Part shown: one piece after another, positions 1-64,000 of the stretch | Numbering within the stretch: the first letter of the stretch is position 1 | How the letters are laid out: every line of letters begins with the position of its first letter | Source of the DNA: Escherichia coli | GTDB taxonomy: Bacteria > Pseudomonadota > Gammaproteobacteria > Enterobacterales > Enterobacteriaceae | Length of the DNA: 64,000 nucleotides | Assembly: GCF_009931435.1 (NCBI RefSeq) | Contig: NZ_CP043414.1 | Strand: one strand, 5' to 3' | Position numbers and translations under genes: made by a program | Notes under the pieces: model-generated | What the model saw: only the letters and a program-made list of their open reading frames with translations | Databases searched by the model: none | What the model was told of the DNA's origin: nothing

Positions 1-1250
1 TCGGTGGCCTGTTGTCAGCGATCGGCGTCGCCGGGATGAGTCGGATGCTGGGCGCGAATGTGATTGCCACCAGCGGGCGTGCAGTTGAAGCGGCGGGCGA
101 CGTGGACGTCCTGCTGCTGGATAAAACCGGTACCATCACCCTCGGTAACCGTCAGGCATCAGAGTTTATCCCTGCGCAGGGCGTAGAGGAAAAAACGCTG
201 GCCGACGCAGCACAACTGGCTTCGCTGGCCGACGAAACGCCGGAAGGCCGCAGTATTGTGATCCTCGCCAAGCAGCGTTTTAACCTGCGCGAGCGCGATG
301 TGCAGTCGCTTCACGCCACTTTTGTACCGTTTACTGCGCAAAGTCGAATGAGCGGGATCAATATCGACAACCGTATGATCCGTAAAGGTTCTGTCGATGC
401 CATTCGCCGCCATATTGAAGCTAACGGTGGTCACTTCCCTGCCGATGTCGATCAAAAAGTCGATCAGGTTGCGCGTCAGGGGGCCACGCCTCTGGTAGTG
501 GTGGAAGATTCCCGCGTGCTGGGCGTTATTGCGCTGAAAGATATCGTCAAAGGCGGCATTAAAGAGCGCTTCGCCCAGCTGCGCCAAATGGGCATAAAAA
601 CGGTGATGATTACTGGCGATAACCGTCTGACTGCCGCCGCCATTGCCGCGGAAGCGGGCGTCGATGATTTTCTCGCTGAAGCGACACCGGAGGCCAAGCT
701 GGCATTGATCCGTCAGTATCAGGCGGAAGGCCGTTTGGTGGCGATGACCGGCGACGGCACCAACGATGCTCCGGCGCTGGCGCAGGCAGATGTCGCGGTA
801 GCGATGAACTCCGGTACTCAGGCGGCGAAAGAAGCGGGCAATATGGTGGATCTCGACTCTAACCCGACCAAGTTGATCGAGGTGGTGCATATTGGCAAAC
901 AGATGCTGATGACCCGTGGCTCGCTGACCACCTTCAGCATTGCCAACGATGTGGCGAAATACTTCGCCATTATTCCGGCGGCGTTCGCGGCAACGTATCC
1001 GCAGTTAAATGCGCTGAACATCATGCGCCTGCATTCGCCCGACTCCGCCATTCTCAGTGCGGTCATTTTCAACGCCTTGATTATCGTCTTTTTGATTCCC
1101 CTGGCGTTAAAAGGCGTGAGTTATAAACCGCTTACCGCTTCTGCCATGTTGCGCCGTAACTTATGGATTTACGGTCTGGGTGGGCTGCTGGTGCCGTTTA
1201 TTGGTATCAAAGTCATTGATTTACTGCTGACCGTTTGCGGTCTGGTGTGA
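1..1250 (+). CDS. kdpB: K+-transporting P-type ATPase subunit KdpB, 3' portion (5' end is upstream of the window)
   Basis: Frame open from window edge (ORF track 12..1250); translation contains DKTGT, TGDN and [11 protein letters not shown]-type ATPase motifs; followed by kdpC-kdpD-kdpE. Confidence 0.95.
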
Positions 1251-1258
1251 GGTTTACC

Positions 1259-1831
1259 ATGCGTGGATTACGTCCGGCATTATCAACATTTCTCTTTTTG
1301 TTACTGATTACTGGCGGTGTTTACCCGCTGCTGACCACCGCGCTGGGGCAATGGTGGTTTCCCTGGCAGGCCAATGGTTCGTTGATTCGCGAAGGTGATA
1401 CGGTGCGCGGCTCGGCATTAATCGGGCAGAATTTTACCGGCAACGGCTATTTTCATGGTCGCCCGTCGGCAACGACAGAAATGCCCTATAATCCACAGGC
1501 TTCTGGCGGGAGCAATCTGGCGGTCAGTAACCCTGAGCTGGATAAACAAATCGCTGCACGCGTTGCCGTATTACGGGCTGCTAACCCGGATGCCAGCACG
1601 AACGTTCCGGTTGAACTGGTGACGGCGTCGGCAAGCGGGCTGGACAATAATATTACCCCGCAAGCGGCGGTCTGGCAGATTCCTCGCGTGGCGAAAGCGC
1701 GTAATCTCAGCGTTGAACAGCTCACGCAGCTGATCGCAAAATACAGCCAACAACCGCTGGTGAAATATATCGGCCAGCCGGTCGTCAACATTGTCGAACT
1801 CAATCTGGCGCTGGATAAGCTTGATGAATAA
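1259..1831 (+). CDS. kdpC: K+-transporting ATPase subunit KdpC
   Basis: ORF track 1235..1831; start placed at internal ATG 1259 (MRGLRPALS...) giving ~190 aa with one N-terminal TM helix; synteny. Confidence 0.9.
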
Positions 1832-4508
1832 CGAACCCTTACGTCCCGACCCCGATCGTCTGCTGGAACAAACTGCCGCGCCGCATCGGGGGAAGCTGAA
1901 AGTTTTTTTCGGTGCCTGTGCAGGCGTCGGGAAGACCTGGGCGATGCTGGCAGAAGCCCAACGACTGCGGGCGCAAGGGCTGGATATTGTGGTTGGCGTG
2001 GTTGAAACTCACGGACGGAAAGATACCGCCGCAATGCTGGAAGGGCTGGCTGTTCTGCCGCTAAAACGCCAGGCGTACCGTGGGCGGCATATCAGCGAGT
2101 TTGATCTCGATGCCGCCCTCGCCCGCCGTCCGGCGCTGATCTTAATGGACGAACTGGCGCACAGTAATGCGCCAGGTTCTCGTCATCCTAAACGCTGGCA
2201 GGACATCGAAGAGCTGCTGGAAGCGGGCATTGATGTTTTCACGACCGTCAACGTTCAGCATCTGGAAAGCCTGAACGATGTGGTCAGCGGCGTCACCGGA
2301 ATTCAGGTGCGGGAAACCGTGCCCGATCCCTTTTTTGATGCTGCCGACGACGTAGTGCTGGTGGACTTGCCCCCGGACGATCTGCGTCAACGGCTGAAAG
2401 AAGGCAAAGTCTATATTGCCGGGCAGGCGGAGCGCGCCATTGAACATTTTTTCCGCAAAGGCAATCTGATCGCCCTGCGCGAACTGGCACTGCGCCGTAC
2501 TGCCGATCGCGTAGATGAGCAAATGCGCGCCTGGCGGGGGCATCCTGGCGAAGAGAAAGTCTGGCACACGCGCGACGCGATTCTTTTATGTATTGGGCAT
2601 AACACCGGCAGCGAAAAACTGGTCCGCGCGGCGGCGCGGTTGGCGTCACGGCTGGGGAGCGTCTGGCACGCGGTGTATGTTGAAACCCCTGCCCTGCACC
2701 GCTTACCGGAGAAAAAACGTCGGGCAATTCTCAGCGCCTTACGTCTGGCGCAGGAGCTGGGCGCGGAGACAGCAACACTTTCTGATCCGGCGGAAGAAAA
2801 AGCCGTAGTGCGTTATGCCCGTGAACATAATCTCGGCAAGATTATTCTCGGTCACCCGGCCTCGCGCCGCTGGTGGCGTCGGGAAACGTTTGCTGACCGA
2901 CTGGCGCGCATCGCCCCCGATCTCGATCAGGTGCTGGTCGCGCTTGATGAACCACCCGCCCGCCCGCTTAATAACGCGCCGGATAGCCGCTCTTTTAAAG
3001 ACAAGTGGCGGGTACAGATTCAGGGGTGCGTGGTTGCCGCCGCATTATGTGCCGTTATCACCTTAATTGCCATGCAGTGGCTGATGGCGTTTGATGCCGC
3101 CAACCTGGTGATGCTGTATCTGCTTGGCGTGGTGGTGGTGGCGCTATTTTATGGACGCTGGCCTTCGGTGCTTGCTACCGTCATTAATGTGGTGAGTTTC
3201 GATCTCTTTTTTATCGCCCCACGCGGCACGCTCGCCGTCTCTGATGTGCAGTATCTGCTGACTTTCGCGGTGATGTTAACCGTCGGGCTGGTGATCGGGA
3301 ATCTTACTGCTGGCGTACGTTATCAGGCGCGGGTAGCCCGTTACCGCGAGCAACGCACACGACACTTATATGAAATGTCGAAAGCTCTGGCTGTGGGACG
3401 CAGTCCGCAGGACATCGCCGCCACCAGCGAACAATTTTTTGCTTCCACGTTTCATGCCCGCAGCCAGGTGTTGTTGCCCGATGACAACGGTAAATTGCAG
3501 CCGTTGACACATCCGCAAGGAATGACGCCGTGGGACGATGCCATCGCGCAGTGGAGTTTTGATAAAGGCCTGCCTGCGGGCGCGGGCACCGACACGTTAC
3601 CCGGTGTGCCATACCAGATTTTGCCGTTAAAAAGCGGCGAGAAAACCTACGGGCTGGTGGTGGTGGAACCGGGGAATCTGCGCCAGTTGATGATCCCGGA
3701 ACAGCAACGCCTGCTGGAGACGTTTACGTTGTTAGTCGCCAATGCCCTGGAACGCCTGACGCTGACCGCCAGCGAAGAACAGGCGCGGATGGCAAGCGAA
3801 CGAGAACAGATCCGCAACGCCCTGCTGGCGGCGCTTTCGCATGATTTACGCACGCCGCTTACGGTGCTGTTCGGTCAGGCAGAAATCTTAACGCTCGATC
3901 TGGCAAGCGAAGGATCGCCTCACGCCCGCCAGGCCAGCGAGATTCGTCAGCATGTGCTGAACACGACCCGACTGGTGAATAATCTACTGGATATGGCGCG
4001 AATTCAGTCCGGCGGCTTTAATTTGAAGAAAGAGTGGTTAACGCTGGAAGAAGTGGTCGGCAGCGCGCTGAAAATGCTGGAACCGGGTTTATCCTCGCCC
4101 ATCAATCTTTCTCTGCCAGAACCGCTGACCTTAATCCACGTTGACGGGCCACTCTTTGAACGGGTGCTGATTAATCTGCTGGAGAACGCGGTGAAATACG
4201 CGGGTGCGCAGGCCGAAATTGGTATCGATGCCCACGTTGAGGGCGAAAATCTACAACTGGATGTCTGGGATAACGGCCCCGGTCTTCCGCCAGGTCAGGA
4301 GCAGACGATATTCGATAAGTTTGCTCGTGGAAATAAAGAGTCGGCAGTGCCGGGTGTAGGGCTTGGGCTGGCAATTTGTCGGGCAATTGTGGATGTACAC
4401 GGCGGCACCATTACCGCGTTCAACCGACCGGAAGGTGGTGCCTGTTTTCGTGTTACACTTCCCCAGCAAACTGCCCCTGAACTTGAAGAATTTCATGAGG
4501 ATATGTGA
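1824..4508 (+). CDS. kdpD: sensor histidine kinase KdpD
   Basis: ORF track 1791..4508; start placed at ATG 1824 (MNNEPLRPD...), 894 aa; Walker-like GACAGVGKT, four TM helices, HisKA (SHDLRTPL) and ATPase domain; 8-nt overlap with kdpC. Confidence 0.93.
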
Positions 4509-5182
4509 CAAACGTTCTGATTGTTGAAGATGAACAGGCTATTCGTCGCTTTCTGCGCACGGCGCTGGAGGGTGACGGTATGCGCGTTTTTGAAGCCGAA
4601 ACGCTGCAACGGGGGCTGCTGGAAGCGGCGACTCGTAAGCCAGATTTGATTATTCTCGATCTCGGCCTGCCAGACGGTGATGGGATTGAGTTTATCCGCG
4701 ACCTGCGCCAGTGGAGCGCGGTGCCAGTAATTGTGCTTTCCGCCCGCAGCGAAGAGAGCGACAAAATCGCCGCGCTGGATGCCGGAGCGGATGATTACCT
4801 GAGTAAGCCATTTGGCATTGGTGAATTGCAGGCCCGTCTGCGCGTCGCATTACGCCGCCACTCCGCCACCACCGCGCCCGAGCCGCTGGTGAAATTTTCC
4901 GATGTTACCGTCGATTTAGCTGCCCGCGTGATTCACCGCAGTGAGGAAGAGGTGCATCTCACCCCGATTGAATTCCGCCTGCTGGCGGTGCTACTCAACA
5001 ATGCCGGAAAAGTGCTCACCCAGCGCCAGCTTCTCAACCAGGTGTGGGGACCAAACGCGGTCGAACACAGCCACTATTTGCGTATTTATATGGGGCATCT
5101 GCGACAAAAACTGGAGCAAGATCCCGCCCGCCCTCGCCATTTTATTACTGAAACCGGTATTGGGTATCGGTTTATGCCATGA
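4505..5182 (+). CDS. kdpE: response regulator KdpE
   Basis: ORF track 4505..5182, 225 aa; GTG start overlapping kdpD stop (GTGA); receiver domain plus OmpR-type winged helix. Confidence 0.93.
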   Translation: MTNVLIVEDEQAIRRFLRTALEGDGMRVFEAETLQRGLLEAATRKPDLIILDLGLPDGDGIEFIRDLRQWSAVPVIVLSARSEESDKIAALDAGADDYLSKPFGIGELQARLRVALRRHSATTAPEPLVKFSDVTVDLAARVIHRSEEEVHLTPIEFRLLAVLLNNAGKVLTQRQLLNQVWGPNAVEHSHYLRIYMGHLRQKLEQDPARPRHFITETGIGYRFMP

Positions 5183-5227
5183 ATTATTATTCAATAAATA
5201 CGCTTAACTAATTATTAATTTATTATT

Positions 5228-5270
5228 AAACCTGCCCCGAAAATTATTATTTGGCAGGTTTAATTTCTTA
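5228..5270 (+). terminator. hairpin with large loop followed by T-rich tract downstream of kdpE
   Basis: aaacctgcc ... ggcaggttt inverted repeat then aatttctt; AT-rich context. Confidence 0.4.
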
Positions 5271-5456
5271 ATGAAAATATAACCTACGAAATTGCAACAT
5301 TTAAACAACAAAACAGCATCTAATATGGCGCTATTCATAATTAACGATTTATTATTTGGGGTGTGATCGTTTTTTGTTGATCTTCTTCACAGTTTATAGC
5401 CTTTTCATGGATAGAATAACTCTACCTTCAACTGACACAGCAAAAGGTAAAGGTAA

Positions 5457-5561
5457 ATGGAAAATAATAACCGCTTAATGCCTCATATAAGGCGGACAAC
5501 CCATATCATGAAGTTTGCCCATCGTAATAGTTTTGACTTTCATTTCTTTAATGCCCGTTAG
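5457..5561 (+). CDS. speFL: speF leader peptide SpeFL (34 aa, ornithine-sensing arrest peptide)
   Basis: Not in ORF track (below size cutoff). ATG 5457 to TAG 5559-5561 translates MENNNRLMPHIRRTTHIMKFAHRNSFDFHFFNAR; sits ~310 nt upstream of speF. Confidence 0.85.
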   Translation: MENNNRLMPHIRRTTHIMKFAHRNSFDFHFFNAR

Positions 5562-5871
5562 TCTTCTGACTAAAGGGCACCCCAGCGTACAGGTCTCCCT
5601 GACTTTAAGCATTACAGGTTAATACCTGTATCCCTCGGTGCTCATATACTGCTAACCCTTTTAAACTCTAAATAATTCAAGTCGCAGCACTAGCAACTTG
5701 AAGTATGACGAGTATAGCCAGTTACCGGGCTGGTCTGGGTTATTGCATCTGCAAAAAGCAAACTACTGATTTATTTATCAGCGGTGGAGTTTTGCTTTTT
5801 TTCCGGCGTGATCGATTTCTCCTTTGAGAAATTGAGGACCTGCTATTACCTGAAATAAAGAGATGAACAAA

Positions 5872-8070
5872 ATGTCAGAATTAAAAATTGCCGTTAGTCG
5901 TTCTTGCCCGGATTGTTTTTCCACTCATCGTGCATGCGTGAATATTGACGAAAGTAATTATATTGACGTTGCCGCCATTATTTTATCAGTCAATGATGTT
6001 GAACGTGGAAAACTCGATGAAATAGACGCTACTGGCTATGGCATTCCTGTTTTTATTGCAACGGAAAATGAAGAACGTGTACCAGCAGAATATCTGCCAC
6101 GTATTACTGGTGTCTTCGAGCATTGCGAATCACGGAAAGAATTTTACGGACGTCAGTTAGAAACCGCCGCCAGCCATTATGAAACGCAGCTGCGCCCGCC
6201 CTTCTTCCGCGCACTGGTCGATTATGTCAATCAGGGCAATAGCGCTTTTGACTGCCCGGGTCATCAGGGGGGTGAGTTTTTCCGTCGCCATCCGGCAGGC
6301 AATCAGTTCGTGGAATATTTTGGCGAAATGCTCTTCCGCTCCGACTTGTGTAATGCCGACGTAGCAATGGGCGATCTACTGATTCATGAAGGTGCGCCAT
6401 GCATTGCACAGCAACATGCGGCTAAAGTGTTTAATGCCGATAAAACGTACTTTGTTTTAAACGGCACCTCCTCTTCCAACAAAGTGGTTTTAAACGCCCT
6501 GCTAACACCGGGTGATCTGGTGCTGTTTGACCGCAATAACCATAAGTCTAACCACCACGGGGCCTTGCTACAGGCTGGTGCAACACCGGTTTATCTGGAA
6601 ACAGCACGTAACCCGTATGGTTTTATCGGTGGTATTGATGCGCACTGCTTCGAAGAAAGTTATCTGCGTGAACTGATTAGAGAAGTTGCACCGCAACGGG
6701 CAAAAGAGGCGCGTCCGTTCCGCCTCGCTGTGATTCAGTTAGGCACCTACGACGGTACTATTTATAACGCCCGCCAGGTGGTGGATAAAATCGGTCATCT
6801 GTGTGACTACATCCTGTTTGACTCAGCATGGGTCGGCTATGAACAGTTTATTCCGATGATGGCGGACTGTTCGCCGCTGCTACTGGAGCTTAATGAGAAC
6901 GATCCGGGTATTCTGGTTACGCAATCTGTACATAAGCAGCAGGCTGGTTTTTCTCAGACTTCACAAATTCATAAAAAAGACAGCCATATCAAAGGGCAAC
7001 AGCGTTATGTACCGCACAAACGCATGAACAACGCCTTTATGATGCACGCCTCCACCAGCCCGTTCTATCCGCTGTTTGCCGCACTGGATATTAACGCCAA
7101 AATGCATGAAGGTGTCAGCGGTCGTAATATGTGGATGGATTGTGTGGTTAACGGTATTAATGCCCGCAAATTGATCCTCGATAACTGCCAGCACATTCGT
7201 CCGTTCGTTCCTGAACTGGTGGATGGTAAACCCTGGCAATCGTATGAAACAGCGCAAATTGCGGTTGATCTGCGCTTCTTTAAATTTGTACCCGGTGAGC
7301 ACTGGCATTCTTTTGAAGGTTACGCAGAGAATCAATACTTTGTCGATCCGTGCAAACTGTTGCTGACAACCCCAGGTATTGATGCACGTAACGGCGAATA
7401 CGAAGCGTTCGGTGTACCCGCGACGATTCTTGCTAACTTCCTGCGCGAAAATGGCGTAGTGCCGGAAAAATGCGATCTTAACTCCATCCTCTTCCTGCTG
7501 ACTCCGGCAGAAGATATGGCCAAACTGCAGCAACTTGTTGCCCTGCTGGTACGCTTCGAAAAACTACTGGAAGCTGATGCGCCTCTGGCGGAAGTATTGC
7601 CTTCCATCTACAAACAGCATGAAGAGCGCTACGCCGGTTATACCCTGCGTCAGTTGTGCCAGGAAATGCATGATTTGTATGCCCGTCACAACGTGAAACA
7701 ACTGCAAAAAGAGATGTTCCGTAAGGAACACTTCCCACGCGTCAGCATGAATCCACAGGAAGCCAACTATGCCTACTTACGCGGTGAAGTGGAATTGGTT
7801 CGTCTGCCGGATGCAGAAGGCCGTATCGCAGCCGAAGGTGCGCTTCCTTATCCTCCGGGTGTGCTGTGTGTTGTTCCGGGTGAAATCTGGGGTGGTGCTG
7901 TTCTGCGTTACTTCAGCGCTCTGGAAGAAGGGATCAACCTGCTGCCAGGTTTTGCACCGGAGCTGCAGGGTGTCTATATCGAAGAACATGATGGTCGTAA
8001 GCAAGTTTGGTGCTATGTCATCAAGCCTCGTGATGCGCAAAGCACCCTGTTGAAAGGGGAAAAATTATGA
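5872..8070 (+). CDS. speF: inducible ornithine decarboxylase
   Basis: ORF track 5863..8070; start placed at ATG 5872 (MSELKIAV...) with aaagag 9 nt upstream, 732 aa; PLP-dependent Orn/Lys/Arg decarboxylase fold-type I. Confidence 0.93.
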   Translation: MSELKIAVSRSCPDCFSTHRACVNIDESNYIDVAAIILSVNDVERGKLDEIDATGYGIPVFIATENEERVPAEYLPRITGVFEHCESRKEFYGRQLETAASHYETQLRPPFFRALVDYVNQGNSAFDCPGHQGGEFFRRHPAGNQFVEYFGEMLFRSDLCNADVAMGDLLIHEGAPCIAQQHAAKVFNADKTYFVLNGTSSSNKVVLNALLTPGDLVLFDRNNHKSNHHGALLQAGATPVYLETARNPYGFIGGIDAHCFEESYLRELIREVAPQRAKEARPFRLAVIQLGTYDGTIYNARQVVDKIGHLCDYILFDSAWVGYEQFIPMMADCSPLLLELNENDPGILVTQSVHKQQAGFSQTSQIHKKDSHIKGQQRYVPHKRMNNAFMMHASTSPFYPLFAALDINAKMHEGVSGRNMWMDCVVNGINARKLILDNCQHIRPFVPELVDGKPWQSYETAQIAVDLRFFKFVPGEHWHSFEGYAENQYFVDPCKLLLTTPGIDARNGEYEAFGVPATILANFLRENGVVPEKCDLNSILFLLTPAEDMAKLQQLVALLVRFEKLLEADAPLAEVLPSIYKQHEERYAGYTLRQLCQEMHDLYARHNVKQLQKEMFRKEHFPRVSMNPQEANYAYLRGEVELVRLPDAEGRIAAEGALPYPPGVLCVVPGEIWGGAVLRYFSALEEGINLLPGFAPELQGVYIEEHDGRKQVWCYVIKPRDAQSTLLKGEKL

Positions 8071-9386
8071 GTCAGGCTAAATCGAACAAAATGGGCGTCG
8101 TTCAGTTAACCATACTGACGATGGTCAACATGATGGGCTCCGGCATCATCATGCTGCCGACAAAGCTTGCCGAAGTTGGGACAATCTCAATAATCTCCTG
8201 GTTGGTGACAGCCGTAGGCTCAATGGCGCTGGCATGGGCATTCGCAAAATGCGGTATGTTCAGCCGTAAATCAGGCGGTATGGGCGGTTATGCCGAGTAT
8301 GCTTTCGGTAAATCCGGTAACTTTATGGCGAACTATACCTACGGCGTCTCGCTGCTGATTGCTAACGTGGCGATTGCTATTTCGGCAGTTGGTTACGGCA
8401 CCGAACTGCTCGGCGCGAGTTTGTCACCAGTGCAGATTGGTCTGGCAACCATCGGAGTGCTGTGGATTTGTACCGTGGCTAACTTTGGTGGTGCGCGCAT
8501 TACCGGGCAAATCAGTAGCATTACCGTGTGGGGGGTCATTATTCCGGTGGTAGGCCTGTGCGTTATCGGCTGGTTCTGGTTTAGCCCGACACTTTACGTT
8601 GATTCCTGGAATCCGCATCATGCACCGTTCTTCAGTGCGGTAGGTTCTTCCATCGCCATGACGCTGTGGGCTTTTCTTGGTCTGGAGTCTGCGTGTGCGA
8701 ATACTGATGTAGTGGAAAACCCGGAACGTAATGTGCCAATCGCGGTACTCGGCGGTACGTTAGGTGCGGCGGTGATTTATATCGTCTCCACCAACGTGAT
8801 TGCCGGGATTGTGCCCAATATGGAGCTGGCAAATTCAACGGCACCATTTGGTCTGGCCTTCGCGCAAATGTTCACACCGGAAGTGGGTAAAGTCATTATG
8901 GCGCTGATGGTGATGTCCTGCTGCGGTTCACTGCTTGGCTGGCAGTTCACCATTGCCCAGGTGTTTAAATCTTCATCTGATGAAGGCTACTTCCCTAAAA
9001 TTTTCTCCCGTGTAACCAAAGTGGATGCACCGGTTCAGGGGATGTTGACCATTGTGATTATTCAGAGTGGATTGGCACTGATGACCATTAGCCCGTCACT
9101 GAACAGCCAGTTCAACGTGCTGGTTAACCTGGCCGTGGTGACCAATATCATTCCGTATATCCTGTCGATGGCGGCATTAGTCATTATTCAGAAGGTCGCC
9201 AATGTGCCACCATCAAAAGCGAAAGTAGCAAACTTTGTTGCCTTTGTTGGTGCGATGTACAGTTTCTATGCGCTGTACTCATCCGGGGAAGAAGCCATGC
9301 TGTACGGTTCCATCGTGACTTTCCTTGGTTGGACACTGTATGGTCTGGTATCACCACGCTTTGAACTGAAAAACAAACACGGTTAA
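8067..9386 (+). CDS. potE: putrescine-ornithine antiporter
   Basis: ORF track 8067..9386, 439 aa, 12 predicted TM segments, APC-family transporter; ATGA overlap with speF stop. Confidence 0.95.
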   Translation: MSQAKSNKMGVVQLTILTMVNMMGSGIIMLPTKLAEVGTISIISWLVTAVGSMALAWAFAKCGMFSRKSGGMGGYAEYAFGKSGNFMANYTYGVSLLIANVAIAISAVGYGTELLGASLSPVQIGLATIGVLWICTVANFGGARITGQISSITVWGVIIPVVGLCVIGWFWFSPTLYVDSWNPHHAPFFSAVGSSIAMTLWAFLGLESACANTDVVENPERNVPIAVLGGTLGAAVIYIVSTNVIAGIVPNMELANSTAPFGLAFAQMFTPEVGKVIMALMVMSCCGSLLGWQFTIAQVFKSSSDEGYFPKIFSRVTKVDAPVQGMLTIVIIQSGLALMTISPSLNSQFNVLVNLAVVTNIIPYILSMAALVIIQKVANVPPSKAKVANFVAFVGAMYSFYALYSSGEEAMLYGSIVTFLGWTLYGLVSPRFELKNKHG

Positions 9387-9404
9387 AAAAAGCGAAATAA
9401 AAAA

Positions 9405-9436
9405 GGGCGATTGAATGATCGCCCTTTCTGTTTGTT
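9405..9436 (+). terminator. rho-independent terminator after potE
   Basis: gggcgat / atcgccc stem with 6-nt loop followed by tttctgtttgtt. Confidence 0.7.
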
Positions 9437-9467
9437 GACAAAGAGTTCGTTATTTATGCCGCATCCG

Positions 9468-9610
9468 GCAGGTGTAGGGTCCAAACGCGGTCGAACACAG
9501 CAACTATTTGCGTAATTATATGAGGCATTTGCGACAAAAACTGGAACAGGATCTCGTCCGCCCCGCCATTTCATTACTGAAACCGGTATTGGGTATCGGT
9601 TTATGCTTTG
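9468..9610 (+). repeat. degenerate direct copy (~90% identity) of the last ~143 bp of kdpE (5038..5182), non-coding (premature TAG)
   Basis: By-eye alignment: caggtgtagggtccaaacgcggtcgaacacag...gaaaccggtattgggtatcggtttatgctttga versus kdpE 3' end caggtgtggggaccaaacgcggtcgaacacag...gaaaccggtattgggtatcggtttatgccatga; one 1-nt indel. Confidence 0.85.
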
Positions 9611-9734
9611 AAAAAAGTGGCAATGTATGGATAAAGTCATTTTTTATTCAAATATAAGGAACTTAATATTTAAAAAATGTCCCATACAATGCCTCATCAT
9701 AAATGACACCGTAGCACACAAGGAGCAAGTAGCG

Positions 9735-10385
9735 ATGCGTGAAGTGAGTCAGTTAGTAAATACTGAAGATTCAGCCTGGACAATAATCCAGAATTGGTTA
9801 AAAGAAGCCACAAACCATGCCGAACTCTTACCGGTTAATAAAGATTTAGCCGAAACCGCACTTTATCAATTACAGGTTACAACAAAATCACCGATGGGTG
9901 CGCTTGTCTATGGCTCCGGAGGTCTGCTGATTGATAACGGTTGGTTACGCATAGCAGGCTCTGGTCACCCCCGGTTACCACGAGATCCAGCAAGTTGGAC
10001 ACAACGCCCTGAATTCGCAAGCGTGCGGGCTTTACCCATCGCCGATGATGTCGCAGGGGGAATTTTTGCTCTTAATGGTGGCGATCTTGGGGAAGATACT
10101 GGCTGCGTTTATTATTTTGCGCCAGATACGCTGAGTTGGGAAAGTCTGGAGGTTGGATATTCTGAGTTTCTTCAGTGGGCATTATCCGGTGATTTAGATA
10201 CCTTCTATGAAAATGTACGCTGGCCGCAATGGCAAGAAGACGTAATAAAATTATCGGCAACGGAAGCCTTCACTTTCTACCCTTTCTTATGGGTACAAAG
10301 TGAAGAAGCAAGAACAAGAAAAGTTATTTCGCTTACTGAACTCTGGGAAATGCAGTATCAAATGAAAGAAACAATCACGCAATAA
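9735..10385 (+). CDS. DUF2625-family protein (YbfG-like), apparently intact
   Basis: ORF track 9627..10385; start placed at ATG 9735 (MREVSQL...) with aaggag 10 nt upstream, 216 aa; position corresponds to ybfG/ybfH locus. Confidence 0.7.
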   Translation: MREVSQLVNTEDSAWTIIQNWLKEATNHAELLPVNKDLAETALYQLQVTTKSPMGALVYGSGGLLIDNGWLRIAGSGHPRLPRDPASWTQRPEFASVRALPIADDVAGGIFALNGGDLGEDTGCVYYFAPDTLSWESLEVGYSEFLQWALSGDLDTFYENVRWPQWQEDVIKLSATEAFTFYPFLWVQSEEARTRKVISLTELWEMQYQMKETITQ

Positions 10386-10396
10386 GACATGTTCAG

Positions 10397-10428
10397 GTCC
10401 GGGTTTCATTCCCGGACTCGCTATTTTA
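10397..10428. terminator. hairpin between convergent genes (DUF2625 gene and ybfP)
   Basis: gtccggg tttcatt cccggac followed by tcgctatttt. Confidence 0.55.
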
Positions 10429-10920
10429 ATGTGTGTTTATCGCTTTCAATTCTTGCTGGCAATTTTCTGACTGACAGCGTCGCAACTCAATAATCCCGAC
10501 ATGCATCATCGAGCCAAAAAATCCGCTTTCGCTGACATAATCCTCATTAACTATCGGTCGAGTGCCGGGCTTACCCTGGCAAATCCCCATAAAAAATGAG
10601 GTGTAGCATTGCCATTCAGGATTTAAACCGGTCTTTTCTTGTGCTGACATATCATGAAGATAAGTAAGTTCTTTTTCGTTCCCGCCTGACAACTGCCAGC
10701 GGCGGGTATTATCAGGTAAGTTATCGCCACGGCAATTTGTCTTACACCGGGAAGGCGCAATATTTACCGCAATGCTACCCGTTAATCCTCTGGTTTTATC
10801 TTTAGGGGTCAGTAACCAGTCACCAGCTAATGATGATTGTTCAGGTTGGGCGCATGCTGTCAGCAGTAGTGTGGCGGTAATTAATGCCACTCTGACGACC
10901 AGACTCCTTTTGGTCTTCAT
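10426..10920 (-). CDS. ybfP: lipoprotein YbfP
   Basis: ORF track 10426..10971; start placed at ATG 10920 (MKTKRSLVVRVALITATLLLTAC), lipobox LTAC, 164 aa. Confidence 0.85.
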   Translation of the reverse strand: MKTKRSLVVRVALITATLLLTACAQPEQSSLAGDWLLTPKDKTRGLTGSIAVNIAPSRCKTNCRGDNLPDNTRRWQLSGGNEKELTYLHDMSAQEKTGLNPEWQCYTSFFMGICQGKPGTRPIVNEDYVSESGFFGSMMHVGIIELRRCQSENCQQELKAINTH

Positions 10921-10968
10921 TCGGAATTCCCTTGAGCTATTCAGTTTGTTGGCAAAGTACTCGTTGTT

Positions 10969-11075
10969 CATGCCGGATGCGGCGTGAACGCCTTATCCGT
11001 CCTACAAAATAGTGCAAATTCAATATATTGCACCATCCTCGTAGGCCTGATGAACGTAGCGTATCAGGCTATCAT
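10969..11075. repeat. BIME / REP palindromic units
   Basis: tgccggatgcggcgtgaacgccttatcc ... gtaggcctgatgaacgtagcgtatcaggc, canonical REP consensus in inverted pair. Confidence 0.85.
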
Positions 11076-11123
11076 AAGTAAAAAGGGCGATCTTCCGACC
11101 GCCCTTTTTCTTATTTAATGTGT

Positions 11124-12764
11124 TTACGCGTTTTTCAGAACTTCGCTAACAATCTCAACCGCTTCTTTCTCGATCTGCTTGCGATGTTCTTCACCGAGGA
11201 AGCTTTCGCAGTAGATTTTGTATGCGTCTTCCGTGCCTGACGGACGCGCGGCGAACCAGCCGTTGTCAGTCATCACTTTCAGACCGCCAATAGAAGCACC
11301 GTTGCCCGGTGCCGCCGTCAGGCGCGCGGTGATCGGGTCACCAGCCAGGGTGCTGGCGCTCACCATTTCCGGAGACAGCTTAGACAGCGCCGCTTTTTGT
11401 GCGGAAGTCGCAGCTGCCTGCAAACGGTTATAGCTCGGCGCACCAAAGCGTTTTGCCAGTTCGTTGTAGTGTTCCTGCGGGTTCTTACCAGTGACAGCGG
11501 TGATTTCCGCCGCCAGCAGACACATGATAATGCCGTCTTTATCAGTCGACCACGGCGTACCGTCGAAACGCAGGAAGGAAGCCCCCGCGCTCTCTTCGCC
11601 GCCAAAGCCAAAGCTGCCGTCGAACAGACCATCCACAAACCATTTGAAGCCTACCGGGACTTCTACCAGCTTACGGCCTAAGTCATTGACCACACGGTCG
11701 ATCATCGCAGATGAAACCAGCGTTTTACCGACAGCAACATCTTTGCCCCACTGCGGACGATGCTGGAACAGGTAGTTGATCGCCACCGCCAGGTAGTGGT
11801 TAGGATTCATCAAACCTGCCGGAGTGACGATACCGTGACGGTCATAATCCGGGTCGTTAGCAAATGCCAGATCGAACTTATCACGCAGTGCCAGCAGGCC
11901 CGCCATCGCACACTCGGAGGAGCAGTCCATACGGATCGCGCCGTCTTTATCGAGGTGCATAAAGCGGAAGGTTTGATCGACCTGATCGTTAACGATGGTC
12001 AGGTTAAGGTTGTAATACTCGCCAATACGCTTCCAGTATTCGATACCGGAACCGCCCAGCGGATCAACGCCCAGCGTCAGGCCCGCTTTCTGAATCGCCG
12101 CCATATCAACGATATCGGCCAGACCTTCCACAAACGGCTGCACCAGATCCTGCTCTTTCACATGACCGGATGCCATCGCTTCGTCGAGGGAGATACGCTT
12201 CACACCTTTCAGGCCATCGGCCATCAGTGCGTTGGCCCTGTCCTCCACCACTTTGGTGACGTTAGTATCAGCCGGGCCACCATTTGGCGGATTGTACTTG
12301 ATACCACCATCTTCCGGCGGGTTATGGGACGGTGTAATCACGATACCGTCTGCCAGCGGGCCACCTTTTTTATTGTGAACCAGGATGGCATTGGAAACGG
12401 CAGGCGTCGGAGTGAAGCCATTGTTTTCCTGCACAATAACATCTACGCCGTTCGCTGCCAGCACTTCCAGTACGGAAATGAACGCAGGCTCGGACAGGGC
12501 GTGAGTATCTTTACCCACATAGCAAGGGCCAGTGATGCCGTTTTTCGCACGTTCTTCAGCAATTGCCTGAGCGATCGCCAGAATATGCGGCTCGTTAAAG
12601 CTGTGGCGCGCTGCACTGCCACGGTGACCGGAAGTACCGAATTTCACCGCGTGCTCCGCATTCCCTGCTTCAGGTTTCAGTACATAATATTGCGCCGTCA
12701 GTTGGGCGACGTTAATCAAATCACTCTGTTGTGCAGGTTGGCCTGCACGATTGTGGATTGCCAT
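11124..12764 (-). CDS. pgm: phosphoglucomutase
   Basis: ORF track 11124..12815; start placed at ATG 12764 (MAIHNRAGQ...), 546 aa; TSGHRGS active-site serine motif. Confidence 0.95.
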
Positions 12765-12789
12765 TGCTTTGTCCTTTGTCTGCAACGTT

Positions 12790-13335
12790 TTAGATAGTTC
12801 CGCAAACCTTCTCAATCAATTCCGCCGGGAATTGCATCGACTGCATGATGTGTTCGATCATGCTGCATTTACGGCCGGTGTTGGTGTTGGTGATCACCCA
12901 ATATGGCGTGCCTGGCACATGTTTCGGCTTGGTCTGATTACCATTTTTCAGCAGCGTTTGTTCATCTGCCGCAAAGTAAACGCGTGTACGACCGTGCAAC
13001 GATTCCGTGGCCTCGGCAAACGCCTGGGCGTCAAGAGAATATAGTGTAGACAACAGCAGCATGAAGCGATTGACCGCTCGCTTTTGCTCTGCGTATTCGT
13101 CTGAAAGCAAAAGTTCACGCATTGCGCGAACCTTGTCTTTAATCGTTTTGACCGGCTTCGCTTCGACGATAGCAGGTGACGCAACGCGAACCTCTTTCGT
13201 CACCGGAGCAGCAGGCTGTGATGCGGCGGAAAATTTCAACATACGCCGTAAAATGTCGGATGCGCTCTCGCCGATATGCTTAGTGTGGCTGGCAATATAG
13301 CTGTAGAGTTCATCATCAACTTCAATCGTTTTCAT
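12790..13335 (-). CDS. seqA: replication-origin sequestration protein SeqA
   Basis: ORF track 12790..13413; start placed at ATG 13335 ([11 protein letters not shown]...), 181 aa; synteny with pgm. Confidence 0.93.
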
Positions 13336-13519
13336 CTTAATCCAGTGCAGTGTCTTAGCTGAATACAAGTCGCCAGGAGTATATGAATAAATCCCGGCAG
13401 CGGATAGCGTCAAGCCTGGCTTGCAGAAAAACTCGGATTAAACCTTATTTGTTGCAGCCCTGTGGCACAATGGTCAACATAATACCCTAACCCGACAACG
13501 CGAAAAAAAGAACTTTGCC

Positions 13520-14284
13520 ATGAAATTGAATATCCGCGCGCAAACTGCACAAAACCAGCACAATAATTCTCCCATCGTTCTTGTCCATGGTCTGTTTGGC
13601 AGCCTCGACAACCTTGGCGTACTGGCTCGCGATCTGGTAAACGATCACAATATCATCCAGGTTGATATGCGTAACCACGGTCTTTCCCCGAGAGATCCGG
13701 TGATGAATTACCCGGCGATGGCGCAGGATCTTGTTGATACCCTGGATGCACTGCAGATCGATAAAGCGACATTTATTGGACACTCAATGGGCGGCAAAGC
13801 GGTGATGGCACTGACTGCACTGGCCCCCGATCGCATCGATAAACTGGTGGCGATTGATATCGCGCCGGTCGACTATCACGTACGCCGTCATGATGAGATT
13901 TTCGCGGCTATCAACGCAGTCAGTGAATCCGACGCGCAAACTCGCCAGCAAGCAGCGGCAGTAATGCGCCAGCATCTTAATGAAGAAGGGGTGATTCAGT
14001 TTCTGTTGAAATCTTTTGTTGACGGGGAGTGGCGCTTTAACGTGCCGGTATTGTGGGATCAGTATCCGCATATTGTGGGTTGGGAGAAAATCCCGGCATG
14101 GGATCACCCTGCCCTGTTTATCCCAGGCGGCAATTCTCCGTATGTTAGCGAGCAGTATCGTGATGATTTACTGACACAATTTCCACAGGCACGAGCGCAT
14201 GTGATTGCTGGCGCGGGTCACTGGGTCCATGCTGAAAAACCGGATGCTGTATTACGCGCTATCCGTCGCTATCTCAATGATTAA
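13520..14284 (+). CDS. ybfF: alpha/beta-hydrolase esterase YbfF
   Basis: ORF track 13520..14284, 254 aa; GHSMGG nucleophile elbow. Confidence 0.9.
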   Translation: MKLNIRAQTAQNQHNNSPIVLVHGLFGSLDNLGVLARDLVNDHNIIQVDMRNHGLSPRDPVMNYPAMAQDLVDTLDALQIDKATFIGHSMGGKAVMALTALAPDRIDKLVAIDIAPVDYHVRRHDEIFAAINAVSESDAQTRQQAAAVMRQHLNEEGVIQFLLKSFVDGEWRFNVPVLWDQYPHIVGWEKIPAWDHPALFIPGGNSPYVSEQYRDDLLTQFPQARAHVIAGAGHWVHAEKPDAVLRAIRRYLND

Positions 14285-14423
14285 CGTAACTGATTAAAAA
14301 CCCAGCGTCCGCGTCGCTTTCCGCGCGTGGGCGTTGGCGTGACTCATCGCGCTGATGTATTATGGCGCGCTATCCATCCGGGCAGGCGCCTGGCTGATTG
14401 TTTCCCCCGAAGTCACCAAGATC

Positions 14424-14717
14424 ATGGCCAAAGAACAAACGGACCGTACGACATTAGATCTGTTCGCGCACGAGCGTCGACCGGGACGACCGAAAACTAA
14501 TCCGCTTTCGCGCGATGAACAGCTGCGTATTAATAAACGCAACCAGCTAAAACGCGACAAAGTACGTGGCCTTAAGCGTGTCGAACTGAAGCTGAACGCG
14601 GAAGCTGTCGAGGCGCTGAACGAGCTGGCGGAATCGCGCAATATGAGCCGTAGCGAACTGATCGAAGAGATGTTAATGCAGCAACTGGCGGCGCTGCGTA
14701 GCCAGGGCATCGTTTAA
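14424..14717 (+). CDS. ybfE: small CopG/RHH-like DNA-binding protein YbfE
   Basis: ORF track 14355..14717; start placed at ATG 14424 (MAKEQTDR...), 97 aa, basic and coiled. Confidence 0.8.
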
Positions 14718-14856
14718 TTTTCCACTTTCATGTAGCACAGTGTGCAGTCCTGCTCGTTTGCTGATTCCGCAAGACTGCCTGTTCTGCTATGATTGCCTTT
14801 ATCCGTGGGCAATTTTCCACCCCCATTTCAATAAGTTTCAAGAGGTTATTTCACTC

Positions 14857-15387
14857 ATGGCTATCACTGGCATCTTTTTCGGCAGCGACACCGGTAATAC
14901 CGAAAATATCGCAAAAATGATTCAAAAACAGCTTGGTAAAGACGTTGCCGATGTCCATGACATTGCAAAAAGCAGCAAAGAAGATCTGGAAGCATATGAC
15001 ATTCTGCTGCTGGGCATCCCAACCTGGTATTACGGCGAAGCGCAGTGTGACTGGGATGACTTCTTCCCGACTCTCGAAGAGATTGATTTCAATGGTAAAC
15101 TGGTTGCGCTATTTGGTTGTGGTGACCAGGAAGATTACGCTGAATACTTCTGTGACGCATTGGGCACCATCCGCGACATCATTGAACCGCGCGGCGCAAC
15201 TATCGTTGGTCACTGGCCAACTGCGGGCTACCACTTCGAAGCATCAAAAGGTCTGGCAGATGACGACCACTTTGTCGGACTGGCTATCGACGAAGATCGT
15301 CAGCCGGAACTGACCGCTGAACGTGTAGAAAAATGGGTTAAACAGATTTCTGAAGAGCTGCATCTCGACGAAATTCTCAATGCCTGA
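14857..15387 (+). CDS. fldA: flavodoxin 1
   Basis: ORF track 14740..15387; start placed at ATG 14857 ([16 protein letters not shown]...), 176 aa, flavodoxin FMN-binding signature. Confidence 0.95.
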
Positions 15388-15392
15388 TGTAA

Positions 15393-15425
15393 TACGGCGT
15401 AGACTCATGTCTACGCCGTATTAAT
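15393..15425 (+). terminator. rho-independent terminator after fldA
   Basis: atacggcgtagac tcat gtctacgccgtat perfect 13-bp stem followed by taat. Confidence 0.65.
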
Positions 15426-15592
15426 AGATAATGCCAATCAAAATAATTGCTACAAATTTGTAACTTTTGCCGTGGTACCTGTACAATGTTCCGGTGTTCA
15501 AGTGGCCTTGCCGTTGTAAATGTAAGCTGAGCCACGTTTTTATTAACAATATTTGCCAGGGACTTGTGGTTTTCATTTAGGCGTGGCAATTC

Positions 15593-15611
15593 TATAATGA
15601 TACGCATTATC
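15593..15611. promoter_or_regulatory. Fur box overlapping the uof/fur promoter (autoregulation)
   Basis: tataatgatacgcattatc matches 16/19 of GATAATGATAATCATTATC; overlaps a TATAAT -10 element and the uof start. Confidence 0.7.
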
Positions 15612-15683
15612 TCAAGAGCAAATTCTGTCACTTCTTCTAATGAAGTGAACCGCTTAGTAACAGGACAGATTCCGCATGACTGA
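15597..15683 (+). CDS. uof: upstream-of-fur leader ORF Uof (28 aa)
   Basis: Not in ORF track. ATG 15597 to TGA 15681-15683 translates MIRIISRANSVTSSNEVNRLVTGQIPHD; stop overlaps the fur start (ATGACTGA). Confidence 0.8.
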   Translation: MIRIISRANSVTSSNEVNRLVTGQIPHD

Positions 15684-16122
15684 TAACAATACCGCCCTAA
15701 AGAAAGCTGGCCTGAAAGTAACGCTTCCTCGCTTGAAAATCCTGGAAGTTCTTCAGGAGCCGGACAACCATCACGTCAGTGCGGAAGATTTATACAAACG
15801 TCTGATCGATATGGGTGAAGAAATTGGTCTGGCTACGGTTTATCGCGTACTGAACCAGTTTGACGATGCTGGTATCGTCACCCGCCACAATTTTGAAGGC
15901 GGTAAATCCGTATTTGAACTGACACAGCAACATCACCACGATCACCTGATCTGCCTCGACTGCGGTAAGGTTATCGAATTTAGTGATGATTCCATCGAAG
16001 CGCGTCAGCGTGAAATCGCCGCAAAACATGGCATTCGCCTGACTAACCATAGTCTCTATCTTTACGGTCACTGTGCCGAAGGCGATTGCCGCGAAGATGA
16101 GCACGCGCACGAAGGCAAATAA
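15676..16122 (+). CDS. fur: ferric uptake regulator Fur
   Basis: ORF track 15676..16122, 148 aa; HHHDH and CxxC metal-binding motifs. Confidence 0.97.
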   Translation: MTDNNTALKKAGLKVTLPRLKILEVLQEPDNHHVSAEDLYKRLIDMGEEIGLATVYRVLNQFDDAGIVTRHNFEGGKSVFELTQQHHHDHLICLDCGKVIEFSDDSIEARQREIAAKHGIRLTNHSLYLYGHCAEGDCREDEHAHEGK

Positions 16123-16140
16123 GCCAGTCTGAACGAGAAA

Positions 16141-16165
16141 AGCCAACCTGCGGGTTGGCTTTTTT
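16141..16165. terminator. terminator between convergent fur and chiQ
   Basis: agccaacc tgcg ggttggct followed by ttttt. Confidence 0.75.
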
Positions 16166-16205
16166 ATACAAGGGACATAAGAAAAGCGAGAGTTACAGCT
16201 CTCAC

Positions 16206-16532
16206 TTATTTGTTATTGCTGCGAATTTCCTGCCAGACCTTATCACAATCGGTTTTCACCGCCTGGTCATTACCGGTTTGCGTTGCCTGAATGCACTGCT
16301 GATAATCCAGCACACGGACACTTTCCTGCTCGGCAAATTGCTGATGTTGTTTCTCTTTCTTCAGCACGTTTAACACGCTCTGACAGGCTTCAATTTTTTC
16401 CGGCGAACCTTGCGCGGTGTTGATACAGGCGCTGTAAGCTTCTTTCAGATGGCTGTCTTCCTGTGGCGCGGTGGATTGTGCACAAGCCACCAGCCCCGAT
16501 GCCATCATGGCGATGAGAATCAGTTTTTTCAT
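16206..16532 (-). CDS. chiQ: lipoprotein ChiQ (YbfN)
   Basis: ORF track 16206..16532, 108 aa; signal peptide with lipobox LVAC; downstream of chiP on same strand. Confidence 0.85.
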   Translation of the reverse strand: MKKLILIAMMASGLVACAQSTAPQEDSHLKEAYSACINTAQGSPEKIEACQSVLNVLKKEKQHQQFAEQESVRVLDYQQCIQATQTGNDQAVKTDCDKVWQEIRSNNK

Positions 16533-16581
16533 TGCAAATTCCTCAAACGTGCGGCAGGCACAAAACCTGCCGCGTCGGGCA

Positions 16582-17988
16582 TCAGAAGATGGTGAATGGT
16601 GCGATTACCATAAATTTCACGTCACGCTCATCCTGGAAGATGTTGCCGTAACCACCGCCCCAGCTTGGGATGTCGGAGTGGTTGTCGTATTCGGTAAAGT
16701 GCAGTTTGAACATCGTGCCTTTGGCGCGACCGTCCTGAATGGTGTAGACCGCATCCAGGCTGTATGCAGACTCTTCAATAGTCCGGTTCTTGTCGTAGTA
16801 CGCATCCGGATTGCTCTGCCAGGTAGCGGGTTTAGCATCCCATGCGTAAACGTAGGAAGCGCCGATGGCGAAGCCTGGAAGATTCCAGTTTTTCAGGTCA
16901 TACATCGCACCGAAGAAGACCGCTTTTTCGCCGTTGGCGTTGAAGTCAGAACGGTTATCCCACCAGATATCCAGGCGACCGTTCGAGGAAGCATAGGTTG
17001 GAGTCATACGTTGCAGGAAGTATCCCTGCTGACCGTCGGCTTTAACCCAGGTGCCTTCCAGACGCAAATCCACTACGTCAGCCGCCCGGTAACCAAAGGT
17101 CAACGCTTGCAGCCAGGCAGTGCCGTCGTAAAGGTCGTTGACGCTGCGATCGTCAACTTTATCGCGCGTACCGTAGAACTGGTAGCTGGTGGTTAACGGG
17201 CTACCGGCGATATCAAATTTATAGCTGGCTTTGGCAAAATACTGATCAATATACCCTTCCGCCTGACCAAACGCCGCTTCCAGTACGAAGTTATTTTTGA
17301 AGTCGTACTTCGCCCCAAGGGAGTGTAGATAATCAACTTTAGTGGTTTTATCGTTCTGATAAAACTCATCCATTTCCAGATGCCACGGCGCTTTATATTC
17401 GTTGGTCCACATGTAGGAGAAACTCAACGCACCAGCATCGCCGTAATCAAAATTCGCCCCCGCTTCCGCCCCCTGATAAGTACCCGGCATAAAGCTCCAG
17501 TGCGGCGCTAACAGCGTCTGACCGGTTGGCTGAATATAACCTGCCCGCGCCCACACCGGACCGTATTTAAATTTGGCCGCTGCTTTATACAGGCTTATAC
17601 CGCTTTTATCGCCGGACCAGTCTTCGTCATAGGCTTTATTACTTTTTGAAAACGCGATTTCGTTCGGGTGAGAGCTGTCGCCGTTTTCCGCCATTTCAAT
17701 CGCCGTAAACGCGGCAATATCAAGGCCGAACATATCAGCAGCATAACCAGACTGAAAATCGAGGTTGGCGTTCCAGGTGGAATGAGAAAGGTTGGTTTTG
17801 TATTTGTCGCCGTCGGTAACGTCTTTACGGTCGCGTTCACGCTGCCAGTAATAGATACCGCCGGTTAAGGTTGAATCGTCGATGAATCCTTCGGCGCGAG
17901 CCTCCGGCATTGCCATAAAGCCCGACATTGCTGTAACACTGGCGATAGCCAGCGCCAGCGTACTACGTTTGCCACTAAACGTACGCAT
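16582..17988 (-). CDS. chiP: chitoporin ChiP (OprD-family outer-membrane porin)
   Basis: ORF track 16582..17988, 468 aa; signal peptide, C-terminal aromatic residue (…FTIF) typical of beta-barrels. Confidence 0.93.
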
Positions 17989-18342
17989 GGGTTAATCCTC
18001 TTTGACGTATAAATTGCTGCACCAAAGGTGAACAGCGAAAAAAATAAAAATTAAAAAAGTAGCGTTGAGAAAAGTCTCGCTGACTACAGGAACAGACTAT
18101 TTTTCGCGACGCGAATTATCAATCTCTTTCTGTAACCAGAATGTAAGAACATGAGCAACCGCACATATTTTGATGATTTTTGTTACAAGGCTTAAGTTTG
18201 TAGTTGAAAGGTTTACAAAAGAATAAAAGCCTGAGTTTCCAGCAAGATGAAAGCGGTTACATTTTATTTAATTATGCTTTGTGATTTTAAATTTGTTTTA
18301 TGGATAAATTGTGAAACGGAATTAATTCGCGAAGAAAAGCAG

Positions 18343-18375
18343 AAAAAAAACGCCGCGGAGCGCGGCGTTTGGGTT
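18343..18375. terminator. bidirectional hairpin terminator (serves glnS on the minus strand)
   Basis: A8 - cgccgcg gag cgcggcg - tttgggtttg; T-tract on both strands. Confidence 0.75.
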
Positions 18376-18387
18376 TGTTTGCTATTT

Positions 18388-18560
18388 CTTGCCGGATGCG
18401 GCGTGAACGCCTTATCCGGCCTACAAAAGCACGCAAATTCAATATATGGCAGAGATCATGTAGGCCTGATAAGCGTAGCGCATCAGGCAATTTAGCGTTT
18501 GAAACTGTTTCTATGTTTCTTGCCGGATGTGGCGTAAATGCCTCACCCGGCCTGGTAGAA
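18388..18560. repeat. BIME with three REP units
   Basis: gccggatgcggcgtgaacgccttatccggcctac ... gtaggcctgataagcgtagcgcatcaggc ... gccggatgtggcgtaaatgcctcacccggcc. Confidence 0.85.
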
Positions 18561-18567
18561 CTTAAAA

Positions 18568-20232
18568 CTACTCGCCTACTTTCGCCCAGGTATCACGCAG
18601 CCCAACGGTGCGGTTAAATACCGGTTTTTCCGCCGTAGAATGGCGGCTGTCGAGGCAGAAATAACCTTCACGCTCAAACTGGAATGCTTTGCCCGCTACC
18701 GCGTCTTTCAGCGACGGTTCAGCAAAGCCCTGTTTGATCACCAGCGATTCCGGGTTAATCACCGACAGGAAATCATCCGCAGCACCTGGGTTCGGCACGC
18801 TGAACAGACGATCGTACAGGCGGATTTCAACCGGCAGCGCATGTGCCGCGCTCACCCAGTGAATAACGCCTTTCACTTTACGACCATCTGCCGGATCTTT
18901 GCTTAAGGTGTCGGCGTCATAAGTACAGAAGATGGTGGTGATGTTGCCTTCGGCATCTTTCTCCACGCGTTCAGCCTTAATGACGTAAGCATTACGCAGA
19001 CGCACTTCTTTACCCAGCACCAGACGTTTGTACTGCTTGTTAGCTTCTTCGCGGAAATCGGCGCGGTCGATCCAAATCTCACCGCTAAACGGCACCTGAC
19101 GGCTGCCCATTTCCGGTTTGTTCGGATGGTTCGGCATGGTGACCATTTCGCCTTCGCCCTGATAGTTTTCGATAACCAGTTTCACCGGATCGATAACTGC
19201 CATTGCGCGCGGGGCGTTTTCGTTGAGATCTTCACGAATGCAGGATTCCAGCGACGCCATCTCAATGGTGTTGTCCTGCTTGGTCACGCCAATGCGTTTG
19301 CAGAACTCACGAATAGAAGCCGCAGTGTAACCACGACGACGCAGACCGGAAATGGTCGGCATACGAGGATCATCCCAGCCTTCAACGTGCTTGTCGGTCA
19401 CCAGCAGGTTCAGCTTACGCTTGGACATCACGGTGTATTCCAGATTCAGGCGCGAGAATTCGTACTGGCGCGGGTGAACAGGAATGGTGATGTTATCCAG
19501 CACCCAGTCATACAGGCGACGGTTGTCCTGGAATTCCAGCGTACACAGAGAGTGCGTAATACCTTCCAGCGCATCGCTGATGCAGTGGGTGAAGTCGTAC
19601 ATCGGGTAGATGCACCACTTGTTACCGGTCTGGTGGTGTTCAGCAAACTTAATGCGGTACAGCACCGGATCGCGCATCACGATAAACGGCGAAGCCATGT
19701 CGATTTTCGCGCGCAGGCAGGCTTTACCTTCTTCAAAACCACCGGTACGCATTTTTTCGAACAGCGCCAGGTTCTCTTCAACGCTGCGGTCGCGGTACGG
19801 GCTGTTTTTACCCGGCTGAGTCAGGGTGCCACGATATTCGCGGATCTGTTCCGGTGTCAGTTCATCAACATACGCCAGGCCTTTATTGATCAGTTCGATC
19901 GCATAGGCGTGGAGCTGATCAAAATAATCGGAGGAGTAACGGACGTTACCAGACCAGTGAAAACCTAACCACTCTACGTCGTTTTTGATCGAATCGACAT
20001 ACTCGATATCTTCTTTTACCGGGTTAGTGTCGTCGAAACGCAGGTTGCACTGGCCTTTATAGTCCTGGGCGATCCCGAAGTTCAGGCAGATAGATTTCGC
20101 ATGGCCAATATGCAGATAGCCATTCGGCTCCGGCGGGAAACGGGTGTGTACTGTGGTGTGCTTACCACTGGCCAGATCTTCATCGATGATCTGACGGATA
20201 AAGTTAGTCGGGCGGGCTTCTGCCTCACTCAT
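18568..20232 (-). CDS. glnS: glutaminyl-tRNA synthetase
   Basis: ORF track 18568..20232, 554 aa; class I HIGH (HIGH at N-terminus) and MSK motifs. Confidence 0.97.
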
Positions 20233-20352
20233 CGTGGATTCCTCAAAGCGTAAACAACGTATAACGGCGTATGATCTTATAAGCGGGACAGGCTGACAAC
20301 TGTTAGTTAGTGAAAATCGAAAATCTCACTGAGATTATGGGGATGATTGATG

Positions 20353-20388
20353 AAAAAAAAAGCGGCAGAGAAGATCTCCACCGCTTTT
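20353..20388 (-). terminator. rho-independent terminator after nagE (minus strand)
   Basis: On minus strand aaagcggtgg ... gccgcttt stem followed by T9. Confidence 0.65.
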
Positions 20389-20408
20389 GCCAGTCCTGCG
20401 TCATTGTT

Positions 20409-20489
20409 GGATGCGACGCTTAAGCGTCTTATCCAACCTGGACTGAGCTTTTGTAGGCCTGATAAGACGCGTCATGCGTCGCATCAGGC
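20409..20489. repeat. REP elements (two units)
   Basis: ggatgcgacgcttaagcgtcttatcc and gtaggcctgataagacgcgtcatgcgtcgcatcaggc. Confidence 0.8.
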
Positions 20490-20499
20490 ATGAAGCAGA

Positions 20500-22446
20500 T
20501 TACTTTTTGATTTCATACAGCGGCGTTTGACCCGCCACAACATGACCCTGAGCTTTAATGATAAGGCCGCTGAAATCGTCGATATTGCTGCAAACCACCG
20601 GGCTAATCATCGAACGGGCGTTAGCGTTCAGGTAATCCAGATCCATTTCCAGAATCGGTTGCCCTGCGCTTACTTGCGCCCCCTCTTCCACCAAACGTTT
20701 AAAGCCTTTGCCTTCCAGCGCTACGGTGTCGATACCCATATGGACGACAATCTCAGCGCCTTTTTCGGTTTCCAGGCAGAACGCGTGATTGGTGTTGAAG
20801 ATTTTTACGATTGTCCCTGCGGCTGGCGATACGACGATTTTATCCGTCGGTTTCACCGCCACACCGTCACCCACCGCTTTGCTGGCAAATGCTTCGTCAG
20901 GAACCTGATCCAGCGCCACAACATCACCGGTAATCGGCGATACCAGCTCCGCGACAGACACCGCGTTTGGTACGGCCTGCGGTTTTGCTACAGGCACGGT
21001 AGTTGCAGGCGCAGTTTCAGCAGAGGCGGCTGCTACCGGACCACGGGCAACGACTTTCTTCATTGCATCGCCAATGGATTCCGCTTTCGCGCCAACAATC
21101 ACCTGAATAGTCTGTTTGTTCAGTTTCACTACCCCAGAAGCACCCAGACGTTTACACATCGTATCGTTAACGCGGGCAGAGTCAGCCACGGTCAGACGCA
21201 GACGGGTGATACAGGCGTCAATCGCTTTCAGGTTGTCAGTACCGCCAACCGCAGCAATATAGTTGGTCGCCAGTTGAGTCAGGCCTTCCTCGGTATTGCT
21301 GTTGGCTTCTTCAGTAACGATCTCGTCTTCTTTATCTTCGCGACCCGGCGTTTTCAGATTGAACATGCGGATAACCACACTGAACACCACGAAGTAGATA
21401 GCGAAGAACACAACCCCCATCACCAGCAGCATCCAGACGTTCTGGCTGGCGGCCGGCAGGTTATACATCAACGCGTAGTCGATAGCCCCCGCAGAGAAGG
21501 AGAAGCCAGCATGGATACCCAGCAGCGTTGCCACAAACAGGCTGATACCCGTCAGCAGTGCGTGCAGGAGGTACAGCAGCGGTGCAAGGAACATGAACAG
21601 GAATTCCAGCGGCTCAGTCACACCGGTCAGGAACGCAGTAACAGCAACAGAAAGCAGCATACCGCCAACCATCGGACGACGCTCTTTCGGTGCTGCGAAG
21701 TACATCGCCAGCGCCGCGCCCGGCAGACCGAACATCATAATCGGGAAGAAGCCGGACATGAACATCCCCGCGGTGCCGTCACCGGCATAGAAGCGGTTAA
21801 TGTCGCCGTGGAAAACCGTACCCGCCGCGTTGGTGAATTCACCAATCTGGAACCAGGCGATGGTGTTCAGCACCTGATGCAGACCGGTTGGGATCAGCAG
21901 ACGGTTGATGAAACCAAAGATACCGGAACCCAGCGCGCCCGCAGAAACGATCCATTCGCCGCCTGCATGGATAGCGTGCTGTACCGGTGGCCAGACGTAA
22001 CCAAAAATGGCCGCCAGCACCAGGCAGAAGAAGCCGGTGGCGATCGGCACAAAACGTTTGCCGCCGAAGAAGCTCAGGAAGTCCGGCAGTTTAATATCGG
22101 ACCAACGGTTATAGGCAGCACCACCGACCAGACCGGTAATGATACCCGCCAGTACACCCATGTTAATTTCTGGGTTGATGGTCACCATCGCTTTGGTTAA
22201 CACAAAGTAACCGACCGCACCCGCCAGCGCCGCCGCACCTGCGCTGTCTTTCGACCAGCTGGATGCCACACCGATGGCGAAGATTAATGCGAGGTTATCA
22301 AAAATCGCACCGCCCGCCTGGGCAATAAACGCAACGTTAAGTAAATCTGGCTGACCGAATCGCAGCAACAGTGCCGCCACCGGCAGCACCGCGATAGGGA
22401 GCTGTAACGCCCTACCGAGTCGCTGGAAAAAACCTAAAATATTCAT
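20500..22446 (-). CDS. nagE: PTS N-acetylglucosamine-specific EIICBA
   Basis: ORF track 20500..22446, 648 aa; N-terminal multi-TM EIIC, EIIB CITRLR cysteine motif, C-terminal EIIA. Confidence 0.96.
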   Translation of the reverse strand: MNILGFFQRLGRALQLPIAVLPVAALLLRFGQPDLLNVAFIAQAGGAIFDNLALIFAIGVASSWSKDSAGAAALAGAVGYFVLTKAMVTINPEINMGVLAGIITGLVGGAAYNRWSDIKLPDFLSFFGGKRFVPIATGFFCLVLAAIFGYVWPPVQHAIHAGGEWIVSAGALGSGIFGFINRLLIPTGLHQVLNTIAWFQIGEFTNAAGTVFHGDINRFYAGDGTAGMFMSGFFPIMMFGLPGAALAMYFAAPKERRPMVGGMLLSVAVTAFLTGVTEPLEFLFMFLAPLLYLLHALLTGISLFVATLLGIHAGFSFSAGAIDYALMYNLPAASQNVWMLLVMGVVFFAIYFVVFSVVIRMFNLKTPGREDKEDEIVTEEANSNTEEGLTQLATNYIAAVGGTDNLKAIDACITRLRLTVADSARVNDTMCKRLGASGVVKLNKQTIQVIVGAKAESIGDAMKKVVARGPVAAASAETAPATTVPVAKPQAVPNAVSVAELVSPITGDVVALDQVPDEAFASKAVGDGVAVKPTDKIVVSPAAGTIVKIFNTNHAFCLETEKGAEIVVHMGIDTVALEGKGFKRLVEEGAQVSAGQPILEMDLDYLNANARSMISPVVCSNIDDFSGLIIKAQGHVVAGQTPLYEIKK

Positions 22447-22567
22447 CTTATTCCCCCTACGAGAACCCTATTTGGCTCGTTTAAAGCCGTATTTTTATTT
22501 TGCTGCAAATTGTACTGCCGATGTTCTGTAATCAGATTGTTAGATCATCTGCTACAGAGTGTGTGAA

Positions 22568-22594
22568 AATTTAATTCGTATCGCAAATTAAACG
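22568..22594. promoter_or_regulatory. candidate NagC operator in the nagE-nagB divergent control region
   Basis: AT-rich dyad aatttaattcgtatcgcaaattaaa with central CG-N4-CG, resembling NagC/Mlc sites. Confidence 0.4.
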
Positions 22595-22601
22595 CGTGTC
22601 T

Positions 22602-22623
22602 TTTGTGAGTTTTGTCACCAAAT
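22602..22623. promoter_or_regulatory. CRP binding site
   Basis: ttTGTGAgttttgTCACCa fits TGTGA-N6-TCACA. Confidence 0.6.
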
Positions 22624-22778
22624 ATCGTTATCATCACTCCCTTTTACTGGCTAAACCAGAAAACTTATTTTATCATTCAAAAAATCAGGTCGGATTGACG
22701 CCTGTCTGCGCAAATCCAGGTTACGCTTAAAGATGCCTAATCCGCCAACGGCTTACTTTTTACTTACTGAGGTGAATA

Positions 22779-23579
22779 ATGAGACTGATCCCCCTGACTA
22801 CCGCTGAACAGGTCGGCAAATGGGCTGCTCGCCATATCGTCAATCGTATCAATGCGTTCAAACCGACAGCCGATCGTCCGTTTGTTCTGGGTCTGCCGAC
22901 TGGCGGCACGCCGATGACCACCTACAAAGCGTTAGTTGAAATGCATAAAGCAGGCCAGGTCAGCTTTAAGCACGTTGTCACCTTCAACATGGACGAATAT
23001 GTCGGTCTGCCGAAAGAGCATCCGGAAAGCTACTACAGCTTTATGCACCGTAATTTCTTCGATCACGTTGATATTCCAGCAGAAAACATCAACCTTCTCA
23101 ACGGCAACGCCCCGGATATCGACGCCGAGTGCCGCCAGTATGAAGAAAAAATCCGTTCTTACGGAAAAATTCATCTGTTTATGGGCGGTGTAGGTAACGA
23201 CGGTCATATTGCATTTAACGAACCAGCGTCTTCTCTGGCTTCTCGTACTCGTATCAAAACCCTGACTCATGACACTCGCGTCGCGAACTCTCGTTTCTTT
23301 GATAACGATGTCAATCAGGTGCCAAAATATGCCCTGACTGTCGGTGTTGGTACATTGTTGGATGCCGAAGAAGTAATGATTCTGGTGCTGGGCAGCCAGA
23401 AAGCACTGGCGCTGCAAGCCGCCGTTGAAGGTTGCGTGAACCACATGTGGACCATCAGCTGTCTGCAACTGCATCCGAAAGCCATCATGGTGTGCGATGA
23501 ACCTTCTACCATGGAGCTGAAAGTTAAGACTTTAAGATATTTCAATGAATTAGAAGCAGAAAATATCAAAGGTCTGTAA
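22779..23579 (+). CDS. nagB: glucosamine-6-phosphate deaminase
   Basis: ORF track 22779..23579, 266 aa. Confidence 0.96.
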
Positions 23580-23597
23580 TTGTTATCCCTGCCCTGA

Positions 23598-24788
<1,191 letters not shown>

Positions 24789-24796
24789 GAGAAAGT

Positions 24797-26017
24797 ATGA
24801 CACCAGGCGGACAAGCTCAGATAGGTAATGTTGATCTCGTAAAACAGCTTAACAGCGCGGCGGTTTATCGCCTGATTGACCAGTACGGGCCAATCTCGCG
24901 GATTCAGATTGCCGAGCAAAGCCAGCTTGCCCCCGCCAGCGTAACCAAGATTACGCGTCAGCTTATCGAACGCGGGCTGATCAAAGAAGTTGATCAGCAG
25001 GCCTCCACCGGGGGCCGCCGCGCTATCTCCATTGTCACCGAAACCCGCAATTTCCACGCAATCGGCGTACGGCTTGGTCGTCATGACGCCACCATCACCC
25101 TGTTTGATCTCAGTAGCAAAGTGCTGGCAGAGGAACATTACCCGTTGCCTGAACGCACTCAGCAAACGCTGGAACATGCCCTGCTGAATGCCATTGCTCA
25201 GTTTATTGATAGCTACCAGCGCAAACTGCGCGAGCTGATCGCCATTTCCGTGATCCTGCCAGGGCTTGTTGACCCGGACAGTGGCAAAATTCATTACATG
25301 CCGCATATTCAGGTAGAAAACTGGGGACTGGTAGAAGCACTGGAAGAACGTTTTAAAGTGACCTGTTTTGTCGGCCACGATATCCGCAGTCTGGCACTGG
25401 CAGAGCACTACTTCGGTGCAAGCCAGGATTGCGAAGACTCCATTCTGGTGCGTGTCCATCGCGGGACCGGGGCCGGGATTATCTCTAATGGGCGCATTTT
25501 TATTGGCCGCAACGGCAACGTCGGTGAAATTGGCCATATTCAGGTCGAACCGCTGGGTGAACGCTGCCACTGCGGCAACTTTGGCTGCCTGGAAACTATC
25601 GCCGCCAACGCTGCCATTGAACAACGGGTGTTGAATCTGTTAAAGCAGGGCTACCAGAGCCGTGTGCCACTGGACGACTGCACCATCAAAACTATCTGCA
25701 AAGCCGCGAACAAAGGCGACGGTCTGGCGTCGGAAGTGATTGAATATGTTGGTCGTCATCTGGGTAAAACCATCGCCATTGCTATCAACTTATTTAATCC
25801 GCAAAAAATTGTTATCGCTGGTGAGATCACCGAAGCCGATAAAGTGCTGCTCCCTGCTATTGAAAGCTGCATTAATACCCAGGCATTGAAGGCATTTCGC
25901 ACCAATCTGCCCGTGGTACGTTCTGAGCTGGATCACCGCTCGGCAATCGGCGCTTTTGCGCTGGTAAAACGCGCCATGCTCAACGGTATTTTGCTCCAGC
26001 ATTTGCTGGAAAATTAA
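24797..26017 (+). CDS. nagC: ROK-family transcriptional repressor NagC
   Basis: ORF track 24797..26017, 406 aa; N-terminal HTH, ROK CxCGxxGC zinc motif (HCGNFGC). Confidence 0.96.
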   Translation: MTPGGQAQIGNVDLVKQLNSAAVYRLIDQYGPISRIQIAEQSQLAPASVTKITRQLIERGLIKEVDQQASTGGRRAISIVTETRNFHAIGVRLGRHDATITLFDLSSKVLAEEHYPLPERTQQTLEHALLNAIAQFIDSYQRKLRELIAISVILPGLVDPDSGKIHYMPHIQVENWGLVEALEERFKVTCFVGHDIRSLALAEHYFGASQDCEDSILVRVHRGTGAGIISNGRIFIGRNGNVGEIGHIQVEPLGERCHCGNFGCLETIAANAAIEQRVLNLLKQGYQSRVPLDDCTIKTICKAANKGDGLASEVIEYVGRHLGKTIAIAINLFNPQKIVIAGEITEADKVLLPAIESCINTQALKAFRTNLPVVRSELDHRSAIGAFALVKRAMLNGILLQHLLEN

Positions 26018-26064
26018 TGTGCTTTTATAGTGGCGCTTATTGTTGTCAATATTCTGGGTAGTCC

Positions 26065-26817
26065 ATGACCATTAAAAATGTAATTTGCGATATCGACGGC
26101 GTGCTGATGCACGATAACGTCGCCGTACCGGGTGCAGCGGAATTTTTGCACGGGATTATGGATAAAGGCCTGCCGCTGGTGTTGCTGACCAACTATCCTT
26201 CGCAGACCGGGCAAGATCTGGCGAACCGCTTTGCCACTGCGGGTGTCGATGTGCCGGACAGCGTGTTTTATACCTCCGCGATGGCGACCGCCGATTTCCT
26301 GCGTCGCCAGGAAGGTAAGAAAGCGTATGTGGTGGGCGAAGGCGCACTGATTCATGAACTGTACAAAGCCGGTTTCACTATTACCGATGTGAACCCTGAT
26401 TTTGTGATTGTTGGCGAAACGCGTTCCTACAACTGGGACATGATGCATAAAGCAGCCTATTTCGTCGCTAACGGTGCACGCTTTATCGCCACCAACCCGG
26501 ACACCCACGGGCGCGGTTTTTATCCGGCCTGTGGCGCGCTATGCGCGGGGATCGAAAAAATCTCCGGACGTAAACCGTTCTATGTTGGTAAGCCGAGTCC
26601 GTGGATCATCCGCGCAGCATTAAACAAAATGCAGGCGCATTCGGAAGAAACGGTGATTGTCGGCGATAACTTGCGCACCGACATTCTGGCGGGCTTCCAG
26701 GCCGGTCTGGAGACGATTCTGGTGCTTTCTGGTGTTTCATCGCTCGACGATATCGACAGTATGCCGTTCCGCCCAAGCTGGATTTACCCGTCAGTCGCTG
26801 AAATCGACGTTATCTGA
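26065..26817 (+). CDS. nagD: HAD-family UMP phosphatase NagD/UmpH
   Basis: ORF track 26065..26817, 250 aa; DxDG (CDIDGV) HAD motif at N-terminus. Confidence 0.94.
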   Translation: MTIKNVICDIDGVLMHDNVAVPGAAEFLHGIMDKGLPLVLLTNYPSQTGQDLANRFATAGVDVPDSVFYTSAMATADFLRRQEGKKAYVVGEGALIHELYKAGFTITDVNPDFVIVGETRSYNWDMMHKAAYFVANGARFIATNPDTHGRGFYPACGALCAGIEKISGRKPFYVGKPSPWIIRAALNKMQAHSEETVIVGDNLRTDILAGFQAGLETILVLSGVSSLDDIDSMPFRPSWIYPSVAEIDVI

Positions 26818-26868
26818 ATACCACCCACGTCTGCGGACGTGGTTGGCTCTGATGACAAACGCCAAACT

Positions 26869-26967
26869 GCCTGATGCGCTACGCTTATCAGGCCTACGCA
26901 GCTCCTGCAATATATTAAATTTTCATGCTTTTGTAGGCAGGATAAGGCGTTCACGCCGCATCCGGCA
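26869..26967. repeat. BIME / REP units
   Basis: gcctgatgcgctacgcttatcaggcctac ... gtaggcaggataaggcgttcacgccgcatccggca. Confidence 0.85.
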
Positions 26968-27213
26968 TGAACAAATCGCACTTTGTCAGCAATTTGGCCC
27001 CCGTAAAATATAACCATTTAATAAAACCCGCTAAAAATTATCGATTCATCAATAAATACATCCTCACACCAGACCTTTTTTCACCAATCGACAATCACCA
27101 TTACGTTTTTTATTTTCCCCCTGCCAAATCGCTTGCGCACAGTGCTGCTTTGCGGCATTTTTTTAAACAAGCAAACACAACAAGCAACAAATACCAGGTT
27201 AACGGAGAAGGTT

Positions 27214-28878
27214 ATGTGTTCAATTTTTGGCGTATTCGATATCAAAACAGACGCAGTTGAGCTGCGTAAGAAAGCACTCGAGCTGTCACGCCTGATGCGT
27301 CATCGTGGCCCGGACTGGTCCGGTATTTATGCCAGCGATAACGCCATTCTCGCCCACGAACGTCTGTCCATTGTTGACGTTAACGCGGGGGCGCAACCTC
27401 TCTACAACCAACAAAAAACTCATGTGCTGGCAGTAAACGGTGAAATCTACAACCACCAGGCATTGCGCGCTGAATATGGCGATCGTTACCAGTTCCAGAC
27501 CGGGTCTGACTGTGAAGTGATCCTCGCGCTGTATCAGGAAAAAGGGCCGGAATTTCTCGACGATTTGCAGGGCATGTTCGCTTTTGCCCTGTACGACAGC
27601 GAAAAAGATGCGTATCTGATTGGTCGCGACCATCTGGGGATCATCCCGCTATATATGGGCTATGACGAACACGGTCAGCTGTATGTGGCCTCAGAAATGA
27701 AAGCTCTCGTGCCAGTATGCCGCACGATTAAAGAGTTCCCGGCGGGGAGCTATTTATGGAGTCAGGACGGCGAAATCCGTTCTTATTATCACCGCGACTG
27801 GTTCGACTACGATGCGGTGAAAGATAACGTGACCGACAAAAACGAGCTGCGTCAGGCACTGGAAGATTCCGTTAAAAGCCATCTGATGTCTGATGTGCCT
27901 TACGGTGTGCTGCTTTCTGGTGGTCTGGATTCCTCAATTATTTCCGCGATCACCAAGAAATACGCCGCCCGTCGCGTGGAAGATCAGGAACGCTCTGAAG
28001 CCTGGTGGCCGCAGCTGCACTCCTTTGCTGTAGGTCTGCCGGGTTCACCGGATCTGAAGGCAGCCCAGGAAGTGGCAAACCATCTGGGCACTGTGCATCA
28101 TGAAATTCACTTCACTGTACAGGAAGGTCTGGACGCCATCCGCGACGTGATTTACCACATCGAAACCTATGATGTGACCACTATTCGCGCTTCAACACCG
28201 ATGTATTTAATGTCGCGTAAGATCAAAGCGATGGGCATTAAAATGGTACTGTCCGGTGAAGGTTCTGATGAAGTGTTTGGCGGTTATCTCTACTTCCACA
28301 AAGCGCCGAACGCTAAAGAACTGCATGAAGAGACGGTGCGCAAACTGTTGGCCCTGCATATGTATGACTGCGCGCGCGCCAACAAAGCGATGTCCGCCTG
28401 GGGCGTGGAAGCGCGCGTTCCGTTCCTCGACAAGAAATTCCTCGACGTGGCGATGCGCATTAACCCGCAGGATAAAATGTGCGGTAACGGCAAGATGGAA
28501 AAACACATCCTGCGTGAATGTTTTGAGTCGTACCTGCCTGCAAGTGTGGCCTGGCGGCAGAAAGAGCAGTTCTCCGATGGCGTCGGTTACAGTTGGATCG
28601 ATACCCTGAAAGAAGTGGCGGCGCAGCAGGTTTCTGATCAACAGCTGGAAACTGCCCGCTTCCGCTTCCCGTACAACACGCCGACGTCCAAAGAAGCGTA
28701 TCTGTACCGGGAGATCTTTGAAGAACTGTTCCCGCTTCCGAGCGCCGCAGAGTGCGTGCCGGGCGGCCCGTCCGTCGCGTGTTCTTCCGCTAAAGCGATT
28801 GAATGGGATGAGGCGTTCAAGAAAATGGACGATCCGTCTGGTCGTGCGGTTGGTGTTCACCAGTCGGCGTATAAGTAA
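27214..28878 (+). CDS. asnB: asparagine synthetase B (glutamine-hydrolysing)
   Basis: ORF track 27133..28878; start placed at ATG 27214 (MCSIFGVFD..., catalytic Cys2), 554 aa; SGGLDSS PP-loop. Confidence 0.96.
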   Translation: MCSIFGVFDIKTDAVELRKKALELSRLMRHRGPDWSGIYASDNAILAHERLSIVDVNAGAQPLYNQQKTHVLAVNGEIYNHQALRAEYGDRYQFQTGSDCEVILALYQEKGPEFLDDLQGMFAFALYDSEKDAYLIGRDHLGIIPLYMGYDEHGQLYVASEMKALVPVCRTIKEFPAGSYLWSQDGEIRSYYHRDWFDYDAVKDNVTDKNELRQALEDSVKSHLMSDVPYGVLLSGGLDSSIISAITKKYAARRVEDQERSEAWWPQLHSFAVGLPGSPDLKAAQEVANHLGTVHHEIHFTVQEGLDAIRDVIYHIETYDVTTIRASTPMYLMSRKIKAMGIKMVLSGEGSDEVFGGYLYFHKAPNAKELHEETVRKLLALHMYDCARANKAMSAWGVEARVPFLDKKFLDVAMRINPQDKMCGNGKMEKHILRECFESYLPASVAWRQKEQFSDGVGYSWIDTLKEVAAQQVSDQQLETARFRFPYNTPTSKEAYLYREIFEELFPLPSAAECVPGGPSVACSSAKAIEWDEAFKKMDDPSGRAVGVHQSAYK

Positions 28879-28891
28879 GAAATGCGGTACT

Positions 28892-28920
28892 GCCCCGGAG
28901 AAATCCGGGGCTGTTTCAGT
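28892..28920 (+). terminator. terminator after asnB
   Basis: gccccgga gaaa tccggggc followed by tgtttcagtt. Confidence 0.65.
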
Positions 28921-29357
28921 TATTGAGCTGCTTGTTGATTCTGATATGCAGTAAGGAAATGTTCCGGGTTTGCCACATCACTGTTTGACAACTCATCACT
29001 GTAGGCCACCGACCAGGTCGCCTGCTCATCCGGAATATGCAGGCTGCCATTCCCCTCTTTCAGGCGTAATAACTCAAAAGATTTGCCCTTAATTACGGCG
29101 GTATAGGATTTTTCACCTTCCTGTAATGCTTTCACTTTACAGCGAAAAATCTGGCCATCGATGTCATTATCAACATGCGATACCTGAATGAGGGCTTCAT
29201 TAGAGGCTTTCGGCCCTATCCGCATCATCCACACCACAGCGCCTTCCTGCCCACGATAGCCAAAAACATATTTCCCGATTTCCGGTTTGACCGTATCGGC
29301 AAACGCAGATTGCATGAGTAATAACGCCCCCATCAGCGCCGTCATAAAACGCAGCAT
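28920..29357 (-). CDS. hypothetical secreted protein (145 aa, cleavable signal peptide)
   Basis: ORF track 28920..29357; ATG with gaggga 7 nt upstream; N-terminus MLRFMTALMGALLLMQSAFA then DTVKPE (AxA signal-peptidase site); no family recognised by eye. Confidence 0.6.
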   Translation of the reverse strand: MLRFMTALMGALLLMQSAFADTVKPEIGKYVFGYRGQEGAVVWMMRIGPKASNEALIQVSHVDNDIDGQIFRCKVKALQEGEKSYTAVIKGKSFELLRLKEGNGSLHIPDEQATWSVAYSDELSNSDVANPEHFLTAYQNQQAAQ

Positions 29358-29620
29358 AGTATTCCCTCAATAAATCGCCTGAAGTGGTAGCAGAGATGCA
29401 GGCGTAGCGATCCCTGCCCTGTCCTGTTGCAACGGGCCAGTATTTCATAGATTAATTTCCTACCACTATTGTTGAATTCCGAATTTCATCCTGTATGACA
29501 AAAGAATGGCTGTAGGGTGGGGAAAAAACACAAAGTAAACAATAATTGACGAATATAGCGCCACGCTGTTCGCAACCTAACCAAACAGTCACTTTCGAGC
29601 AATTTTCCTTGAAAAAGAGG

Positions 29621-29660
29621 TTGACGCTGCAAGGCTCTATACGCATAATGCGCCCCGCAA
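29621..29660 (+). promoter_or_regulatory. stable-RNA type promoter of the tRNA operon
   Basis: TTGACG -35 (29621-29626), 17-nt spacer, CATAAT -10 (29644-29649), GC-rich discriminator gcgccccgc; tRNA starts ~40 nt downstream. Confidence 0.65.
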
Positions 29661-29688
29661 CGCCGATAAGGTATCGCGAAAAAAAGAT

Positions 29689-29765
29689 GGCTACGTAGCT
29701 CAGTTGGTTAGAGCACATCACTCATAATGATGGGGTCACAGGTTCGAATCCCGTCGTAGCCACCA
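29689..29765 (+). tRNA. metT: tRNA-Met (CAU, elongator)
   Basis: 77-nt cloverleaf ggctacgtagctcagttggttagagcacatcactCATaatgatg...cgtagccacca with encoded CCA. Confidence 0.97.
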
Positions 29766-29773
29766 TCTTTTTT

Positions 29774-29858
29774 GCGGGAGTGGCGAAATTGGTAGACGCA
29801 CCAGATTTAGGTTCTGGCGCCGCAAGGTGTGCGAGTTCAAGTCTCGCCTCCCGCACCA
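29774..29858 (+). tRNA. leuW: tRNA-Leu (UAG)
   Basis: 85-nt gcgggagtggcgaaattggtagacgcaccagattTAGgttctgg... long variable arm, CCA end. Confidence 0.97.
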
Positions 29859-29881
29859 TTCACCAGAAAGCGTTGTACGGA

Positions 29882-29956
29882 TGGGGTATCGCCAAGCGGT
29901 AAGGCACCGGTTTTTGATACCGGCATTCCCTGGTTCGAATCCAGGTACCCCAGCCA
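29882..29956 (+). tRNA. glnU: tRNA-Gln (UUG)
   Basis: 75-nt tggggtatcgccaagcggtaaggcaccggtttTTGataccgg...ccccagcca. Confidence 0.97.
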
Positions 29957-29990
29957 TCTTCTTCGAGTAAGCGGTTCACCGCCCGGTTAT

Positions 29991-30065
29991 TGGGGTATCG
30001 CCAAGCGGTAAGGCACCGGTTTTTGATACCGGCATTCCCTGGTTCGAATCCAGGTACCCCAGCCA
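29991..30065 (+). tRNA. glnW: tRNA-Gln (UUG)
   Basis: Identical 75-nt copy of the UUG tRNA-Gln. Confidence 0.97.
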
Positions 30066-30080
30066 TCGAAGAAACAATCT

Positions 30081-30157
30081 GGCTACGTAGCTCAGTTGGT
30101 TAGAGCACATCACTCATAATGATGGGGTCACAGGTTCGAATCCCGTCGTAGCCACCA
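30081..30157 (+). tRNA. metU: tRNA-Met (CAU, elongator)
   Basis: Second 77-nt copy identical to metT. Confidence 0.97.
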
Positions 30158-30205
30158 AATTCTGAATGTGTCGAATGCGTTCGGCAAATTCACAAACCAA
30201 TTTGT

Positions 30206-30280
30206 TGGGGTATCGCCAAGCGGTAAGGCACCGGATTCTGATTCCGGCATTCCGAGGTTCGAATCCTCGTACCCCAGCCA
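30206..30280 (+). tRNA. glnV: tRNA-Gln (CUG)
   Basis: 75-nt tggggtatcgccaagcggtaaggcaccggattCTGattccgg...ccccagcca. Confidence 0.97.
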
Positions 30281-30317
30281 ATTTATTCAAGACGCTTACC
30301 TTGTAAGTGCACCCAGT

Positions 30318-30392
30318 TGGGGTATCGCCAAGCGGTAAGGCACCGGATTCTGATTCCGGCATTCCGAGGTTCGAATCCTCGTACCCCAGCCA
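30318..30392 (+). tRNA. glnX: tRNA-Gln (CUG)
   Basis: Second identical CUG tRNA-Gln copy. Confidence 0.97.
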
Positions 30393-30400
30393 CATTAAAA

Positions 30401-30430
30401 AAGCTCGCTTCGGCGAGCTTTTTGCTTTTC
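30401..30430 (+). terminator. rho-independent terminator of the tRNA operon
   Basis: aagctcgc ttcg gcgagctt followed by tttgcttttc; preceded by A-run. Confidence 0.85.
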
Positions 30431-30444
30431 TGCGTATATTCAAT

Positions 30445-30535
30445 GTCGAATGCGATGTTGACACGTCTTATTCTTCAAAGTCGGATGCGACGCTGATGCG
30501 TCTTATCCGACCTACAGTTGGCATGCATCCGGCAA
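30445..30535. repeat. REP-like palindromic units
   Basis: gtcgaatgcgatgttgacacgtcttattc and cggatgcgacgctgatgcgtcttatccgacctac. Confidence 0.75.
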
Positions 30536-30545
30536 TGTTGTAAGG

Positions 30546-31721
30546 CTACAACCCTAACGCATATTTCAGCGCCTGCCGTTTCAATACGCCAGCACGCTCC
30601 GCCGCCATTAACCCGAGATTACGCATAAAACGCAGTGGCGGCAGATTATTGCTGAATCCGGCATAAAACAGATCCATACCGCTTTGCATAATGAAGTTAT
30701 CCGCCATACGCCGCATCTGGTAACGCTTGAGGACAGGATAACTGGCCCACGCTTCACCGTAGCTGCGGGCATTCACCAGAACGTCAATCAGCGCATCAAC
30801 ATCGCGATAACCAAGATTCACCCCCTGCCCCGCCAGCGGATGAATGGTGTGCGCCGCATCGCCCACCAGCGCAAGCCCTGGCTGCACATACTGCAACGCA
30901 TGGCGGCGCGTCAGCGGAAACGCACCAGCAGCAAGCGGCGTTACATAACCCAGACGTGACGGGAAATGCTTCGCGATTTCCGCCTGGAGCTGCGCCATAT
31001 TCATATTCTGCAACTGGCGAATACGCGCTGGTGAGTCGTACCACACCAGCGATGCCCAGTTATCAAACAGCGGCAAAAACGCACGCGGCCCGTCCGGAGT
31101 AAACTGCTGCCAGGTGCTGTCGCCGGGATCATTCTCGCACTGTACGCTAATCAACATACACGACTGCGCATACTGCCAGGCATGAACGCCAATTCCCGCC
31201 ATTTGCCGCACCTGCGAATTTGCACCGTCAGCGCCAATCACCAGCTTCGCCTGGATCACTTCGCCCCCCTTCAGTTCCAGTTCCTGAAGATCATTATGGC
31301 GATGCAGAGCAATTAGTGAGCCTGGCACACGTAACGTTACTTTCGGATGCGCTTCCAGCGCCTGCCACAGCGCCTGTTGCAGGACAGTGTTTTCCACCAT
31401 ATAGCCAAGCAACGGCAGCTTCAATTCGGCTGCATCAAACACCACATGCGCCGTTTCCCACTCCCACGTTTCCAGTCTGCGATAAGGATGGCAACGCATG
31501 GCCTGTACCGCGTCCCAGACGCCTAAACCTTTAAGCAATGATACCGAAGCCGCACTAATCGCCGAGATCCGCACGTCAGGCTGGCTGTCAGCGACAAACG
31601 GTGCAGGCTCTGCATGCTCGATTACCGTTACCGAAAATCCGTGCTGAGCCAGTCCCAGCGCCAGTGCGCCGCCGACCATTCCTCCGCCGACAATGGCAAT
31701 TTCCGTTGGTTGATTTGTCAT
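30546..31721 (-). CDS. ubiF: FAD-dependent 2-octaprenyl-3-methyl-6-methoxy-1,4-benzoquinol hydroxylase
   Basis: ORF track 30546..31727 begins at an in-frame TTG; start placed at ATG 31721 (MTNQPTEIAIVGGGMVGG, FAD-binding GxGxxG), 391 aa. Confidence 0.93.
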   Translation of the reverse strand: MTNQPTEIAIVGGGMVGGALALGLAQHGFSVTVIEHAEPAPFVADSQPDVRISAISAASVSLLKGLGVWDAVQAMRCHPYRRLETWEWETAHVVFDAAELKLPLLGYMVENTVLQQALWQALEAHPKVTLRVPGSLIALHRHNDLQELELKGGEVIQAKLVIGADGANSQVRQMAGIGVHAWQYAQSCMLISVQCENDPGDSTWQQFTPDGPRAFLPLFDNWASLVWYDSPARIRQLQNMNMAQLQAEIAKHFPSRLGYVTPLAAGAFPLTRRHALQYVQPGLALVGDAAHTIHPLAGQGVNLGYRDVDALIDVLVNARSYGEAWASYPVLKRYQMRRMADNFIMQSGMDLFYAGFSNNLPPLRFMRNLGLMAAERAGVLKRQALKYALGL

Positions 31722-31866
31722 GGTCAATCATCCTGTTAGCAATATGCTTTAAGTTTACAGGATTTTTACCCCCAAGGGCTGATAACGCTCATACTGGTCA
31801 CAACGGCAGCAAAGCATTACACTATGCGCCCTGCATTCCTGGCTACTATTTCGCAAGAGCAAGTCG

Positions 31867-33291
31867 ATGACCAAAAAACTCCATATTAAAACCTGGGGCT
31901 GTCAGATGAACGAGTACGATTCATCGAAGATGGCCGATCTGCTGGATGCCACCCACGGCTATCAACTGACCGACGTGGCGGAAGAAGCGGATGTGCTGCT
32001 GCTGAACACCTGCTCAATCCGCGAGAAGGCTCAGGAAAAAGTCTTCCATCAGTTGGGTCGCTGGAAACTGTTAAAAGAGAAGAATCCAGACCTGATTATC
32101 GGCGTCGGCGGCTGCGTGGCATCGCAAGAAGGCGAGCACATTCGCCAGCGCGCCCACTATGTTGATATTATTTTTGGGCCGCAAACGCTGCACCGTCTGC
32201 CGGAGATGATCAACTCCGTACGCGGCGACCGCAGCCCGGTTGTAGATATCAGCTTTCCGGAAATCGAGAAGTTTGACCGTCTGCCGGAACCGCGTGCCGA
32301 AGGACCAACCGCGTTTGTCTCCATCATGGAAGGCTGCAATAAATATTGCACCTACTGTGTGGTGCCTTACACCCGTGGTGAAGAGGTAAGCCGTCCTTCC
32401 GACGATATTCTGTTTGAGATTGCCCAGCTTGCGGCTCAGGGCGTGCGTGAAGTCAACCTGCTCGGTCAGAACGTGAACGCCTGGCGTGGTGAGAACTACG
32501 ACGGCACCACCGGATCGTTTGCCGATCTGCTGCGTCTGGTTGCGGCGATCGACGGGATCGATCGTATTCGCTTTACCACCAGCCATCCGATCGAATTCAC
32601 CGACGATATCATCGAAGTGTACCGTGACACGCCGGAGCTGGTGAGCTTCCTGCATCTGCCGGTACAGAGCGGTTCCGATCGCATTCTGAACCTGATGGGA
32701 CGTACCCATACAGCGCTGGAGTACAAAGCGATCATCCGTAAACTGCGTGCGGCGCGTCCGGATATTCAGATCAGTTCTGACTTCATCGTTGGCTTCCCTG
32801 GCGAAACCACCGAAGACTTCGAGAAAACGATGAAGCTGATTGCCGACGTCAATTTCGACATGAGCTACAGCTTTATCTTCTCTGCACGTCCGGGTACGCC
32901 AGCCGCCGATATGGTTGATGATGTTCCGGAAGAAGAGAAGAAGCAGCGTCTGTATATTCTGCAAGAGCGCATTAATCAGCAAGCGATGGCATGGAGCCGC
33001 CGTATGCTCGGCACCACCCAGCGTATTCTGGTAGAAGGTACATCGCGTAAGAGCATCATGGAGCTTTCCGGTCGTACTGAAAATAACCGCGTGGTCAACT
33101 TCGAGGGCACACCGGATATGATCGGTAAATTCGTCGATGTAGAAATTACCGACGTCTACCCGAACTCTCTGCGCGGTAAAGTGGTGCGAACTGAAGATGA
33201 AATGGGTCTGCGCGTGGCAGAAACACCGGAATCGGTGATTGCCCGTACCCGCAAAGAAAATGACCTTGGCGTGGGTTATTATCAGCCGTAA
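31867..33291 (+). CDS. miaB: tRNA-i6A37 methylthiotransferase (radical SAM)
   Basis: ORF track 31867..33291, 474 aa; CxxxCxxC radical-SAM motif (CNKYCTYC) and N-terminal cysteine cluster. Confidence 0.96.
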
Positions 33292-33297
33292 TTCTCA

Positions 33298-33327
33298 GGC
33301 CCGCCGTTCCGGTGGGCCTTGTTTTTT
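33298..33327 (+). terminator. hairpin plus T-tract after miaB (likely partial terminator, ybeZ follows)
   Basis: ggcccgcc gttcc ggtgggcc followed by ttgttttttc. Confidence 0.6.
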
Positions 33328-33443
33328 CTCTCTTTATCCCCATCTTTATCTCAATGCTTGCGCCTTTTTCCTGTGGCGTGAATAATTTCCTTATAGGCCG
33401 GTGAATGTTCAGCTTCCGGCGGCATACAGATAAGAGGAACGGT

Positions 33444-34484
33444 TTGAACATAGACACTCGCGAAATTACTCTGGAGCCAGCAGACAACGCACGTCTGTTG
33501 AGCCTGTGCGGCCCGTTTGATGACAACATCAAACAACTCGAACGCCGTCTCGGCATCGAAATCAATCGCCGTGATAACCACTTTAAACTGACCGGCCGTC
33601 CGATTTGCGTCACCGCTGCGGCAGACATTCTGCGTAGCCTGTATGTCGATACTGCCCCGATGCGCGGTCAGATTCAGGATATCGAGCCGGAACAGATCCA
33701 CCTGGCGATTAAAGAAGCACGCGTGCTGGAACAAAGTGCGGAGAGCGTGCCGGAGTATGGCAAAGCGGTCAATATCAAGACCAAACGCGGCGTAATCAAG
33801 CCGCGCACGCCAAACCAGGCGCAGTACATCGCCAATATTCTCGACCATGACATTACCTTCGGCGTTGGCCCGGCGGGTACGGGTAAAACCTACCTGGCAG
33901 TGGCTGCGGCAGTTGATGCCCTGGAGCGTCAGGAAATTCGCCGTATTCTGCTGACTCGTCCGGCGGTAGAAGCCGGTGAGAAACTGGGCTTCCTGCCTGG
34001 CGATTTAAGCCAGAAAGTGGACCCGTATCTGCGCCCGCTGTATGACGCGCTGTTTGAAATGTTGGGCTTTGAGAAAGTCGAGAAGCTGATTGAGCGCAAC
34101 GTTATTGAAGTCGCGCCACTGGCCTATATGCGTGGCCGTACGCTGAACGACGCGTTTATCATTCTTGATGAGAGCCAGAACACCACCATCGAACAGATGA
34201 AGATGTTCCTGACTCGTATCGGTTTTAACTCAAAAGCGGTTATTACCGGCGATGTCACGCAGATCGACTTACCGCGTAATACTAAATCAGGTTTACGTCA
34301 CGCTATCGAAGTGTTAGCCGATGTCGAAGAGATCAGCTTTAACTTCTTCCACAGCGAAGACGTGGTTCGTCACCCGGTGGTAGCGCGTATCGTTAACGCT
34401 TATGAAGCCTGGGAAGAAGCCGAACAAAAACGAAAAGCGGCGCTGGCAGCAGAACGCAAGCGCGAAGAACAGGAACAAAAATGA
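33444..34484 (+). CDS. ybeZ: PhoH-like ATPase YbeZ
   Basis: ORF track 33405..34484; start placed at TTG 33444 (aagagga 5 nt upstream) giving 346 aa beginning (M)NIDTREI; Walker A GPAGTGKT. Confidence 0.9.
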
Positions 34485-34948
34485 GTCAGGTGATCCTCGA
34501 TTTACAACTGGCATGTGAAGATAATTCCGGGTTACCGGAAGAGAGCCAGTTTCAGACATGGCTGAATGCGGTGATCCCGCAGTTTCAGGAAGAATCGGAA
34601 GTGACTATTCGCGTGGTCGATACCGCCGAAAGCCACAGTCTCAATCTGACCTATCGCGGTAAGGATAAGCCGACCAACGTGCTCTCCTTCCCGTTTGAAG
34701 TACCGCCTGGCATGGAGATGTCGCTGCTGGGTGATCTGGTTATCTGCCGTCAGGTCGTTGAGAAGGAAGCACAAGAGCAAGGCAAACCACTGGAAGCGCA
34801 CTGGGCGCATATGGTGGTGCACGGCAGTCTGCATTTGTTAGGTTACGATCACATCGAAGACGACGAAGCAGAAGAAATGGAAGCCCTCGAAACAGAGATT
34901 ATGCTTGCTCTGGGCTATGAGGATCCGTACATTGCCGAGAAAGAATAA
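34481..34948 (+). CDS. ybeY: endoribonuclease YbeY (rRNA maturation)
   Basis: ORF track 34481..34948, 155 aa; HxxxHxxGxxH zinc motif ([11 protein letters not shown]); ATGA overlap with ybeZ. Confidence 0.95.
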
Positions 34949-35037
34949 TTTGCCAGGCATTTGACTGGCAGACGTCCCCGCCGTTGGTGATTAACGACGG
35001 CGTTTTGATTAACTAACATGAGAACCCATACGACGCC

Positions 35038-35916
35038 ATGAGCGACGACAATTCACACAGTAGTGACACGATAAGCAACAAGAAGGGATTTTTCTCCCTG
35101 TTACTCAGCCAACTTTTCCACGGTGAACCGAAAAACCGTGACGAACTGCTGGCGCTGATCCGTGATTCCGGGCAGAACGACCTTATCGACGAAGATACGC
35201 GCGATATGCTCGAAGGGGTGATGGACATCGCAGACCAACGCGTTCGCGACATCATGATCCCCCGCTCCCAGATGATTACCCTGAAACGCAACCAGACGCT
35301 GGACGAATGCCTTGATGTCATCATCGAGTCCGCCCACTCACGTTTCCCGGTGATTAGCGAAGACAAAGATCACATTGAAGGGATTCTGATGGCGAAAGAC
35401 TTGCTGCCGTTTATGCGCAGCGATGCAGAAGCCTTCAGCATGGACAAAGTGTTACGTCAGGCGGTTGTCGTTCCTGAAAGTAAGCGCGTAGACCGGATGC
35501 TGAAAGAGTTTCGCTCTCAGCGTTACCACATGGCGATCGTCATTGACGAATTCGGTGGGGTTTCCGGTCTGGTGACCATTGAAGATATCCTGGAACTGAT
35601 TGTTGGTGAGATTGAAGACGAGTATGACGAAGAAGATGATATCGACTTCCGTCAGCTGAGTCGTCATACCTGGACCGTGCGCGCACTGGCTTCCATCGAA
35701 GATTTCAACGAAGCCTTCGGCACCCACTTTAGCGATGAAGAAGTCGACACCATCGGCGGTCTAGTGATGCAGGCATTTGGGCATCTCCCGGCGCGTGGCG
35801 AAACCATCGACATCGACGGTTACCAGTTCAAAGTGGCGATGGCCGACAGTCGGCGTATTATTCAGGTTCATGTCAAAATCCCGGATGACTCACCCCAGCC
35901 AAAGCTGGATGAATAA
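35038..35916 (+). CDS. corC: CBS-domain Mg/Co efflux-associated protein CorC
   Basis: ORF track 35038..35916, 292 aa. Confidence 0.93.
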
Positions 35917-35940
35917 AACCGAAACTGGATAGATAACTAC

Positions 35941-37479
35941 ATGGCTTTTGCCTCATTAATTGAACGCCAGCGCATTCGCCTGCTGCTGGCGTTATTATTC
36001 GGTGCCTGCGGAACGCTGGCCTTCTCTCCTTACGATGTCTGGCCTGCGGCGATTATTTCGCTGATGGGACTTCAGGCGCTCACCTTTAACCGCCGTCCAC
36101 TCCAGTCTGCCGCTATTGGCTTTTGCTGGGGATTTGGCCTGTTTGGCAGCGGTATTAACTGGGTCTATGTCAGCATCGCGACCTTTGGCGGAATGCCTGG
36201 CCCAGTTAACATCTTCCTGGTGGTGCTGCTGGCGGCGTATTTGTCGCTGTATACCGGACTGTTTGCTGGCGTGCTGTCGCGTCTGTGGCCGAAAACCACC
36301 TGGCTACGCGTGGCGATTGCCGCCCCTGCTCTCTGGCAAGTGACCGAGTTTCTGCGCGGTTGGGTGCTGACTGGCTTCCCGTGGTTGCAGTTCGGCTATA
36401 GCCAGATTGACGGTCCGTTAAAAGGACTGGCACCGATAATGGGCGTGGAAGCCATTAACTTCCTGCTGATGATGGTAAGCGGCCTGCTGGCACTGGCGTT
36501 GGTCAAACGCAACTGGCGTCCGCTGGTGGTGGCCGTCGTGCTGTTCGCCCTTCCCTTCCCGCTGCGTTACATCCAGTGGTTCACCCCGCAACCGGAGAAA
36601 ACCATTCAGGTTTCGATGGTTCAGGGCGACATTCCGCAATCGCTGAAGTGGGATGAAGGCCAGCTTCTCAATACGCTGAAGATTTACTACAACGCAACGG
36701 CACCGCTGATGGGCAAGTCATCGCTGATTATCTGGCCGGAGTCGGCGATAACCGACCTGGAAATTAATCAGCAGCCGTTCCTCAAAGCACTGGACGGTGA
36801 GTTGCGTGATAAAGGTAGCTCGCTGGTCACCGGGATTGTCGACGCGCGTCTCAATAAGCAGAACCGCTACGATACCTACAACACCATCATCACGCTGGGT
36901 AAAGGTGCACCGTACAGCTATGAATCGACCGATCGCTATAACAAAAACCATCTGGTGCCGTTTGGCGAGTTTGTCCCGCTGGAGTCGATTCTGCGTCCGT
37001 TAGCACCGTTCTTTGATCTGCCGATGTCGTCATTCAGCCGTGGACCATATATCCAACCACCGCTGTCGGTAAATGGTATTGAGCTTACTGCGGCTATTTG
37101 CTACGAGATCATTCTCGGCGAGCAAGTGCGCGATAACTTCCGCCCGGATACCGACTATCTGCTGACTATCTCCAACGATGCGTGGTTTGGTAAGTCTATT
37201 GGCCCATGGCAGCACTTTCAGATGGCGCGAATGCGTGCGCTGGAGCTGGCGCGCCCGCTGCTGCGTAGCACCAATAATGGCATCACGGCGGTGATTGGTC
37301 CGCAGGGTGAGATTCAGGCGATGATCCCGCAATTCACCCGCGAGGTGTTGACCACTAATGTGACGCCGACTACCGGACTCACACCGTACGCACGTACCGG
37401 CAACTGGCCGCTGTGGGTACTGACGGCACTGTTTGGTTTTGCCGCTGTGTTGATGAGTCTGCATCAACGACGTAAATAA
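35941..37479 (+). CDS. lnt: apolipoprotein N-acyltransferase
   Basis: ORF track 35941..37479, 512 aa; N-terminal multi-TM region plus CN-hydrolase domain. Confidence 0.95.
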
Positions 37480-37490
37480 TCCCTTCTTAT

Positions 37491-37558
37491 CGTGCCGGAA
37501 TACATCCCGTATTTCGGCACGCTCGCCGGATGTGGTATCAGTGCGTTATCCGGATGAC
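37491..37558. repeat. hairpin plus REP-like palindrome downstream of lnt
   Basis: cgtgccgga ... tcggcacg stem, then gccggatgtggtatcagtgcgttatccggatgac. Confidence 0.6.
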
Positions 37559-37578
37559 AAAATTCCCCTATCCAACTT

Positions 37579-37594
37579 TGGCACATCTATTGCT
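37579..37594 (+). promoter_or_regulatory. candidate sigma-54 (-24/-12) promoter upstream of gltI
   Basis: TGGCAC-atcta-TTGCT matches TGGCAC-N5-TTGCW; TGCACC / GGTAGCACC half-site-like motifs nearby. Confidence 0.35.
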
Positions 37595-37875
37595 TTGTTA
37601 TACAAGGCAAAGCTTGAACCCGCGTCAGAACAACCCGGTTGCACCACAGCAATCCACCGGTAGCACCAAAAGAGTGCATTTTAAGAATTTTGCTTCGGAA
37701 TGGTGCGGCGCATCTCGCAAAAACAAACAATAAAACATCAATATCTTTACATTTAGCCAAACTAAATGTTACCTAACAAACACAACACTGCACAATAAAG
37801 TTGCAGATGATAACAACACAAACACTCACAACGGGTATCCATGCGTTCTTAACGCAGAAGATAAAGGAGTTGGAT

Positions 37876-38784
37876 ATGCAATTACGTAAACCTGCCACAG
37901 CAATCCTGGCCCTGGCGCTTTCCGCAGGCCTGGCACAGGCAGATGACGCCGCCCCGGCAGCGGGCAGTACGCTGGACAAAATCGCCAAAAACGGTGTGAT
38001 TGTCGTCGGTCACCGTGAATCTTCAGTACCTTTCTCTTATTACGACAATCAGCAAAAAGTGGTGGGTTACTCGCAGGATTACTCCAACGCCATTGTTGAA
38101 GCAGTGAAAAAGAAACTCAATAAACCGGACTTGCAGGTGAAACTGATTCCGATCACCTCACAAAACCGTATTCCGCTGCTGCAAAACGGCACTTTCGATT
38201 TTGAATGTGGTTCAACCACCAACAACGTCGAACGCCAAAAACAGGCGGCTTTCTCTGACACTATTTTCGTGGTCGGTACGCGCCTGCTGACCAAAAAAGG
38301 CGGCGATATCAAAGATTTTGCCGACCTGAAAGGCAAAGCCGTAGTCGTTACTTCCGGCACTACCTCTGAAGTTTTGCTCAACAAACTGAATGAAGAGCAA
38401 AAAATGAATATGCGCATCATCAGCGCCAAAGATCACGGTGACTCTTTCCGCACCCTGGAAAGCGGTCGTGCCGTTGCCTTTATGATGGATGACGCTCTGT
38501 TAGCCGGTGAGCGAGCGAAAGCGAAGAAACCAGACAACTGGGAAATCGTCGGCAAGCCGCAGTCTCAGGAAGCCTACGGTTGCATGTTGCGTAAAGACGA
38601 TCCGCAGTTCAAAAAGCTGATGGATGACACTATCGCTCAGGTGCAGACCTCCGGTGAAGCGGAAAAATGGTTTGATAAGTGGTTCAAAAATCCAATTCCG
38701 CCGAAAAACCTGAACATGAATTTCGAACTGTCAGACGAAATGAAAGCACTGTTCAAAGAACCGAATGACAAGGCACTGAACTAA
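37876..38784 (+). CDS. gltI: glutamate/aspartate ABC transporter periplasmic binding protein
   Basis: ORF track 37801..38784; start placed at ATG 37876 (MQLRKPATAILALALSAGLAQA signal peptide) with aaggag upstream, 302 aa. Confidence 0.94.
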   Translation: MQLRKPATAILALALSAGLAQADDAAPAAGSTLDKIAKNGVIVVGHRESSVPFSYYDNQQKVVGYSQDYSNAIVEAVKKKLNKPDLQVKLIPITSQNRIPLLQNGTFDFECGSTTNNVERQKQAAFSDTIFVVGTRLLTKKGGDIKDFADLKGKAVVVTSGTTSEVLLNKLNEEQKMNMRIISAKDHGDSFRTLESGRAVAFMMDDALLAGERAKAKKPDNWEIVGKPQSQEAYGCMLRKDDPQFKKLMDDTIAQVQTSGEAEKWFDKWFKNPIPPKNLNMNFELSDEMKALFKEPNDKALN

Positions 38785-38789
38785 TTACA

Positions 38790-38941
38790 AGAACCAGGGG
38801 CGGAAATTCCAGCCCTCTCGATTGTTACGTAGCACGGACAGACTATACGCCTGATGGTCGTTCCCCATCGGGCCTGAAAACCGCAATACGCTGGGTAACA
38901 ATCTTCGAGGGTAGCAGTTAACGCTGCTACCCTCTTTTTTC
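38790..38941 (+). ncRNA. sroC: sRNA SroC region (gltI 3' end / gltI-gltJ spacer), ending at an intra-operon terminator
   Basis: 169-nt spacer between gltI and gltJ ending in gagggtagcag ttaacg ctgctaccctc + T7 (38907..38941); 5' boundary not determinable from sequence alone. Confidence 0.5.
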
Positions 38942-38953
38942 TGGAGTAGATTT

Positions 38954-39694
38954 ATGTCTATAGACTGGAACTGGGGTATTTTTTTACAACAAGCCCCGTT
39001 CGGCAACACCACCTATCTTGGTTGGATCTGGAGTGGTTTTCAGGTGACGATCGCTTTGTCGATCTGCGCCTGGATTATCGCTTTCCTCGTCGGTTCATTT
39101 TTCGGCATTTTACGTACCGTTCCAAACCGTTTTCTCTCCGGTCTGGGTACGTTGTATGTCGAACTGTTCCGCAACGTGCCGTTGATTGTGCAATTCTTTA
39201 CCTGGTATCTGGTTATCCCTGAACTGTTGCCGGAAAAAATCGGCATGTGGTTTAAGGCAGAACTAGACCCCAATATTCAGTTTTTCCTCTCCTCCATGCT
39301 CTGTCTGGGACTGTTTACTGCAGCTCGTGTTTGCGAACAAGTACGCGCCGCGATTCAGTCGCTGCCGCGTGGGCAAAAAAATGCCGCGCTGGCAATGGGT
39401 CTGACGCTACCGCAGGCTTACCGCTACGTACTGTTGCCTAACGCTTATCGCGTTATCGTCCCGCCAATGACCTCTGAGATGATGAACCTGGTAAAAAACT
39501 CCGCCATCGCCTCGACCATCGGTCTGGTGGATATGGCGGCGCAGGCCGGTAAATTGCTCGATTACTCGGCCCACGCCTGGGAGTCATTTACCGCCATTAC
39601 GCTGGCGTATGTGTTGATTAACGCTTTTATCATGCTGGTGATGACGCTGGTTGAACGTAAAGTTCGCCTGCCCGGCAACATGGGGGGCAAATAA
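38954..39694 (+). CDS. gltJ: glutamate/aspartate ABC transporter permease
   Basis: ORF track 38954..39694, 246 aa, multi-TM. Confidence 0.94.
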
Positions 39695-40368
39695 TGTACG
39701 AGTTTGACTGGAGTTCCATTGTTCCTTCCCTGCCATATCTGCTCGACGGGCTGGTGATCACCCTGAAAATCACCATCACGGCGGTGGTCATTGGTATTTT
39801 GTGGGGTACGTTGCTGGCAGTAATGCGCTTGTCCAGCTTTGCGCCGATTGCCTGGTTTGCCAAAGCCTACGTTAACGTGTTCCGTTCGATCCCGTTAGTC
39901 ATGGTTTTGCTATGGTTTTACCTGATTGTGCCGGGTTTTCTGCAAAACGTGCTGGGATTATCGCCAAAAAATGATATCCGTTTAATTTCGGCGATGGTGG
40001 CGTTTTCGATGTTTGAAGCGGCCTACTATTCAGAGATTATCCGTGCCGGTATTCAAAGTATTTCCCGTGGGCAGTCGAGCGCCGCGCTGGCGTTGGGGAT
40101 GACTCACTGGCAGTCGATGAAACTGATTATTCTGCCGCAGGCGTTCCGCGCGATGGTGCCGCTGCTGCTCACTCAGGGCATCGTACTGTTCCAGGATACC
40201 TCGCTGGTGTATGTGTTATCTCTGGCCGATTTCTTCCGTACCGCCTCAACCATTGGTGAGCGTGATGGTACACAGGTCGAAATGATTCTGTTTGCCGGGT
40301 TTGTTTATTTCGTTATTAGCCTTAGCGCATCGTTGTTGGTCAGCTACTTGAAAAGAAGGACAGCATAA
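39694..40368 (+). CDS. gltK: glutamate/aspartate ABC transporter permease
   Basis: ORF track 39694..40368, 224 aa, multi-TM; 1-nt overlap with gltJ. Confidence 0.94.
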
Positions 40369-41093
40369 TGATTACCCTGAAAAATGTTTCAAAATGGTAT
40401 GGTCACTTTCAGGTGCTGACCGACTGCTCAACCGAAGTGAAAAAAGGTGAAGTAGTGGTGGTTTGTGGTCCGTCAGGCTCTGGCAAATCAACACTGATTA
40501 AAACCGTCAACGGCCTCGAACCGGTGCAGCAAGGTGAAATCACCGTCGATGGTATCGTGGTTAATGATAAGAAAACCGATCTGGCAAAGCTGCGTTCCCG
40601 CGTCGGGATGGTGTTCCAGCATTTCGAGCTGTTCCCTCATTTGTCGATTATTGAAAACCTGACCCTGGCGCAGGTAAAAGTGCTTAAACGCGATAAAGCG
40701 CCCGCTCGTGAAAAAGCCCTGAAATTGCTGGAGCGCGTCGGGCTTTCCGCACATGCCAATAAGTTTCCGGCGCAGCTTTCCGGCGGTCAGCAGCAGCGTG
40801 TGGCGATCGCTCGCGCATTGTGCATGGATCCTATCGCGATGCTGTTCGACGAACCGACATCGGCGCTGGATCCGGAGATGATTAACGAAGTGCTGGACGT
40901 GATGGTGGAACTGGCGAACGAAGGAATGACCATGATGGTGGTGACCCACGAAATGGGCTTTGCCCGTAAAGTGGCGAATCGGGTGATCTTTATGGACGAG
41001 GGTAAAATTGTCGAAGACTCGCCGAAAGACGCTTTCTTCGATGATCCGAAATCGGACCGCGCAAAAGACTTCCTCGCGAAAATCCTGCATTAA
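40368..41093 (+). CDS. gltL: glutamate/aspartate ABC transporter ATP-binding protein
   Basis: ORF track 40368..41093, 241 aa; Walker [18 protein letters not shown] signature, Walker B. Confidence 0.95.
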
Positions 41094-41210
41094 TCACTCT
41101 GGCGCGCATACCCAAGTGCGCGCCATCTCACGCTTTATCGTTTCGCTCCTCGTATCTGTTACATCCTGGCGTTACCCTTGTCGCAAAGAAGCACACAACA
41201 AGGAGCAACA

Positions 41211-42146
41211 ATGGCACTGCCGATTCTGTTAGATTGCGACCCAGGTCATGACGACGCTATCGCAATAGTTCTCGCCCTCGCCTCACCAGAGCTTGATGTC
41301 AAAGCAATTACGTCTTCCGCCGGAAACCAGACACCAGAAAAAACCTTACGCAATGTTCTGCGTATGCTGACCTTGCTTAATCGCACCGATATTCCGGTAG
41401 CAGGCGGCGCGGTAAAACCATTAATGCGTGATTTGATTATCGCGGACAATGTGCACGGCGAAAGCGGTCTCGACGGCCCGGCATTACCGGAACCGACGTT
41501 CGCACCGCAAAACTGTACGGCGGTGGAGCTGATGGCGAAAACGCTGCGTGAAAGTGCGGAACCTGTCACGATTGTTTCTACCGGACCGCAAACTAACGTT
41601 GCCTTGCTGCTCAATAGCCATCCGGAACTGCATAGCAAAATCGCCCGTATCGTGATTATGGGCGGCGCAATGGGGCTTGGTAACTGGACGCCAGCCGCCG
41701 AGTTTAATATTTATGTTGACCCGGAAGCGGCAGAAATTGTTTTCCAGTCAGGGATCCCGGTGGTGATGGCCGGTCTGGATGTTACCCACAAAGCACAAAT
41801 CCACGTTGAAGACACCGAGCGTTTCCGCGCGATTGGCAACCCTGTTTCAACCATTGTTGCCGAACTGCTGGATTTCTTCCTCGAATATCACAAAGACGAA
41901 AAATGGGGCTTTGTGGGCGCACCGCTGCATGACCCATGCACCATCGCCTGGCTGTTGAAACCAGAGTTGTTTACCACTGTTGAGCGCTGGGTTGGCGTGG
42001 AAACACAGGGGAAATATACTCAGGGCATGACGGTTGTTGATTATTATTATCTGACAGGCAATAAACCGAATGCCACTGTAATGGTCGATATTGATCGTCA
42101 GGGCTTTGTTGATTTACTGGCTGAGCGTCTGAAATTTTACGCTTAA
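41211..42146 (+). CDS. rihA: pyrimidine-specific ribonucleoside hydrolase
   Basis: ORF track 41178..42146; start placed at ATG 41211 ([16 protein letters not shown], DxDxxxDD motif) with aaggag upstream, 311 aa. Confidence 0.94.
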
Positions 42147-42229
42147 CACACCACATTGATTAAGATCACCACGCTTTCACAGGGTGGTCTTAATCTGTTT
42201 ATCTCTTTTTCTTTCAAGATATAAATGCA

Positions 42230-43900
42230 ATGGATAATGCAGAACTCGCCATTGGTATCGATCTCGGCACTACCAATAGTTTAATTGCCGTCTGGAAAGA
42301 CGGTGCCGCGCAATTAATTCCAAATAAGTTCGGTGAATATTTAACACCATCCATCATTAGTATGGATGAAAATAATCATATTTTAGTCGGAAAACCGGCT
42401 GTATCACGGCGCACTTCGCATCCGGATAAAACCGCCGCATTATTTAAACGCTCAATGGGCAGTAATACCAACTGGCGGTTAGGCAGCGACACATTTAACG
42501 CACCAGAACTGTCCTCTTTGGTCTTACGTTCATTAAAAGAAGATGCCGAAGAATTTCTGCAACGTTCTATTAAAAATGTGGTGATCTCTGTTCCGGCTTA
42601 TTTCAGTGATGAACAACGCAAGCATACCCGTTTAGCAGCGGAGCTAGCCGGGTTAAATGCGGTACGCTTAATTAATGAACCCACAGCAGCTGCGATGGCA
42701 TATGGCCTGCATACGCAACAAAATACCCGCTCGCTGGTTTTTGATCTCGGTGGCGGCACGTTTGACGTCACGGTGCTCGAATACGCCACGCCGGTGATTG
42801 AAGTTCACGCCTCCGCTGGCGACAACTTTCTTGGCGGCGAAGATTTTACTCATATGCTGGTGGATGAAGTTTTAAAACGCGCCGCAGTGGCTAAAAACAT
42901 GCTCAACGAAAGTGAGCTGGCAGCCCTGTACACCAGCGTGGAAGCGGCAAAATGCAGCAATCAATTACCGCTGCAAATTAGCTGGCAGTATCAGGAAGAA
43001 ACGCGTGAGTGCGAATTTTACGAGAACGAACTGGAAGATTTGTGGTTGCCGCTGCTCAATCGCTTGCGAGTGCCGATTGAACAGGCGTTGCGCGATGCAC
43101 GTCTGAAGCCAAGTCAAATCGACAGTCTGGTGCTGGTTGGCGGCGCATCACAAATGCCGCTGGTGCAGCGAATCGCCGTGCGTCTGTTTGGCAAATTACC
43201 GTATCAAAGTTACGACCCGAGTACTATTGTCGCGCTGGGCGCAGCGATCCAGGCCGCCTGCCGCTTACGCAGCGAAGACATTGAAGAAGTGATCCTCACC
43301 GATATTTGCCCCTACTCCTTAGGTGTTGAAGTTAACCGCCAGGGCGTTTCCGGCATTTTCTCACCGATTATTGAACGAAACACCACTGTACCGGTGTCGC
43401 GTGTAGAAACTTACTCGACCATGCACCCGGAACAGGATTCAATTACGGTTAACGTCTATCAGGGAGAAAACCACAAAGTTAAAAATAACATTCTGGTAGA
43501 ATCCTTCGATGTGCCGTTGAAGAAAACCGGGGCTTATCAGTCGATTGATATTCGCTTTAGTTATGATATCAACGGGTTGCTTGAAGTTGACGTGCTTCTG
43601 GAAGACGGCAGCGTTAAGTCCAGAGTCATTAACCACAGCCCGGTAACGTTAAGTACCCAGCAAATTGAAGAGAGTCGGGCAAGGTTATCCGCATTAAAAA
43701 TTTATCCGCGCGATATGCTTATCAACCGTACCTTTAAGGCCAAACTGGAAGAGTTGTGGGCGCGGGCGCTGGGTGACGAGCGAGAAGAGATCGGCCGGGT
43801 GATCACCGATTTTGATGCGGCGTTGCAGTCAAACGATATGGCCCGCGTCGATGAAGTTCGGCGACGGGCGAGCGATTATTTGGCTATTGAGATCCCTTAA
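42230..43900 (+). CDS. hscC: Hsp70-family chaperone HscC (truncated substrate-binding lid relative to DnaK)
   Basis: ORF track 42230..43900, 556 aa; IGIDLGTTNS and DLGGGTFD Hsp70 signatures. Confidence 0.94.
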   Translation: MDNAELAIGIDLGTTNSLIAVWKDGAAQLIPNKFGEYLTPSIISMDENNHILVGKPAVSRRTSHPDKTAALFKRSMGSNTNWRLGSDTFNAPELSSLVLRSLKEDAEEFLQRSIKNVVISVPAYFSDEQRKHTRLAAELAGLNAVRLINEPTAAAMAYGLHTQQNTRSLVFDLGGGTFDVTVLEYATPVIEVHASAGDNFLGGEDFTHMLVDEVLKRAAVAKNMLNESELAALYTSVEAAKCSNQLPLQISWQYQEETRECEFYENELEDLWLPLLNRLRVPIEQALRDARLKPSQIDSLVLVGGASQMPLVQRIAVRLFGKLPYQSYDPSTIVALGAAIQAACRLRSEDIEEVILTDICPYSLGVEVNRQGVSGIFSPIIERNTTVPVSRVETYSTMHPEQDSITVNVYQGENHKVKNNILVESFDVPLKKTGAYQSIDIRFSYDINGLLEVDVLLEDGSVKSRVINHSPVTLSTQQIEESRARLSALKIYPRDMLINRTFKAKLEELWARALGDEREEIGRVITDFDAALQSNDMARVDEVRRRASDYLAIEIP

Positions 43901-43906
43901 ACACGG

Positions 43907-43947
43907 CTGCCGGATGCGGCATAAACGCTGCATCCGGCATCGGCGCA
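43907..43947. repeat. REP-like palindrome between convergent hscC and djlC
   Basis: gctgccggatgcggcataaacgctgcatccggcatcggcgc. Confidence 0.75.
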
Positions 43948-43959
43948 AAAAACACATCC

Positions 43960-45411
43960 TCAGCTAAACAACATCGCGATTTTTCCGAGAGCATAGCCTA
44001 TCACCAGCACCGTTAAGCTGATTTTGATAATGCTGGTAATGCTCTGTGGTTTTTCATCCTCATCATTTTTTTCTTCGTGGTTTTCAGGTGTTGGCTCATC
44101 GACATCTTCATCCTCCGGCTCGAGTTTCACTTTCGTCAACAGCATCCGCGTGATAATGGCCTCTAATGGATGAGCATCTCCACCTTCCAGCCTTGTATTA
44201 AGACGGGCCAGCATCTCTTGTTTCGGGAACGCTTCCAGCACAACCTGTTCCGCTACACGATACAAATCCAGTAACGGTGAATCTTGTTCTGTCTCGCTAC
44301 CGACTCTCGATTTCCACCATGCCCATGCTTTGCGCTTGAAGAATAACGACTCAATAAACGATTGACCTAACGGCGATAATTTTCCGCTATGTAAAATTTC
44401 CGCCCATAACAGCCGCGTCCGGGCGCTCTCACCAGGAACATATTTCAACGGGTTACCTTGCGCATCAATCATGCTTTGCGCTTCGATAACTATCACTAAC
44501 AGCGCGAAATAATCCGGGCAATGTTGCGCACTCCACTGCAGTAATAAATTATCGGCTTGTGTAGACGGATAACTTTCCCAGTAACCGCAGAGATCGGCAA
44601 GCATGCTTTCCCCCTCGCCGCAGTACAACCGTTGCGCACACTGGTAATATCGGGCATCTTCACTTTCTGGTTCTTCCGTTTGCCACTGTTGCGCTACAGG
44701 AATGAGTTCCGCCATACCTGTTTGCACCGAGCTGTACCAGCGCAACAGTTTGCGATGTAACTTTGCATCATCAGGAATGAACCACGGACCTTCCATTGCC
44801 ATAAACGCAGTGACATAGTCAGGATGGTAACGGCAGCAGCGTTCCAGCGCGAAGTAATACTCAACAGTCTGGTTCTGCAACGCGACGGGATATTCCAGAA
44901 GGCTAAGGAAATCGAAACAATCACCAGCCTGAATGGCCTCAAGAAAAGCCTCCCTTTCTTCCTCATCCATTCCTTCGCTGTCATTAAACGAATGCCAGTT
45001 CAAACGCTCTGCCAGCAAAGAAGCACAATTTAATGAAAGATATCGCGCTTCTATAGCGACTGCACACAGCGGCCAGCGTAATTGATCGACATCCTCCATG
45101 TTCCAGGTATTTAATTGCTGAATAAATTTCTGCCAGGCGGAGGGCTGAAAACGATCACTTTCAGAATCCAGTAATGCCCTGAATGCACGTAGTATTTCAT
45201 GTTCAGCGGCGGCATCTTTTTCTTCATCATCTGCTTCCGCGACAGGATTTACCGCCAGTCGCAGCGCCTCTTCATAGGCCTGGCGTAATGCTTTAAACCC
45301 CTGCGGATCGGTTTCGGGATGACACAACGGTAAGCGAGCAAGATAAGCCTGGCGGATAATGTCTATTTGCGTCGTGCTTTCAATTTCGAGGATTTGCCAA
45401 CATGTTTTCAT
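43960..45411 (-). CDS. djlC: tail-anchored J-domain co-chaperone of HscC
   Basis: ORF track 43960..45411, 483 aa; N-terminal J-like segment (…[24 protein letters not shown]), acidic linker, C-terminal hydrophobic anchor ([18 protein letters not shown]). Confidence 0.85.
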
Positions 45412-46115
45412 AGGTCGCTCACATCCTTAAGCGTTACCGGGCATTCAGGCTGGACAGTTAATGGCTGCCAGGGAAGCGTGGCATAGAAACGGTCGCTTCC
45501 CGCTGCCAGCTCTTCGAACATCCGACTCCCGGCGCTATCGTATTTGTACAGGGTTAGCGCCTCGCGTAGCGAAGCGTTGTCTTCGCACTGAGAAGATTGC
45601 CAGTAGAGACGCCCTAACGAATAGGCGGAAAAATAGTGCATCCAGCTGTGATAGTAATGGTGTGCTCGTATATAGACGCGCGATTGCAGCCATAAACTCT
45701 CGTCTTCCGTCAGCCACTTGTTGAGCACACCAACCCGTGATAAAAAACCCATCCGCACATAATCCCAGGCTTTGATTCCCCCTTCCCCACAACACATAGC
45801 GGTTTGGGCAACGAATTGGGTATAAATCAACCCTCTCTCCGAGCCGCCAGCAATTAATGCTTTCCACTCTTCAGGGGAAGAGCGATGCCATGTCAGATAT
45901 AAGCCAGCTAAATCATTGGCATGACCATCATCGGTCATCTGATAAATAGTCTGAATTAAATCATCACGATTATTTATTCCCCAGGATGATGAGAGATCGA
46001 ATTCTTTTATCCCGGTATACATTTTTGGCGAGTCATGCGCGGGCTTGCAACCCTGATTAAGTATTTCCATGGGCGTAGAAAGCGCAAAAAGAAGATATTG
46101 TTCTTCCTTATTCAT
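45408..46115 (-). CDS. ybeU: DUF1266-type protein YbeU (paralog of YbeR)
   Basis: ORF track 45408..46115, 235 aa; stop overlaps djlC start (ATGA). Confidence 0.85.
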
Positions 46116-46216
46116 TTGTTAATAATCCCTTAAGTGCATTAACTGACTACTTTTTTATTATTGATGAGTATAAACTTGACGCTTTCAAAATAAAAAGAAA
46201 ATCGAAGCATTCACAC

Positions 46217-46771
46217 ATGAATAAAAAATTAATGTATATATTCGCAATATTTATAGTTGCAGCAATAACCTGTATTAGCCAACCCAAGAAAACGACGTTG
46301 CGTGATAAAGCCATGGCGAATTATGCCTTTGATTATTTAAGCTCACCGGGCAGTCTTCCATTCACCACGGCAGCCACGGAGCTTTCCGCGATTCATGGTC
46401 ACTCAACGTCGCAATATCGCCTTGGAGAATTTTATCTTCATGGTAGCGACGGTAAACCACTGGATTATACACAGGCGAGATACTGGTATGAGCAATCAGC
46501 GGAACAGGAAAATCCACGCGCGCAAAGTAAACTGGGGTGGATCTACCTCAAAGGTCTGGGGGTCAAACCCGATACCCGTAAAGCAATTCTCTGGTATAAG
46601 GAAGCAGCTGAACAAGGGCATGTTCATGCACAATACACGTTGGGTTTGATCTACAGAAACGGCACGGGTATTAGCACCAACAATTATGAAGCTCGCAAAT
46701 GGTTAGAACTGGCGGCAGAGCAACATTATAAAAATGCGGAAAGATTACTTGCAGAGCTTCCCGCACATTAA
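46217..46771 (+). CDS. ybeT: Sel1-repeat (TPR-like) protein with N-terminal signal/anchor
   Basis: ORF track 46217..46771, 184 aa; hydrophobic N-terminus, repeated AQxxLGxxYxxGxGVxxD Sel1 units. Confidence 0.85.
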
Positions 46772-46780
46772 CGTCGACTT

Positions 46781-48208
46781 TCACCCGAACAGATGAAGTA
46801 TTTTCCCTATCAAACCAGCAAAGATAAAAATATAGAAAATAATTTTAATGATGCCCAGACAGCCCGGCCCACCATCGTCAACGGGCATTGGCTGCGGTTG
46901 CGGCTCCGGCTCGACGGTTTGTTGCCCGGCAAAATTCGCCGACTGAATTAATAATCGTCGAATTATTAATGCGTCCAGAGGACAACGATCTTCTGCATCA
47001 AGGCGGGCGACGATCGGCATCAATGATTCTTCTGTAGGTTGGCTGGTCTGCACTAATTGTTTAGCAACTAAATATAATGTCCATAAGGGATGCTGTGTAT
47101 CACGCGTGAGTGAGATTCGCGGCTTACGCCCTTTGTGCAAAACCATCTCAACCAGAGAACGCCCCAGCGCAGAGAGTTTCTCATCGCTGAGTATTTCGTA
47201 TAATTGAAAGCGCGTACGCGCACTGTCACCAGGAACATAAAGTAACGGTTTCCCCTGATCGTTAACCAGTTCACGTGCTTCAATCATCATCACGACTAAC
47301 GGGTAATAATCGACCCGATGCTGACGGCACCATTGCAACATTAAAGCATCCGCCTGGGTGGAGGGATACTCGCGCCAGTAGTCACAAAGTTCTGCCAGCA
47401 GGCTTTCGCCTTCTCCACAATAGACGCGTTGCGCGTATTCATAATAACGCGCATCTTCATTATCAGGTTCAGCTTCCCGCCACGACCGGGCGTAATCCAG
47501 AAGTTCGGGGATATCCAGACGGCTTGTGCTATACCAGCGGAGTAAATTTCTGTGCAAATTTGCATCATCGGGGATAATCACTGCGCGATGTTGCGCTAAA
47601 TACAATGTCAGCCATTCTGGATGCGATGACCAAATCCGCGCGAACATTTGGTAAAAATCAATGGTGTCATTTTGTACGGCAACGGGCAGATGCAGAATGG
47701 TCTGGAAGTTAAAAACATTCCCCTTCGCAATGGCATATAAAAAGGATTCCAGTTCTTCTTCGTCTATTTCCCCGACGTTTTCCTCCTGCAACCACCGCAA
47801 TCTTTCTGCTAATAACACCACGCACTCGAAGGATAAATGGGCAGTGTTCATGGCTATTGTGCACAGCGACCAGCGTAATTCATCAATATCTTCCATCGAG
47901 CAATAATTTAATTGCTGAATGAATCGCTGCCAGGCAGAGGGCAGAAAACGTTCGCTATCAGAGGCGAGTAACGCACGAAAGGCGAGCAGAATTTCATGTT
48001 CTGCAACTTCATGTTCTTCTGGTTGCCAAACAGATTTAGCAGGCGACTGCGCAATCCGTAGCGCCTCCTCATACGCCTGACGAAGTTGTTTAAAACCCTG
48101 CGGATCGGTTTCTGGATGAAAGGACGGTAACAGCGCCAGATAAGCGCGGCGGATAATATCGACGTCAGTTGTTTCCTCTATGTTGAGGATCTTCCAGCAA
48201 TTTTTCAT
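46781..48208 (-). CDS. djlB: tail-anchored J-domain protein (paralog of DjlC)
   Basis: ORF track 46781..48208, 475 aa; same N-terminal J-like segment (…[24 protein letters not shown]) and C-terminal anchor ([18 protein letters not shown]). Confidence 0.85.
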
Positions 48209-48912
48209 AGATCGCTCATATCCTTAAGCGTTTCCGGGCATGCAGAATAGTAAGCCAATGGTTGCCAGGACAAGGTAGGGTAATACGCATCATCACTGGC
48301 AAATAATTGATAAAACATATCATTGCCGGAATCGTCGTATTCTTTACGCGCTAAAAATTCACGTAATAACTGAAGATTATCATCTTCGGGAGACTGCCAA
48401 TATTGCCGACCAAAGGTATAACCGGCAAAGTATTGCTGCCAGTTACTATAATAACGTAGCGCCCGTAGATGAATGCGCGACTGGATCCATAGACTTTCTT
48501 CTTCGCTCAACCAGTTATTAAGTACGCCCATTCGGCTTAAAAAACCCATCCGGACATAATCCCAGGCTTTGATTCCCCCTTCGCCACAGCATTCGGCGGT
48601 GCTGGCGACAAATTGCGCATAAGCCTGACCTTGCTCATTTAGTTCAGCAAGATAATCACGCCATTCACATGGAGAATAACGAAACCAGCGGTGATAAAAC
48701 CCTGCCAACCGCGCAGCATGACCGTTATCCATCATTCGGTGAATTGTACGCAGCAGGTCATCACGGTCATCAATTCCCCATGAGGAAGAAAGGTCAAAAA
48801 AGCATGTACCTAAATACATTTTGGGGGATGAATGCGAAGGTAAACAGCATTCATTGCGTATTTCCATCGGAGTGGAAAGTGCAAACAATATTTTTTGCGA
48901 CTCCATGTCCAT
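48205..48912 (-). CDS. ybeR: DUF1266-type protein YbeR (paralog of YbeU)
   Basis: ORF track 48205..48912, 235 aa; stop overlaps djlB start. Confidence 0.85.
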
Positions 48913-49075
48913 ATAATTTATCCTTAAACATTCATTTAATGAATGTAAACTACATTGCGAGACTCATTTATTTATACTTTTCTGACGCAACATAATACGC
49001 ATAAAATAAGGCTTACGCAAAAATGGAATACATAAAAATATAATATGTTTTATCTACAACCATAAGGAAATGATA

Positions 49076-50053
49076 ATGATTTTTACGTCAAGTTGCTGCG
49101 ATAACTTATCAATAGATGAGATTATCGAACGTGCTGAAAAAGGCGATTGCGAGGCTCAATATATTGTTGGGTTTTATTATAATCGCGATAGCGCAATTGA
49201 CTCTCCGGATGACGAAAAGGCCTTTTACTGGCTGAAGCTGGCCGCTGAGCAAGGTCATTGTGAAGCACAATATTCCTTAGGGCAAAAGTATACCGAGGAT
49301 AAAAGCCGTCATAAAGATAATGGGCAAGCCATCTTTTGGCTGAAAAAAGCTGCCCTACAAGGCCATACTTTCGCTTCCAACGCCCTTGGCTGGATACTGG
49401 ATCGTGGAGAAGACCCCAACTATAAAGAAGCGGTTGTCTGGTATCAGATAGCCGCGGAGAGCGGAATGTCTTATGCGCAAAATAATCTTGGGTGGATGTA
49501 CAGAAATGGCAACGGAGTCGCACAAGACTATGCGCTGGCATTTTTCTGGTACAAACAAGCTGCATTGCAAGGCCATAGTTACGCACAAGACAATCTGGCC
49601 GATCTTTATGAAGACGGTAAAGGTGTTGCCCAAAACAAAGCTCTTGCCGCATTCTGGTATTTGAAAAGCGCACAGCAAGGTAATCGGCACGCTCAATTTC
49701 AAATTGCGTGGGATTATAACGCTGGCGAAGGGGTTGACCAGGACTATAAGCAAGCAATGTACTGGTATCTGAAGGCTGCCGCTCAGGAAAGCGTCGGCGC
49801 TTACGTTAACATCGGCTATATGTATAAACACGGTCAAGGCGTTGAGAAGGATTATCAGGCCGCCTTTGAATGGTTTACGAAAGCCGCTGAATGCGATAAT
49901 GCCACTGCCTGGTATAACCTTGCCATTATGTATCATTACGGAGAAGGAAGACCTGTCGATCTCCGACAGGCTCTCGATCTGTATCGTAAAGCTCAGTCAT
50001 CCGGTACCAGGGATGTCAGTCAAAAAATCCGTGAGATTGAAGATTTACTGTAG
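49076..50053 (+). CDS. ybeQ: Sel1-repeat protein YbeQ
   Basis: ORF track 49070..50053; start placed at second ATG 49076 (aagga 7 nt upstream), 325 aa; ~8 tandem Sel1 repeats. Confidence 0.85.
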   Translation: MIFTSSCCDNLSIDEIIERAEKGDCEAQYIVGFYYNRDSAIDSPDDEKAFYWLKLAAEQGHCEAQYSLGQKYTEDKSRHKDNGQAIFWLKKAALQGHTFASNALGWILDRGEDPNYKEAVVWYQIAAESGMSYAQNNLGWMYRNGNGVAQDYALAFFWYKQAALQGHSYAQDNLADLYEDGKGVAQNKALAAFWYLKSAQQGNRHAQFQIAWDYNAGEGVDQDYKQAMYWYLKAAAQESVGAYVNIGYMYKHGQGVEKDYQAAFEWFTKAAECDNATAWYNLAIMYHYGEGRPVDLRQALDLYRKAQSSGTRDVSQKIREIEDLL

Positions 50054-50122
50054 AGATAAAAACAAGGGCCGGGGAATTTTATTCGGCCCATATTCTCTTT
50101 ATTGCTGTTTGAAATCGGACCA

Positions 50123-50605
50123 TTAAGGCTCGAACGGGCGTCTCTGGAACTGATCATGACCACATTTCGGGCATAGCGTCAGCACTTCCGGTGTGTAGAT
50201 TGGGAGATGGAAATGACATTTCTCGCAGACCAGATTTCCCAGCCCTACCACTTCTCCGCTGTGATAAACCCCGTGATGATTGAGGTCCTGGAAAACTTCG
50301 CGCCATTCAAGCTGCGTTTTATCGGTGATGTCTGCCAGTTCCTGCCACAAGCTTTCTTTAATCACCCTCATAAAGACGCTGTCAGACTCTTCTTTCAGGC
50401 TCTCTTCATAGCTCATGGCGAACTCTTCCAGGTCACGTCTGACAGCTCGCGTCAGCTCATCGACCTCGGTTCGCGTTAACTCCCCTGTTTTTATTACGCG
50501 CTCGCGCGCCTGTTCCACCAGTGCGTCGATATCACGTTCGCCATTACGCAGGCGTTCGCTCAGTGACGCGACCAGTTCACGGTAATATTGAGCAACCTTG
50601 TTCAT
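50123..50605 (-). CDS. ybeL: zinc-ribbon protein YbeL (DUF1451)
   Basis: ORF track 50123..50605, 160 aa; C-terminal CEKC...CPKC zinc ribbon. Confidence 0.88.
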   Translation of the reverse strand: MNKVAQYYRELVASLSERLRNGERDIDALVEQARERVIKTGELTRTEVDELTRAVRRDLEEFAMSYEESLKEESDSVFMRVIKESLWQELADITDKTQLEWREVFQDLNHHGVYHSGEVVGLGNLVCEKCHFHLPIYTPEVLTLCPKCGHDQFQRRPFEP

Positions 50606-50840
50606 CGTTTCATCTCCCGGGTCGTTAACTGACTATAATAATAGACGTTCTTTGTTCCTTGCTTTGCTATTACGCCCACAAACTCTGTAAATTAATGTAT
50701 GAATAATCCGGGCATCATTTCAACGTCGAGTGCGCGAAAGGCTGTTTTGACGCGGACGTTTGGGCTATGCTATGCGGATCTGAAAAACCACCTCTAACGC
50801 TACTTTTGTAGCCGTATTGAAAACAGGACCACTGGCTGCC

Positions 50841-53423
50841 ATGCAAGAGCAATACCGCCCGGAAGAGATAGAATCCAAAGTACAGCTTCATTGGGATGAG
50901 AAGCGCACATTTGAAGTAACAGAAGACGAGAGCAAAGAGAAGTATTACTGCCTGTCTATGCTTCCCTATCCTTCTGGTCGACTACACATGGGCCACGTAC
51001 GTAACTACACCATCGGTGACGTGATCGCCCGTTACCAGCGCATGCTGGGCAAAAACGTTCTGCAGCCGATCGGCTGGGACGCGTTTGGTCTGCCTGCGGA
51101 AGGCGCAGCGGTGAAAAATAACACCGCGCCAGCACCGTGGACGTACGACAACATCGCGTACATGAAAAACCAGCTCAAAATGCTGGGCTTTGGTTATGAC
51201 TGGAGCCGCGAGCTGGCAACCTGTACGCCGGAATACTACCGTTGGGAACAGAAATTCTTCACCGAGCTGTATAAAAAAGGCCTGGTATATAAGAAGACTT
51301 CTGCGGTCAACTGGTGCCCGAACGACCAGACCGTACTGGCGAACGAACAGGTTATCGACGGCTGCTGCTGGCGCTGCGATACCAAAGTTGAGCGTAAAGA
51401 GATCCCGCAATGGTTTATCAAAATCACCGCTTACGCTGACGAGCTGCTCAACGATCTGGATAAACTGGATCACTGGCCAGACACCGTTAAAACCATGCAG
51501 CGTAACTGGATTGGTCGTTCCGAAGGCGTAGAAATCACTTTCAACGTTAACGACTATGACAACACGCTGACCGTTTACACTACCCGCCCGGACACCTTTA
51601 TGGGTTGTACCTACCTGGCGGTAGCGGCAGGTCATCCGCTGGCACAGAAAGCGGCGGAAAATAATCCTGAACTGGCCGCCTTTATTGACGAATGCCGTAA
51701 CACCAAAGTTGCCGAAGCTGAAATGGCGACGATGGAGAAAAAAGGCGTCGATACTGGCTTTAAAGCGGTTCACCCATTAACGGGCGAAGAAATTCCCGTT
51801 TGGGCAGCAAACTTCGTATTGATGGAATACGGCACCGGCGCAGTTATGGCGGTTCCGGGTCACGACCAGCGCGACTACGAGTTTGCCTCTAAATACGGCC
51901 TGAATATCAAGCCGGTTATCCTGGCAGCTGACGGCTCTGAGCCAGATCTTTCTCAGCAAGCCCTGACCGAAAAAGGCGTGCTGTTCAACTCTGGCGAGTT
52001 CAACGGCCTTGATCATGAAGCAGCCTTCAACGCCATCGCCGATAAACTGACTGCGATGGGTGTTGGCGAGCGTAAAGTGAACTACCGCCTGCGCGACTGG
52101 GGTGTTTCCCGTCAACGTTACTGGGGCGCGCCGATTCCGATGGTGACACTGGAAGACGGTACTGTAATGCCGACCCCGGACGACCAGCTGCCGGTGATCC
52201 TGCCGGAAGATGTGGTGATGGACGGCATTACCAGCCCGATAAAAGCTGATCCTGAGTGGGCGAAAACCACCGTTAACGGTATGCCAGCGCTGCGTGAAAC
52301 CGACACTTTCGACACCTTTATGGAGTCCTCCTGGTACTATGCGCGCTACACTTGCCCTGAGTACAAAGAAGGTATGCTGGATTCCGAAGCGGCCAACTAC
52401 TGGCTGCCGGTGGATATCTACATTGGTGGTATCGAACACGCCATTATGCACCTGCTCTACTTCCGCTTCTTCCATAAACTGATGCGTGATGCAGGCATGG
52501 TGAACTCTGACGAACCAGCAAAACAGTTGCTGTGTCAGGGTATGGTGCTGGCGGATGCCTTCTACTATGTTGGCGAAAACGGCGAGCGTAACTGGGTTTC
52601 CCCAGTTGATGCTATCGTTGAACGTGACGAGAAAGGCCGTATCGTGAAAGCGAAAGACGCGGCAGGCCATGAACTGGTTTATACCGGCATGAGCAAAATG
52701 TCCAAGTCGAAGAACAACGGTATCGACCCACAGGTGATGGTTGAACGTTACGGCGCGGACACCGTTCGTCTGTTTATGATGTTTGCTTCTCCGGCGGATA
52801 TGACTCTCGAATGGCAGGAGTCTGGCGTGGAAGGGGCTAACCGCTTCCTGAAACGTGTCTGGAAACTGGTTTACGAGCACACTGCAAAAGGTGATGTTGC
52901 AGCACTGAATGTCGACGCGTTGACTGAAGATCAGAAAGCACTGCGTCGCGATGTGCATAAAACTATCGCTAAAGTGACCGATGATATCGGCCGTCGTCAG
53001 ACCTTCAACACCGCGATTGCGGCAATTATGGAGCTGATGAACAAACTGGCGAAAGCACCGACCGATGGCGAGCAGGATCGCGCCCTGATGCAGGAAGCGC
53101 TGCTGGCGGTAGTCCGTATGCTTAACCCGTTCACCCCGCACATCTGCTTCACGCTGTGGCAGGAACTGAAAGGCGAAGGCGATATCGACAACGCGCCGTG
53201 GCCGGTTGCTGACGAAAAAGCGATGGTGGAAGACTCCACGCTGGTGGTGGTGCAGGTTAACGGTAAAGTCCGTGCCAAAATCACTGTTCCGGTGGACGCA
53301 ACGGAAGAACAGGTTCGCGAACGTGCTGGCCAGGAACATCTGGTAGCAAAATATCTCGATGGCGTTACTGTGCGTAAAGTGATTTACGTACCAGGTAAAC
53401 TCCTCAATCTGGTCGTTGGCTAA
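50841..53423 (+). CDS. leuS: leucyl-tRNA synthetase
   Basis: ORF track 50817..53423; start placed at ATG 50841 ([11 protein letters not shown]...), 860 aa; class I HMGH and KMSKS motifs. Confidence 0.97.
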
Positions 53424-53437
53424 GCGCGGGAGGAAGC

Positions 53438-54019
53438 GTGCGATATCTGGCAACATTGTTGTTATCTCTGGCGGTGTTAATCACCGCCGGGTGTGGCTGG
53501 CATCTGCGTGATACTACGCAGGTTCCTTCCACTATGAAGGTCATGATCCTGGACTCTGGCGACCCGAACGGGCCGTTAAGTCGTGCGGTGCGTAACCAGT
53601 TACGTCTGAACGGTGTCGAGTTGCTTGATAAAGAAACCACCCGTAAGGACGTTCCATCCCTGCGTTTGGGTAAAGTGAGCATCGCGAAAGATACCGCATC
53701 GGTATTCCGTAACGGTCAAACAGCAGAGTATCAGATGATCATGACGGTTAATGCGACCGTGTTGATCCCCGGCCGTGACATCTACCCGATTAGCGCCAAA
53801 GTCTTCCGTTCGTTCTTCGATAACCCGCAAATGGCGTTAGCGAAAGATAACGAACAAGACATGATCGTAAAAGAGATGTACGACCGTGCTGCCGAACAGC
53901 TGATTCGTAAGCTGCCAAGCATCCGTGCTGCGGATATTCGTTCCGACGAAGAACAGACGTCGACCACAACGGATACTCCGGCAACGCCTGCACGCGTCTC
54001 TACCACGCTGGGTAACTGA
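53438..54019 (+). CDS. lptE: LPS-assembly lipoprotein LptE
   Basis: ORF track 53438..54019, 193 aa; lipobox ITAGC. Confidence 0.94.
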
Positions 54020-55050
54020 TGATTCGGTTGTACCCGGAACAACTTCGCGCGCAGCTCAATGAAGGGCTGCGCGCGGCGTATCTTTTACTTGGTAACGATC
54101 CTCTGTTATTGCAGGAAAGCCAGGACGCTATTCGTCAGGTCGCTGCGGCACAAGGATTCGAAGAACACCACACTTTTTCCATTGATCCCAACACTGACTG
54201 GAATGCGGTCTTTTCGTTATGCCAGGCCATGAGTCTGTTTGCCAGTCGACAAACGCTATTGCTGTTGTTACCAGAAAACGGACCGAATGCGGCGATCAAT
54301 GAACAACTTCTCACACTCACTGGACTTCTGCATGACGACCTGCTGTTGATCGTCCGCGGTAATAAATTAAGCAAAGCGCAAGAAAATGCCGCCTGGTTTA
54401 CTGCTCTTGCAAATCGAAGCGTGCAGGTGACCTGTCAAACACCGGAGCAGGCTCAGCTTCCTCGCTGGGTTGCTGCGCGTGCAAAACAGCTCAACTTAGA
54501 ACTGGATGACGCCGCAAATCAGGTGCTCTGCTACTGTTATGAAGGTAACCTGCTGGCGCTGGCCCAGGCACTGGAGCGTTTATCGCTACTCTGGCCAGAC
54601 GGCAAACTGACATTACCTCGCGTTGAACAGGCGGTGAATGATGCCGCGCATTTCACCCCTTTTCATTGGGTTGATGCTTTGTTGATGGGAAAAAGTAAGC
54701 GCGCGTTGCATATTCTTCAGCAACTGCGTCTGGAAGGCAGCGAACCGGTTATTTTGTTGCGCACATTACAACGTGAACTGTTGTTACTGGTTAACCTGAA
54801 ACGCCAGTCTGCCCATACGCCACTGCGTGCGTTGTTTGATAAGCATCGGGTATGGCAGAACCGCCGGGGCATGATGAGTGAGGCGTTAAATCGCTTAAGC
54901 CAGCCGCAGTTACGTCAGGCCGTGCAACTCCTGACACGAACGGAACTCACCCTCAAACAAGATTACGGTCAGTCAGTGTGGGCAGAGCTGGAAGGGTTAT
55001 CTCTTCTGTTGTGCCATAAACCGCTGGCGGACGTATTTATCGACGGTTGA
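54019..55050 (+). CDS. holA: DNA polymerase III delta subunit
   Basis: ORF track 54019..55050, 343 aa; 1-nt overlap with lptE stop. Confidence 0.94.
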
Positions 55051-55051
55051 T

Positions 55052-55693
55052 ATGAAATCTTTACAGGCTCTGTTTGGTGGCACCTTTGATCCGGTGCACT
55101 ATGGTCATCTTAAGCCCGTGGAAACGCTGGCGAACTTGATTGGTCTGACGCGAGTCACCATCATCCCTAATAATGTTCCTCCGCATCGTCCCCAGCCGGA
55201 AGCAACCAGTGTGCAGCGTAAACACATGCTTGAACTGGCGATTGCCGACAAGCCACTGTTTACCCTTGATGAACGCGAGCTAAAGCGCAATGCTCCCTCT
55301 TACACTGCACAAACACTGAAAGAATGGCGGCAGGAACAAGGGCCAGATGTGCCGCTGGCATTTATTATTGGCCAGGATTCACTGCTCACCTTTCCAACCT
55401 GGTACGAATACGAAACGATACTCGACAATGCACATTTGATCGTCTGTCGGCGTCCCGGTTACCCACTAGAAATGGCGCAACCGCAATACCAGCAATGGCT
55501 GGAAGATCATTTGACACATAACCCGGAAGATCTCCATCTTCAGCCTGCCGGTAAAATTTATCTGGCTGAAACGCCATGGTTTAACATCTCGGCGACCATC
55601 ATCCGCGAACGGTTGCAAAACGGTGAATCGTGTGAGGATTTATTGCCGGAACCGGTACTGACTTACATAAACCAACAAGGCTTGTATCGCTGA
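55052..55693 (+). CDS. nadD: nicotinate-nucleotide adenylyltransferase
   Basis: ORF track 55052..55693, 213 aa; [11 protein letters not shown] nucleotidyltransferase motif. Confidence 0.95.
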
Positions 55694-55716
55694 TACCTGT
55701 CGTTACGGAGGGCATG

Positions 55717-56328
55717 ATGCGACTGTGGTTAATTCGTCATGGCGAAACGCAAGCGAATGTCGATGGTCTGTACAGCGGTCATGCTCCCACACCCCTGACT
55801 GCGCGCGGTATTGAGCAAGCGCAAAATCTGCATACGCTGCTACATGGTGTTTCCTTTGATCTGGTTTTATGCAGTAAACTGGAACGGGCACAGCATACCG
55901 CGCGACTGGTTCTCAGTGATCGCCTGCTCCCCGTGCAAATCATCCCTGAACTCAACGAAATGTTTTTTGGCGACTGGGAGATGCGACATCATCGCGACCT
56001 CATGCAAGAAGATGCCGAAAACTATAGCGCGTGGTGCAATGACTGGCATCATTCTATCCCCACGAACGGTGAAGGATTTCAGGCATTTTCGCAACGTGTG
56101 GAACGCTTTATCACAAGGCTTAGTCAATATCAGCACTATCAGAATATTTTAGTCGTCAGCCATCAGGGCGTACTGAGTCTGTTAATTGCTCGTTTAATTG
56201 GCATGCCTGCCGAGTCTATGTGGCATTTCCGCGTTGACCAGGGGTGTTGGAGCGCCATTGATATCAACCAAAAATTCGCGACGCTACGCGTCCTCAATAG
56301 CCGTGCCATCGGGGTCGAGAATGCATGA
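55717..56328 (+). CDS. cobC: histidine-phosphatase family alpha-ribazole phosphatase
   Basis: ORF track 55714..56328; second ATG 55717 preferred (ggaggg spacing), 203 aa; RHGE catalytic motif (LIRHGETQ). Confidence 0.9.
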   Translation: MRLWLIRHGETQANVDGLYSGHAPTPLTARGIEQAQNLHTLLHGVSFDLVLCSKLERAQHTARLVLSDRLLPVQIIPELNEMFFGDWEMRHHRDLMQEDAENYSAWCNDWHHSIPTNGEGFQAFSQRVERFITRLSQYQHYQNILVVSHQGVLSLLIARLIGMPAESMWHFRVDQGCWSAIDINQKFATLRVLNSRAIGVENA

Positions 56329-56569
56329 CTTTGCTGTTTTTTTACGGGTAAGCCGCAACGACCATTGACAGCCCCGGGCAGGCTGATATTCTCCGCAGCC
56401 AGACTTTTTCCGCCAGACACGACTTTGTAGAAATTGTTTTACAAAAATGGCGATGCAATCTGCGGCGCGGGGTGGGATGATAGCCCACTTTCGAAAGCCG
56501 ATTCGGCGACAATTGTCCCGAAATCGCCTCTGGTTCAGGTATACTGACAGACCATTTTTATCTATTTGA

Positions 56570-56905
<336 letters not shown>

Positions 56906-56908
56906 TGC

Positions 56909-57376
56909 GTGAAGCTGCAACTTGTCGCCGTGGGAACGAAAATGCCGGACTGGGTACAAACCGGTTTTACCGAGTACCTGCGTCGTTTTCCGAAAGATAT
57001 GCCCTTCGAGCTGATTGAAATTCCGGCCGGAAAACGCGGCAAGAATGCGGACATCAAGCGCATACTCGACAAAGAGGGTGAGCAGATGCTGGCAGCCGCA
57101 GGCAAAAACCGCATTGTTACCCTCGATATTCCAGGCAAGCCCTGGGATACGCCGCAGTTAGCCGCTGAGCTGGAACGCTGGAAACTGGATGGTCGCGACG
57201 TCAGTCTGCTGATTGGCGGGCCTGAAGGGTTGTCGCCTGCCTGCAAAGCGGCGGCGGAACAAAGCTGGTCGCTGTCGGCGCTTACCCTTCCCCATCCGCT
57301 GGTTCGCGTGCTGGTCGCAGAGAGTCTGTACCGGGCGTGGAGCATCACCACCAACCATCCTTATCACCGTGAGTGA
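56909..57376 (+). CDS. rlmH: 23S rRNA m3Psi1915 methyltransferase RlmH
   Basis: ORF track 56909..57376, 155 aa; GTG start 3 nt after rsfS stop. Confidence 0.92.
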
Positions 57377-57406
57377 TAAGGGAGCTTTGAGTAGAAAACG
57401 CAGCGG

Positions 57407-59308
57407 ATGAAACTACAGAACTCTTTTCGCGACTATACGGCAGAGTCCGCGCTGTTTGTGCGCCGGGCGCTGGTCGCCTTTTTGGGGATTTTGCTGCTGA
57501 CCGGCGTGCTTATCGCCAATCTGTATAATCTGCAAATTGTTCGCTTTACCGATTACCAGACCCGATCTAATGAAAACCGCATTAAGCTGGTGCCTATCGC
57601 GCCCAGCCGCGGCATTATCTACGACCGTAACGGTATCCCTCTGGCACTTAACCGCACTATCTACCAGATAGAGATGATGCCGGAGAAAGTCGATAACGTG
57701 CAGCAAACGCTGGACGCTTTGCGCAGCGTGGTTGATCTGACCGATGACGATATTGCTGCATTCCGAAAAGAGCGCGCACGTTCACACCGTTTCACCTCTA
57801 TCCCGGTGAAAACTAACCTGACCGAAGTACAAGTGGCGCGCTTTGCCGTTAACCAGTACCGTTTTCCGGGTGTCGAAGTTAAAGGCTATAAGCGTCGTTA
57901 CTATCCTTACGGTTCGGCGTTGACCCACGTCATCGGCTATGTGTCGAAAATCAACGATAAAGACGTCGAACGCCTGAATAATGACGGCAAACTGGCCAAC
58001 TATGCGGCAACGCATGATATCGGTAAGCTGGGCATTGAGCGTTACTATGAAGACGTGCTGCACGGTCAGACCGGTTATGAAGAGGTTGAAGTTAACAACC
58101 GTGGGCGTGTTATCCGCCAGTTAAAAGAAGTGCCACCGCAAGCCGGACACGATATTTACCTGACGCTGGATCTCAAACTCCAGCAATATATTGAAACGCT
58201 GCTGGCGGGTAGCCGCGCAGCGGTGGTAGTCACCGATCCGCGTACAGGTGGGGTGCTGGCGCTGGTTTCCACGCCTAGTTATGACCCAAACCTGTTTGTT
58301 GACGGTATCTCCAGCAAAGATTATTCCGCCTTGCTGAACGACCCAAATACACCGCTGGTGAACCGCGCCACACAGGGGGTTTATCCTCCCGCGTCTACAG
58401 TTAAACCCTATGTGGCGGTTTCGGCATTGAGCGCCGGAGTGATCACGCGCAATACGACGCTGTTTGACCCAGGCTGGTGGCAACTGCCAGGTTCGGAAAA
58501 ACGTTATCGTGACTGGAAAAAATGGGGCCACGGGCGTCTGAATGTCACAAGATCGCTGGAAGAATCTGCGGATACCTTCTTCTATCAGGTGGCCTACGAT
58601 ATGGGGATCGATCGCCTCTCCGAATGGATGGGTAAATTCGGTTATGGTCATTACACCGGTATCGACCTGGCGGAAGAACGTTCCGGCAACATGCCTACAC
58701 GCGAATGGAAACAGAAACGCTTTAAAAAACCGTGGTATCAGGGTGACACCATTCCGGTTGGTATCGGTCAGGGTTACTGGACAGCGACCCCAATCCAGAT
58801 GAGTAAGGCACTGATGATCCTGATTAATGACGGTATCGTGAAAGTTCCACATTTGCTGATGAGCACCGCTGAAGACGGCAAACAGGTGCCATGGGTACAA
58901 CCGCATGAACCGCCCGTCGGCGATATTCATTCCGGTTACTGGGAGCTGGCAAAAGACGGTATGTACGGTGTTGCTAACCGCCCTAACGGTACGGCGCATA
59001 AATACTTTGCCAGCGCACCGTACAAAATTGCAGCAAAATCCGGTACGGCTCAGGTCTTCGGCCTGAAAGCGAACGAAACCTATAATGCGCACAAAATTGC
59101 CGAGCGTTTACGTGACCACAAACTGATGACCGCCTTTGCGCCATACAACAATCCGCAAGTCGCTGTCGCCATGATTCTGGAGAACGGCGGTGCGGGTCCG
59201 GCGGTTGGTACGCTGATGCGCCAGATCCTCGACCACATTATGTTGGGTGATAACAACACCGATCTGCCTGCGGAAAATCCAGCGGTTGCCGCAGCGGAGG
59301 ACCATTAA
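57407..59308 (+). CDS. mrdA: penicillin-binding protein 2 (elongasome transpeptidase)
   Basis: ORF track 57407..59308, 633 aa; N-terminal TM anchor, transpeptidase STVK, SGN and KSG motifs. Confidence 0.96.
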
Positions 59309-59310
59309 TC

Positions 59311-60423
59311 ATGACGGATAATCCGAATAAAAAAACATTCTGGGATAAAGTCCATCTCGATCCCACAATGCTGCTGATCTTACTGGCATTGCTGGTTTAC
59401 AGCGCCCTGGTTATCTGGAGCGCCAGCGGTCAGGATATTGGCATGATGGAGCGTAAAATAGGCCAAATCGCGATGGGCCTGGTCATCATGGTGGTGATGG
59501 CGCAAATTCCTCCACGCGTTTATGAAGGCTGGGCTCCCTATCTCTACATCATCTGTATTATTTTGCTGGTGGCGGTAGATGCTTTTGGTGCCATCTCTAA
59601 AGGCGCTCAACGCTGGCTGGACCTCGGTATCGTTCGTTTTCAGCCGTCGGAAATTGCCAAAATAGCCGTACCACTGATGGTAGCGCGCTTTATCAACCGC
59701 GACGTTTGCCCGCCGTCGTTGAAGAACACAGGCATCGCGCTGGTGCTGATATTTATGCCCACGCTGCTGGTGGCTGCGCAGCCTGACCTGGGGACATCAA
59801 TCCTCGTTGCGCTTTCCGGTCTGTTTGTACTGTTCCTCTCTGGCCTTAGCTGGCGTCTGATTGGCGTCGCAGTAGTGCTGGTGGCGGCGTTCATTCCTAT
59901 TCTGTGGTTCTTCCTGATGCATGATTACCAGCGCCAGCGCGTAATGATGCTCCTGGACCCGGAATCAGACCCACTCGGCGCGGGCTATCATATTATTCAG
60001 TCTAAAATTGCTATTGGCTCCGGCGGATTACGCGGCAAAGGCTGGCTGCACGGTACTCAGTCACAGCTTGAATTTCTCCCCGAACGCCATACTGACTTTA
60101 TTTTCGCGGTACTGGCGGAAGAGCTGGGATTAGTGGGCATTTTGATTCTGCTCGCTCTCTACATTCTGCTGATCATGCGCGGGCTGTGGATAGCCGCCAG
60201 AGCGCAAACCACCTTTGGTCGCGTCATGGCTGGCGGCTTAATGCTGATATTATTCGTTTATGTCTTCGTAAATATTGGTATGGTAAGCGGTATTCTGCCG
60301 GTTGTAGGGGTTCCGCTCCCACTGGTCAGTTATGGAGGATCGGCGCTAATTGTGCTGATGGCTGGGTTCGGGATTGTAATGTCAATCCACACCCACAGGA
60401 AAATGTTGTCGAAAAGCGTGTAA
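59311..60423 (+). CDS. mrdB: SEDS-family peptidoglycan glycosyltransferase RodA
   Basis: ORF track 59311..60423, 370 aa, polytopic membrane protein. Confidence 0.96.
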
Positions 60424-60433
60424 GAGGTGCGCA

Positions 60434-61522
60434 ATGCGTAAGCAGTGGCTCGGGATCTGCATCGCGGCAGGAATGCTCGCGGCATGTACAAGCGATGATG
60501 GTCAGCAACAGACGGTAAGTGTACCGCAGCCTGCGGTATGTAACGGCCCCATAGTTGAAATTAGCGGGGCGGACCCGCGTTTCGAACCACTGAACGCGAC
60601 GGCAAATCAGGATTACCAGCGCGATGGTAAAAGCTACAAAATCGTGCAGGATCCATCTCGATTTAGCCAGGCGGGACTGGCCGCAATCTATGACGCCGAA
60701 CCAGGCAGTAACCTGACGGCCTCTGGCGAAGCATTCGATCCGACACAGCTGACAGCGGCCCATCCAACGCTTCCGATCCCCAGCTACGCCAGAATCACTA
60801 ACCTGGCTAACGGACGAATGATCGTGGTGCGCATTAATGATCGCGGTCCTTACGGCAACGACCGCGTTATTTCGCTTTCTCGCGCGGCAGCTGACCGTCT
60901 TAACACGTCAAACAACACCAAAGTTCGTATCGATCCGATTATTGTCGCCCAGGATGGTTCGCTTTCTGGTCCTGGTATGGCCTGTACCACAGTTGCCAAA
61001 CAGACTTACGCCCTGCCTGCACCTCCCGATTTAAGCGGTGGCGCGGGAACAAGTTCAGTGTCAGGCCCGCAGGGTGACATTCTTCCGGTCAGTAATTCGA
61101 CGCTAAAAAGCGAAGATCCGACCGGCGCGCCGGTAACCAGCAGCGGTTTCCTCGGTGCACCAACGACGTTAGCGCCTGGTGTGCTGGAAGGCAGCGAACC
61201 AACACCTGCGCCACAGCCCGTTGTTACAGCCCCCTCGACAACGCCTGAAACCTCGCCTGCAATGGTGACACCGCAAGCCGCCTCACAAAGCGCCAGCGGC
61301 AACTTTATGGTGCAAGTCGGGGCCGTAAGCGATCAGGCGCGTGCGCAACAGTACCAACAGCAACTGGGACAGAAGTTCGGCGTCCCCGGTCGCGTAACTC
61401 AAAATGGCGCGGTCTGGCGGATCCAGCTTGGCCCATTCGCCAGCAAAGCCGAAGCCAGTACCTTGCAGCAACGTTTGCAAACCGAAGCCCAATTACAGTC
61501 ATTTATTACCACCGCGCAGTAG
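60434..61522 (+). CDS. rlpA: septal lipoprotein RlpA (DPBB domain, Pro/Ser/Thr-rich linker, SPOR domain)
   Basis: ORF track 60434..61522, 362 aa; lipobox LAAC; low-complexity linker; C-terminal SPOR-like region. Confidence 0.94.
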   Translation: MRKQWLGICIAAGMLAACTSDDGQQQTVSVPQPAVCNGPIVEISGADPRFEPLNATANQDYQRDGKSYKIVQDPSRFSQAGLAAIYDAEPGSNLTASGEAFDPTQLTAAHPTLPIPSYARITNLANGRMIVVRINDRGPYGNDRVISLSRAAADRLNTSNNTKVRIDPIIVAQDGSLSGPGMACTTVAKQTYALPAPPDLSGGAGTSSVSGPQGDILPVSNSTLKSEDPTGAPVTSSGFLGAPTTLAPGVLEGSEPTPAPQPVVTAPSTTPETSPAMVTPQAASQSASGNFMVQVGAVSDQARAQQYQQQLGQKFGVPGRVTQNGAVWRIQLGPFASKAEASTLQQRLQTEAQLQSFITTAQ

Positions 61523-61661
61523 CGTAAAGCAGGCATCTGATGTGTCAATTTCTGTAAATGACGTTAACAAAGTCACGCGGAAAGTCAGATGCCTGCCGGT
61601 AGTGCATTTGCTATAGTAGGGCACTTTTTTTAATTCCATCACGGATGTCGTAGTTCAGACC

Positions 61662-62873
61662 ATGAATACCATTTTTTCCGCTCGTATCATGAAGCGCCTG
61701 GCGCTCACCACGGCTCTTTGCACAGCCTTTATCTCTGCTGCACATGCCGATGACCTGAATATCAAAACTATGATCCCGGGTGTACCGCAGATCGATGCGG
61801 AGTCCTACATCCTGATTGACTATAACTCGGGCAAAGTGCTCGCCGAACAGAACGCAGATGTCCGCCGCGATCCTGCCAGTCTGACCAAAATGATGACCAG
61901 TTACGTTATCGGCCAGGCAATGAAAGCCGGTAAATTTAAAGAAACTGATTTAGTCACCATCGGCAACGACGCATGGGCCACCGGTAACCCGGTATTTAAA
62001 GGTTCTTCGCTGATGTTCCTCAAACCGGGCATGCAGGTTCCGGTTTCTCAGCTGATCCGCGGTATTAACCTGCAATCGGGTAACGATGCTTGCGTCGCCA
62101 TGGCCGATTTTGCCGCTGGTAGCCAGGACGCTTTTGTTGGCTTGATGAACAGCTACGTTAACGCACTGGGCCTGAAAAACACTCACTTCCAGACCGTGCA
62201 CGGTCTCGACGCTGACGGTCAGTACAGCTCCGCGCGAGATATGGCGCTGATCGGCCAGGCGTTGATCCGTGACGTACCGAATGAATACTCGATCTATAAA
62301 GAAAAAGAATTTACGTTTAACGGTATTCGCCAGCTGAACCGTAACGGCCTGTTATGGGATAACAGCCTGAATGTCGACGGCATCAAAACCGGACACACTG
62401 ACAAAGCAGGTTACAACCTTGTTGCTTCTGCGACTGAAGGCCAGATGCGCTTGATCTCTGCGGTGATGGGCGGACGTACTTTTAAAGGCCGTGAAGCCGA
62501 AAGTAAAAAACTGCTAACCTGGGGCTTCCGTTTCTTCGAAACCGTTAACCCACTGAAAGTAGGTAAAGAGTTCGCCTCTGAACCGGTTTGGTTTGGTGAT
62601 TCTGATCGCGCTTCGTTAGGTGTTGATAAAGACGTGTACCTGACCATTCCGCGTGGCCGCATGAAAGATCTGAAAGCCAGCTATGTGCTGAACAGCAGTG
62701 AATTGCATGCGCCGCTGCAAAAGAATCAGGTCGTCGGTACTATCAACTTCCAGCTTGATGGCAAAACGATCGAACAACGCCCGCTGGTTGTGCTGCAAGA
62801 AATCCCGGAAGGCAACTTCTTCGGCAAAATCATTGATTACATTAAGTTAATGTTCCATCACTGGTTTGGTTAA
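61662..62873 (+). CDS. dacA: D-alanyl-D-alanine carboxypeptidase PBP5
   Basis: ORF track 61662..62873, 403 aa; signal peptide, SLTK active site, SGN and KTG motifs, C-terminal amphipathic anchor. Confidence 0.96.
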
Positions 62874-62928
62874 AAATCGAACACTTGAAAGTGTGATTTC
62901 CGCCCCCATATACTAAGCATCAGTAAAA

Positions 62929-62960
62929 AACTCCCGCCTTCTGGCGGGAGTTGCTATTTA
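62929..62960 (+). terminator. rho-independent terminator after dacA
   Basis: ctcccgcc ttct ggcgggag followed by ttgctattt; preceded by A6. Confidence 0.75.
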
Positions 62961-62982
62961 ATTACGTTACGCCGGAGCTGAC

Positions 62983-63246
62983 ATGAAAACCAAACTTAAC
63001 GAACTGCTTGAATTCCCTACTCCTTTTACTTACAAAGTTATGGGGCAGGCGTTACCTGAGCTGGTTGATCAGGTGGTTGAAGTGGTACAGCGCCATGCGC
63101 CAGGTGACTACACCCCAACGGTAAAACCAAGCAGCAAAGGCAACTACCACTCGGTATCTATCACTATCAACGCCACTCATATTGAGCAGGTTGAAACACT
63201 GTATGAAGAACTGGGCAAAATCGATATTGTCCGCATGGTTCTGTAA
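62983..63246 (+). CDS. ybeD: UPF0250 protein YbeD
   Basis: ORF track 62983..63246, 87 aa. Confidence 0.92.
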
Positions 63247-63346
63247 CTCGCGTATTCTTTACCCGGCCCCTGGTCGGGTAACTCCCCTCTCCTCGCTGTG
63301 ATATACTTTTCCCCCACTTTTACTCATTCTCCACGGAGATGCCGTT

Positions 63347-63988
63347 TTGTATCAGGATAAAATTCTTGTCCGCCAGCTCGGTCTTCAGCCTTACGAGCCA
63401 ATCTCCCAGGCTATGCATGAATTCACCGATACCCGCGATGAAAGTACTCTTGATGAAATCTGGCTGGTCGAGCACTATCCGGTATTCACCCAAGGGCAGG
63501 CAGGAAAAGCGGAGCACATTTTAATGCCGGGCGATATTCCGGTGATCCAAAGCGATCGCGGTGGGCAGGTGACTTATCACGGGCCGGGGCAACAGGTGAT
63601 GTATGTGTTGCTTAACCTGAAACGCCGTAAACTCGGTGTGCGTGAACTGGTGACCTTGCTCGAGCAAACAGTGGTGAATACCCTGGCTGAACTGGGTATA
63701 GAAGCACATCCTCGGGCTGACGCGCCTGGTGTCTATGTCGGGGAAAAGAAAATTTGCTCACTTGGTTTACGTATTCGGCGCGGTTGTTCATTCCACGGTC
63801 TGGCATTAAACGTCAATATGGATCTTTCGCCATTTTTACGTATTAATCCTTGTGGGTATGCCGGAATGGAAATGGCTAAAATATCACAATGGAAACCCGA
63901 AGCGACAACTAATAATATTGCACCGCGTTTGCTAGAAAATATTTTAGTGCTACTAAACAATCCCGACTTCGAATATATTACCGCTTAA
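63347..63988 (+). CDS. lipB: octanoyltransferase (lipoyl(octanoyl) transferase)
   Basis: ORF track 63347..63988, 213 aa; TTG start with ggag 9 nt upstream. Confidence 0.94.
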
Positions 63989-64000
63989 TTACATACATCA

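Follow-up and report, generated by a model that had tools for sequence, protein, structure and literature searches.

Between asnB and ubiF, the Escherichia coli chromosome carries a compact run of seven tRNA genes, most of which occur as identical copies, and in a minority of genomes a small open reading frame (ORF) of 145 amino acids lies just upstream. The locus raises two questions: how the identical copies arose and stay identical, and whether the small ORF was inserted beside the tRNA genes or was there before. Throughout the window (the whole 64-kb stretch of DNA that was analyzed), ARAGORN detected exactly seven tRNA genes, all on the plus strand, and Rfam RF00005 recovered the same seven with scores of 57.6-71.1 bits (gathering score 29):

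29689-29765, plus strand: metT, elongator tRNA-Met(CAU) (ARAGORN, Rfam, RefSeq)
29774-29858, plus strand: leuW, tRNA-Leu(UAG) (ARAGORN, Rfam, RefSeq)
29882-29956, plus strand: glnU, tRNA-Gln(UUG) (ARAGORN, Rfam, alignment)
29991-30065, plus strand: glnW, tRNA-Gln(UUG), the same sequence as glnU (ARAGORN, Rfam, alignment)
30081-30157, plus strand: metU, elongator tRNA-Met(CAU), the same sequence as metT (ARAGORN, Rfam, alignment)
30206-30280, plus strand: glnV, tRNA-Gln(CUG) (ARAGORN, Rfam, alignment)
30318-30392, plus strand: glnX, tRNA-Gln(CUG), the same sequence as glnV (ARAGORN, Rfam, alignment)

All seven genes encode the terminal CCA. The paired G1-C72 of metT and the lack of a run of three G-C pairs in its anticodon stem identify it as an elongator rather than an initiator gene. 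A 2-kb query spanning the cluster matched 5424 of 5426 complete E. coli genomes, with the top match (99.8% identity) in strain 2017-02-2CC (chromosome NZ_AP027764.1), where the RefSeq features read asnB, hypothetical protein, seven tRNAs, ubiF and miaB. The ORF list and RefSeq likewise place the operon on the chromosome, flanked by asnB on one side and ubiF/miaB on the other:

27214-28878, plus strand: asnB (asparagine synthase B), upstream neighbor (ORF list; translation starting MCSIFGVF; RefSeq annotation of the 99.8%-identical record)
30441-30516, no strand assigned: dispersed palindromic repeats of REP type, lying past the terminator and before the end of ubiF (genome copy count, sequence)
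30546-31721, minus strand: ubiF, convergent downstream neighbor (ORF list, RefSeq annotation)

The repeat nature of the second element was shown by the 95-nt stretch 30436-30530, for which an E. coli genome has a median of ~10 matching places; a REP consensus written as an IUPAC pattern had no match within the window.

The locus is the long-known metT operon of E. coli, the first sequence of which was reportedly obtained in 1981 by Nakajima, Ozeki and Shimura, and nothing in the analysis contradicts this identification. [quoted passage not shown] Gene order, anticodons, the seven mature sequences, promoter, terminator and the flanking asnB and ubiF are all as in the K-12 metT operon. Set against the K-12-like strain LAM_HS, none of the seven tRNA genes differs, nor does the promoter or the terminator; the leader has a single-A difference within an A-run, and the six spacers differ at 3 positions, all in the metU-glnV spacer (two substitutions and one indel). 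The seven genes are also identical to those of the K-12 strain PG20180050, save for its supE change, a CTA anticodon at the glnX position; the supE44 mutation of K-12 laboratory strains is carried by the glnX copy (PMC4444293). Known for decades, home to the classic suppressors supE and supB and a standard tRNA-processing substrate, the locus holds little discovery value as such. Taken as a whole, it is almost certainly best explained as this known operon, with one promoter, acting as the sole source of its tRNAs, with old duplications and with an ancestral 145-aa gene beside it.

The transcription unit is bounded by clear signals:

29600-29619, plus strand: putative A/T-rich UP-element-like stretch upstream of the -35 hexamer (read from the sequence)
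29621-29657, plus strand: metT promoter, with -35 TTGACG at 29621-29626, a 17-nt spacer and -10 CATAAT at 29644-29649 (promoter scan, sequence, conservation)
30398-30432, plus strand: Rho-independent terminator, with an 11-bp stem, a UUCG loop and a U-run (terminator scan, folding)

The promoter matches 10 of 12 consensus positions and is the sole promoter-like site on either strand between 28800 and 30700, which bears out, at the level of sequence, the single promoter with a GC-rich discriminator described in the first-pass annotation. The discriminator, GCGCCCCG at 29650-29657, directly follows CATAAT and is invariant across the eight related loci compared (L001-L008). The surrounding positions 29601-29655 are likewise conserved, with 55/55 identical in Salmonella and 50/55 in Pseudocitrobacter. 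Transcription probably starts near 29657, about 7 nt past the -10 hexamer. GC-rich discriminators are typical of stable-RNA promoters under growth-rate and ppGpp control, and from the discriminator and this general behavior of stable-RNA promoters the metT promoter may be expected to respond to stringent control; a literature search found no direct test of ppGpp or stringent control at this promoter. At the other end, the terminator-like site 30398-30423 with its T-run has a folding energy of -16.3 kcal/mol (z = -4.4), and 0/200 shuffled sequences were as good. The strong terminator predicted after glnX was thus recovered by terminator scan and folding, and it is documented in K-12 (PMC2241853). 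An A-run lies 5' of the stem, so the terminator is potentially bidirectional. A stretch of 17 nt is complementary between the metT leader and trailer.

The fate of the transcript has been worked out in K-12. Northern blots revealed a full-length RNA spanning the seven tRNAs. From it, the terminator is removed by RNase E, which also frees the distal tRNAs from one another; the five proximal tRNAs are parted by RNase P, the enzyme that makes every 5' end, and the 3' ends are completed by RNases T, PH and D (PMC2241853). Mapped RNase E sites lie 2 and 39 nt downstream of metU (PMC4191395), and cutting requires nearby single-stranded regions as well as the upstream glnW tRNA (PMC4191395; PMC9841416). 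Given identical tRNA genes, promoter and terminator here, with only four differing positions in leader and spacers, the published pathway should apply, and we assume that the heptacistronic precursor is processed by RNase E and RNase P in this strain too. A sigma-70 promoter would then give rise to a single primary transcript of ~775 nt closed by the Rho-independent terminator. RNase E would take off the terminator and cut the distal spacers where they are A/U-rich and single-stranded, RNase P would generate all mature 5' ends and in doing so also split the five proximal tRNAs, and exonucleases would trim the 3' ends back to the genome-encoded CCA.

The dependence of the cell on this single transcript is apparent from gene counts. 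Across 5423 E. coli genomes, a tRNA-Gln query occurred at 21537 places (median 4 per genome) and an elongator tRNA-Met query at 10855 places (median 2 per genome), so that, as a rule, no copy of these genes lies outside the operon, in agreement with its published sole-source role (PMC6265465). In E. coli, elongator tRNA-Met, tRNA-Leu(UAG) and both tRNA-Gln isoacceptors come from this operon alone, which makes it essential; by experiment, the transcription unit is essential and undeletable without complementation (PMC11480407). Other E. coli operons with tandem identical tRNA genes are argQZYV-serV, lysT-valT-lysW-valZ-lysYZQ and glyVXY (PMC11480407). Like metT, these three have a single promoter, identical tandem tRNAs, an encoded CCA and maturation by RNase E and RNase P. 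The metT operon differs from them in holding every gene copy for four anticodons, and in that its five proximal tRNAs are split mainly by RNase P after terminator removal, rather than by RNase E (PMC2241853).

Within the operon, alignment bore out the identical pairs noted in the first reading: the two Met genes, the two Gln(TTG) genes and the two Gln(CTG) genes are each 100% identical to their partner, whereas Gln(TTG) and Gln(CTG) differ from one another at 7/75 positions, located in the anticodon arm and in compensatory changes of the T-stem. A repeat finder extended the Met repeat 16 nt upstream at ~62% identity, an extension that we rejected as non-significant (shuffle P = 0.21). Across the Enterobacterales, forms with 5, 6, 7 and 8 genes occur. 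Morganella has five, Met-Leu-Gln(UUG)-Met-Gln(CUG). Six-gene forms lack either one Gln(CUG) gene (Photorhabdus, Xenorhabdus, Pantoea stewartii and Acerihabitans) or one Gln(UUG) gene (Pseudescherichia, Siccibacter and Pantoea sp. IMH), and in Pluralibacter and Superficieibacter the Gln(CUG) gene is present three times. Leu(UAG) is a solitary gene in alpha- and beta-proteobacteria. Two further arrangements were observed: in Budvicia a separate copy of the promoter stands ahead of the second Met-Leu-Gln unit, and the leuW-glnU spacer of E. albertii contains an 81-bp insert whose start resembles a tRNA-Gln gene. Rare copy-number variants also occur among E. coli assemblies, for example strain KE21 with six genes. 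A record of MC1061 (NZ_CP195014.1) shows only Met-Gln(CUG) here; since the transcription unit is essential, a real deletion is unlikely in this strain, and repeat collapse in the assembly is the likelier cause.

Identical neighbors of this kind could be recent tandem duplications within the E. coli lineage, alike simply for want of time to diverge. The complete identity within each pair would fit such an origin, as would fast copy-number change, seen in the six-gene E. coli isolate and in the spread of tRNA-Gln genes from 1 to 8 places per E. coli genome. Yet the same seven-gene order is found in E. albertii, E. marmotae, a Salmonella enterica assembly, Pseudocitrobacter and 'Enterobacteriaceae G50', and, from a 38-nt leuW pattern in species-representative genomes, also in Citrobacter, Enterobacter and Mixta. 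Orthologous spacers are recognizable across genera, and the glnU-glnW and glnV-glnX spacers each have their own, separate orthologues in Citrobacter and Enterobacter. Recent duplication would moreover be expected to copy spacers along with genes, whereas the spacers are mutually dissimilar: the alignment between copies proposed in the first-pass annotation, carried out as 28 pairwise local comparisons of paralogous spacers with shuffle controls, yielded no significant similarity and only short A- or T-runs (lowest shuffle P = 0.018, from a bare A-run). The spacers are therefore silent on the order of the duplications. For the present arrangement, recent duplication is already refuted by the cross-genus conservation, and we regard it as extremely improbable. 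The duplications are old and predate the split of Escherichia, Salmonella, Citrobacter, Enterobacter and Mixta. The earlier description of the cluster as local tandem duplications holds for its ultimate origin, and copy number does vary, but not for a recent date. They built on a Met-Leu-Gln(UUG)-Met-Gln(CUG) core before the radiation of the Enterobacteriaceae.

What keeps old copies identical is a separate matter, and purifying selection alone, without gene conversion or unequal exchange, might do so. All seven genes are identical between E. coli and the locus labelled Salmonella enterica (L007, a third-party assembly), whose asnB (87.7% nucleotide identity, dS 0.74) fits Salmonella, and identity at this distance indicates very strong constraint on each gene itself. 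The tRNA spacers of L007 are nonetheless 96% identical to those of E. coli, which could reflect constraint or past recombination. Against selection acting alone, glnV and glnX of Pseudocitrobacter depart from the E. coli sequence by the same five changes (two compensatory pair swaps in the anticodon stem plus one unpaired base), whereas the related 'Enterobacteriaceae G50' has these five changes in glnV only. Independent fixation of the whole set in both copies is improbable, and the gain and loss of copies among genera shows that exchange between copies does occur. We consider selection alone unlikely, if not as remote as a recent origin. The evidence points to selection together with gene conversion as the better explanation of present copy identity, with the mechanism drawn from one related genome pair. 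Purifying selection and gene conversion or unequal exchange would hold the copies identical and at times add or remove one. This amounts to a first correction of the initial picture, in which duplicated genes become old genes kept identical by selection and exchange between copies.

A second correction concerns the small ORF between asnB and the promoter:

28920-29357, minus strand: 145-aa ORF, predicted secreted protein, RefSeq WP_000943486.1 'hypothetical protein' (ORF list)
29009-29439, no strand assigned: 431-bp segment deleted in K-12-type E. coli (alignments, K-12-like sequence)

The ORF has a signal-like N-terminal helix ending in AFA, with residues 21-145 as the predicted mature protein, and a GAGG motif 5' of its start codon. 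Its dN/dS of 0.07-0.08 against E. albertii, E. marmotae and Salmonella marks it as a real, constrained gene under purifying selection. The 431-bp segment, which takes in most of this gene, is present here and absent in K-12. An ORF-specific query of 425 bp found the gene in 985/5426 E. coli genomes, in single copy, always chromosomal and never on a plasmid. This count comes from the ORF-specific query only; the 79% and 63% coverage classes of the 2-kb query were left unused. Those classes are probably an artefact of joining two-piece minus-strand matches. Beyond Escherichia species, close homologues occur only in some Salmonella, Pseudocitrobacter, Superficieibacter and one further enterobacterial genus. 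In 5/5 lineages inspected (E. albertii, E. marmotae, Salmonella, Pseudocitrobacter and Enterobacteriaceae G50, that is, the lineages above except Superficieibacter) the gene is flanked by asnB and the tRNA operon, and a 55%-identical relative is located elsewhere, between amiC and mltA.

The first-pass annotation had taken this ORF for a candidate tRNA-adjacent insertion. On such a reading it would be a small element aimed at the tRNA locus and acquired horizontally by a minority of E. coli. Its restriction to fewer than a fifth of the E. coli genomes, a G+C content of about 47% (51-56% in the flanking genes) and the lack of a known family would all suit an acquired element. The outgroups do not: five related lineages have the same order of asnB, ORF, tRNA operon and ubiF, with a divergence of the ORF that rises with that of asnB. 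The 431-bp segment is bounded by GGCCA microhomology (29004-29008 and 29435-29439), and its loss takes the first ~116 codons of the ORF, the ribosome-binding site and about 80 bp upstream, leaving the last ~89 nt as a 3' stump in K-12-type strains, with the junction within GGCCA; strain 32F4 has the same junction and a stump shortened by a further 70 bp. The retained stump and the GGCCA junction identify the K-12 state as a deletion of an ancestral gene. The ORF also lies 5' of the operon promoter, away from any tRNA 3' end, and neither a plasmid copy nor a second copy occurs among the E. coli genomes. The 431-bp variable segment contains no integrase or recombinase, only part of the one 145-aa ORF, and a repeat search at the locus for an att-like repeat of a tRNA end returned only the tRNA paralogues. 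Conservation of site in outgroup genera, purifying selection and the deletion junction in strains lacking the ORF together overturn the insertion, to which we give next to no credence. The gene is instead vertically inherited, encodes a small, predicted secreted beta-barrel protein, and was lost by most E. coli lineages through the 431-bp microhomology-bounded deletion. The adjacent small gene is thus ancestral and deleted in most E. coli, which makes K-12 the derived state at this locus.

As to the product of the 145-aa gene, the ORF matched no family in Pfam or NCBIfam at E<=1, its only match in PHROGs was non-significant (E 0.037), and a profile of its family found no match below E 0.7 among PDB sequences. 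Foldseek searches of the PDB with the ORF gave weak matches only (E >= 0.035). The ORF nevertheless shares the structural hallmark of the MliC/PliC periplasmic lysozyme inhibitors, a predicted eight-stranded beta-barrel with a signal peptide or lipobox. This likeness is a resemblance of predicted fold and not family membership: Pfam and PDB searches gave no relation to MliC/PliC at the sequence level, the ORF has, unlike MliC/PliC, an additional C-terminal helix with an invariant ANPEHFLTAY motif, and the lysine position of the YxxxTKG-like motif of MliC/PliC is unconserved in the family of the ORF (alignment by eye). A profile search returned about 200 cluster representatives as distant relatives, and in a few of these the domain is joined to a TIR, nucleotide-cyclase or receiver domain; in Pfam scans of ten distant relatives, these partner domains were annotated and the barrel never was. 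An uncharacterized secreted protein with a predicted PliC-like barrel and about 200 distant relatives is one of two features of the locus that could interest specialists.

The other is the pair of covarying spacer hairpins adjoining mapped RNase E sites, listed here with a smaller hairpin from a third spacer:

29971-29982, plus strand: GCGG-TTCA-CCGC mini-hairpin in the glnU-glnW spacer (cross-genus comparison)
30163-30192, plus strand: conserved two-tier hairpin in the metU-glnV spacer (folding, covariation)
30293-30309, plus strand: conserved hairpin in the glnV-glnX spacer (folding, covariation)

The metU-glnV hairpin (-11.1 kcal/mol, z = -2.1) shows compensatory changes in 7/8 pairs across 13 enterobacterial sequences and falls between the two RNase E sites mapped in PMC4191395. 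The glnV-glnX hairpin (-6.1 kcal/mol) shows compensatory changes in 5/7 pairs; 93.8% of its cells are paired, compared with 20-57% when partners are slid, and 0/500 shuffles attained the observed covariation. Comparison of E. coli with E. marmotae or Salmonella gives 93-96% identity for the spacers as a whole, at an asnB dS of 0.44-0.74. The hairpins may position RNase E on the flanking A/U-rich single strands, or may stop adjacent identical tRNAs from misfolding together. That the metU-glnV and glnV-glnX hairpins are functional parts of the precursor rather than neutral filler and, separately, that the 145-aa gene represents an undescribed family of PliC-like periplasmic barrels lost by most E. 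coli is a tentative proposal, to which we give somewhat less than an even chance. The mini-hairpin of the glnU-glnW spacer behaves differently from the other two, with a stem sequence that is kept across genera and shows little covariation.

The six spacers that separate the seven tRNA genes of the metT operon (window 29766-30317) retain 93-96% identity between Escherichia coli and either Escherichia marmotae (L005) or Salmonella (L007), despite a synonymous divergence (dS) of 0.44-0.74 in the neighboring asnB gene. From these alignments, either constraint or exchange between lineages could account for the high spacer identity. Across Enterobacteriaceae, compensatory changes preserve the pairing of hairpins in the last two spacers:

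30163-30192, hairpin in the metU-glnV spacer, compensatory changes in 7 of 8 pairs
30293-30309, hairpin in the glnV-glnX spacer, compensatory changes in 5 of 7 pairs

In K-12, the metU-glnV hairpin is flanked by a pair of mapped RNase E sites (PMC4191395).

At the start of the operon, the metT leader (GAAAAAAAGAT, 29674-29690) and trailer (ATCTTTTTT, 29763-29779) are complementary over 17 nt (88%), a pairing that would make the precursor's acceptor stem longer. Across Enterobacterales, the metT trailer keeps its TCTTTTT motif. Downstream of the operon, the stretch from the terminator to the ubiF end (30436-30530) holds REP-type palindromic repeats; E. coli genomes contain a median of 10 matches each.

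Pseudocitrobacter carries five changes in tRNA-Gln(CUG) that are present in glnV and glnX alike; in its relative "Enterobacteriaceae G50", the five changes are confined to glnV (L006/L008 comparison). This pattern looks like a snapshot of homogenization between tandem copies. The supE44 amber suppressor, a CTA anticodon in glnX (the seventh gene; 2685-2759 of locus L003), is present in E. coli K-12 O16:H48 strain PG20180050. The gene lacks a RefSeq annotation and is labelled "Pyl" by ARAGORN. Published work has reassigned supE44 to glnX, in agreement with this strain (PMC4444293).

The asnB-ubiF interval of the E. coli MC1061 assembly (NZ_CP195014.1) holds only Met-Gln(CUG), and neither leuW nor Gln(UUG) was found anywhere in that record. 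Because the metT transcription unit is essential (PMC11480407), the reduced cluster probably reflects repeats collapsed during assembly. E. coli KE21 is missing one Gln(CUG) gene. In Escherichia albertii (L004 and L025), the leuW-glnU spacer measures 104 nt vs 23 nt; the additional 81 nt start with TGGGG, resembling tRNA-Gln, and end with AAATTTGT, resembling the 3' end of the metU-glnV spacer, and may represent a decayed gene copy. Budvicia diplopodorum has the order Met-Leu-Gln-Gln-Met-Leu-Gln, with a 222-nt spacer containing a second promoter copy (TTGACG ... GATAATGCGCTGCGC); here the entire unit has undergone tandem duplication together with its promoter.

On the asnB side of the operon promoter, the 145-aa ORF (28920-29357, minus strand) is truncated in E. 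coli 32F4 by a 431-bp deletion with the same junction as in K-12. Its remnant has lost an additional 70 bp, with CTGTTT at the bounds of this deletion; the pseudogene stump is eroding stepwise. A relative of the 145-aa protein (55% identical) is encoded on a metagenome contig (L009, 3001-3447) in a different neighborhood, with amiC and mltA on either side and several small ORFs around it.

Follow-up and report, generated by a model that had tools for sequence, protein, structure and literature searches.

The DNA analysed here is a 64,000-nucleotide stretch of Escherichia coli sequence (hereafter the window), and the region of interest within it is the spacer separating lnt from gltI. The lnt gene (35941–37479, + strand), encoding apolipoprotein N-acyltransferase, is a 512-amino acid ORF annotated in a 99%-identical E. 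coli record and ends with a TAA stop codon at 37477–37479. The gltI gene (37876–38784, + strand) comprises 302 codons plus a stop, starts with an ATG at 37876–37878 and is annotated in near-identical records as encoding the periplasmic binding protein of the glutamate/aspartate ABC transporter. The spacer itself (37480–37875) is thus 396 bp in length. Downstream, the 4-kb gltIJKL–rihA stretch finds a match in 5415 of 5426 complete E. coli genomes, with identities of 95–99% and a best value of 99.3%. The gene for the small RNA SroC is located at the gltI–gltJ junction (38780–38942, + strand; Rfam RF00369, 174.8 bits, E = 2e-38) where it overlaps the gltI stop codon, and was the sole feature identified when Rfam families were searched for, with nothing being found in the spacer.

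A preliminary description of this locus stated that an IS5 element is present between lnt and gltI in E. coli K-12 and pointed out that the 396-bp spacer in the window is uninterrupted. Alignment to K-12 bears out both points. In K-12, an IS5 element of 1195 bp, flanked by duplicated CTAA, is inserted at the position matching 37773–37776 of the window, with junctions that read ttacctaa followed by GGAAGGTGCGAA at one end and TTCGCACCTTCC followed by ctaacagg at the other, and an IS5 transposase gene is annotated between lnt and gltI in the K-12 strain HST04. Removing IS5 from the K-12 sequence leaves a collinear 396-bp spacer. In the window, IS5 is absent from the spacer and only a single CTAA is found at 37773–37776; judged by the K-12 junction sequences and the HST04 annotation this is the empty target site. 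It follows the sigma-54 element described below by 198 bp and precedes the gltI ATG by 100 bp.

The contrast with K-12 therefore stands, but the IS5-free state is not an unusual one. Of 5426 complete E. coli genomes, no more than 353 have the K-12 junction, so that absence of IS5 is the normal state in this species and K-12 is the exception. The short spacer of the window type is present in 1833 of the same 5426 genomes, whilst a third allele, here termed the rhomboid allele, is found in 3238 (~60%); between them, the three account for 5424 of the 5426. In the rhomboid allele, 154 bp of the window sequence (37477–37630) is replaced by ~2.2 kb of DNA that includes a divergently oriented gene for a 625-amino acid ‘rhomboid family intramembrane serine protease’. 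Strains with this allele include CFT073 and Z226-1 (locus 8425–10648 in the retrieved piece of the latter). No matches to the rhomboid-family gene were seen in tblastn searches of the gltI loci of the other genera sampled.

Immediately downstream of lnt, two adjacent hairpins are apparent on the + strand (37491–37557), the first (37491–37521) with a 13-bp stem and the second (37523–37557) with REP-like CCGGAT...ATCCGG ends. The predicted RNA fold of this region has an energy of -32.5 kcal/mol (z = -4.55 relative to shuffled sequences). As no T-run follows, the hairpins are probably REP-type repeats rather than a classical terminator. They are located upstream of the promoter, outside the conserved regulatory module discussed below.

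The preliminary description also proposed that the spacer contains a sigma-54 promoter, TGGCAC-N5-TTGCT, and in this its coordinates and sequence are confirmed. The element TGGCACatctaTTGCT (TGGCAC-atcta-TTGCT) is found at 37579–37594 on the + strand, the same strand as gltI, and matches the consensus TGGCACN5TTGCW at 11 of 11 positions, its GG and GC doublets being separated by exactly 10 nt. The 64-kb window has no second exact match on either strand, and dinucleotide shuffles give an expectation of 0.05. With one mismatch allowed, five matches are found versus 3.5 expected, which is no rarer than chance, and so only the perfect match at 37579–37594 is informative. A second sigma-54 promoter, either downstream of the NtrC-like sites described below or on the minus strand, was also considered but was rejected, no match elsewhere in 37400–37900 scoring above 7/11. 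Exact match to consensus, identity with a K-12 ChIP-seq site and conservation in 67 species together identify 37579–37594 as the -24/-12 element of gltI–sroC–gltJKL.

From the T of TGGCAC to the gltI ATG (37876) is 297 nt. With the C of the -12 GC placed 12 nt upstream of the transcription start, as is the rule, initiation is predicted to occur at ~37605 (±2), giving a leader of ~271 nt, in agreement with the earlier estimate of about 280 nt. No mapped gltI 5′ end was found in the literature searched. No terminator is predicted in the leader between the sigma-54 element and gltI.

Downstream of the promoter are three sites resembling those bound by the nitrogen regulator NtrC, which we scored against the 12 positions of the consensus dyad TGCACC-N5-GGTGCA. 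Dyad 1, TGCACCACAGCAATCCA (37640–37656), matches at 9/12 positions and is centred at ~+44 relative to the predicted start; dyad 2, AGCACCAAAAGAGTGCA (37662–37678), matches at 10/12, is centred at ~+66 and is the best conserved of the three; dyad 3, TGCTTCGGAATGGTGCG (37691–37707), matches at 9/12 and is centred at ~+95. The starts of dyads 1 and 2 are 22 bp apart and those of dyads 2 and 3 are 29 bp apart. Although 38 dyads scoring at least 9/12 are found in the 64-kb window, only here do three fall within 70 bp (a Poisson expectation of ~0.01 such windows). The TGCACC-like motifs that had been noticed downstream of the promoter are thus real. What does not hold is their use as grounds for treating the promoter assignment as tentative: the downstream location is a conserved feature and not a sign that the assignment is wrong. 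NtrC enhancers are usually found ~100–150 bp upstream of the start (PMC4066584), but the conserved dyads at gltI all lie downstream of it. As enhancers work from either side, an upstream position is not strictly defining for an NtrC enhancer, and the arrangement, judged by analogy, appears atypical yet mechanistically unproblematic.

The gltI-proximal part of the leader contains several further conserved features. In an alignment of 20 members of the Enterobacteriaceae, the 170 bp preceding the gltI ATG are highly conserved and include a block (37708–37780, + strand), the most conserved of the leader, with the sequence TTTACA at 37746–37751 and, overlapping this, a palindrome at 37749–37769 whose 8-bp arms are perfectly complementary in the window, ACATTTAG-ccaaa-CTAAATGT. 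The palindrome is kept in the Enterobacteriaceae as ACATTaAGCCA.ACTAAATGT and could be an operator or part of a sigma-70 promoter. A sigma-70 promoter for gltI has been reported (see below) and probably lies in the TTTACA block; as a scan of the spacer with the sigma-70 consensus found no site scoring at least 9/12, it can be placed only tentatively, from conservation. The K-12 IS5 lies at the downstream edge of this block, and gltI in K-12 is thereby cut off from both the TTTACA block and the sigma-54 promoter.

Further downstream is a fourth dyad, TGCACAATAAAGTTGCA (CTGCA...TGCAG; 37789–37805), which is conserved in the Enterobacteriaceae only and matches the NtrC consensus at 10/12 positions. 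Its location, ~210 bp beyond the sigma-54 element, is well removed from the three-dyad module. It may fold into a hairpin close to the 5′ end of a proximal transcript or act as a protein-binding site. This dyad was also considered as a sigma-54 element but was rejected on account of its wrong spacing. Next comes a C/A-rich stretch (37811–37833, + strand) with which the small RNA GcvB probably pairs through its G/U-rich R1 region. The duplex predicted between R1 and 37798–37833 has an energy of -36 kcal/mol, versus -22.6 ± 2.7 kcal/mol for shuffled sequences, for the R1 sequence used here, and targeting of gltI by GcvB R1 has been verified in Salmonella (PMC9299463). By this modelling, 37811–37833 is the probable R1 pairing site. 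Finally, a small hairpin, GCGTT-ctt-AACGC (37843–37855, + strand), is found upstream of the ribosome-binding site AAGGAG (37864–37869); RNAalifold analysis of 30 species predicted four pairs, three of them with at least one double (compensatory) change. The fold of the leader as a whole is not significant (z = -1.46).

To examine conservation of the promoter and dyads more widely, gltI loci were retrieved from other species by means of a degenerate coding-sequence pattern, which does not involve the spacer. The genera represented include Escherichia, Citrobacter, Enterobacter, Kluyvera, Serratia, Yersinia, Pantoea, Erwinia, Dickeya, Pectobacterium, Hafnia, Budvicia and Photorhabdus. A -24/-12 match of at least 10/11 is present in 67 Enterobacterales species at 278–496 nt upstream of gltI, mostly at 290–320 nt, and the long leader of the preliminary description is therefore both real and conserved. 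Across the same 67 species, 143 NtrC-like dyads fall in bins +40 to +139 from the T of TGGCAC, compared to six in the mirror-image bins upstream. A 28-species alignment gives the same picture: the conserved columns comprise the promoter and the three dyads only (dyad 1 reading GCACCA-N5-G.GCA), with no conservation between genera upstream of the promoter.

The module of three dyads can be made out in 62 of the 67 species. Of these 62, 51 have an internal spacing of precisely 22 and 29 bp, and dyad 3 begins 29 bp after dyad 2 in 55. The distance between promoter and module falls into discrete classes (82–84, 92–96, 103/107, 115–118 and 159–161 bp) separated by steps of ~11 bp, and the circular concentration of these distances peaks at a period of 11. 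Steps of roughly one helical turn argue for a need of the dyads to be oriented towards the promoter complex, as expected when an enhancer-binding protein acts by looping, but the spacing changes represent perhaps five or six independent indels in related species and the phasing is thus supportive rather than proof. In Yersinia aldovae, Y. artesiana and Y. thracica the sigma-54 element is found 422–451 nt from the ATG, and the stretch separating promoter and dyad module is longer than that of E. coli by ~77 bp, or seven turns; these species would be useful natural variants for studying the effects of distance and phasing.

The rhomboid allele provides a natural exchange of the upstream DNA within E. 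coli. Homology with the window breaks off 9 bp before dyad 1, and the gltI-proximal 245 bp, with all three dyads, are shared. In the 60% of E. coli genomes with this allele, therefore, the DNA upstream of 37631 is unrelated to that in the window, yet the dyads are kept and a sigma-54 element is found at an equal distance from gltI: this element is TGGCATgtaagTTGCT (TGGCAT...) in place of the window’s TGGCACatctaTTGCT, located at -297 from the ATG and 60–61 bp before dyad 1.

Published work on sigma-54 and NtrC bears directly on this promoter. The 17-mer TTGGCACATCTATTGCT, identical in MG1655 and in the window, is sigma-54 ChIP-seq site OS04 in the study of Bonocora et al. (2015; PMC4591121), where its signal, 21-fold above threshold, is among the highest values in the part of the table examined and its PSSM score is 11.7. 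There it is assigned to the downstream gene insH3 and marked as predicted in EcoCyc. An NtrC ChIP-seq peak from nitrogen-starved K-12 (688381–688461) was assigned by its authors to gltIJKL (PMC4066584); it overlaps the centre of the sigma-54 motif (688459) and reaches ~80 bp to the downstream side. We considered using these coordinates to place NtrC but rejected them as decisive evidence, since 80-bp intervals are too coarse to separate upstream from downstream: the published intervals at glnK, glnH and rutA are centred at most ~20 bp from the sigma-54 motif, with those at glnK and rutA likewise centred slightly downstream of it. Genomic SELEX, an in vitro selection, yielded peaks in the insH/lnt spacer for NtrC as well as for RpoN holoenzyme (PMC8743547).

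Evidence is also available from other strains and from Salmonella. In Salmonella LT2 the gltI site TGGCACGTCTATTGCTTT is bound by sigma-54 in ChIP-chip (Samuels et al. 2013; PMC3844500) and the gltI operon is listed as NtrC-dependent (PMC3844500, PMC4987338), with 1.8-fold induction by a constitutive activator being seen on microarrays (PMC3844500). In E. coli, expression of ybeJ (= gltI), whose sigma-54-dependent promoter is described as known, falls when rpoN is mutated in CFT073 and in EDL933 (PMC9017345), and gltIJKL is stated to have both sigma-70 and sigma-54 promoters (PMC9731577). SroC, a processing product of the gltI 3′ UTR, serves in the literature as a read-out for nitrogen induction of the gltI promoter: it is induced by nitrogen limitation in Salmonella and in E. 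coli O157 and O111 but only marginally so in K-12, an effect attributed to IS5 (PMC9731577). The nitrogen-regulated expression of gltIJKL proposed from the motif is thus supported by sigma-54 and NtrC occupancy in K-12, by the fall in expression in rpoN mutants and by SroC induction in IS5-free strains. The sigma-54/NtrC promoter of gltI (ybeJ), the K-12 IS5 polymorphism and its regulatory effect have, accordingly, already been published.

Taken together, these results make it very likely (a probability of roughly 0.85) that 37579–37594 is an NtrC-activated sigma-54 promoter of gltI–sroC–gltJKL, present here in the uninterrupted, non-K-12 configuration and accompanied by downstream NtrC dyads. 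In the mechanism that we propose, sigma-54 RNA polymerase would bind TGGCAC-N5-TTGCT (37579–37594) as a closed complex and, under nitrogen limitation, phosphorylated NtrC would assemble on the three dyads in the leader (~+44, +66 and +95), looping the DNA back to the polymerase from the downstream side and driving ATP-dependent promoter opening. Transcription would then start near 37605, producing a leader of ~271 nt that would run through the NtrC sites, the likely sigma-70 block, the C/A-rich GcvB target and the small hairpin before reaching gltI. In K-12, IS5 stands between the promoter module and gltI and largely uncouples the two. That the three dyads make up an activating enhancer is suggested by geometry, the centre-to-centre distances between promoter and dyads (~60–115 bp) mirroring those of upstream NtrC enhancers.

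The dyads could, however, play a mainly negative role at a promoter that is itself real, acting as a roadblock or ‘governor’ that restrains read-through when NtrC~P is abundant, or repressing the downstream sigma-70 promoter, with activation being brought about by NtrC in solution or bound at unrecognised sites. NtrC represses glnAp1, which provides a model for the dyads as repressor sites. The gltI dyads are in the transcribed region (~+36 to +103), where bound NtrC could hinder elongation, and are ~40–110 bp upstream of the TTTACA block; moreover, low-affinity ‘governor’ sites have been described at glnAp2 (PMC3870243). We nevertheless consider a mainly negative role improbable. There are no other conserved NtrC-like sites from which activation could proceed, the upstream bins being empty across 67 species and the upstream DNA being wholly replaced in 60% of E. 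coli; in addition, the ~11-bp quantised distance argues for face-of-helix contact with the promoter complex and the ~60–115 bp between promoter and dyads is what is seen, in mirror image, at upstream enhancers. Activating and negative roles for the dyads are not mutually exclusive.

Two other explanations concern the promoter rather than the dyads. The sigma-54 transcript could be a separate leader or regulatory RNA, with gltI mRNA arising essentially from the proximal sigma-70 promoter, as might be thought from the unusual length of the leader (~271 nt), the highly conserved TTTACA block 125 bp upstream of the ATG, the reference in one paper to ‘the single gltIJKL promoter’ (PMC4474525) and a microarray induction of only 1.8-fold in Salmonella. 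A transcript of this type is difficult to reconcile with the drop in gltI/ybeJ mRNA in rpoN mutants of two IS5-free strains, with nitrogen induction of SroC where IS5 is absent but only marginally where it intervenes, or with a leader that has no terminator-like site and a fold that is not unusually stable (z = -1.46), and we regard it as decidedly unlikely. Least probable of all is that the motif arose by chance, or is a non-productive sigma-54 site of the kind often seen within genes, and has no role in gltI expression. Many E. coli sigma-54 ChIP sites have no link to transcription, a theme of the ChIP-seq study (PMC4591121), and matches with one mismatch are no rarer than chance in the window, but the perfect match seen here has no equal in the window, its distance from gltI stays similar across the whole order, a conserved NtrC module accompanies it, and both rpoN and nitrogen dependence of gltI have been published.

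An NtrC-activated sigma-54 promoter upstream of gltI has consequences for how the locus is understood. Because the window lacks the IS5 insertion, nitrogen control of gltI should be intact, unlike in K-12; on this sequence-based expectation, the window strain would keep its glutamate/aspartate uptake under nitrogen control, together with the SroC sponge RNA, an input to the GcvB amino-acid network. For annotation, K-12-based databases attach the site to insH3, but ~94% of complete E. coli genomes have no IS5 at this location. More tentatively, and with the balance of probability against it, the gltI NtrC enhancer may be a natural downstream enhancer within the transcribed leader, consisting of a fixed three-dyad module whose distance from the promoter changes in ~11-bp steps. 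If this is true, it would be a case of conserved, helically phased activation from downstream, in which the polymerase must transcribe through its own activator’s binding sites. The downstream three-dyad arrangement was not found described in the literature searched, but the likeliest sources (Zimmer et al. 2000; Reitzer and Schneider 2001) lay outside this and it may already have been noted. The comparative result, a downstream enhancer at a quantised distance, is of some value for studies of the geometry of sigma-54 activation but leaves knowledge of the regulon unchanged.

The closest known counterpart is the gltI promoter of K-12 MG1655, where the 17-bp TTGGCACATCTATTGCT is identical and likewise follows lnt. 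The same three dyads are present in K-12 with one or two substitutions and, minus IS5, the spacers are collinear and 93% identical. K-12 differs in having the 1195-bp IS5 downstream of the promoter, so that the nearest downstream gene is a transposase, and in showing only marginal nitrogen induction of gltI and SroC. In Salmonella Typhimurium LT2, a different genus with the same operon and the same activator, NtrC, the gltI (STM0665) promoter TGGCACGTCTATTGCTTT, as published, has one substitution in the N5 spacer. The TGGCACGTCTATTGCTTT 18-mer is also found in Citrobacter youngae and at two other loci, 291–298 nt from the ATG.

More broadly, the glnAp2, glnHp2 and glnK promoters of E. coli share with the window a -24/-12 element and dyads of the TGCACC-N5-GGTGCA type, and likewise have several sites ~two helical turns apart at an enhancer–promoter distance of ~60–120 bp. 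In those promoters the enhancer is upstream, at approximately -100 to -150 (PMC4066584), whereas the window dyads are all downstream, in the leader. In Bacillus subtilis, rocG has a sigma-54 (SigL) promoter whose enhancer is naturally downstream (Belitsky and Sonenshein 1999, as cited in PMC3844500). This enhancer, at which RocR binds, is situated 1.5 kb away on the far side of the gene, whereas the sites in the window are only 40–100 bp downstream and are of the NtrC type. In 1986, Reitzer and Magasanik reportedly studied glnA enhancers that had been artificially relocated, and these relocated sites are, together with rocG, precedents for an enhancer-binding protein activating sigma-54 polymerase from downstream of the promoter.

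Follow-up and report, generated by a model that had tools for sequence, protein, structure and literature searches.

The hairpin between gltI and gltJ in an Escherichia coli genome is almost certainly the 3′ end of the known small RNA SroC

A terminator-like hairpin in the middle of an operon raises the question of what becomes of the genes that lie beyond it, and of the RNA that ends on it. Here we address this question for a strong hairpin inside the gltIJKL operon of Escherichia coli, located in a 64,000-nt stretch of contig NZ_CP043414.1 (hereafter, the window). The original prediction had assigned two roles to this hairpin, as an attenuator yielding more binding-protein than permease transcript and as the 3′ end of a 3′UTR-derived small RNA (sRNA), and had pointed to SroC as the sRNA at this position. 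Our results indicate that the element is almost certainly the known, annotated and experimentally characterised SroC sRNA of E. coli, and that no new biology is present in the window. The identity, structure, terminator, pairing sites and conservation of the element were established in the present analysis, which found nothing that contradicts the sroC-locus explanation. The locus is organized as follows.

37876..38784, + strand: gltI, encoding the 302-aa periplasmic glutamate/aspartate-binding protein, from whose mRNA SroC derives (ORF list; RefSeq annotation of identical DNA)
38780..38942, + strand: SroC sRNA, 163 nt, with its 5′ end within the last gltI codons and an intrinsic terminator as its 3′ end (RF00369; K-12 identity)
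38943..38946, + strand: gltJ Shine-Dalgarno GGAG, directly 3′ of the terminator (sequence)
38954..41093, + strand: permease and ATPase genes gltJ (38954-39694), gltK (39694-40368) and gltL (40368-41093) (ORF list; K-12 annotation)

The 3′ end of gltI reads ...CTGAACTAA, with the stop codon at 38782-38784, and a 169-nt spacer separates it from the gltJ ATG at 38954, the start of a 246-aa ORF. A 75-aa minus-strand ORF (38785..39012) spanning the spacer was dismissed as a mechanical ORF with no support. Upstream of the operon, K-12 MG1655 carries a 1.2 kb IS5 copy (IS5D with insH3) between lnt and gltI; the lnt-gltI spacer of the window (37480-37875) is an uninterrupted 396 nt, and the window therefore derives from a strain without IS5 upstream of the gltI promoter region.

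The identity of the element was addressed by searching the entire window against Rfam 15 at the gathering threshold, the covariance-model search put forward with the original prediction as a check. The sroC model (RF00369) matched at 38780..38942 (+) and scored 174.8 bits (gathering threshold, 45; E = 7.4e-37), and the match covers the whole model (positions 1-163 of 163). Comparison of window positions 38760-38960 with K-12 MG1655 (NC_000913.3) yielded 201/201 identical columns. The K-12 counterpart is annotated as ncRNA sroC (b4763; 686681..686843(-)), between gltJ and gltI and with a 5-nt gltI overlap, and the window element is 100% identical to it, with no difference in the window. The assignment to SroC was thus correct, as was the location of the sRNA; its start had been set at 38785, and both the K-12 annotation and Rfam place it at 38780, with the end at 38942. 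Every property of SroC that can be examined in silico was found in the window element, which occupies the gltI-gltJ spacer on the operon strand, overlaps the gltI stop with its 5′ end and shows the same arrangement as in K-12. A 501-base query (38600-39100), running from the end of gltI across the spacer into the start of gltJ, was recovered from 5421 of the 5426 complete genomes of E. coli, nearly always at 99% identity or above, with matches falling under annotated gltI and gltJ. Two of the 5431 matching places lie on plasmids, not chromosomes.

The 3′ portion of the element contains the hairpin in question and its T tract.

38907..38934, + strand: terminator hairpin, GAGGGUAGCAG(U)-loop-(G)CUGCUACCCUC (fold; terminator scan; 7/8 aligned stem pairs invariant)
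38935..38942, + strand: U tract, T6 (38935-38940) followed by C and T, the transcript release site (sequence; Term-seq 3′ end at 38940)

The sequence runs GAGGGTAGCAG-TTAACG-CTGCTACCCTC (38907-38934), then TTTTTTCT (38935-38942) and GGAG (38943-38946), and is folded by ViennaRNA into 12 pairs with a 4-nt loop, the 5′ arm spanning 38907-38917/18 and the 3′ arm 38923/24-38934. The 46 nt from 38900 to 38945 have a minimum free energy (MFE) of -22.7 kcal/mol, compared with -8.0 +/- 2.4 kcal/mol in 200 dinucleotide shuffles (z = -6.13, with 0/200 as good). A consensus scan of 37400-41400 ranked the hairpin (12 pairs, 7 G-C) first among terminator-like sites, and returned it as the only strong one in the operon. 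Because of the shuffle result and this top rank, we consider the hairpin to be real and non-random, in agreement with the strong hairpin originally described 13 nt before the gltJ start. Its G+C-rich stem is followed directly by T6, as in an intra-operon terminator; the T tract lies where it had been reported, with an uninterrupted run of six and not seven T, and the gltJ Shine-Dalgarno begins 3 nt past that run (38943 vs 38940). No promoter-like site was detected by a sigma-70 scan between the terminator and gltJ, and gltJ, gltK and gltL would be expressed from read-through transcripts only. The U tail of Hfq-dependent sRNAs is the expected Hfq-binding 3′ tail, a role that the tail of SroC would share.

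Published mapping of RNA 3′ ends agrees with termination at this tract. In MG1655 Term-seq data (LB, OD 0.4; Adams et al. 2021, PMC7815308, supplementary files 1 and 3), a 3′ end with a mean count of 42,928 is listed at 686683(-). It is assigned to the interior of sroC and precedes gltJ by 14 nt. Since 686681 corresponds to window position 38942, this end maps to 38940, where the run of T stops; the discrete 3′ end anticipated at 38941 is hence present, with its exact position revised. The site has an intrinsic-terminator score of 3.71, where values of at least 3.0 suggest intrinsic termination, and a Rho score of 1.10 ('No'), and is not a Rho termination region (PMC7815308). A second SroC 3′ end, listed in the sheet for another growth condition, lies at 686689, or window position 38934, the last base of the stem (PMC7815308); an RNA ending there would be devoid of the U tail expected to bind Hfq.

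The same study reports DirectRNA-seq coverage of 102 reads upstream and 82 downstream of the site in LB at OD 0.4 without bicyclomycin (BCM) (PMC7815308), from which it follows that read-through was substantial in this one dataset and that the size of the attenuation is uncertain. These values fit a leaky terminator, and the locus has been described as 'a leaky Rho-independent terminator' that is the source of both monocistronic gltI mRNA and SroC (Miyakoshi et al. 2015, PMC4474525). Together with the intrinsic score, this description bears out the attenuator originally proposed. Substantial read-through could also be accommodated by a hairpin that acts mainly as a 3′-exonuclease barrier, REP-like as in malE-malF, protecting gltI mRNA after endonucleolytic cleavage and not terminating, given that any stable 3′ hairpin also protects from 3′-5′ exonucleases. 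We deem this explanation extremely improbable, since the U tract lies directly 3′ of the stem, the 3′ end falls on the last U (38940) with an intrinsic score of 3.71 (PMC7815308), and the authors explicitly contrast the locus with the stabiliser mechanism (PMC4474525). The two systems are alike in outcome, as each obtains more binding-protein than permease message from one promoter (PMC4474525), but malE-malF relies on protection from 3′ exonucleases following cleavage, whereas the sroC locus relies on leaky intrinsic termination, with a U tract and a mapped 3′ end. Under leaky intrinsic termination, transcription from a single gltI promoter would encounter a strong but permeable intrinsic terminator (38907-38934 plus the U tract) before the gltJ ribosome-binding site. 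Terminated transcripts would provide monocistronic gltI mRNA and thereby an excess of binding protein, and read-through transcripts would provide gltIJKL.

The terminator is one of three elements in the MFE fold of the 163-nt SroC, which agrees with the Rfam consensus and has an energy of -66.3 kcal/mol, compared with -40.5 +/- 4.0 kcal/mol in shuffles (z = -6.5). The other two elements, and the GcvB-binding sites contained in the second of them, are listed below.

38797..38816, + strand: SroC stem-loop 1 (SL1) (MFE fold; Rfam consensus structure)
38820..38903, + strand: SroC stem-loop 2 (SL2), a long irregular helix carrying both GcvB-pairing sites (MFE fold; covariation)
38836..38843, + strand: GcvB-binding site BS2, GGACAGAC, in the SL2 internal bulge (exact 8-nt complement of K-12 GcvB 156-163, R3/SL4)
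38858..38864, + strand: GcvB-binding site BS1, UCGUUCC, in the SL2 apical loop (exact 7-nt complement of K-12 GcvB 13-19, SL1)

These sites were located by an exact-complement k-mer search against K-12 gcvB, which was adopted after a global RNAduplex of SroC against GcvB returned a meaningless full-length duplex and was set aside. In the window SroC, BS1 follows BS2 by 14 nt. Structure probing (Miyakoshi et al. 2015, PMC4474525) has identified two short SroC sites (7 or 8 nt) with a 14-nt spacing, at the tip and the bulge of SL2, whose contacts in GcvB are SL1 and the region around G156. The element in the window hence shares with the SroC characterised in Salmonella Typhimurium (RF00369, b4763; Miyakoshi, Chao and Vogel 2015) its position between gltI and gltJ, its three hairpins and its terminator, as well as both GcvB sites with their 14-nt spacing. 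Overall, six 7-mer complements were observed between SroC and GcvB against 1.9 expected (p ~0.04). Other complements of 7-8 nt, among them SroC 101-108 with GcvB 189-196 and SroC 146-152 with GcvB 114-120, lie inside stable stems of both RNAs and were treated as chance. The first of these (ACCGCAAU, 38880-38887) is an exact 8-nt match to the GcvB terminator stem; it is probably inaccessible and due to chance, and is absent from the published contacts.

The same search against K-12 gcvB uncovered complementarity at the other end of the parental gene.

37777..37832, + strand: segments of the gltI 5′ leader rich in C and A, with complementarity to the GU-rich R1 region of GcvB, a candidate feed-forward input (complementarity search against K-12 gcvB)

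Within this region, CAAACACAACA at 37777-37787 matches GcvB 79-89 and AACAACACAA at 37812-37821 matches GcvB 73-82, with more 7-mers extending out to 37832. A GcvB target site has been documented in the gltI 5′ UTR through a delta-CA mutant (PMC4474525), and the complementarity of the leader fits gltI as a putative GcvB target in the window. Reviews list MgrR and the fliE/flhBAE mRNAs as further SroC targets (PMC9438474); our complement search between SroC and MgrR returned only AAAACCGC, which matches the MgrR terminator, and one 6-mer.

Conservation of these features was analyzed on 80 loci obtained from one GltI scan of a species-representative genome collection, spanning Escherichia, Salmonella, Citrobacter, Enterobacter, Klebsiella, Kluyvera, Buttiauxella, Cedecea, Atlantibacter and other genera. 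In all 80 the spacer closes with GGGTAGC...GCTACCC followed by a stretch of T and a Shine-Dalgarno resembling GGAG (GGAG or AGGA in 80/80), so that the terminator directly precedes the gltJ ribosome-binding site in 80/80 Enterobacteriaceae species. Rfam sroC matches above threshold were found in the gltI-gltJ spacer of 20/20 loci, chosen among the most divergent or longest-spacer ones. BS2 is exact in 80/80 loci and sits within a conserved block (at least 95%) at 38836-38845; BS1 is exact in 68/80 and overlaps another such block (38859-38866), its variant being CCGUUCC in all nine cases visible in the alignments. Blocks at this level of conservation form three groups: one covers both GcvB sites, another the base of SL2 (CCCTC, CGATTG, ATC), and the third the two terminator arms with the T tract. 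Invariant columns make up 36% of the spacer; among third-codon positions of the 100 codons next to it, the share is 6% in gltI and 11% in gltJ.

Structural conservation was assessed on an alignment of 57 spacers, of which 56 distinct sequences were used for pair-level statistics. RNAalifold recovers SL2 and the terminator from the 57 spacers, with compensatory changes at 15/34 pairs, and SL2 has 15 pairs with compensatory changes across the 56 distinct sequences; in SL1, one-sided changes only were seen in the 3 pairs retained by RNAalifold. In the named structure 96.7% of cells are paired; this value falls to 87.4% when columns are shuffled and to 40-53% when the structure is slid along the alignment as a control. 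Its covariation score of 0.327 (0.151 in shuffles) was reached by 0/500 shuffles. In the terminator stem, 7/8 aligned pairs are invariant in the 56 distinct sequences, and since the stem does not vary it shows no covariation, so that its comparative support comes through conservation only.

These patterns bear on whether the locus might act in cis alone, as a terminator or attenuator within the operon that determines the GltI:GltJKL ratio, with the ~160-nt RNA as an inert decay remnant. The terminator is real and lies directly before the gltJ ribosome-binding site, and ABC operons commonly need differential expression of binding protein and permease (PMC4474525). We nevertheless judge a purely cis-acting locus to be very improbable: blocks conserved across genera at 95% or more and unrelated to termination coincide with the GcvB-pairing sites, and the pairing of SL2 is maintained by compensatory changes. 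Published genetics point in the same direction, as deletion of sroC stabilises GcvB about 10-fold and the purely cis-acting account is refuted in Salmonella, where pulse expression of SroC depletes GcvB (PMC4474525).

The preferred reading of the locus as both a leaky terminator and the source of a trans-acting SroC leaves room for an additional feature. The terminator arms and the AUCUUCGAG that precedes them are invariant across the sampled genera (blocks 38901-38914 and 38924-38933), and a generic terminator would not need such invariance; for this reason, a trans-acting factor might conceivably control termination or read-through in a sequence-specific manner, or the region might serve as a second pairing surface, although we consider either of these unlikely. 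Miyakoshi et al. noted 'additional conserved nucleotides' and raised the possibility of regulated termination (PMC4474525), which, if true, would determine the GltI:GltJKL ratio as well as the amount of SroC made. The stem varies in length: in Escherichia it reaches 12 pairs by means of an extra AG..TTAA..CG (38915-38926), in contrast to ~8 pairs (GGGTAGC GCT GCTACCC) in Salmonella, Citrobacter, Enterobacter, Klebsiella and most other genera. Kluyvera and one other Enterobacteriaceae locus carry different stem extensions at the counterpart of 38915-38926.

Spacer length also varies. In several species, insertions of ~60-180 nt extend the gltI-gltJ spacer to 260-340 nt (L014, L022 and L046 in Citrobacter; L034, L036, L043 and L068 in Yokenella, Trabulsiella and others; L062 and L073 in Buttiauxella). 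In some loci the insert separates SL1 from the gltI stop, in others it separates SL2 from the terminator. These inserts resemble short intergenic repeats or mobile elements, and would alter the length of SroC or its precursor. The Cedecea colo locus (L080, 2426-2770) contains two terminator-like copies, the first (GGCTAGCGCTGCTACCC) without a T tract and the second, ~130 nt onward, with a T tract and just before gltJ.

Published work is our source for the processing by RNase E, the dependence on Hfq and the decay of GcvB, as it is for the leakiness of the terminator and the mapped 3′ end, and the mechanism comes mostly from Salmonella, with E. coli homologues reported to be functional (PMC4474525). 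The 5′ end of SroC is monophosphorylated and does not coincide with a transcription start site, and its release from gltI-sroC requires RNase E with 5′-P sensing, as well as Hfq (PMC4474525). Some 3′UTR sRNAs are independently transcribed (PMC4474525), and SroC could in principle likewise arise from its own promoter inside the gltI 3′ end, like DapZ or MicL. The 5′ monophosphate, the lack of a start site and the RNase E-dependent production of SroC from gltI-sroC (PMC4474525) leave this origin with hardly any likelihood. A simple sigma-70 scan detected no promoter-like site on the + strand in 37400-41400, a weak argument given that the real gltI promoter was also missed.

In the processing route that we favor, Hfq would guide RNase E, which senses a 5′ monophosphate, to trim the terminated mRNA to a stable SroC of ~163 nt (38780-38942). 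With Hfq, SroC would then pair through 38836-38843 and 38858-38864 with two distant regions of GcvB, and this pairing would lead to decay of GcvB by RNase E. When SroC is expressed in a pulse, GcvB is depleted, an effect that depends on Hfq and RNase E, and deletion of sroC raises the GcvB half-life from 1.7 to >15 min (PMC4474525). In E. coli RIL-seq data, SroC-GcvB chimeras account for up to ~70% of GcvB reads in stationary phase (PMC9299463). Because GcvB represses gltI together with many other amino-acid transport and metabolism mRNAs, SroC would de-repress its own parental mRNA plus the remaining GcvB regulon. SroC is in this respect a textbook mRNA-derived sponge, through which a single ABC-transporter operon is connected with the entire amino-acid regulon of GcvB.

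SroC resembles SdhX, NarS, MalH, OppZ and CpxQ in being the RNase E-processed 3′ end of an mRNA, sharing the intrinsic terminator of that mRNA and associating with Hfq (PMC9438474). Unlike these sRNAs, it has its terminator inside an operon and not at the operon end, and its main target is not an mRNA but another sRNA, which it sponges and destabilises.

Elsewhere in the window, the ES036 (CssrF) sRNA model (RF02751) matched at 11006-11048 (+) with 45.5 bits against a gathering score of 37.6. Rfam tRNA matches also delineate seven tRNA genes within ~700 nt (29689-30389, +), corresponding to the K-12 cluster with leuW and glnX that appears at ~696 kb in the Term-seq table (PMC7815308).

What the first reader, a model, noticed from the sequence alone, without database searches (positions are those of the whole stretch)
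42230..50053. Orphan Hsp70 (hscC) next to a tandemly duplicated Sel1 / 235-aa / tail-anchored J-protein module
The segment holds two paralogous three-gene units in the same layout: ybeQ(+) | ybeR(-) djlB(-) and ybeT(+) | ybeU(-) djlC(-), with hscC convergent on djlC. The two 235-aa proteins share long identical blocks ([40 protein letters not shown] / [10 protein letters not shown]). The two J-proteins share the N-terminal segment and a C-terminal hydrophobic tail, and stretches of the DNA are still near-identical (for example tttaaaccctgcggatcggtttc in both). In each unit the 235-aa gene stop overlaps the J-protein start (ATGA at 45408-45411 and 48205-48208), implying translational coupling. 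Both J-like segments read His-Pro-Glu where the canonical J-domain has His-Pro-Asp. The Sel1 partners differ: YbeT has a hydrophobic N-terminus, YbeQ does not. A dedicated membrane-tethered Hsp70 system with duplicated adaptor sets is suggested, but its client and physiological role are not evident from the sequence; a stress or phage-related role is speculation.
Basis: partly seen in the sequence, partly recalled or inferred. Interest (0 to 1): 0.75.

Follow-up and report, generated by a model that had tools for sequence, protein, structure and literature searches.

The report
E. coli HscC chaperone gene cassette
This is the already-annotated third Hsp70 chaperone locus of E. coli (hscC with its two membrane-anchored J-protein partners), and comparison with other bacteria shows that the neighbouring uncharacterised DUF1266 and Sel1/TPR genes are conserved parts of the same machine, whose client is still unknown.

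Summary
The segment holds hscC(+), djlC(-), ybeU(-), ybeT(+), djlB(-), ybeR(-) and ybeQ(+). YbeU/YbeR are 59% identical, DjlC/DjlB 52%. Both DUF1266-to-djl junctions overlap as ATGA, both J-domains read HPE, and both J-proteins end in a hydrophobic tail.

Most of this is published: the HscC-DjlC/DjlB pairing, the HPE variant, the DjlC tail anchor, and H-NS/SlyA control.

What I could not find in the searchable literature is the wider association. A DUF1266 gene coupled to an HPE-type J-protein gene sits next to an HscC-type Hsp70 in every sufficiently long context I sampled. These range from Klebsiella and Budviciaceae to Gallaecimonas and a 30%-GC genome. Sel1 or TPR repeats are fused to the J-protein in several of these, and one protein is a single-chain J-TPR-DUF1266 fusion.

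An AlphaFold model of tethered YbeU-DjlC scores pTM 0.78, which suggests a complex. DUF1266 is an all-helical fold with no solved relative.

Best reading: one Hsp70 is served by two paralogous membrane-tethered adaptor sets, each a J-protein plus DUF1266 plus Sel1. I found no support for an anti-phage role. The block is dispensable: it is absent in 18% of complete E. coli genomes.

The parts
42230..43900 (+). hscC: specialised Hsp70 (556 aa), convergent on djlC
   Evidence: ORF. DnaK/HscA models match at E 1e-113 to 1e-115 but far below their equivalog cut-offs. Best solved relatives are DnaK chains; no chain named HscC was among the matches. RefSeq name hscC.
43908..43943 (.). REP-like GC-rich palindrome between the convergent hscC and djlC stops
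   Evidence: Sequence read (GCCGGATGCGGC...GCTGCATCCGGC). The gap is 59% GC. A role as terminator or mRNA stabiliser is inferred.
43960..45411 (-). djlC: class C J-domain protein (483 aa) with an N-terminal HPE J-domain, a TPR-like helical body and a C-terminal tail anchor
   Evidence: Precomputed Pfam PF27158 DjlB_C_2nd on homologues. RefSeq name co-chaperone DjlC.
45313..45321 (-). HPE codons (DjlC residues 31-33)
   Evidence: Translation. The one search match at 45293-45315 is the reverse complement of E-T-D-P-Q-G-F-K. 113 of 120 fetched homologues read HPE; the other 7 did not match the N-terminal motif pattern; none was counted as HPD.
43966..44022 (-). DjlC C-terminal transmembrane tail (residues 464-482)
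   Evidence: Hydropathy maximum 1.99. Membrane insertion of DjlC is reported in the literature.
45408..46115 (-). ybeU: DUF1266 protein (235 aa)
   Evidence: Pfam PF06889 E 4.4e-45. AlphaFold model pLDDT 93.9, all-helical.
45408..45411 (-). ATGA overlap of the ybeU stop and the djlC start
   Evidence: The same overlap occurs in other lineages.
46116..46216 (.). AT-rich divergent ybeU / ybeT control region (28% GC)
   Evidence: ybeT and ybeU-hscD(djlC) are both raised by SlyA and listed in the H-NS regulon (PMC5797941).
46217..46771 (+). ybeT: Sel1-repeat protein (184 aa, 3 repeats) with an N-terminal hydrophobic segment
46781..48208 (-). djlB: paralogous J-domain protein (475 aa) with HPE at residues 31-33 (nt 48110-48118) and a tail anchor at residues 450-468 (nt 46805-46861)
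48205..48912 (-). ybeR: paralogous DUF1266 protein (235 aa). Its stop overlaps the djlB start (ATGA at 48205-48208)
48913..49069 (.). AT-rich divergent ybeR / ybeQ control region (25.5% GC)
49070..50053 (+). ybeQ: cytoplasmic Sel1-repeat protein (327 aa, 8 repeats)

Best explanation
The block encodes E. coli's third Hsp70 system as a multi-part machine.

Shown in the literature:
- HscC is a specialised Hsp70.
- DjlC, a J-protein with an HPE J-domain, stimulates its ATPase. DjlB is assumed to do the same.
- DjlC is anchored to the cytoplasmic face of the inner membrane by a C-terminal tail.

Inferred here:
- Each J-protein is made together with a DUF1266 protein (YbeU with DjlC, YbeR with DjlB) through stop/start overlap.
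- The DUF1266 protein binds the TPR-like helical body of its J-protein as a stoichiometric subunit.
- That subunit helps select or gate the client.
- A Sel1-repeat protein (YbeQ, possibly YbeT) supplies a further scaffold. In other bacteria this scaffold is fused to the J-protein.

The duplicated DUF1266/J-protein pair lets a single Hsp70 be recruited to two different membrane-proximal clients or sites. The cassette is silenced by H-NS and relieved by SlyA. It is dispensable and often lost. The client remains unknown.
For: Published facts:
- HscC-DjlC ATPase stimulation, 50% DjlB/DjlC identity, tail anchoring, and Cd2+ and UV phenotypes.
- HPE tolerated and known.
- ybeT and the ybeU-djlC operon raised by SlyA and in the H-NS regulon.
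- A DUF1266 gene derepressed 308-fold in an hns mutant.

Conserved linkage found here. A DUF1266 gene directly abuts an HPE J-protein gene with an HscC-type Hsp70 (42-75% identical to the window's) adjacent or within about 3 kb in:
- Klebsiella spallanzanii and three Budviciaceae (Pragia fontium and two Limnobaculum species). A fourth, Leminorella grimontii, has the DUF1266/J-protein pair but no Hsp70 within the fetched 8 kb flanks.
- Five metagenomic lineages.
- A 30%-GC genome.
- Gallaecimonas.
The ATGA overlap is conserved in 8 of 9 junctions checked.

Fusions:
- Sel1 fused to the J-protein.
- TPR fused to the J-protein.
- A single-chain J(HPE)-TPR-DUF1266 protein.
- TPR plus DUF1266 in 5-8 of 42 long DUF1266 proteins.

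Other support:
- Independent tandem duplications of the pair in two lineages.
- Tethered YbeU-DjlC AlphaFold model: pLDDT 85.9, pTM 0.78. That is above the roughly 0.58 ceiling expected if the two bodies were placed independently.
Against: - No direct evidence of YbeU-DjlC binding. The model used an artificial linker and only 14 paired sequences, and neither coordinates nor the error map could be inspected.
- DUF1266 also occurs in secreted multidomain proteins without any Hsp70 (Cu_amine_oxidN1, SLH, LRR). Its activity is therefore not intrinsically chaperone-linked.
- YbeT's hydrophobic N-terminus may export it to the periplasm, away from the partners.
- Klebsiella and Budviciaceae units carry no Sel1 gene, so Sel1 is not obligatory.
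- The proteins are below detection in laboratory E. coli, and 18% of complete genomes lack the block.
Confidence: 0.6

Rival explanations
1. DUF1266 is not an adaptor but the dedicated client or a latent effector that HscC-Djl holds, activates or disassembles. The cassette would then be a conflict or stress-sensing system, for example phage- or envelope-stress-triggered.
For: - The block is island-like: lower GC (0.47 vs 0.52), H-NS-silenced, present or absent among strains, and repeatedly duplicated.
- Translational coupling and fusions are equally compatible with a chaperone-client pair.
- ybeT was a hit in a phage TraDIS screen.
Against: - No PADLOC model matches any of the seven proteins beyond a marginal repeat hit.
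- No nuclease, toxin or NTPase domain is present.
- Flanking genes are housekeeping.
- The ybeT knockout behaved like wild type under phage challenge.
- No paper links HscC to phage defence.
Confidence: 0.15
2. DUF1266 is a CbpM-like modulator. It is co-expressed to bind and inhibit its cognate J-protein until a signal releases it.
For: - A small protein is co-translated with a J-protein, as in the cbpA-cbpM operon. CbpM-J-domain complex 3UCS is cited in the review.
- A predicted YbeU-DjlC complex.
Against: - No homology to CbpM. YbeU matches only DUF1266 and has no solved relative.
- Gene order is the reverse of cbpAM.
- The single-chain J-TPR-DUF1266 fusion and the extracytoplasmic DUF1266 proteins fit a binding module better than a dedicated J-domain inhibitor.
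Confidence: 0.15
3. The genes are neighbours without a shared function: a decaying, silenced remnant in which only HscC-DjlC matters.
For: - Frequent pseudogenes and deletions: E. coli C has a frameshifted djlC and an internal stop in ybeQ, AZ 186 has lost djlB-ybeR, and others have IS1 replacement or complete absence.
- Proteins are undetectable in the laboratory.
Against: - Linkage of DUF1266 with the HPE J-protein and Hsp70 is kept at 22-44% protein identity across distant taxa, with two different gene orders and conserved overlaps.
- Domain fusions exist.
Confidence: 0.07

Closest known systems
E. coli K-12 HscC (Hsc62) / DjlC (YbeV, Hsc56) / DjlB (YbeS) chaperone system
   Same: It is the same locus. 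Gene order and names match, with about 95-99% DNA identity to E. coli genomes. HPE J-domains, tail anchors, and hscC convergent on djlC all match.
   Different: Published descriptions that I could read treat it as Hsp70 plus J-proteins only. YbeU/YbeR (DUF1266) and YbeT/YbeQ (Sel1) are not assigned to the system. One paper notes them as a 'gene cassette' in Salmonella LT2 and MG1655.
HscA-HscB (Fe-S cluster) specialised Hsp70/J-protein pair
   Same: A dedicated Hsp70 with an exclusive class C J-protein encoded beside it, and no nucleotide exchange factor needed.
   Different: HscB delivers a known client (IscU), is soluble and carries HPD. Here the client is unknown, the J-protein is membrane-anchored and reads HPE, and it comes with DUF1266 and Sel1/TPR partners and in two copies.
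CbpA-CbpM J-protein / modulator operon
   Same: A J-protein co-expressed with a small dedicated partner protein.
   Different: No sequence or fold relation. Gene order is opposite. The partner Hsp70 is DnaK, not a dedicated one.
Eukaryotic TPR co-chaperones and TPR-containing J-proteins (DNAJC3/p58IPK, DNAJC7, Sec63-Sec72, Tom70)
   Different: Similarity is at generic helical-repeat level only. HscC homologues have no conserved EEVD-like C-terminus for a TPR clamp.

Membership tests
Hsp70, HscC subfamily | Full Hsp70 ATPase plus substrate-binding domains, distinct from DnaK and HscA | tested here: met
   DnaK/HscA models match at E 1e-113 to 1e-115, with scores of 379-387 bits against cut-offs of 620-823. 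RefSeq names the orthologue HscC. The linker reads VILTD and the NEPTAA motif is present.
Hsp70, HscC subfamily | [quoted passage not shown] | not testable with these tools
   Reported by Kluck et al. 2002 as summarised in PMC8215388.
J-domain proteins (class C) | Sequence match to the J-domain profile (PF00226) | tested here: inconclusive
   The window's DjlC alone scores E 0.038 over residues 4-47. Across 11 family members, 6 match at E<=1e-3 and 9 at E<=0.1, best 3.7e-7.
J-domain proteins (class C) | His-Pro-Asp tripeptide in the loop between helices II and III | tested here: not met
   Both proteins read HPE. 113 of 120 homologues read HPE; the other 7 did not match the N-terminal motif pattern; none was counted as HPD. 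HPE is reported as the one tolerated replacement, so function is retained even though the canonical motif is not met.
J-domain proteins (class C) | Helix II, loop, helix III topology | tested here: met
DUF1266 (PF06889) | Profile match over the whole domain | tested here: met
   YbeU E 4.4e-45, model positions 2-175 of 175. YbeR is 59% identical. AFDB structural neighbours listed are almost all DUF1266/PF06889 proteins or unnamed E. coli/Salmonella orthologues; no other characterised family appears.
Sel1-like repeat proteins (PF08238) | Tandem 36-residue Sel1 repeats | tested here: met
   YbeQ has 8 repeats (6 at E<=1e-3) and YbeT has 3 repeats.
Tail-anchored inner-membrane proteins | Single hydrophobic segment at the extreme C-terminus and none elsewhere | tested here: met
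   Hydropathy maxima fall at DjlC 464-482 of 483 and DjlB 450-468 of 475. Insertion was shown experimentally for DjlC only (Peschke 2018).
Known anti-phage defence systems (PADLOC-DB 2.0) | Any component matching a defence-system model | tested here: not met
   No hits for HscC, DjlC, DjlB, YbeU or YbeR. The Sel1 proteins give only marginal repeat-type hits (E 5e-4 to 1e-3) to PtuA.
CbpM-type J-protein modulators | Homology to CbpM | tested here: not met
   YbeU matches only DUF1266 in Pfam, nothing in NCBIfam and nothing in PDB sequences.

The most novel reading that the evidence does not exclude
HscC systems are phylum-spanning, four-part machines that have not been described as such. The parts are Hsp70, an HPE J-protein with a TPR-like body, DUF1266, and Sel1/TPR. 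DUF1266 is an obligate, co-translated subunit of the J-protein that determines what the Hsp70 acts on. The adaptor pair has been duplicated independently in different lineages, as if client specificity were diversifying, possibly in a conflict or envelope-stress context.
Probability: 0.5. Interest if true: 0.6.

Novelty: already known. Interest (0 to 1): 0.4.

Why it matters
More than twenty years after it was described, HscC is still the one E. coli Hsp70 with no known client. The neighbouring DUF1266 and Sel1/TPR genes are conserved with this Hsp70/J-protein type. In some lineages they are translationally coupled, and in others physically fused. That gives concrete handles. YbeU/YbeR and YbeQ/YbeT become the first proteins to test as adaptors, regulators or clients. 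DUF1266 also gets a first functional context; I found it named in only one searchable paper. If confirmed, this would add a bacterial example of an Hsp70 whose targeting relies on a multi-subunit J-protein adaptor.

Tried and rejected
- NCBIfam gave no family for the Djl or DUF1266 proteins.
- PADLOC gave no defence assignment.
- PDB sequence searches with the YbeU profile and with DjlC found nothing meaningful.
- I looked for an EEVD-like conserved C-terminus on HscC homologues that a TPR or Sel1 clamp could bind. The tails are not conserved.
- The conserved acidic C-terminal tail of the Hsp70-linked DUF1266 proteins (for example [16 protein letters not shown]) looked like a peptide motif. 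However, it overlaps the Shine-Dalgarno-like sequence and start of the downstream djl gene. Nucleotide-level constraint cannot be excluded, so I do not build on it.
- The promoter/terminator consensus scan found no more sites than shuffles.
- The word-index homologue search and the genome contigs peptide scan reached only Enterobacterales. The profile search of representatives was needed for distant relatives.
- The primary papers (Kluck 2002; Barriot 2020) are not held. What they say about neighbouring genes could not be checked.
- The correlation of DUF1266 and Djl divergence (r 0.95) is not corrected for shared phylogeny. I give it little weight.
Full report
**What is there.** The window is Escherichia chromosome, with the order gltJKL, rihA, the block, ybeL, leuS. 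The block is 98.9% identical to one complete E. coli genome and about 95% to most others. RefSeq annotates those loci as hscC, djlC, ybeU, ybeT, djlB, ybeR and ybeQ. The ORF coordinates match the finding exactly.

**The paralogy is real.**
- YbeU and YbeR align end to end without gaps at 59% identity.
- DjlC and DjlB are 52% identical over 427 residues.
- YbeT and YbeQ resemble each other only at the level of Sel1 repeats, about 37%. YbeT has 3 repeats and YbeQ has 8.
- Both DUF1266 stops overlap the J-protein starts as ATGA.
- Both J-proteins read HPE at residues 31-33 and end in a strongly hydrophobic tail. YbeT has a hydrophobic N-terminus and YbeQ does not.

**The duplication is old.** The ybeU and ybeR genes are 62% identical in nucleotides, and third codon positions are 42% identical. 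The longest exact shared run is 29 nt. 'Near-identical DNA' therefore holds only for short runs.

**What is already published.**
- A 2021 review states that only DjlC stimulates HscC ATPase. It also notes that DjlB is 50% identical to DjlC overall and 64% in the J-domain.
- The same review says DjlB is assumed to cooperate with HscC as well, and that both J-proteins are tail-anchored. Membrane insertion was shown for DjlC.
- It reports that hscC and djlB djlC mutants are Cd2+-sensitive, that UV resistance is affected, and that all three proteins are below detection in growing cells.
- HPE in DjlB/DjlC is described as the only tolerated replacement of HPD. HPE occurs in about 1% of J-domains.
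- ybeT and the 'ybeU-hscD' operon are raised by SlyA overproduction and belong to the H-NS regulon.
- A DUF1266 gene is derepressed 308-fold in an hns mutant of strain 042.
- One comparative paper calls YbeQ, YbeR, DjlB, YbeU and DjlC a 'gene cassette' shared by Salmonella LT2 and MG1655.

The locus, the Hsp70/J-protein pairing, the HPE variant and the membrane tether are therefore known. DUF1266 as a term occurs in a single searchable paper. I found no paper assigning YbeU/YbeR or the Sel1 proteins to the HscC system. Two primary papers could not be read.

**Family assignments.**
- YbeU is a full-length DUF1266 domain, E 4.4e-45.
- The window's DjlC alone matches the J-domain profile only weakly, E 0.038. 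Across 11 family members from different lineages, 6 match at E<=1e-3 and 9 at E<=0.1, best 3.7e-7.
- 113 of 120 fetched homologues read HPE; the other 7 did not match the N-terminal motif pattern; none was counted as HPD.
- Recent Pfam annotates the body of these proteins as PF27158, DjlB_C_2nd.
- No defence-system model matches any component in a meaningful way.

**Comparative evidence, the main new result.** A profile of YbeU-like proteins finds 969 DUF1266 clusters at E<=1e-3 among 1.84 billion representatives. I examined the genomic context of stand-alone, signal-less members at decreasing similarity. Wherever the contig was long enough, the same partners appeared:
- Klebsiella spallanzanii: one DUF1266/J-protein unit convergent on hscC, next to ybeL, with no Sel1 gene.
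- Three Budviciaceae (Pragia fontium and two Limnobaculum species): DUF1266, then a 903-908 aa J-protein, with HscC 1.4-3 kb away. In Leminorella grimontii the same pair is present but no Hsp70 lies within the fetched flanks.
- Four metagenomic lineages with 850-921 aa J-proteins and an adjacent Hsp70, plus a short contig with the same order.
- A 30%-GC genome (GCA_000175595.1) with the order Hsp70, J(HPE)-DjlB_C-TPR (858 aa), DUF1266, with overlapping genes.
- Gallaecimonas xiamenensis with Hsp70, a 630-aa J-like/TPR protein, then DUF1266.

The associated Hsp70s are 42-75% identical to the window's HscC; those inspected for it share its V(I/V)(L/M)TD linker. The ATGA overlap is kept in 8 of 9 junctions inspected.

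One short contig showed two tandem DUF1266 genes and no Hsp70 within 2.5 kb. Two others were too short to judge.

**Fusions tie in the repeat proteins.**
- In locus L016, two DUF1266/J-protein units flank a single Hsp70, and both J-proteins carry C-terminal Sel1 repeats.
- In L021 the J-protein carries TPR repeats.
- P0249 is a single chain of J-domain (HPE), TPR and DUF1266.
- Among 42 long DUF1266 proteins, 5-8 also carry TPR families.

The separately encoded Sel1 proteins of E. coli therefore have fused counterparts elsewhere.

**The membrane attachment varies.** E. coli and Klebsiella have a single tail anchor. Three to four long forms have a DUF805 multi-span domain. The Sel1-fused forms have none.

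**Duplication of the pair has happened at least twice.** The two L016 DUF1266 proteins are 49% identical to each other and about 30% to all others. YbeU and YbeR are closest to each other and to the Klebsiella protein.

**Structure.**
- YbeU is predicted with high confidence as an all-helical domain, pLDDT 93.9 and pTM 0.91.
- Near-invariant residues are W45, H65, G113, W117, D118, R121, R127, E139, W158, G168, W172 and W216.
- I built a tethered YbeU-(GGGGS)6-DjlC chain, using an alignment of 14 locus-paired sequences plus unpaired DUF1266 rows. It gave pLDDT 85.9 and pTM 0.78.
- The larger body is 58% of the chain, so independent placement of the two bodies would cap pTM near 0.58. I infer that a defined interface is predicted. 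Contacts could not be listed because coordinates and the error map were not available.

**Population picture.**
- Of 5,426 complete E. coli genomes, 4,448 have a match and 3,661 carry at least 80% of the block in one place.
- E. coli C has one hybrid unit (ybeR plus a frameshifted djlC), consistent with recombination between the paralogues.
- Strain AZ 186 has lost djlB and ybeR.
- Another strain has IS1 in place of the block.
- CFT073 has rihA and ybeL 44 bp apart.
- The block is 46.8% GC against 51.6-52.0% in the flanks. Its two divergent control regions are 25-28% GC, which fits H-NS silencing.

**Interpretation.** The best-supported reading is one Hsp70 served by two paralogous, membrane-tethered adaptor sets. 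Each J-protein is co-translated with a DUF1266 subunit that binds its TPR-like body. Sel1 proteins act as optional extra scaffolds.
- Shown: gene content, paralogy, overlaps, conserved linkage and fusions.
- From the literature: HscC-DjlC activity, the tail anchor, and regulation.
- Inferred: the DUF1266-J-protein complex, a role for DUF1266 in client choice or gating, and the participation of YbeT.

YbeT's N-terminal hydrophobic segment could be a signal peptide.

Rivals are that DUF1266 is the client or a latent effector (a conflict-type system), or a CbpM-like inhibitor, or that the neighbourhood is meaningless. The last is contradicted by the conserved synteny and the fusions. The defence reading has no positive support.

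**Verdict.** The added value is the evidence that DUF1266 and Sel1/TPR belong to the HscC system, which makes the old question of HscC's client more testable.

Noticed in passing
window 43908-43943: A REP-like GC-rich palindrome (GCCGGATGCGGC...GCTGCATCCGGC) fills the 59-bp gap between the convergent hscC and djlC stop codons. It is probably a bidirectional terminator or mRNA stabiliser.
   Followed up: no
L004:1648-3003 (Escherichia sp. MOD1-EC7003): A third Djl-like gene lies between ybeL and ybeQ. It has an HPE J-domain and a C-terminal hydrophobic tail, is split into 93-aa and 344-aa ORFs, and has no DUF1266 partner. It is absent from the window, where the ybeQ-ybeL gap is 69 bp.
   Followed up: partly
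L016:2597-11119 (metagenome contig, 46% GC): An independent tandem duplication of the DUF1266/J-protein pair flanks one Hsp70, with Sel1 repeats fused to both J-proteins. One copy has lost the motif (TPSE in place of HPE).
   Followed up: partly
L024:4112-6004 (Gallaecimonas xiamenensis): The J-like protein next to Hsp70 and DUF1266 reads NPE where the family has HPE. This raises the question of whether it can still stimulate its Hsp70.
   Followed up: no
L017:233-1726 (protein P0249): A single-chain J-domain (HPE), TPR and DUF1266 protein with no Hsp70 gene within the 6.8-kb contig.
   Followed up: partly
window 45408-45440 and 48205-48237; L009, L010, L013 junctions: The Hsp70-linked DUF1266 proteins share an acidic C-terminal tail ([24 protein letters not shown]). 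Its codons also contain the Shine-Dalgarno-like sequence and the ATGA overlap for the downstream J-protein gene. Protein-level and nucleotide-level constraint cannot be separated.
   Followed up: partly
L009-L014, L018 (C-termini of the 850-921 aa J-proteins): Long forms of the J-protein end in a DUF805-type multi-span membrane domain (GRIGRxEY-like motif) instead of the single tail anchor of E. coli.
   Followed up: partly
L001 (E. coli C), L002 (AZ 186), L003 (EM20-18-50), L023 (CFT073): The block is polymorphic. Variants include a hybrid single unit with frameshifted djlC and an internal stop in ybeQ, loss of djlB-ybeR, IS1 replacement, and clean absence with rihA and ybeL 44 bp apart.
   Followed up: partly
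L008:8001-8388 (contig labelled Paenibacillus sp. USDA918EY): The last 388 bp of this contig are 96% identical to E. coli ybeU, while the rest is unrelated. This is most likely a chimeric or contaminated assembly end.
   Followed up: partly
proteins P0185-P0262: Many DUF1266 domains sit in secreted multidomain proteins with Cu_amine_oxidN1, SLH, LRR_5 or Peptidase_M54 domains. The domain therefore also works outside the cytoplasm, without any Hsp70.
   Followed up: partly

Follow-up and report, generated by a model that had tools for sequence, protein, structure and literature searches.

A conserved RNA hairpin between rlpA and dacA whose 3' arm contains the -35 element of the dacA promoter

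The rlpA-dacA junction and its inverted repeat

The window (the whole 64-kb stretch of Escherichia coli DNA analysed here) carries on its plus strand the genes mrdB (59311-60423), rlpA (60434-61522), dacA (61662-62873), ybeD and lipB, in this order. The open reading frame at 60434-61522 takes the name rlpA from the annotation of RefSeq E. coli genomes and is the last gene of the rsfS-rlmH-mrdA-mrdB-rlpA unit. RefSeq annotates nothing in the E. coli intergenic region that separates it from dacA. A small ORF in this region was rejected both on this ground and because the region lengths vary by non-multiples of three. The stretch 61400-61760 is present at an identity of at least 95% in 5424 of 5426 complete E. 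coli genomes, at a median of one place per genome (maximum two), and was located between rlpA and dacA every time. Right after the rlpA stop codon lies an inverted repeat that folds as RNA into a hairpin, here named hairpin 1, with the following parts.

61520-61522, plus strand: rlpA stop codon TAG, 6 nt 5' of the left arm (ORF reading)
61529-61540, plus strand: left (5') arm of hairpin 1, GCAGGCAUCUGA (= GCAGGCATCTGA), from sequence reading, repeat finder and folds
61541-61584, plus strand: 44-nt spacer, the apical part of hairpin 1 (MFE folds)
61549-61555 with 61577-61583, plus strand: predicted inner helix UUUCUGU/GCGGAAA, 78% paired across species, with a C-G/G-C exchange at one pair
61559-61562 with 61572-61575, plus strand: predicted inner helix UGAC/GUCA, only 49% paired across species and not conserved
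61585-61596, plus strand: right (3') arm of hairpin 1, UCAGAUGCCUGC (= TCAGATGCCTGC), from sequence reading and repeat finder
61662, plus strand: dacA ATG (ORF reading)

Both arms were recovered by the repeat finder and by reading of the sequence exactly as the initial annotation had described them, as a perfect 12-bp inverted repeat with a 44-nt spacer. The left arm GCAGGCATCTGA and the right arm TCAGATGCCTGC are complementary at 12 of 12 positions, and their centres are 56 bp apart. Perfect 12-mer inverted repeats with 3-100 nt between the arms occur at three independent places in the window, against 0.33 per 64 kb expected from first-order Markov simulations; the number expected by chance in the 139-nt intergenic region is roughly 7e-4. 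The other perfect repeats are the pair at 15388-15423 and 5225-5264. One has a 15-bp stem and the loop TCAT (TAATACGGCGTAGAC/GTCTACGCCGTATTA) with no T-run after it, and the other (ATTAAACCTGCC/GGCAGGTTTAAT) has a 16-nt loop in an AT-rich intergenic stretch.

At the RNA level, an additional U-G pair (61541-61584) extends the stem to 13 pairs, 12 perfect and one U-G, seven of them G-C, before a 7-nt asymmetric interruption of the helix. The 72-nt plus-strand hairpin (61527-61598) has a folding energy of -32.4 kcal/mol (z = -6.7), an energy that not one of 200 dinucleotide shuffles equals. Folding of 61520-61610, which the initial annotation had proposed as a check, yields a stable plus-strand hairpin of -33.3 kcal/mol, against -25.8 kcal/mol for the minus strand, and the hairpin 1 stem is retained when folded in longer contexts. 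Imperfect inverted repeats (79-85%) also connect the last rlpA codons (61490-61505) with the hairpin 1 loop (61547-61567), a possible alternative pairing that, judged from the sequence, would compete with the inner helices.

Simple promoter and terminator scans of 61300-61800 called nothing in the E. coli region. A permissive Rfam scan of 61000-62200 returned noise only, the best hit being a plant microRNA model (16.4 bits, E = 3; the gathering score of this model is 65), and no Rfam family matches hairpin 1 at or above its gathering threshold.

Pairing of the arms across Enterobacterales

We used DacA as a query to collect 80 loci from 80 species of Enterobacterales, a set in which Salmonella, Klebsiella, Cronobacter and Raoultella are absent, and extracted each rlpA-dacA intergenic region. 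This region is 135-153 nt long in almost all Enterobacteriaceae. When the regions are folded separately, without any alignment, sequence following the rlpA stop forms a long-range stem with a GATGCC segment in nearly all Enterobacteriaceae loci, including Escherichia, Citrobacter, Enterobacter, Leclercia, Lelliottia, Kosakonia, Pluralibacter, Pseudocitrobacter, Phytobacter, Siccibacter, Cedecea, Buttiauxella, Mangrovibacter, Shimwellia and others, as well as in several Erwinia, Pantoea and Mixta loci. About 20 enterobacterial genera keep the stem via compensatory changes: the arm sequences vary by genus (left-arm variants include GGCGGUAUCCGA, AGGCACCUGA and CUGGCACCAG) and complementarity is maintained, as in the following loci.

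E. coli (window): left GCAGGCAUCUGA, right UCAGAUGCCUGC
Enterobacter (L004): left GGUAUCCGA, right UCGGAUGCC
Phytobacter (L029): left AGGCACCUGA, right UCAGGUGCCU
Mangrovibacter (L036): left CUGGCACCAG, right CUGGUGCCAG
Erwinia (L057): left CCGGCAUCC, right GGAUGCCGG

Pairs were counted in a plain MAFFT alignment of 49 sequences that was not fitted to the structure (alignment A1). The outer stem is 82.6% paired in A1, with changes on both sides at seven of its 12 pairs; one of these pairs is UA in 23 sequences, CG in 20 and UG in three, and is broken in only two, and the switch from UA through UG to CG recurs in several separate genera. Over the whole proposed structure, 74.9% of the cells are paired, against 33-44% when the 3' partners are slid by one to three columns. 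The observed covariation score is attained by none of 500 column shuffles of A1, and in an alignment-free comparison cognate arm pairs are favoured by 5.25 kcal/mol over non-cognate combinations, made with right arms from dissimilar species (24 of 25, Wilcoxon p = 1e-7); kinship of the sequences is uncorrected, so that these shuffle statistics and p-values are optimistic. RNAalifold did not call hairpin 1 on the long raw alignment A1; on a hairpin-only alignment (A2) it predicted a 6-bp core, GCAUCU/AGAUGC, with two compensatory pairs. Compensatory conservation of both arms, another check proposed at the outset, is thus seen in many genera.

The wobble pairs carry information on the strand. 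In the 9-bp core of the 49 sequences, G-U or U-G pairs fill 29 cells and A-C or C-A mismatches only seven, an excess that is unexpected for double-stranded DNA and points to RNA of the plus strand, in the direction of rlpA. The plus-strand fold is also the more stable one in 37 of the 49 sequences. Compensatory changes and wobble on one strand are the marks of a conserved structured RNA, and this comparative evidence points to hairpin 1 acting as RNA transcribed in the rlpA direction.

A lower stem does not share this history. In E. coli, 61522-61526 is predicted to pair with 61600-61605, which would leave 1-2 nt between the hairpin foot and the mapped RNA 3' end described below. Across species, these segments show no cognate preference (difference -0.02 kcal/mol, p = 0.84), and in a longer fold of the E. 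coli sequence the pairs are swapped for others. The cognate/non-cognate duplex test rules out a lower stem, formed by the post-stop segment and the promoter spacer, as a general feature; it is lineage-specific at best.

In Rahnella, Hafnia and Edwardsiella-type loci (L067, L069, L072, L073, L075, L078 and L048), a compact G+C-rich hairpin after the rlpA stop replaces the long-range stem (for example CGGGGCUGCGGCCCCG; MFE folds of the intergenic regions upstream of position 2501). A terminator scan called no site on the plus strand of three other loci, these compact Rahnella/Hafnia-type hairpins included, and the one site that it did call, on the L073 minus strand (2285-2273), is not in the intergenic region. 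We do not claim canonical terminators at the rlpA end in Rahnella, Hafnia or Enterobacter, where the predicted hairpins come from MFE folds only.

RNA 3' ends and the dacA promoter

Published transcript maps and promoter data, together with our own reading and folding of the sequence, place the following features on and around hairpin 1.

61523, minus strand: weak antisense RNA 3' end (MG1655 664101, plus strand, 1166-1788 reads), at ...GCCUGC-UUUACG
61544-61558, plus strand: direct repeat GTCAA-TTTCT-GTAAA, about -79..-65 from the dacA start, inside the hairpin 1 loop
61589-61594, plus strand: -35 hexamer ATGCCT, 17 bp upstream of TATAGT (spacing read from the sequence)
61601-61625, plus strand: predicted hairpin 2, AGUGC-A-UUUGC UAUA GUAGG GCACU, followed by the U7 run at 61625-61631
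61606 and 61607, plus strand: Term-seq RNA 3' ends (MG1655 664018 and 664017), the A and U of GGUAGUGC-A-U-UUGCUAUAG
61609-61617, plus strand: extended -10 element TGCTATAGT, with the start site 6 nt downstream
61623, plus strand: dacA start site (A), the SMRT-Cappable-seq TSS of b0632 at 664001, reverse strand (PMC6131387)
61625-61631, plus strand: T7 run, +3..+9 of the dacA mRNA, conserved across Enterobacterales; in RNA arriving from rlpA it would act as the U-tract of hairpin 2

The 3'-end evidence used for this locus comes from one dataset, the Term-seq study of Adams et al. (2021, PMC7815308), whose supplementary file 1 reports two adjacent ends on the minus strand of MG1655, at 664018 (91306 reads) and 664017 (41794 reads). 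Both are classed there as 'orphan', and file 3 lists them as 'upstream ORF, dacA'. Coordinates beginning with 6640 occur three times in file 1, which has three tabs for growth conditions, consistent with detection of the ends in all three. The coordinates were carried from MG1655 to the window through NC_000913.3 and L081, with the dacA ATG at 663963, and the 61-nt sequences of the study were read as 50 nt, the end base and 10 nt, which was verified on the lipA row (table '-4') and the column captions. Transcript end mapping, the third of the proposed checks, thus finds published 3' ends 10-11 nt 3' of the right arm, outside any U-run and 16-17 nt upstream of the dacA start site. Since they are upstream of A61623, the RNA that ends there arrives from rlpA and is not a primary transcript of dacA; hairpin 1 likewise stays outside the primary dacA mRNA, which starts downstream of it.

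The same study reports no 3' end inside the hairpin 1 arms and lists no Rho termination region near MG1655 6638xx-6641xx (supplementary file 2; such sites are undercounted according to its authors), and we found no Rho score for the LB OD 0.4 end (PMC7815308). On the minus strand, the weak antisense end is found 6 nt beyond the hairpin, with 1166-1788 reads against 41794-91306 on the sense strand (PMC7815308), and antisense transcription towards rlpA may likewise be stopped at hairpin 1. A read-through unit, b0633|b0632|b0631 (rlpA-dacA-ybeD), with a start at 665332 inside mrdB, is listed as 'novel' in SMRT-Cappable-seq data (PMC6131387), showing that some transcripts cross the junction into dacA and ybeD. 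Assuming no indels relative to MG1655, this start corresponds to about 60292 of the window, 142 nt upstream of the rlpA ATG.

ATGCCT and TATAGT are the -35 and -10 elements of the active promoter PdacA-3 (PMC9338883). The right arm of hairpin 1 therefore spans -38..-27 of the dacA promoter and contains its -35, and its core GATGCC is nearly invariant in the 49-sequence alignment. The left arm, at -94..-83 relative to the dacA start site, has no promoter role. The -35 explains why the right arm is near-invariant whereas the left arm varies and tracks it. The extended -10 TGCTATAGT is invariant or nearly so in the 49 aligned Enterobacteriaceae sequences and occurs in most of the 80 loci. Conservation of the 44-nt spacer exceeds that of the left arm, with several invariant columns among the 49 sequences, which suggests a constraint at the DNA level.

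Inside the spacer, the direct repeat at 61544-61558 is a variant of a recurrent motif. GTAAA-N5-GTAAA with at most one mismatch occurs in 26 of 76 Enterobacterales intergenic regions, eight of them perfect, compared with 0.3% of shuffles. Perfect copies occur in Cedecea and in one Serratia, one Yersinia and one Hafnia, even in loci whose remaining region cannot be aligned (loci with GTAAA-N5-GTAAA-like repeats include L032, L038, L039, L041, L052, L059, L067 and L073), and in Serratia, Yersinia and Hafnia the repeat is found at about -75..-61 from the dacA start. It resembles the CpxR consensus, and is a candidate response-regulator site, offered as a lead only. A literature search returned no paper linking CpxR or another response regulator to a dacA site.

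Downstream of the stem, the initial annotation had noted that no T-tract follows, which is right for the sequence directly after it (CGGTAGTGCA / CGGUAGUGCAUUUG); a T7 run sits 29 nt further downstream, at 61625-61631. This run follows hairpin 2, which is composed of the dacA promoter spacer, the extended -10 and the +1 region. Hairpin 2 is weak in E. coli (-8.1 kcal/mol, z -1.4) and stronger in Enterobacter, Kosakonia, Leclercia and Lelliottia-type loci (-10 to -13 kcal/mol), where it beats at least 98% of shuffled spacers and GTATAGC of the spacer pairs with GCTATAG of the -10. It is absent in Cedecea and Buttiauxella, in which the long lower stem of hairpin 1 ends at GCUUU/UGCUAUAGU. The simple terminator scan did not call hairpin 2 in E. 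coli or in the other loci scanned, and the E. coli U-run that follows it has no reported Term-seq end (PMC7815308). The repeat itself was thus described correctly at the outset, and what had been overlooked is that its right arm holds the -35, that the spacer holds conserved promoter DNA and that hairpin 2 and the T7 run follow.

Function of the hairpin

Hairpin 1 is probably a leaky stem-loop that defines the 3' end of the mrd/rlpA mRNA, blocks exonucleases and overlaps the dacA promoter. According to this explanation, hairpin 1 (about 61529-61596) would form in plus-strand transcripts that come from the rlpA unit and from the start inside mrdB, and would define and protect the 3' end of the rlpA transcripts. 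RNase II and PNPase stall before a stem, and a tail of about 10 nt is within their range; the steady-state RNA end 10-11 nt past the stem would be the expected halt point of such 3'-to-5' exonucleases. The same distance also counts against this explanation, as the end is not at the foot of the conserved stem. We infer the exonuclease block, and likewise the way in which the end first arises: the raw end may come from leaky termination at hairpin 2 and the U7 run (61601-61631) followed by trimming back, from a cut of read-through rlpA-dacA RNA in the AU-rich GCA/UUUGCUAU by RNase E, or from weak termination at hairpin 1 itself. Some polymerases continue into dacA-ybeD. On the DNA shared by both functions, the right arm carries the dacA -35 and the loop the upstream promoter DNA; promoter function would hold the right arm, and the left arm would evolve to match it. 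The hairpin would limit rlpA transcription across the dacA promoter and may in this way insulate the promoter. The initial annotation had suggested an RNA processing or stability element, and the compensatory pairing, the wobble asymmetry and the position of the Term-seq end past the right arm all speak for this suggestion.

Stable stem-loops without U-tracts are found at the steady-state 3' ends of many E. coli mRNAs, where they block PNPase and RNase II (Dar & Sorek 2018, PMC6061677). Hairpin 1 behaves like these protective 3' stem-loops: it is a stable stem-loop without a U-rich tail, has a precise 3' end just downstream, and follows the last gene of an operon. Unlike the class described in that study, which was defined on Rho-dependent transcripts, the rlpA-dacA junction has no listed Rho region; the loop is unusually large (44 nt, partly structured) and the end is 10-11 nt away from the conserved stem. 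What is particular to hairpin 1 is its overlap with the dacA promoter, whose -35 is in the 3' arm and whose upstream region makes up the loop. REP/BIME 3' stabilisers are likewise intergenic palindromes at mRNA 3' ends, but hairpin 1 is single-copy and locus-specific.

Hairpin 1 could itself be a non-canonical intrinsic terminator that releases the transcript just past the stem without a proper U-tract, so that the mapped end is at or near the release site. As at intrinsic terminators, a stable G+C-rich stem directly follows the stop codon and is preceded by A-rich sequence (GTAAAG); 5 nt further on comes another small hairpin with a U7 run. The 3' end is strong and sharp (two adjacent positions), no Rho termination region is listed nearby, the long lower stem of Buttiauxella and Cedecea-type loci (L038-L041) ends right before UUUUGCUAU, and the minus strand has UUUACG after the stem, with the weak antisense 3' end there. 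Intrinsic terminators, however, have a U-tract of about 7-8 nt that starts 0-2 nt after the stem, and an RNA end about 7-9 nt from it. The 10 nt after the stem of hairpin 1 (CGGUAGUGCA) contain two U, its loop is 44 nt (typically about 3-8 nt) and the end is outside the U-run, in agreement with the earlier verdict that this is not a classic terminator; of the features of such terminators only the stable stem is present. In addition, the simple terminator scan finds nothing, full-length reads from the mrdB-internal TSS reach ybeD, the lower stem is not generally conserved, and hairpin 2 is weak in E. coli and has no 3' end at its U-run. We consider release at hairpin 1 itself unlikely as the main explanation. 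Somewhat more doubtful is an endonucleolytic site that splits rlpA from dacA in read-through RNA, through an RNase E cut 3' of the hairpin or an RNase III cut in the stem, after which the hairpin stabilises the upstream product. Read-through transcripts do exist, and the end at GUGCA/UUUG lies in an AU-rich single strand next to a stable hairpin, which fits the preference of RNase E for R-N-cut-W-U-U. Most 3' ends that are neither intrinsic nor Rho-dependent have also been attributed to processing (Adams et al., PMC7815308). The outcome of such a cut would nevertheless be the same as in our preferred explanation, a hairpin-protected 3' end. For RNase III, whose substrates have about 20 bp or more of near-continuous helix and are cleaved inside the stem, the helix of hairpin 1 runs for 13 bp before its interruption, and none of the mapped 3' ends falls within the stem.

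The arms could instead work as DNA, as inverted sites for a dacA regulator or as a cruciform dyad, without a role for RNA. Either arm would be a plausible place for a regulator to bind, the right one overlapping the -35 and the left one being at -94..-83, and the region between them is conserved DNA with the direct-repeat motif. An operator dyad would have both half-sites conserved and no preference for G-T over A-C; here the arms differ by genus with complementarity kept, G-T is tolerated four times more often than A-C, the arm centres are 56 bp apart, and an RNA 3' end maps at the structure. The protein-binding dyad controlling dacA that the initial annotation had offered as an alternative is hence not supported, in view of the variation of the arms with pairing kept, the wobble bias and the arm distance, and a purely DNA-level element is very improbable. 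That the element is a chance palindrome or a REP/BIME-like copy of a dispersed repeat, functionless by itself, has next to no probability: perfect 12-mer inverted repeats do arise by chance, at about 0.33 per 64 kb, but this one is single-copy (median one place in the 5424 genomes), is conserved across families with compensatory changes and has a mapped RNA end at it, and the conservation data have effectively refuted this reading already. A roadblock by promoter-bound polymerase, or sigma-dependent pausing at a -10-like element, was rejected as the origin of the end, which lies 5' of the -10 and well past the point at which a roadblock would stop the polymerase, as judged from known polymerase footprints.

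A more ambitious and quite improbable possibility is that the hairpin and its embedded promoter act together as a regulatory junction, linking PBP5 synthesis to the elongasome operon (PBP2-RodA-RlpA). Hairpin formation (hairpin 1, and hairpin 2 with the U7 run) could then set how much transcription from rlpA crosses the dacA promoter and either disturbs or augments it; hairpin formation could itself depend on the ribosome at the rlpA stop, an idea based on the stop codon being only 6 nt upstream of the hairpin, or on a ProQ-type RNA-binding protein, and the loop repeat would recruit a response regulator of envelope stress. The literature search found nothing relevant on the rlpA-dacA junction or on ProQ with rlpA.

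Returning to the protective stem-loop that we favour, hairpin 1 is real, conserved and functional-looking, but ordinary in kind. We found no description of an rlpA-dacA hairpin in the literature searched, and the end is an 'orphan' in the published Term-seq table; the hairpin now annotates this strong end as belonging to rlpA-derived transcripts, and not to an event in the dacA 5' UTR. It is also a case of dual-use sequence, in which constraints from RNA structure and from a promoter act on the same bases in Enterobacteriaceae and some Erwiniaceae. Constructs that replace or move the dacA promoter, or that tag the end of rlpA, will break the hairpin, which may alter the stability of rlpA/mrd mRNA or the read-through into dacA. 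A further lead, on the regulation of PBP5, is the conserved GTAAA-N5-GTAAA-like repeat of the loop.

The 39-nt 5' UTR of dacA (61623-61661), with no obvious Shine-Dalgarno sequence near the ATG, is very conserved across Enterobacterales (CACTTTTTTTAA, then CCATCACGGATGTCGT). Its T-run is T7 in the window, T6 in MG1655 and BL21, and interrupted in one of the other loci (L002). A T-run so near the start site could, as a speculation, support reiterative transcription.
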